16,218 bases of DNA from Thermoproteaceae archaeon (GCA_020833025.1 JAJHRB010000035.1:1-16218), one strand, 5' to 3'; counted from the stretch's first letter, positions 1 to 16,218 are shown. Made by a program: numbers and translations. Notes: generated by a model not told the origin, from the letters alone.

Positions 1-780
1 CTGCGGCCCCACCCGCGCGAGGTGCAGCGCGCAAAAGAGTTGAGAGGCGTTATGCTGAGGCTGGCCGAGGGCGCCGACATTGTGACCGTGAGCCACTATC
101 ACCGCGACCACTTCACGCCGTGGTACCCAAGCGCGTACATGGCAACGGACTCGGAGACCTACAAGTCAGTTTACGGCGGGAGGAGGGTTCTCGCCAAGAG
201 TCCGGCTGGCTTGAACTGGTCCCAGCGCACGAGATTCCGCGGCCTCTTAAGGGCCCTCGGCGGGATGGCAGAAATAGTCTACGCAGACGGCGGCTCCTGG
301 ACCTTCGGCGGCACACGCATTATTGCCTCGCAGCCGCTCTGGCACGGCCCGGCCGGCTCAAGAACGGGGAGGGTGCTCGGCTTTTTCATCAGGGACGGAG
401 AGGAGGGCCTGGCATTTCTGCCGGACGTCGAGGGCCCCGTCGAGCCCGAGCCCGTCGCGTTTGTGAGAGAGCACAGGCCGACGATTGTCATTGTCGGGGG
501 CCCTCCGACTTACCTTGGCTGGGACGCGAGCAGGGCGGCCTCGATGCTGGCCGAGATCGTTAGACTGGGGCCGCACACTCTTGTACTGGCGCATCACCTG
601 CTCAGAGACCCGGCGTGGAGGGAGGGAGTCGCGCCAGTTATTGAGCTGGCCGAGAGGCTAGGCGTGCGCGTGACGACTTATGCCGGCCTGGCCGGCAGGC
701 GCGAGGAGCCGCTGGAGGCAATGCGCCGCGAGCTCTACGCGAGGGAGCCAGGGCCGGCCGGCTCTGCGATGTCGCCGTAG
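1..780 (+). CDS. UPF0282-family metallo-beta-lactamase-fold hydrolase, 5'-truncated by the window edge
   Basis: Frame is open from base 1 (LRPHPREVQRAK...). Contains SHYHRDH metal motif, PLWHG and DVEGP motifs, and a late HHLLRD motif typical of this archaeal family. Confidence 0.75.
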   Translation: MRPHPREVQRAKELRGVMLRLAEGADIVTVSHYHRDHFTPWYPSAYMATDSETYKSVYGGRRVLAKSPAGLNWSQRTRFRGLLRALGGMAEIVYADGGSWTFGGTRIIASQPLWHGPAGSRTGRVLGFFIRDGEEGLAFLPDVEGPVEPEPVAFVREHRPTIVIVGGPPTYLGWDASRAASMLAEIVRLGPHTLVLAHHLLRDPAWREGVAPVIELAERLGVRVTTYAGLAGRREEPLEAMRRELYAREPGPAGSAMSP

Positions 781-2006
781 AGGTACACAGGACTCGCCGC
801 AACTATATTAACCTCGACGAAGCTCCCCATCAGCCCGTCGGCGCTGCCCCGCTTGACCACTACCTGCCTGTAGTCGCTGGCCCTGCCCACGACAAGCCCG
901 TGGTCCACCTCATTTACTATCACGACGTCGCGCGTGCCAACCCTCATGCTGTTTCTAGCGTGCGCTATCTTCAGCGCGAGCTCCGACAGTATCTTGCTCC
1001 TCCGCTTCTTCTCCGCGTCGGGAACCTGACGCGGCATCACGGCGGCCTCCGTGAAGGGCCTGGGGCTGAACCTGGCGACGTGAACCTTGTCGAACTGCAG
1101 CCCCTCGACCAGCCTGACCGTCTCCTGGAAGTCGTCGTCGGTCTCGCCGGGAAATCCGACAATCACGTCGGTGGCGATGAATGCCGTCTCGCCGAGCGCC
1201 CCCCTTATCTTTCTGACCAGCTCTCGGTACTCGCCGGCTGTGTACTTGCGGCCCATTGCCGCGAGGATTCTGTCGCTTCCCGACTGGACGGGCAGGTGGA
1301 AGTACCTGTAGACCCTGTGGTCATGCCTTACCACGTCGAGCAGCTGGTCGGCGAATTTCATGAACACGCCGGGGTCTGACATGCCGACCCTCACCTTGTA
1401 CTCGCCCCCGACCTCTCTCAGTATTCTCTCGAGCAAGTCTGGGAGCGTCCACCCGCGCCTCCACCGCATGTCGTAGCCGTAAGTTATGACGTCCTGGCCT
1501 GTGAGGTAAATCTCTCGCGCGCCCCGGGCCACTGCATCCTTGACGTGGCGGATCACGTCGTCCGGATCCGCGCTCTTCACGTAGCCCGCGCCTCCCCTCA
1601 CGTACTTTGTCGCGCAGAACGTGCAATTGCTGAGACACCCCACCTGAACCGGCACGACGTAAGTGACGCCGCCGGTGTACTTAGGCAGCACACTCATTGC
1701 CCTCTCGGGGAGACCCTCTACCTCCGACGGGTATATCAGTCTCGCGCGCGGTGCGATTGACTTAATGGTGTAGGGCCTCAGCCTCGCCAGGCACCCCGCG
1801 ATCACAATTTCCCTGCCCAGCGATGCGAGCTCGCGGATTCTCTTCAGCTGCCGCACCTCGCCGTCCTCCCTCACGGCGCACGTGTAGACTAGTATCACGT
1901 CTGCACTGTCCGCGTCGCTCACGGGCTCGAGGCCCATTCTCTGCACGATAATCTCAGCCTCCGCTCTTGCGAGCCAGCATCCGTATACTTCTACGTGTGC
2001 CCTCAC
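735..2006 (-). CDS. mtaB: MiaB-like radical SAM tRNA methylthiotransferase (archaeal/eukaryotic MtaB type, probable ms2t6A37 synthase)
   Basis: N-terminal UPF0004 cysteines (YGC, YTCAVR, AGCLA), CxxxCxxC motif CLSNCTFC, HLPVQSGSDRIL and TDVIVGFPGETDDDF motifs, C-terminal TRAM-like domain; GTG start. Confidence 0.85.
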   Translation of the reverse strand: MRAHVEVYGCWLARAEAEIIVQRMGLEPVSDADSADVILVYTCAVREDGEVRQLKRIRELASLGREIVIAGCLARLRPYTIKSIAPRARLIYPSEVEGLPERAMSVLPKYTGGVTYVVPVQVGCLSNCTFCATKYVRGGAGYVKSADPDDVIRHVKDAVARGAREIYLTGQDVITYGYDMRWRRGWTLPDLLERILREVGGEYKVRVGMSDPGVFMKFADQLLDVVRHDHRVYRYFHLPVQSGSDRILAAMGRKYTAGEYRELVRKIRGALGETAFIATDVIVGFPGETDDDFQETVRLVEGLQFDKVHVARFSPRPFTEAAVMPRQVPDAEKKRRSKILSELALKIAHARNSMRVGTRDVVIVNEVDHGLVVGRASDYRQVVVKRGSADGLMGSFVEVNIVAASPVYLYGDIAEPAGPGSLA

Positions 2007-2053
2007 CGTGCTCCCATGTGCCCCGCCCTTTGAAGCTTCCCCTGCTGCTGGTC

Positions 2054-2061
2054 ATTTAAAT
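2054..2061. promoter_or_regulatory. Palindromic TATA box (ATTTAAAT) in the mtaB/folP divergent gap
   Basis: About 25 nt before the folP GTG at 2085. A GGAGG Shine-Dalgarno-like motif also precedes that GTG. Confidence 0.6.
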
Positions 2062-2084
2062 TTGCGGCCCTGCGGAGGACTTCC

Positions 2085-2981
2085 GTGAGCATAGAGGGGC
2101 TTCTCGGGCGCATTAGGGTCGGGGACGGGCACCCCGTGAGGGTCGTTGCCGTCATAAACCTGTCCCCCGAGTCGTTCTACAGGGACTCGGTGCCCGAGAA
2201 CCCTGTCAGCAGGGCCCTTGAGCTGGAGAGGTGGTCTGACGTCATAGATGTGGGCGCCATGTCGACGGCGCCGTACCTTGAGTCGTGGGTGCCGCCCGAA
2301 AGGGAGCTCGAGAGGCTTAAGAGAGTCCTGCCCGAGATGGTCAAGAGCGTGAGAGTGCCCGTGAGCGTTGACACTTACAGGCCTGCAGTCGCCGAGTACG
2401 CCCTCAAGGCGGGCGCGGAAATCGTGAACGACGTAACTGGCGGCAAGCTGTATCCCGAGATGTGCCGCGTCGTTGCCGAGTACGGCGCGTCCGTGGTGCT
2501 CCTGGCTAGAGAGCGCGAGCCGAGGCGCGGTCTCGAGCCAACCGCTAGAGTGGTGCAGGCGCTGAGGGAGTCGGTGGAGCACTTTGAGAGGTGCGGGGTC
2601 GACCCCCGGAGGATAATTGCGGACCCGGGAATTGGCTTCCCGCTGCTGCCGCCGGGGGACCGGCCCTTCGTCATCAGGGGCGAGGACAGGCACGGCGATG
2701 AGAGCTGGCCGTGGTGGAAGTGGGACCTGCACGTCATAGCGAACCTAGCCAGGCTGCGGGAGCTGGGCAAGCCTATAATGGTGGGGGTCTCGCGGAAGTC
2801 ATTTCTCTGGAGGGTAACAGGCGCGGGGGGCCCGGAGGAAGTCCTGCCTGCGTCAGTTGCAGCCGAGGCAGCGGCCGTGCTCCACGGCGCGCACGCTGTG
2901 AGGACGCACAACCCGCGGGAGACCAGGCAGGCAGTTAGACTGGCCGAGGCTCTGTTGTTGTTCACGCAACCGCGCTGGTGA
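2085..2981 (+). CDS. folP: Dihydropteroate synthase (archaeal type pterin-binding TIM barrel)
   Basis: NLSPESFY, DVGAMSTAP, SVDTY, VNDVTG, DPGIGF, VGVSRKSF and RTHN motifs match the DHPS family. Confidence 0.85.
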   Translation: MSIEGLLGRIRVGDGHPVRVVAVINLSPESFYRDSVPENPVSRALELERWSDVIDVGAMSTAPYLESWVPPERELERLKRVLPEMVKSVRVPVSVDTYRPAVAEYALKAGAEIVNDVTGGKLYPEMCRVVAEYGASVVLLAREREPRRGLEPTARVVQALRESVEHFERCGVDPRRIIADPGIGFPLLPPGDRPFVIRGEDRHGDESWPWWKWDLHVIANLARLRELGKPIMVGVSRKSFLWRVTGAGGPEEVLPASVAAEAAAVLHGAHAVRTHNPRETRQAVRLAEALLLFTQPRW

Positions 2982-2984
2982 GGC

Positions 2985-3515
2985 TCAGGCTGCGCGCCGG
3001 GCCCTGACCCTCATCAGCGAGAAGTTGTCCGACTCGGCGAGAACGGATATGCCCGTCTTGCTTGGGAATAGCTCGAGCCACAGCAGCCTGTCAGGCTGCG
3101 TTAAGTTCACCTTTCTATTGATTGCCCTCGCTACGTAGTCTATGACTGAGACTCTGTCGTACTTAACGCCGCGCTTCCTCAGCTCTATTCTGTAGCTCTC
3201 GTCCGGTCTTATGTATCGCTCGGCGAGCTCGGAAGCGGCTCTCTGTATCTCGTCAAGGTCCGTCCTCACGACTGACATTATTGGCGTCACTCTAAGGACG
3301 TATCTGGGGATGTAATAATTGTTCACAATGACGTCGGTGAGCATTCTGACGAACTCCACGGGGTCTCCCTCCACTCTCGCTGTCAGCAGCCCGTCGAATC
3401 CCGTGAACCACACTCCCTCTACCCTCCTGCCTACGATATCCCCTACTCTGTACAGCTCCTCCATACATAGCCTTTCGTTGCGCCATCCTGTCGCCACGAC
3501 AAGGTTCCAGCTCAT
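2985..3515 (-). CDS. Stand-alone THUMP-domain RNA-binding protein (Tan1-like)
   Basis: ESYRIELRKRG...VNLTQPDRLLWLELF is the THUMP core. ATG at 3515 was chosen because TTTATTAA (3546-3539, minus strand) lies about 24 nt upstream. Confidence 0.8.
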   Translation of the reverse strand: MSWNLVVATGWRNERLCMEELYRVGDIVGRRVEGVWFTGFDGLLTARVEGDPVEFVRMLTDVIVNNYYIPRYVLRVTPIMSVVRTDLDEIQRAASELAERYIRPDESYRIELRKRGVKYDRVSVIDYVARAINRKVNLTQPDRLLWLELFPSKTGISVLAESDNFSLMRVRARRAA

Positions 3516-3538
3516 CGCGCCAGTCCACACGCCGGCAC

Positions 3539-3572
3539 TTAATAAAGCTCTCGAGCTCTGCTAACTTTAAAA
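3539..3572. promoter_or_regulatory. Back-to-back divergent TATA boxes (TTTATTAA minus strand 3546-3539; TTTAAAA plus strand 3566-3572)
   Basis: Each lies 21-31 nt before the respective start codon (3515 and 3593). Confidence 0.65.
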
Positions 3573-3592
3573 CGGCCCCGCCGCCCTCTCCG

Positions 3593-4018
3593 ATGAAGTA
3601 CAGGCTGATGGACGTTCTTGCGTGTCCCTACGACAAGACTTTCCCGCTCCAGCTCGTTGTAATCAAGCGCACGGAGCACCCAGAGAGGCAGTACACGTGG
3701 CCCAGGAAGCCGTTCTGCGAGGAGTACTGCGCCTACAGGAACCTCAAGATAAAGGAGCACCCCAAGCCAGACGCCCTCCCGTGCGAGGAGTGCCACAAGT
3801 GGGAGATTGAGAGCGGCGTGATATACTGCCCCGCGTGCGGGAGGTGGTACCCCATAATTGAGGAGATTCCGAGAATGCTTCCCGACGAGCTGAGGAATGA
3901 GAAGGACGAGCTGAGCTTCCTAGAGCAGATCTCGGAGGAGCTAGAGAGGGCGGCGCCCGAGGTCGCGGATAAAATACTGCAGCACGGCAAGCCCTTCAAC
4001 CTGGCCTCGAGAAGATAG
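3593..4018 (+). CDS. trm112: Trm112-family methyltransferase activator, Cys-rich crenarchaeal form
   Basis: MKYRLMDVLACP N-terminus and GVIYCPACGRWYPIIEEIPRMLPDE C-terminal signature. Confidence 0.85.
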   Translation: MKYRLMDVLACPYDKTFPLQLVVIKRTEHPERQYTWPRKPFCEEYCAYRNLKIKEHPKPDALPCEECHKWEIESGVIYCPACGRWYPIIEEIPRMLPDELRNEKDELSFLEQISEELERAAPEVADKILQHGKPFNLASRR

Positions 4019-4401
4019 CGCCCTGCCCTCGACAGGAGCCTCGCGACCGCGTTGGCAAGAACGCCCGCCGCCTGCTCGGCGGCAGCAGGCCGCGCTAATT
4101 CAGGCCGGCCGAGACCCGCCCCCGGAAGTGCCTCTCTGCGTCTCGGAGCGCCGGAGGGCGGCCGGGGCTCTGTGCGCTGACGCCCTCTATTCACCGCCCA
4201 CGAGCGGCGAGTAACGGGCCTGACGTTCGTGCGTGCTGTGCAATCCGGAGCCCCGCTCACGGACGGCCGCAACGGCCGCCTCCGGGGCCGATCCTGCCGC
4301 CATTGCCTTGCAGCGCGGGTTAAAAAAAAAAAGCACCGGCGCGCTGCCAGCGCGCCGAGATGCGCAGTAAATAATTAATTCCCGCTCGCGCTAAGGCTCG
4401 C

Positions 4402-5232
4402 GTGTCCAGCGCCATTAAGCGCGCTCCCACTGGAGTAGCGGAGCTGGACAGGGCGCTCGAGGGCGGCGTGCCGCAGGGCTCGTGGATTGTCGTCACGGGG
4501 GAGCCCGGCGTGGGCAAGTCAATACTGTGCATGCACTTCGCGCACGCTGGACTGAAGGCCGGCGACCCCGTGGTCTACGTCACGACGGAGCAGGAGTTCA
4601 AGGACGTCATGGAGCAGGCAAGGCAGCTGGGAATGGACATGTCGGAGTTCACCGTGCACAGCATTGCGTCGAGGAGGCAGCCGGAGGAGCCGCCGCACAT
4701 CGTCGTGATAGATATCTTCGGCCTTCTGAAGGTCGCGAGGCAGCTCTCGGAGAGGGCCAGGGCAGAGGCACAGGGGGCGGACAGGGAGAGGGCAAGGAAG
4801 TACGCCACGCTGTCAATAGAGACGCTGATCGAGGCAATAAACGAGGCCTACGACATTCTGGCGGTGGTCAGCGAGAGGGGGAGGGCGCCGGAGAGGCACG
4901 TCCGCCTGGTGATAGACTCCATGAGCGCGTTCTGGGCAGACAAGCCGGCAATGGCCAGAAAGTACTCGTACCAGCTCAAGATAGCGACGCACAGGGACAA
5001 CGTGACCGCGCTCCTGACGAGCCAGTACGCGCCGACGACGAAGATGACCTTCGGCTTCGGCCTGGAGCACATAGCCGACGGCGTGGTACACATGTGGATG
5101 GACGACGTGGAGACGGCCAAGGAGGTCAGGAGGTGGCTCATCGTGAAGAAAATGAGGATGACGAACCACGCAGTGAGGGCATTTCGCGTCAACATAGTCC
5201 CGGGCAGGGGTCTCGTGCTCGAGACGCCGTGA
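4402..5232 (+). CDS. Single-domain KaiC-like RecA-superfamily ATPase (COG0467-type)
   Basis: PTGVAELDRALEGG, Walker A GEPGVGKS, Walker B LVIDS, EHIADGVV and RRWLIVKKMRMTNH. TAATTAAT (4372-4379) lies before the GTG start. Confidence 0.85.
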   Translation: MSSAIKRAPTGVAELDRALEGGVPQGSWIVVTGEPGVGKSILCMHFAHAGLKAGDPVVYVTTEQEFKDVMEQARQLGMDMSEFTVHSIASRRQPEEPPHIVVIDIFGLLKVARQLSERARAEAQGADRERARKYATLSIETLIEAINEAYDILAVVSERGRAPERHVRLVIDSMSAFWADKPAMARKYSYQLKIATHRDNVTALLTSQYAPTTKMTFGFGLEHIADGVVHMWMDDVETAKEVRRWLIVKKMRMTNHAVRAFRVNIVPGRGLVLETP

Positions 5233-5248
5233 GGCCGGCCGGCACGGC

Positions 5249-5791
5249 TCAACTCGCGCCCAGCCCCCGCTTGAGCACAAATTTAATGTACTCCCTGCCC
5301 CCCACGTTAGCTCCCCGCTTCACCGAGACCCTCAAAATATAGGGCTCCGGCGTCTCGACAGCGCCGCTGAAGTGCCAGTCGACTATCTGCGCGTTCTGCG
5401 GGAAGATCCAGACGGCCTCGTAGTCGTACTCTGCCGCCTCCTCCTCGTACACGTTCTCGTACACATTCTCGCCGTCTTTTAGCGGTGCGGGGAAGGAGCC
5501 CGTGAACACTATATAGGGCCTGGTGGGAGAGCCCCTGAGCCCTACGTAGACGTCGTGAATAAGCGGGCGCACTCTCTGTCCGTTAACTCTCACAACCTCC
5601 CCGTCCATGAATCTCTGCATGTTCTCCCACACCGTCGAGATCTCGCGGGAGAGTCTCTCACCGCCTTCCCGCAAGAGCCTATAGTAGTAACGCGCTCTGT
5701 CCGAGTAGTCAAATATTATGATCATGTTAACAACGCCGGGATTCACAACGTAAAAGCCCTGGGCGTAAACAGGCACAACCTCCTCGGTCAC
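5249..5791 (-). CDS. Conserved-looking hypothetical protein (about 180 aa)
   Basis: Protein-like 3' part of ORF 5249..6265 (VPVYAQGFYVV...ENVYEEEAAEYDYEAVWIFP). GTG at 5791 lies about 20-25 nt after a TTATTA element. The upstream part of that ORF overlaps dph5 and is not protein-like. Confidence 0.65.
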   Translation of the reverse strand: MTEEVVPVYAQGFYVVNPGVVNMIIIFDYSDRARYYYRLLREGGERLSREISTVWENMQRFMDGEVVRVNGQRVRPLIHDVYVGLRGSPTRPYIVFTGSFPAPLKDGENVYENVYEEEAAEYDYEAVWIFPQNAQIVDWHFSGAVETPEPYILRVSVKRGANVGGREYIKFVLKRGLGAS

Positions 5792-5826
5792 GCGCGAGCG
5801 GGCGCGGGCGGTAATAATCTGTGCGC

Positions 5827-6609
5827 CTAGCTGCCCGCCTCCCGGCCCCCCTGGCCCGACGCCACTGATGCTAGACACTCCCTCTCCACAGGGCCCAGCG
5901 AGGCAGGCACAATGATTACGGCCGGGCCCTCCACGTCGCACTTCAGCAACTCGCCAAGGGCCGCGCGCAGCACCGAGCCGCCCCAGCCGAGCCTGTAAAC
6001 CACGATCACCTCTCTCGTCTTGACGAACACGCCGCGCCTTGCCGCGCCCTCCAACTCCAGCAGCACCGCCGCGGCGTCTCTCGGCGGCATGTATGAGCCA
6101 TCGTCTCTGACGTCCAGGAGGAGCAGCGTGTGAAGCCCCCTCTTTAAGTTCATCTCCGCGAGCTCGTAAGGCCTCATCGAGTACACCCCGCCCCTGGGGT
6201 AGGTCACTGTGGCGACCCCTCCCAGCCTGTACACAGACAGGCAGCTCACGGAGAGGGCGGCGCACACTATAGAGACTCCTGGCACTATCTCAACGCTGTG
6301 GCCCCGCGACCTCACTAACGCTACCAGTGCTGCGTGAGAGGTTGCGAGGAGCGGGTCTCCTGCAGTCACCAGCGCCGCGCTCTTCCCTGCATTGAGGCAC
6401 TCAAGTATCTTGCGCCCCGACTCATCCTCTAGGTCTCGCCTTGTGAGCTTGAGCGGCTCTCTACCCGCGAGCTTGCGCAGCAGTTCGACGTGAGCGGGGC
6501 CCGTGTAGTCCTCGTAAAATAGACAGTCGGCCTCGCGCAGCACTCGCAGCGCCCTCTCAGTAACGTAGCCTGGCCCGGGGCCGATGCCGGCGAGGTAAAG
6601 TTTTGCCAT
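5827..6609 (-). CDS. dph5: Diphthine synthase (diphthamide methyltransferase)
   Basis: LYLAGIG, FYEDYT, LTRRDLED, AGDPLLATSH, PGVSI, NLKRGLHTLLLLDV motifs. Confidence 0.9.
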   Translation of the reverse strand: MAKLYLAGIGPGPGYVTERALRVLREADCLFYEDYTGPAHVELLRKLAGREPLKLTRRDLEDESGRKILECLNAGKSAALVTAGDPLLATSHAALVALVRSRGHSVEIVPGVSIVCAALSVSCLSVYRLGGVATVTYPRGGVYSMRPYELAEMNLKRGLHTLLLLDVRDDGSYMPPRDAAAVLLELEGAARRGVFVKTREVIVVYRLGWGGSVLRAALGELLKCDVEGPAVIIVPASLGPVERECLASVASGQGGREAGS

Positions 6610-6623
6610 TCCGGGCGGGCGCG

Positions 6624-7268
6624 CTAGCGGACTCTCCTGAAGTCAAACTTTAGCAGCAGCAGGGGCCCGCTGACTCTCCTTAGCGCGTCCACTCTCTCCA
6701 GCAGCCTGTACGCGAGCTCTCCTGACGTGTACATTCTAATCACCTCCCGCGCGCCGTGAGAATTCAAGAGATTGCCTAACTCGTCGTGGACGAGAAACTC
6801 GGCAATTTGCTCCACCCCTGCGACCTCCCCGCTCCTGATGAGATTTGCTATTATGAAGAGCTTCAGCTCTCTGAGCCTCTCCCTGCCCAGCACGCGCGAG
6901 ATGTTGACGCGCTCTGGCCTCTCTGCGCGGGCCCTCTGCTTTAGCTCTTTGTCTGAAAACACGAGCTTAACGCGCTGATTCCACTTTATTTTCCAAAGAA
7001 CAAACCACTCCGAAACTATATCCCAGAGCTTGTGGCGGGCCCTCTCGATGAACGCACAGAGCAGCCTGCGGGCTCCCTCCTCCGAGAACCTCTCCCTAGA
7101 GTAAACACCAGCGCGCGTCGCAAAGTAGTGCACTAGGTCGTTCACGGCAAAGTTCTTGAGGATTTCCAGCTCGGCGCGCGGCACGCCCTCGTAGTGCTCT
7201 GAGACCAGCCTATCCACCACCTCCTCCACGGCTCTAATTGCAGCATCATAGTCACAGTGATCGAACAT
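6624..7268 (-). CDS. Hypothetical protein (214 aa), probably co-transcribed between truA and dph5
   Basis: ATG-started ORF fills the gap with 24-nt and 14-nt spacers on the same strand; helical, charged composition; no motif recognised. Confidence 0.7.
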   Translation of the reverse strand: MFDHCDYDAAIRAVEEVVDRLVSEHYEGVPRAELEILKNFAVNDLVHYFATRAGVYSRERFSEEGARRLLCAFIERARHKLWDIVSEWFVLWKIKWNQRVKLVFSDKELKQRARAERPERVNISRVLGRERLRELKLFIIANLIRSGEVAGVEQIAEFLVHDELGNLLNSHGAREVIRMYTSGELAYRLLERVDALRRVSGPLLLLKFDFRRVR

Positions 7269-7292
7269 GCGAGCTTCGACTCCCGGCTTTAA

Positions 7293-8066
7293 TTAGTCTT
7301 CCCAGAGGGCGAGAGCCTTGCCTGCAGTCTCGAGCGCCGCGGCGCGCGCCGCGAGACTTCTCGCCTTGGACAGGAAGTAGCGGTAGACAGATCTGAGCGC
7401 CGCGGCATCTACCTGAAAGGACACGCCGTCGTACTCTATGTTAAGCAGAACGAGCCCCTCGGCAGGCGCGCTGGGAACGGCGCCTGGCCTCGGATTCTCA
7501 AGCAACTCCTTGAGGTCCCCGAGCCGCAGCACTCCGCGGCCTGCCGCGAGAATGGCCCACGCGAGCTTCCGCAGCATTTTATTCCTGAACCCCCGCCCCA
7601 CAAATCGCATGATGACAAGACTGCCTGCGAGCTCGACGTCAATTCTGTAAATCGTCGTGACTGCAGGCACTCCCCTGCTGCCGCGCATCTTCGCGAACGA
7701 GGCGTAGTTATGCGTGCCTGTGAGGAGGCCGGCAGCCTCGCGCATGGCCTCCAAGTCCTCGCCCCAGTGCGGCGCGACGTAGAGGTACTCACGCGCCCTG
7801 GCGCGCCTCGGGTTGAAGCCGTCGGGCACGCTCGCGACAGCCCACACCCAGACTCCGCGCGGCAGTCTAGAGTTGATGTAGCCCACCGGCAGCACCCGGG
7901 AGGCCATGACAACGTTCGCCACCGCGGACACGCCTGGGTCCGTCCTGCTCCCCCTGCCGAGAATCTCGCCGAGAGCGCGCCTCAGCGCCCGCTCCACCGA
8001 GTTTTGATGGCCCGTGAATCCGTGAAAGAGCGCGCCGTCATACGCAACCCTGTAAAGGTAGGGCAT
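7293..8066 (-). CDS. truA: tRNA pseudouridine(38-40) synthase
   Basis: YRVAYDGALFHGF, catalytic RTDPGVSA, FNPR, GTHNYASF, GFRNKMLRKL, APAEGLVL. ATG at 8066 with TTAATATAA (8097-8089) upstream. Confidence 0.9.
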   Translation of the reverse strand: MPYLYRVAYDGALFHGFTGHQNSVERALRRALGEILGRGSRTDPGVSAVANVVMASRVLPVGYINSRLPRGVWVWAVASVPDGFNPRRARAREYLYVAPHWGEDLEAMREAAGLLTGTHNYASFAKMRGSRGVPAVTTIYRIDVELAGSLVIMRFVGRGFRNKMLRKLAWAILAAGRGVLRLGDLKELLENPRPGAVPSAPAEGLVLLNIEYDGVSFQVDAAALRSVYRYFLSKARSLAARAAALETAGKALALWED

Positions 8067-8167
8067 CGCTCGTGCATGCGCCAGCAAGTTATATTAACTG
8101 CGGCAGCGCGCCAGACGCGGCGGAGGCCTGGCACGAAAGCCTTATGTAATCCCCCTCGCGCCGCTCT

Positions 8168-8440
8168 GTGGGCGAGAGGAGCTTTTACGACGTGACGAGC
8201 GAGGAGGACCGCGAGGCGCTCGCGAGACTCATCAAGCGCGGCGTGTTTGACTACGTAATAGCAATTCCGGAGGACCTCCCGGAGGGCGACATCATAGACT
8301 TGTTCAGGAGGGCGGGCCTGCTCCAGGTGTCCATCGACGCAACGGGCTGGCCGAAACAGGCCGTAATAAAGACCGAGAGGGGGATTTACGTACTGAGGAG
8401 AGTGGAGGAGGGGGTGTATAGAGTCGGCAGGCAAGAGTAG
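8168..8440 (+). CDS. Hypothetical protein (90 aa)
   Basis: GTG-started ORF with protein-like composition, divergent from truA; AT-rich element at about 8137-8149. Confidence 0.6.
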   Translation: MGERSFYDVTSEEDREALARLIKRGVFDYVIAIPEDLPEGDIIDLFRRAGLLQVSIDATGWPKQAVIKTERGIYVLRRVEEGVYRVGRQE

Positions 8441-8479
8441 ACGCGCTAAAACTTTATTAACGCCAGCATGGGAGTCCGC

Positions 8480-9907
8480 ATGGCAGCAACGAAGCTCATT
8501 CCCGAGATCTCGCCTGTAGTCACCTACTCGACAGTGAGAGAGGTTAAGGGTCCTCTCATAGTAATTGAGAGGACGAGAGGCGTCGCCTACAACGAGGTGG
8601 GCGAGGTGATAGGCCCCGACGGCGAGCCGCGAAGAGTGCAGGTAGTTGCCGTCGGCGAGGACTTTGCAGTAGCGCAAGTGCTGGCGCCAACGCTTGCCCT
8701 GCCGGCCAGGGGCTCGACCGTCAGATTCTATGGCAAGACGCTGAAGATGGCAGTCTCGGAGCAGCTGGTAGGCAGAGTTCTCGACGGCAAGGGCCAGCCG
8801 AGAGACCACATGCCACTGCCGCCGCCCGAGGACTTCCGCGACGTGAACGGAGAGCCGCTCAACCCGTACACGAGGGAGTACCCCGAGCAGCCAATTGAGA
8901 CTGGAGTGTCTGCAATTGACGGCCTCTACACTCTCGTGCGCGGCCAGAAGCTGGGCCTCTTCTCCGGCAGCGGGCTGCCGCATAACATGCTCGCCGCGCA
9001 GGTCGTCAGGCAGGCTACCGTCAGGGGGCAGGAGGAGGAGTTCGCCGTCGTGTTCGTCGGCGTCGGCCTGAAGACCGAGGAGGCCATGTTCTTCGTTGAC
9101 GAATTCAGAAAGACAGGCTCCCTCAGGAGGGCCGTTGCCGTGCTCGCCCTCGCCTCCGACCCAGTGCCGGAGCGCATCCTCGCGCCGCGCGTCGGGCTGA
9201 CGATCGCCGAGTACCTCGCGTGGGAGCTCGGGTACCACGTCCTGGCAATAATAACCGACATGACGAACTACTGCGAGGCGCTGAGAGAGCTGTCGTCCGG
9301 CAGGGGAGAGCTGCCCGGCAGGCGCGGCTATCCGGGCTACATGTACACTGACCTGGCCACGATATACGAAAGGGCCGGCATAGCGCGCGGCAGGAAGGGA
9401 TCCCTCACGCAGCTGCCGGTCCTGACAATGCCGCACGACGACATCACGCACCCGATACCAGACCTGTCGGGCTATATCACCGAGGGGCAGCTGGTCCTCA
9501 GCAGGTCAATGTGGGGCAAGGGCATTTACCCGCCGTTTGACGTCATCATGTCACTGTCGCGCCTGGCCAAGGACGCAATCGGCGAGGGCAAGACTAGAGA
9601 GGACCACAAGGACGTTGCGTACACGCTAATCTCGGCGTACGCCAAGGCACTCGAGACCAGAAGCCTCGCGACACTTGTCGGGGAGCGCAATCTAGGGTGG
9701 AGAGAGCGGCGCTACCTCCGCTTTGCGGACGCGTTCGAGCAGAAGTTCATCAGACAGGGATTCTACGAGAGGCGCTCATTCGAGGAAACGCTGGACATAG
9801 GCTGGGACGTCATGTCAATACTGCCCGAGGACGAGCTGACTAATGCCAGGCCCCACATAACGCAGAAGTACTACCGCAAGCACATCTTCGAGAGCGTAAA
9901 GGTATAG
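8480..9907 (+). CDS. atpB: A/V-type ATP synthase subunit B
   Basis: [85 protein letters not shown]. Start at 8480 is preferred over 8468 because TTTATTAA (8453-8460) is too close to 8468. Confidence 0.95.
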
Positions 9908-9934
9908 CGCGGTAGCAAGCTGGTTTTAGCGCGC

Positions 9935-9950
9935 CTATTTTCTTTCCGGC
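9935..9950 (+). terminator. Possible pyrimidine-rich archaeal terminator after atpB
   Basis: TATTTTCTTTCC tract about 30 nt after the atpB stop. Confidence 0.3.
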
Positions 9951-10020
9951 CTTCCGGGCGCTTTGGATTGAGCGAGCGGCCCTAGCGCCTGCGTTTTTTA
10001 CGCCCGGCCCGCTCTCTGCA

Positions 10021-10410
10021 GTGCGCTGCTCTGGGCACTTGTGCGTCCGCGTGGAGATAGTGAGGGATCCCGTCGAGAGGGTTGAAAGCAGCGATGAGGT
10101 CACAGTAATTTGCGTCAAGCCCGAGGCCGTCTCGAGCTGGCTCGAGCTCGCCCAGGCGCTGTACTATGCATATCACTGGCGCGGGCCTGCGAGGAATCCT
10201 GCCGTGTCTGCGCTAATGTACCTCGCGCAAAACGACCAGATAAGAGAGGCAGTGAAGGTCTCGGCAGTTGGCGGCGCGGAGGCGATATGCGCAGCGCTAG
10301 GCCCGCGCGAGGCGCTGGCTGCAAGAAAGCCGCTGGGCGAGCCGTACCTCCCCGAGGGTCGCTGGGATCCGTGGAAGGTCACCAGATTTGCCCTGGATCT
10401 GGTCGCGTAG
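10021..10410 (+). CDS. Probable KEOPS complex subunit Cgi121-like protein (short, divergent)
   Basis: ALYYAY..GPARNPAVSALMYLAQNDQIREAVK resembles the Cgi121 'N.a.n...e.llyla...QI..Ai' core; T-rich TATA-like element at about 9994-10000. Confidence 0.5.
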   Translation: MRCSGHLCVRVEIVRDPVERVESSDEVTVICVKPEAVSSWLELAQALYYAYHWRGPARNPAVSALMYLAQNDQIREAVKVSAVGGAEAICAALGPREALAARKPLGEPYLPEGRWDPWKVTRFALDLVA

Positions 10411-10429
10411 CCGCGCGCCGGAGGAATGC

Positions 10430-10436
10430 TTAAATA
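10430..10436 (+). promoter_or_regulatory. TATA box (TTAAATA) upstream of the tRNA 5'-half
   Basis: About 30 nt before 10465, with purine-rich GAGGAA upstream; no ORF starts downstream. Confidence 0.65.
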
Positions 10437-10464
10437 ATTGCGCGGCAAATCCTCGCGACCGCGA

Positions 10465-10514
10465 GGGCCCGTAGCTTAGCCCGGTAGAGCGCCCAGGGGC
10501 GATTCCCGCGCAGG
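10465..10514 (+). tRNA. tRNA 5' fragment (positions 1-30, Ile-like) with a 19-nt intron at 29/30 (10495-10513); anticodon and 3' half absent
   Basis: GGGCCCG TA GCTT AGCCCGGTA GAGC G CCC gives acceptor 5' strand plus complete D-arm. BHB: G24-C27 (GCGC, 10489-92) pairs with GCGC 10508-11; bulges CC|A and AG|G; intron stem GGG/CCC. No T-arm or CGGGCCC was seen downstream. Confidence 0.75.
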
Positions 10515-10705
10515 TGTCGGCGGCGGCCGGCTTTCCCCTCCTCTCACCCAGCGCAAAGTTCAGCTCGCCGGCCAGCCAAGCCGCCCGCGGCGCGTGCCGA
10601 CAGTAGCATGCATGTTGCCTGGCGGCACCAATCCCTGAGGGCTAGAGACTCCAAGCTCCTGCACGCGAGATCGCGGCTGCCACCATGGAGTCTACAGAGA
10701 GCGAC

Positions 10706-10812
10706 TGGTGCGGGGGGTGGGATTTGAACCCACGCAGGCCTACGCCACAGGGTCTTGTGGGCCGGCTAATGCCGAAAGCCCTGCCCCTTTGACCTGGCTC
10801 GGGCACCCCCGC
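10706..10812 (-). tRNA. tRNA-Leu(UAA) with a 19-nt intron at 34/35 (10775-10757) and encoded CCA
   Basis: GCGGGGG/CCCCCGC acceptor stem, CAGGG/CCCTG anticodon stem, long variable arm, GTGGG-TTCAAAT-CCCAC T-arm, ACCA end. BHB geometry (helix GGGC/GCCC, bulges TT|T and AC|A) yields loop CU-UAA-GA. Confidence 0.9.
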
Positions 10813-10835
10813 CCCTGGCAGTCCCAGCGCGCTGC

Positions 10836-10842
10836 TTTTTAA
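10836..10842 (-). promoter_or_regulatory. TATA box (TTAAAAA) of tRNA-Leu
   Basis: 24-30 nt before the tRNA 5' end, preceded by GTAAAGG (BRE-like). Confidence 0.65.
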
Positions 10843-10859
10843 GCCTTTACTCGCTCGAC

Positions 10860-10909
10860 GGCACAAGAGGGCACTGCCCCTCCCCAAAGGGACAGGGCCC
10901 TCTTGTGCC
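10860..10909. repeat. Perfect 13-bp inverted repeat forming a 50-nt hairpin
   Basis: GGCACAAGAGGGC (10860-72) / GCCCTCTTGTGCC (10897-909), with a further imperfect inner stem. Confidence 0.85.
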
Positions 10910-11037
10910 CTGAAATTATTTTCAGCCCATAATTGCACTCCGCGCGCTTGAGGAAATTCACAATTTAGTTTCGTGAAGCTGGCTCGCTGGCGCATGAGCC
11001 GCGCGCTGCGCAGAGCTCCCACCGAGACGGAAAGCCG

Positions 11038-11208
11038 TCAGCCGCAGGAACAGCCCCCGCCGCTGCTACTCACGAGAATTCTATTCTCAGCCGCTAGTTT
11101 TGACCAGCACGAAGGGCAGATGAGCGCAAAGCCCATGCCCTTGACGTTCGCTTCGAGCAACGGCGTGTTGTCGCGGCCGCAGATGGCACATCGGTATGCG
11201 CCTGCCAT
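11038..11208 (-). CDS. Small putative zinc-binding protein (56 aa)
   Basis: MAGAYRCAICG...LICPSCW...GGGCSCG. TTTTAAAT (11238-11231) lies about 23-30 nt before ATG 11208. Confidence 0.65.
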   Translation of the reverse strand: MAGAYRCAICGRDNTPLLEANVKGMGFALICPSCWSKLAAENRILVSSSGGGCSCG

Positions 11209-11283
11209 GTATAAAGACTGCACAGGGATAATTTAAAAGGGTGACACCGCGAGGCTTAAATATTCCAGCACAAACCGCGCGCT

Positions 11284-11517
11284 GTGGCTGAGGAGGTTAA
11301 GCTCTCGCCTTACGAGGACGCCGTGGCGGCACTAGTTGTGCAGATACTCGGCAGAACTGGCATCGCCGGCGAGGTGACGCAGGTCAAGGTAAAGGTGCTT
11401 GAGGGGCGCGACAAAGGACGCATCTTAACGAGAAACGTAAAGGGACCTGTCAGAGTTGGCGACATACTGATGCTCAGAGAGACTGAGAGAGAGGCGAGGA
11501 AGCTCGCGGCGCGATGA
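11284..11517 (+). CDS. rps28e: 30S ribosomal protein S28e
   Basis: [53 protein letters not shown]; TTAAATA at 11256-62. Confidence 0.97.
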
Positions 11518-11723
11518 AAATATATAAGTGCTCTTTCTGCGGCTCCGCAATACTGCCGGGCTACGGCATGGTGTACGCTAAGACTGACGGCACGGTTCTC
11601 AGATTCTGCAGTAGGAAGTGTTTCGTCAGCATGGTGAAATTTAGGAGGGACCCGAGAGGGCAGGCGTGGGTGAGAAAGGAAAAGAGGGAGCGGGCGCCTG
11701 CCGCCTCGCAGAAAGCCGGCTAG
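11514..11723 (+). CDS. rpl24e: 50S ribosomal protein L24e
   Basis: [27 protein letters not shown]...RDPR...W; ATGA overlap with rps28e. Confidence 0.97.
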
Positions 11724-11776
11724 CCCTCTCTGAGGCGGGCGCGATGGGACTTCCAGCGCTGCCCCCACGCGCTCTT

Positions 11777-12265
11777 TCACTTCCTGGCGGTGCCTGCCTG
11801 CGCTGGTGCCGCCGTGCCGGAGGGCAACGGTATTGCATTAAGACCGTACTTTAGTCGTATTTCATTCAGCTTCGACACAAGCGCCTCCAGCTCTGCGGCC
11901 GCCTGTCCCGGATCTATTACAACCGCAGACGCCGCTGCCACGTTTATGCCTGCAGCCTTCCCGAGCCTCTCCTTGGAGGGCACATAGACGTACGGGACTT
12001 TCTTCTCCTCGCAGAGCAGCGGCAGGTGCGCCACCACCTCCGGCGGGTCTACGTCCTCAGCTATTAGCACGAGCTTTGCGAGACCCCTCTCAACGGCCTT
12101 TGTTGTCTCGTTCGTCCCCTTCTTGACCCTGCCCGTCTGCCGCGCCACTGAGAGCAGCTCGAGCGCCTTCTCTGCCAGCTCCTTGGGTACTTCGAACCTC
12201 ACGTAAAATGGCTTGCCTGCTATCGGATTGGCGTAAAAGGCTTTTGGGTCTATTGTAATTGTCAC
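11777..12265 (-). CDS. rpl7ae: 50S ribosomal protein L7Ae (K-turn-binding protein)
   Basis: [54 protein letters not shown] 12265 start with TTTAAATA (12295-12288) upstream. Confidence 0.97.
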
Positions 12266-12286
12266 GGCGGTGCGTGTAAGCACTGG

Positions 12287-13405
12287 CTATTTAAATTTAA
12301 GCCCTTTGCGCGCTCTTTCTAGAGTCTCGCGCGGTAGAGTTCTCGCGGGTTTCTCGCCGACTAGCCCCTGGGGCCTAAATATCAAAATTAATATAATTGC
12401 AATGCCGAACACCATGTACTGGAAGTAGACAGGGTCTATTTTCGCGCCAGTTGCTGCAACAATTGCCCCCACTATGCTCTCCTTAAACACCGTTAAGAGG
12501 CGGTCTGTGGCGATGTAAATAGCGACGCCCAGCAGCGCGCCCGCGTTATTGCCCATCCCGCCGACGACGAGCATGGCCCACGCGATAAACGTCAAGACTG
12601 GTGTGAATTGTCCCATGTTGGTGTAGTACATGTAGAATGCGAGGAGGGCGCCGGCAATACCGCTTAACGCCGACGCCACGACAAACACGCAGGCCCTGAA
12701 CCTCGCCGCGTCCTTCCCGAAGGCAGCCGCGGCTGTCTCGGCATCCCTAATGGCTCTCAGCGCGCGGCCGAACGGGGAGTTGCAGAGCCGCTCGAGCACG
12801 ATAAAGGCGAGGAGCAGGAATGCAAGCAGAACGGCCAGATAGCCCCACGGCCTGCCATCTCCCATCCACGCGAAGGGATCTGGGACCACCCTCCCGTATA
12901 CACCGCACGCGAGCTGCGGCGTGTACACAGTAACAACCCTGACAATCTCAGCGCTCACGAGCAGAAGTATGCCGAGGTAGTCCTCCCGCAGTCTTATTGC
13001 AGGCCACGCTGCGAGAAGCCCGAACGCCCCTGCCAGCACCGCAGCCAGCACGACCGACCCGGCGAAGAACGCCAGGCCCTCGGGCAGCGAGCTCTTAAAT
13101 GCCTCGTTTATCACTGCAACGGCCTGGTACTGGTACGCCCTGCAGTACTCCATCGCATCTGCCACCGGGCTGAAGCCCAGTCTCGCCGCTATCACGCCCT
13201 CGTAGGCGAGCATGGCGGTCCACGTCGTAATGCCGCCGACGGCAAAGCCCCCCAGCGCTAGGAACATCACCTTGCCGAACTGCGGGAGGCCCAGGTAACC
13301 CGCTTCGAGGTTCAGGCTCAGCACGTAAATTCCGTAAATTGCGAGAAACGCGAGAGTCTCCCTCAGCAGCACAATAACGAGGCCGGGGTCTAGCTGCAGC
13401 TGCAT
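12287..13405 (-). CDS. livM: Branched-chain amino acid ABC transporter permease (LivM type)
   Basis: LSLNLEAGYLGLPQFG, LREDYLGI, SPFGRALRAIRDAETAAAAFGK, VVGGMGN motifs; ATG 13405 follows the livH stop. Confidence 0.85.
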   Translation of the reverse strand: MQLQLDPGLVIVLLRETLAFLAIYGIYVLSLNLEAGYLGLPQFGKVMFLALGGFAVGGITTWTAMLAYEGVIAARLGFSPVADAMEYCRAYQYQAVAVINEAFKSSLPEGLAFFAGSVVLAAVLAGAFGLLAAWPAIRLREDYLGILLLVSAEIVRVVTVYTPQLACGVYGRVVPDPFAWMGDGRPWGYLAVLLAFLLLAFIVLERLCNSPFGRALRAIRDAETAAAAFGKDAARFRACVFVVASALSGIAGALLAFYMYYTNMGQFTPVLTFIAWAMLVVGGMGNNAGALLGVAIYIATDRLLTVFKESIVGAIVAATGAKIDPVYFQYMVFGIAIILILIFRPQGLVGEKPARTLPRETLERARKGLKFK

Positions 13406-13409
13406 GCCG

Positions 13410-14354
13410 TCATCCCCTGCGTGCAAGCGCCCTCTCGATAACCTCGACGAGACCTTGAGGCGCCAGCAGCAGCACTATGACAACCATGGCAAACGGTATT
13501 ACGAGCTGGAATTCAAGCGGCACATGCAGCGGCGCCAGTAAGTACGCGCCGCCGAGCACCATGCTCGCGCCCGTCAAGTAGCCGCCGAGCATGGCTCCGT
13601 AAACCCTCGAGAGGCCCCCGACGATAGACGCGGCAAAGACGACGGGCAGCTGGAACCAGCCTAGCTCCTCGGTCAGCGGGAATATCATTGCCGCGTAGAT
13701 CCCGGCTATTCCGGTCACGGCGCCTATTAGAAGCCACGTCACCATGAAGACTCTCTCGATGTCGATTCCCATGACCTTTGCAAGCTGCATGTTGTCAACG
13801 CTGGCCCTCATTATGACGCCGTACCGGGTCTTGTAGAGCAGCAGATAGAGCAGCACGGCGATTGCGGCGAGAGCTAGCGTGCTGTTTATCGCCGTAGACA
13901 TCATGGCGTCAGTGCCTGGCCACACATACTCCCATTGAAACAGCTGCGCGTTCCTGATGATAATTCCGTGCCTGCTCTGGACACAGTCTGTGAGAATTGC
14001 AAGCACAGCATATATGAGGAAGTGAGCGCCGAACGACGCAATCATCAGCGTTGTCACGCTGGCGCCGCGCCTTACGAGCGGCCTGAACACCGCGTTGTAC
14101 ACGGCAAACGCGACTAGGCCTGCTGCCAGCGCGGCCAGCGGGAAGGTGACATAGACGCTGGCGGGCAGTCCCAGCGGCCTCAGGAACAGCAATATCGTGA
14201 GGTAGCACGTATACGCCCCGACCGTTGCGAGGTCCCCGTGCGCGAACGACGGGATTCTGGTCGTGATGTACGTCAAGCTCAAGCCGAGACTGAACAAAGA
14301 GTATACATTAGAGGCTATCACGGCCCTCTCCAGCGTCAGATAGTCGACCTGCAC
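13410..14354 (-). CDS. livH: Branched-chain amino acid ABC transporter permease (LivH type)
   Basis: YSLFSLGLSLTY....SFAHGD, TRYGVIMRASVDN..LAKVMGI, ASIVGGL; GGAGGU just before the GTG. Confidence 0.85.
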   Translation of the reverse strand: MQVDYLTLERAVIASNVYSLFSLGLSLTYITTRIPSFAHGDLATVGAYTCYLTILLFLRPLGLPASVYVTFPLAALAAGLVAFAVYNAVFRPLVRRGASVTTLMIASFGAHFLIYAVLAILTDCVQSRHGIIIRNAQLFQWEYVWPGTDAMMSTAINSTLALAAIAVLLYLLLYKTRYGVIMRASVDNMQLAKVMGIDIERVFMVTWLLIGAVTGIAGIYAAMIFPLTEELGWFQLPVVFAASIVGGLSRVYGAMLGGYLTGASMVLGGAYLLAPLHVPLEFQLVIPFAMVVIVLLLAPQGLVEVIERALARRG

Positions 14355-14463
14355 CAGACCTCCGGTGAGGCCCGTTATAGAAATATTGCGGCGCCGCTCT
14401 AGTTGCGCCCCGAAAGGGGCCGGGCAGCGCGCAAGGCTTTAAAATAGCATGCCGTTGCGCGTC

Positions 14464-15708
14464 ATGGCATCCAGGGCCTTGTATATTGGAGTGGGTGTCG
14501 CAATTGCCGTTGCTATCATCGCGATCATAGCCGCGCTCGCACTCATGGGCCCGCCGCCCAAGAAGGTCGTCCGCGTCGGCGCCCTGGTCCCGCTCACCGG
14601 CGGCCTGGCCTCTTACGGCGCGGGGTCGAGAGATGCAATAGCGCTGGCGGTTGAGGACGCCAACAAGATGTGCCCCGGCGTGAGATTCGAGGCCCTCTTC
14701 GAGGACACGGGCACCGACCCGACCAGGGCCCTCGAGAGGCTGCAGGCGCTCTACGCCAGGGGCGCGAGAATTGTCGTGGGGCCGATGTCGAGCAGGGAGG
14801 TCGCGGCGGTGAAGGAGTTCGCGGACCGCAACAAGATACTCATTGTGAGCCAGTCTTCGACGTCGCCCCTGCTGGCAATACCCGGCGACTGGATCTACAG
14901 GGTCGTCCCGACCGACCTGGCTCAGGCCAGGGCAATAGTGGACCTGCTCAGGAGGCTTAACGTCACGAGGGCCGTGATACTATACAGGGACGACCCGTGG
15001 GGCGCGGGGCTGAGGGACGCCGTATCGAGGGAGGCGGCAGCGGCCGGCGTCAGGATAGTCGCGGCCGAGGGCTACCCGCCGGACCCGAAGGAGTTCCCGC
15101 ACGCAATACCGCCGGCGCTTGACAAACTCGCGAGAGCCCTCGGCGCTCCAGGCACCGACGCGGCGGTAGTCTTCGTCTCGTTCGAGGACGACGGGATCGT
15201 CGCCGTGCGGAGCGCAGACGCGAGCCCTGTGCTCGCAAAAGTGAGGTGGGTCGGCACTGACGGCTGGGCGTACAGCGCGGCGCTGGCGGAGCAGGCCGGC
15301 GAGGTACTGGCAAGGCACAGGACGCTCGGCACGATAGCGAGGCCGCACCCGAGCGACCCGAGGTACGCCGAGTTCGCAAGGAGGTACAGGGAGAGGTACG
15401 GCAGAGACCCAGTAGCGTACGACCCGTACGCGTACGACGCGGCGATGATGCTAGCGCAGATCATATGCAACCTCGGGACAGACGACCCGGAGAGAGTGAG
15501 GGCGGAGCTCGAGAGGTGGGGGAGGGAGGGCAGGTACACCGGCGTCACGGGAGCGGTATATCTCGACGAGAACGGGGACAGAGCGTTCCCGAACTACATC
15601 ATCTGGGGCGTGAAGGCAGTTGAGGGGAAGCCCAGGTACGTTGACGCCGGGTACTATTACGGGCTGAACAGGACGATAGAGGAGTTCGACAGAGAGTTTT
15701 TTAAGTAG
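14464..15708 (+). CDS. livK: Branched-chain amino acid ABC transporter substrate-binding protein (LivK/LivJ type, N-terminal membrane anchor)
   Basis: Hydrophobic N-terminus, then VGALVPLTGGLASYG, EDTGTDP, VVGPMSS, PYAYDAAM. ATG 14464 fits TTTAAAAT (14438-45) better than 14449. Confidence 0.85.
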   Translation: MASRALYIGVGVAIAVAIIAIIAALALMGPPPKKVVRVGALVPLTGGLASYGAGSRDAIALAVEDANKMCPGVRFEALFEDTGTDPTRALERLQALYARGARIVVGPMSSREVAAVKEFADRNKILIVSQSSTSPLLAIPGDWIYRVVPTDLAQARAIVDLLRRLNVTRAVILYRDDPWGAGLRDAVSREAAAAGVRIVAAEGYPPDPKEFPHAIPPALDKLARALGAPGTDAAVVFVSFEDDGIVAVRSADASPVLAKVRWVGTDGWAYSAALAEQAGEVLARHRTLGTIARPHPSDPRYAEFARRYRERYGRDPVAYDPYAYDAAMMLAQIICNLGTDDPERVRAELERWGREGRYTGVTGAVYLDENGDRAFPNYIIWGVKAVEGKPRYVDAGYYYGLNRTIEEFDREFFK

Positions 15709-15763
15709 CCGCTCCCAGGCACGGAGGTCCCTTTTTAATTCTGGGCTCCGCAAGCAGCTCTCG

Positions 15764-16218
15764 ATGTCCCGCCACATATTAGTAGTGCGAGACCTTGTGA
15801 AGCAGTTCGGCGCACTTAAGGCTCTCAATGGCGTGAGCGTGGAGGTCGAGCGCGGCAAGATCACGCTGTTGATAGGGCCGAACGGGTCCGGGAAGACCAC
15901 GCTGGTCAACGTGATAACAGGAGTCTACAAGCCCGACGCCGGCAGGGTCCTCTTCGTGAGACAGAATGGCGAGATTCTGGACATCACCGGCTGGCCCCCG
16001 CACAGAATATTCGAGACCGGCATTGTCAGGACGTTTCAGGTGCCTCAGGTGTTCCAGAAGCTGACAGTGCTCGAGAACCTGCTCGTGGCTGCCAGGAGGC
16101 GGAGGGGGGAGGGCATAATCTCGGCGCTCGCGAGGGACTGGGCGAGGGAGGAGGAGGAGCTGGCCAGGCGCGCGTTCAGAATCCTCGAGGGCGTGAAACT
16201 CGCCGACAAGTGGGACAG
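15764..16218 (+). CDS. livG: Branched-chain amino acid ABC transporter ATP-binding protein (LivG type), 3'-truncated; missing from the supplied ORF track
   Basis: MSRHILVVRDLVKQFGALKALNGVS...LIGPNGSGKTTLVNVITG...GIVRTFQ...LTVLEN; TTTTTAA at 15732-38. Confidence 0.9.
   Translation, partial: MSRHILVVRDLVKQFGALKALNGVSVEVERGKITLLIGPNGSGKTTLVNVITGVYKPDAGRVLFVRQNGEILDITGWPPHRIFETGIVRTFQVPQVFQKLTVLENLLVAARRRRGEGIISALARDWAREEEELARRAFRILEGVKLADKWD

Follow-up and report, generated by a model that had tools for sequence, protein, structure and literature searches.

Two half-genes on separate contigs predict a split tRNA-Ile2(CAU) with a one-nucleotide exon in an uncultured Pyrobaculum

What does an archaeal genome make from the 5' half of a tRNA gene when no 3' half follows it? 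We addressed this question in a stretch of 16,218 nucleotides (the window), which is contig C100 of a MAG. A sequence-only reading of the window had described a TATA box, tRNA positions 1–29, a 19-nt BHB intron at 29/30, a single G30 and a GC-rich trailer, and had suggested a split tRNA that is spliced in cis at 29/30 and then in trans at 30/31. Direct reading of the sequence confirmed each of these elements (Table 1), and the proposed split tRNA gained support from a 3' half on contig C13, from its leader and from the BHB geometry that the two halves can form. Window positions 10430–10530 thus very probably encode the 5' half of a split tRNA-Ile2(CAU), transcribed as a unit of its own, in an uncultured Pyrobaculum recovered from hot-spring metagenomes. 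A genome search placed the MAG (1.56 Mb, 62.6% GC, 93.9% complete, 126 contigs) in the same genus as 17 other species, and its AtpB is 86% identical to the AtpB of Pyrobaculum oguniense TE7.

Exon 1 reads GGGCCCG UA GCUU AGCCCGGUA GAGC G CCC and is identical or near-identical to the intact tRNA(CAU) genes of relatives. In the cis intron, the central helix pairs G24-C27 (10489-92) with GCGC (10508-11). The flanking bulges are C28-C29-A (10493-95, cut at 10494/10495) and A-G-G30 (10512-14, cut at 10513/10514), and an inner hairpin, GGGG/UCCC, pairs 10496-99 with 10504-07 around a loop at 10500-03. An intron interrupts the orthologous tRNA(CAU) of at least 15 relatives at exactly the same position and with the same GCG(C/U) and A-N-G ending, showing that the 29/30 intron is homologous and not a chance resemblance. 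This intron measures 19 to 44 nt across the compared genes. In every relative the sequence runs CCC, intron, GG-CUCAUAA-CCGGG and so includes G30-G31. A tRNA that lacked G30 would have an anticodon stem of four pairs and a loop of 8 nt.

When ARAGORN and the Rfam tRNA models were run on the window, the 5' half was not called; the sole call was a tRNA at 10709-10812 on the minus strand, read as tRNA-Leu(UAA) with an intron. The weak pseudo-anticodon stem that had been drawn after G30 can be set aside because the real anticodon arm sits on C13. The pyrimidine-rich tail beyond the trailer, the probable end of the 5'-half transcript, diverges freely between strains.

Where, then, is the other half? 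The plus strand of the window holds no T-arm. The earlier statement that the window contains neither a T-arm nor a CGGGCCC partner was partly right: the heptamer is present nine times on both strands (5.8 expected), but none of the copies lies beside a T-arm. We scanned the whole genome for T-arms with acceptor 3' strands. Several pieces end in CGGGCCC-N-CCA, and the sole orphan 3' piece with a CAU anticodon lies on the minus strand of C13 (approximately 7246-7130), without a 5' acceptor strand or D-arm. This piece reads CCGGCCGCCGCC-UGC-GGCG-UG, directly followed by G31-CUCAUAA. The sequence-only reading had foreseen a distant 3' half that ends in CGGGCCC-N behind a complementary leader, and the C13 piece is such a half, with a T-arm, CCA and an apparent promoter of its own. 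The reading had also predicted that this half would be preceded by about GCCGCCGAC-GGCG-NN; exactly one piece of the genome is, and it reads GCCGCCUGC-GGCG-UG. The halves occupy separate, non-overlapping loci, C100:10465-10514 and C13(-):7194-7130, and abut at G30 and G31. With the 3' half on another contig, joining of the two RNAs would have to follow transcription.

Table 1. Features of the predicted 5' half (window, contig C100) and 3' half (contig C13) of tRNA-Ile2(CAU).
Feature	Position	Strand	Detail or basis
Putative promoter, 5' half	C100 10424..10437	+	purine-rich BRE-like stretch and TATA box TTAAATAA at 10430-10437
Exon 1, tRNA-Ile2 positions 1-29	C100 10465..10494	+	acceptor 5' strand GGGCCCG, U8 A9, D-arm, G26, C27-C29; G1 = 10465
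Cis intron 29/30, 19 nt, AGGGGCGATTCCCGCGCAG	C100 10495..10513	+	relaxed BHB (HBh')
Exon 2, single nucleotide G30	C100 10514..10514	+	between cis intron and predicted trans-splice site; G30-C40 anticodon-stem pair
Trailer TGTCGGCGGCGGCCGGC, GC-rich	C100 10515..10530	+	U10515 = third base of 5' bulge (C29-G30-U); predicted cut 10514/10515
Pyrimidine-rich tail CTTTCCCCTCCTCTC	C100 10531..10545	+	after trailer; similar C/T-rich stretches after other 5' halves
TATA box TTAAATAG, 3' half	C13 7246-7239	-	sequence
Leader strand CCGGCCGCCGCC-UGC	C13 7215-7201	-	pairs with trailer 10516-10530
GGCG helix strand	C13 7200-7197	-	sequence
UG (bulge bases)	C13 7196-7195	-	sequence
G31	C13 7194	-	first base of exon 3
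Exon 3, positions 31-56	C13 7194-7169	-	G31 CUCAUAA CCGGG UGGAC CCGGG UUC
T-loop intron 56/57, 19 nt	C13 7168-7150	-	sequence
Exon 4, positions 57-76 and encoded CCA	C13 7149-7130	-	AAAU CCCGG CGGGCCC A CCA, then TTTT

The trailer (GUCGGCGGCGGCCGG at 10516-10530) and the leader face each other over 15 positions, with 13 Watson-Crick pairs, one G-U pair and one C.U mismatch. The reverse complement of the 12-mer core occurs nine times in 3.1 million positions and, leaving aside the complementary strand of the window itself, the copy on C13 is the only one that sits in a tRNA piece. The calculated energy of the Ile2 trailer/leader duplex is -41.2 kcal/mol. Five non-cognate leaders give -23 to -31 kcal/mol with the same trailer, and among 1000 shuffled leaders 6 attain -41.2 kcal/mol. 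There is a single match to the pattern GGCGNNGCTCATAACCGGG in this genome and none in 119 other genomes of the class; the trailer and leader are absent from 40 relatives and from 119 other genomes of the class. BLAST matches of the trailer at C20:673 and C72:773 proved to be paralogous coding sequence and not tRNA pieces.

With the cis intron removed, the trans junction would consist of a helix between C25-C28 (C25-G26-C27-C28) and GGCG, with the bulges C29-G30-U10515 and U-G-G31 and predicted cuts after G30 and before G31. This BHB at 30/31, as drawn from the sequence, has the relaxed HBh' form: it lacks an outer helix, and the trailer/leader duplex forms its second helix. The HBh' form is accepted by crenarchaeal endonucleases (PMC4090602). 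MFE co-folding of the halves returned neither the cloverleaf nor the BHB because CCCGG in the D-loop pairs with CCGGG, and the BHBs were therefore drawn by hand.

Which tRNA do the two halves encode? Joined in silico (exon 1, G30 and the 3' half minus its T-loop intron), they gave a 77-nt tRNA(cat) that ARAGORN accepts, a perfect cloverleaf with stems of 7/4/5/5 bp. Compared by eye, the joined tRNA is ∼95% identical to the spliced tRNA-Ile(GAU) of the same genome (C72:22445-22590), from which it differs in one D-loop base, the first base of the anticodon and two variable-loop bases. A CAU anticodon on such an Ile-like body identifies it as tRNA-Ile2(CAU), in line with the earlier view that the 5' half best fits tRNA-Ile. 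Its orthologues in at least 15 related genomes are the tRNA(CAU) of the GGGCCCG type.

tRNA-Ile2(CAU) reads AUA after agmatidine modification. In this genome, AUA is the commonest Ile codon and accounts for 43% of Ile codons. The initiator tRNA-Met (A1-U72) was found on C35 and C54 and the elongator tRNA-Met (GCGGCGG acceptor) on C89; no other CAU tRNA and no tRNA-Ile(UAU) were found in the assembly, which is 94% complete. Apart from the two halves, the assembly yielded no Ile2-type gene. A TiaS_FLD domain is encoded at C44:4318-4644. Because TiaS is encoded, AUA is the commonest Ile codon and there is no alternative CAU or UAU reader, tRNA-Ile2 should be indispensable. The genome also encodes the EndA catalytic domain (alpha subunit, C61:40360-40611) and RtcB (C60:4614-7331); the latter is one open frame of 961 aa in which the Pfam match falls into two blocks, which suggests an intein.

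Are the halves transcribed separately? The TATA box TTAAATAA of the 5' half starts 35-36 nt before G1. The motif CTTAAATA begins about 35-36 nt before G1 in the 5' half and 32 nt before the leader helix in the 3' half, and a motif of the (A)AAGCTTAAAWA type was present 28-36 nt upstream of 14/14 tRNA genes or 5' halves checked. Genome-wide, YTTAWAWW occurs at 0.15 per kb, against a GC content of 62.6%. Each half would thus appear to have its own promoter, by a motif and a spacing that match those of other tRNA genes, and it is from this match that we infer promoter activity. The 5' leader is predicted to measure roughly 7–11 nt and to be removed by RNase P. The metatranscriptome X19 had no depth over 10510–10530 and is uninformative either way on expression. 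One X19 contig continues with GGCTCATAA after 10494, but its T-arm and upstream sequence are different and it belongs to another organism.

The halves could be dead remnants of a rearranged tRNA-Ile2 gene, if a functional intact copy or a tRNA-Ile(UAU) lay in the ∼6% of the genome that is unassembled. The MAG, at 93.9% completeness and in 126 contigs, leaves room for such a gene; moreover, tRNA genes often lie at contig ends, and two contigs (L279 and L281) break within the tRNA-Ile2 gene. However, both pieces keep tRNA-type promoters, the 15 complementary positions of trailer and leader are placed exactly for a BHB at 30/31, and at least 12 other tRNAs of this genome use the same design. In addition, relatives carry a single tRNA-Ile2 copy, at the syntenic locus. 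Strain variation also argues against decay. In a diverged strain, represented by two contigs of the same sample (L280 and L269), the flanks differ by ∼10–14%, yet no change touches exon 1, G30, the 12-bp core of the helix, the last ∼30 nt of the leader up to G31 or any part of the 3' half. Exon 1 has zero substitutions both in L280 and in X6, a 93%-identical strain from a third study. Only four changes fall within 10465–10530 of the diverged strain: those at 10502 and 10503 lie in the loop of the intron hairpin, that at 10517 turns a U.G pair into C-G, and that at 10518 turns the C.U mismatch into U.U. This pattern is what would be predicted if selection acted on the structure. A compensatory double change was not found, as the single diverged strain keeps the leader and both trailer changes are one-sided. 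We regard the remnant explanation as improbable.

Alternatively, the 5' fragment could be an attachment-site duplicate from a virus or plasmid that had integrated. This genome does contain duplicates of that kind: 3' parts of tRNA-Ser(GCU) and tRNA-Ser(CGA) recur at a distance of ∼10.8 and 10.4 kb from their intact genes (C12 and C17). These, however, repeat part of an intact gene, whereas here there is no intact gene and the pieces abut without overlap between G30 and G31. A genome search with 10430-10540 gave no second match above about 30 nt, the surrounding genes have housekeeping roles (atpB, tRNA-Leu, S28e, L24e, L7Ae, an ABC transporter and reverse gyrase), and there is no integrase among the neighbours scanned. 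An attachment-site relic or a decayed gene had both been raised when the locus was first read; halves that fit without overlap, each with a promoter and each conserved in the diverged strain, speak against the two alike, and we consider an attachment-site origin very unlikely.

It is just as hard to believe that C100 and C13 are adjacent and the halves belong to a single gene with a giant cis intron, transcribed as one precursor, or that the split is a mis-assembly. The two contigs are indeed unjoined. Yet C100 runs on for at least 5.7 kb beyond the 5' half and C13 has 4 kb ahead of the 3' half, stretches that contain genes on the opposite strand (tRNA-Leu, L7Ae, permeases), and the 3' half has a TATA box of its own that starts 32 nt upstream of the leader helix. 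A distance of 1.2 Mb separates the flanking blocks in P. neutrophilum. Both junctions also appear in independent assemblies. The 5'-half junction is bridged, over 10300-10733 or further, by a contig from another study (X2, 0 differences) and by one from another sample (X3), and over 10300-10707 by the X6 contig. Both halves were recovered, via reverse gyrase and ORF-B, in JGI 3300045887, 3300045883, 3300045908 and 3300042965 and in Logan SRR25522540. [quoted passage not shown]

How did the split tRNA-Ile2 arise? In relative G016, which a reverse gyrase search identified as P. neutrophilum, the gene order is atpB, ORF-B, intact tRNA-Ile2, a 185-aa ORF, reverse gyrase and a 943-aa gene. In the MAG, C100 holds atpB, ORF-B and the 5' half, and C13 holds the 3' half, reverse gyrase and the 943-aa gene. 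Downstream of the 5' half, C100 continues with tRNA-Leu, S28e, L24e, L7Ae and the ABC transporter; the permease of this block lies 1.2 Mb from the tRNA locus in P. neutrophilum. A rearrangement breakpoint inside the gene follows from this comparison, as the flanks are divided between C100 and C13 and the downstream block is 1.2 Mb away. The intact gene of P. oguniense and of two other Pyrobaculum genomes likewise has ORF-B before it, and in P. oguniense atpB is also upstream.

The elongator tRNA-Met gene of the MAG shows what an intermediate could look like. It spans C89:48692-48840 and consists of GAGCACCC, a 20-nt intron, G, a 36-nt intron ending in GGUG-CG, and GCUCAUAA. This three-intron gene thus has a 29/30 intron, a single G30 and a 30/31 intron (helix CACC:GGUG), all in cis, while the elongator tRNA-Met of relatives has the 29/30 intron only. 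Introns at 30/31 are also found in tRNA-Arg(GCG) and tRNA-Arg(UCG) of this genome. In a metagenome scan with GGCGNNGCTCATAACCGGG, the matches listed include at least three contigs (L031, L060 and L110) that carry a tRNA(CAU) with a cis 30/31 intron and the same CGCC:GGCG helix; the pattern is loose, and the matches listed also include unrelated tRNAs and no split 3' half. We suggest that an ancestral intact gene with a 29/30 intron, located between atpB with the small ORF and the reverse gyrase region, would first have acquired a 30/31 intron, of the kind that the elongator tRNA-Met retains in cis. The gene would then have been broken within the 30/31 intron by a chromosomal rearrangement, and a promoter for the 3' half would have arisen or been recruited. 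Intron gain followed by breakage is the likely path of origin.

The anatomy of the halves, read together with the established archaeal BHB, EndA and RtcB mechanism, suggests how the tRNA could be made. Each half would be transcribed from its own TATA promoter. The splicing endonuclease would cut out the 19-nt cis intron via the G24-C27:GCGC helix and RtcB would join C29 to G30. Trailer 10516-10530 would then anneal to the leader of the 3' half and a second relaxed BHB would form, in which C25-C28 pair with GGCG and C29-G30-U and U-G-G31 bulge; the endonuclease would cut after G30 and before G31 and RtcB would ligate the ends. The T-loop intron at 56/57 would be removed independently, RNase P would trim the 5' leader and TiaS would modify C34. 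Cis-splicing should precede trans-splicing because the strands of the two BHBs overlap (24-27 versus 25-28) and because the trans BHB needs C29 and G30 to be joined. In the proposed scheme, the mature tRNA is assembled from two transcripts and four exons (1-29; G30; 31-56; 57-76 with CCA).

The class of split tRNAs and the 30/31 join position are known. Split tRNA-Lys(CUU) of Nanoarchaeum equitans and of Staphylothermus marinus and S. hellenicus (Randau et al. 2005; PMC3218864) shares the GC-rich trailer and leader and the relaxed BHB joined at 30/31 by the splicing endonuclease. It differs from the present case in its isoacceptor (here Ile2(CAU)), in its host (here Pyrobaculum), in having no cis intron one nucleotide upstream, which here leaves a 1-nt exon, and in having no extra intron in the 3' half. 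The tRNA-Asp(GUC) of Aeropyrum pernix and Thermosphaera aggregans (Chan et al. 2011, PMC3218864) is likewise interpreted as a recent, derived split of an intron-containing gene with intact orthologues in relatives. However, its halves are adjacent and joined at 37/38, whereas those of tRNA-Ile2 lie on different contigs next to unrelated neighbours and keep both ancestral flanks. Among the multi-intron tRNA genes of Pyrobaculum and other Thermoproteales (Sugahara et al. 2008; Fujishima et al. 2010, as cited in PMC4033280), introns like those at 29/30 and 56/57 are ordinary members of a known set; in contrast, the DNA of the 30/31 intervening sequence of tRNA-Ile2 has lost its continuity. The survey of Chan et al. 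2011 (PMC3218864) covered five Pyrobaculum genomes and reported no split tRNA in any of them. In the literature that we searched, whose coverage is incomplete, we found no split tRNA-Ile2, no split tRNAs in Pyrobaculum and no one-nucleotide tRNA exon. As far as that literature shows, the new elements would be the isoacceptor, the genus and the 1-nt exon that separates a cis intron from a trans-splice site, together with two BHBs that exclude each other.

These observations bear on the debate whether tRNA halves descend from an ancestral tRNA in two pieces or arose late, by accident, from intron-containing genes. For the late view, a single genus offers an unusually complete series: intact orthologues with the 29/30 intron in the other Pyrobaculum examined, a tRNA-Met with a cis 30/31 intron, and a tRNA-Ile2 that is broken there. 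Both ancestral neighbourhoods are kept, and the strain variants point to purifying selection on trailer and leader. The 1-nt exon offers a clean test of whether BHBs that overlap and exclude each other can be processed in a fixed order by archaeal EndA and RtcB. There is also a practical side: the tRNA for the most-used Ile codon escapes standard tRNA finders, so that MAGs of this kind look short of tRNAs.

Is tRNA-Ile2 alone? The genome appears to make ∼13 split tRNAs from 23 pieces. Splits at 30/31 affect Ile2, Lys(UUU), Lys(CUU), Arg(UCU), Trp and Asn. For tRNA-Thr, the split lies at 29/30 in three cases, and at least one 5' piece would serve more than one isoacceptor. Four tRNA-Leu are split near 21/22, with only two 5' pieces for the four 3' pieces. 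The 3' pieces of two tRNA-Gln (C89:+474 and C19:-703) that were considered as split look like genes with an intron at 3/4 and were excluded from the tally.

The largest reported split sets number six each, in N. equitans and C. maquilingensis. [quoted passage not shown] 2009; reviewed in PMC4033280 and PMC4090602). It resembles our case in several respects: both organisms are free-living Thermoproteales, with non-canonical split positions (29/30 in tRNA-Ala of Caldivirga), pieces common to isoacceptors, and split sites that coincide with the intron sites of relatives. Unlike the tri-split tRNA, which is made from three transcripts, tRNA-Ile2 would come from two transcripts that yield four exons, with one cis intron per half; and compared with the six tRNAs and ten pieces of Caldivirga, the present set is apparently ∼13 from 23 pieces. 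On balance, it seems reasonably probable that this lineage has recently fragmented about one-third of its tRNA genes, with ∼13 trans-spliced tRNAs from 23 promoter-bearing pieces, a set twice the largest known, in a genus reported to have none. By the same reading, Ile2 would be a pathway caught midway (intron gain, then breakage), with an obligatory cis-then-trans order around a 1-nt exon.

The pairing of the six tRNAs split at 30/31 is specific in calculation: the cognate trailer and leader always form the best duplex, at -40 to -52 kcal/mol versus -23 to -37 kcal/mol for non-cognate combinations.

From their sequences, five tRNAs of the uncultured Pyrobaculum genome (G000) besides tRNA-Ile2(CAU) are predicted to be split at position 30/31: Lys(UUU), Lys(CUU), Arg(UCU), Trp(CCA) and Asn(GUU). 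Every half of these five tRNAs carries its own TATA box, and in every case the strongest duplex between a trailer (the GC-rich 3' extension of a 5' half) and a leader (the complementary 5' extension of a 3' half) is the cognate one. At C13:7236-7289 the 3' half of tRNA-Ile2 stands back to back with that of tRNA-Arg(UCU), and their TATA boxes lie on opposite strands with ~30 nt between them. In the diverged strain (contig L269), the Arg(UCU) leader shows several substitutions, whereas the Ile2 leader shows none.

The 30/31 site is also interrupted in cis. The elongator tRNA-Met(CAU) of G000 contains introns at both 29/30 and 30/31, so that G30 is a one-nucleotide exon in cis; the 30/31 intron is absent from the elongator tRNA-Met of the relatives compared. 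A tRNA(CAU) with a GGGCCCG acceptor and a cis 30/31 intron occurs in another crenarchaeote, on three metagenome contigs (L031, L060 and L110). Its junction reads …GCGCCCG / ACGCGUGGAGCGGGCGAG / GCUCAUAA (slashes mark the splice sites), and the central helix of the intron is CGCC:GGCG, the same as in tRNA-Ile2.

A split is likewise predicted for three tRNA-Thr species, Thr(GGU), Thr(UGU) and Thr(CGU); it falls at 29/30, where tRNA-Ile2 has its cis intron. A single 5' piece may serve the 3' halves of both Thr(UGU) and Thr(CGU). In the tRNA-Leu set, Leu(UAG), Leu(CAG), Leu(GAG) and Leu(CAA) are present only as promoter-bearing 3' pieces that begin near position 22. The trailers of two short 5' pieces match the leaders of the 3' pieces, and these 5' pieces thus appear to be common to more than one tRNA-Leu, much as the "jigsaw" tRNAs of Caldivirga share 5' pieces. 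The sole intact tRNA-Leu of the genome, tRNA-Leu(UAA), lies in the window on the strand opposite to the Ile2 5' half, 180 nt downstream. It scores 45.8 bits against Rfam; the ARAGORN call of "Glu" for this gene is a miscall.

Coordinates of tRNA genes, tRNA pieces and other elements (C, contigs of G000; L, metagenome contigs)
Feature	Location (strand)	Remarks
Lys(UUU), halves	C81:627(+)/465(-)	divergent, ~150 bp between
Lys(CUU), halves	C31:372(-)/85(-)	tandem, ~230 nt between
Arg(UCU), halves	C89:28993(-) with C13:7290-7391(+)	
Trp(CCA), halves	C46:7391(-) with C28:19331-19250(-)	
Asn(GUU), halves	C20:13302(-) with C74:5760-5845(+)	
Thr(GGU), halves	C74:17519(+) with C74:~17740-17832(+)	~290 nt apart
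Thr 5' piece	C34:9003(+)	
Thr(UGU) and Thr(CGU), 3' halves	C88:~12860-12962(+); C91:~16910-17014(+)	
Leu 5' pieces	C89:44350(+); C89:55050(-)	short, positions 1-21
Leu 3' pieces	C89:~48505-48568(+); C89:~53558-53495(-); C102:~3171-3234(+); C34:~22720-22790(+)	
Leu(UAA), intact	window 10709-10812(-)	~20-nt intron in anticodon loop; CCA encoded
Elongator Met(CAU)	C89:48692-48840(+)	three cis introns: 29/30 (20 nt), 30/31 (36 nt), T-loop 56/57
tRNA(CAU), cis 30/31 intron	L031:~2700-2840(+); L060(-); L110(-)	
GC-rich hairpin	window 10858-10909	52 nt, near-perfect (GGCACAAGAGGGC...GCCCTCTTGTGCC); immediately upstream of tRNA-Leu promoter
H/ACA-like sRNA 209, Pyrobaculum (RF02807), match	window 4233-4298(-)	56.9 bits; gathering score 42
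RtcB	C60:4614-7331(+)	one 961-aa open frame
Ser(GCU), 3' part duplicated	C12:492-579; copy C12:~11340-11399	~10.8 kb from intact gene
Ser(CGA), 3' part duplicated	C17:10494-10581; copy C17:~60-143	~10.4 kb from intact gene

The GC-rich hairpin of the window may function as a terminator or as a small RNA; the only models that it matched were those of miRNAs, weakly and at chance level.

Elsewhere in the genome, the Pfam match of the tRNA ligase RtcB falls into two blocks (positions 2-55 and 46-426) with ~1.4 kb between them, an arrangement that suggests an intein within the gene. The duplicated 3' parts of tRNA-Ser(GCU) and tRNA-Ser(CGA) are a hallmark of integrated elements whose attachment sites lie in tRNA genes.
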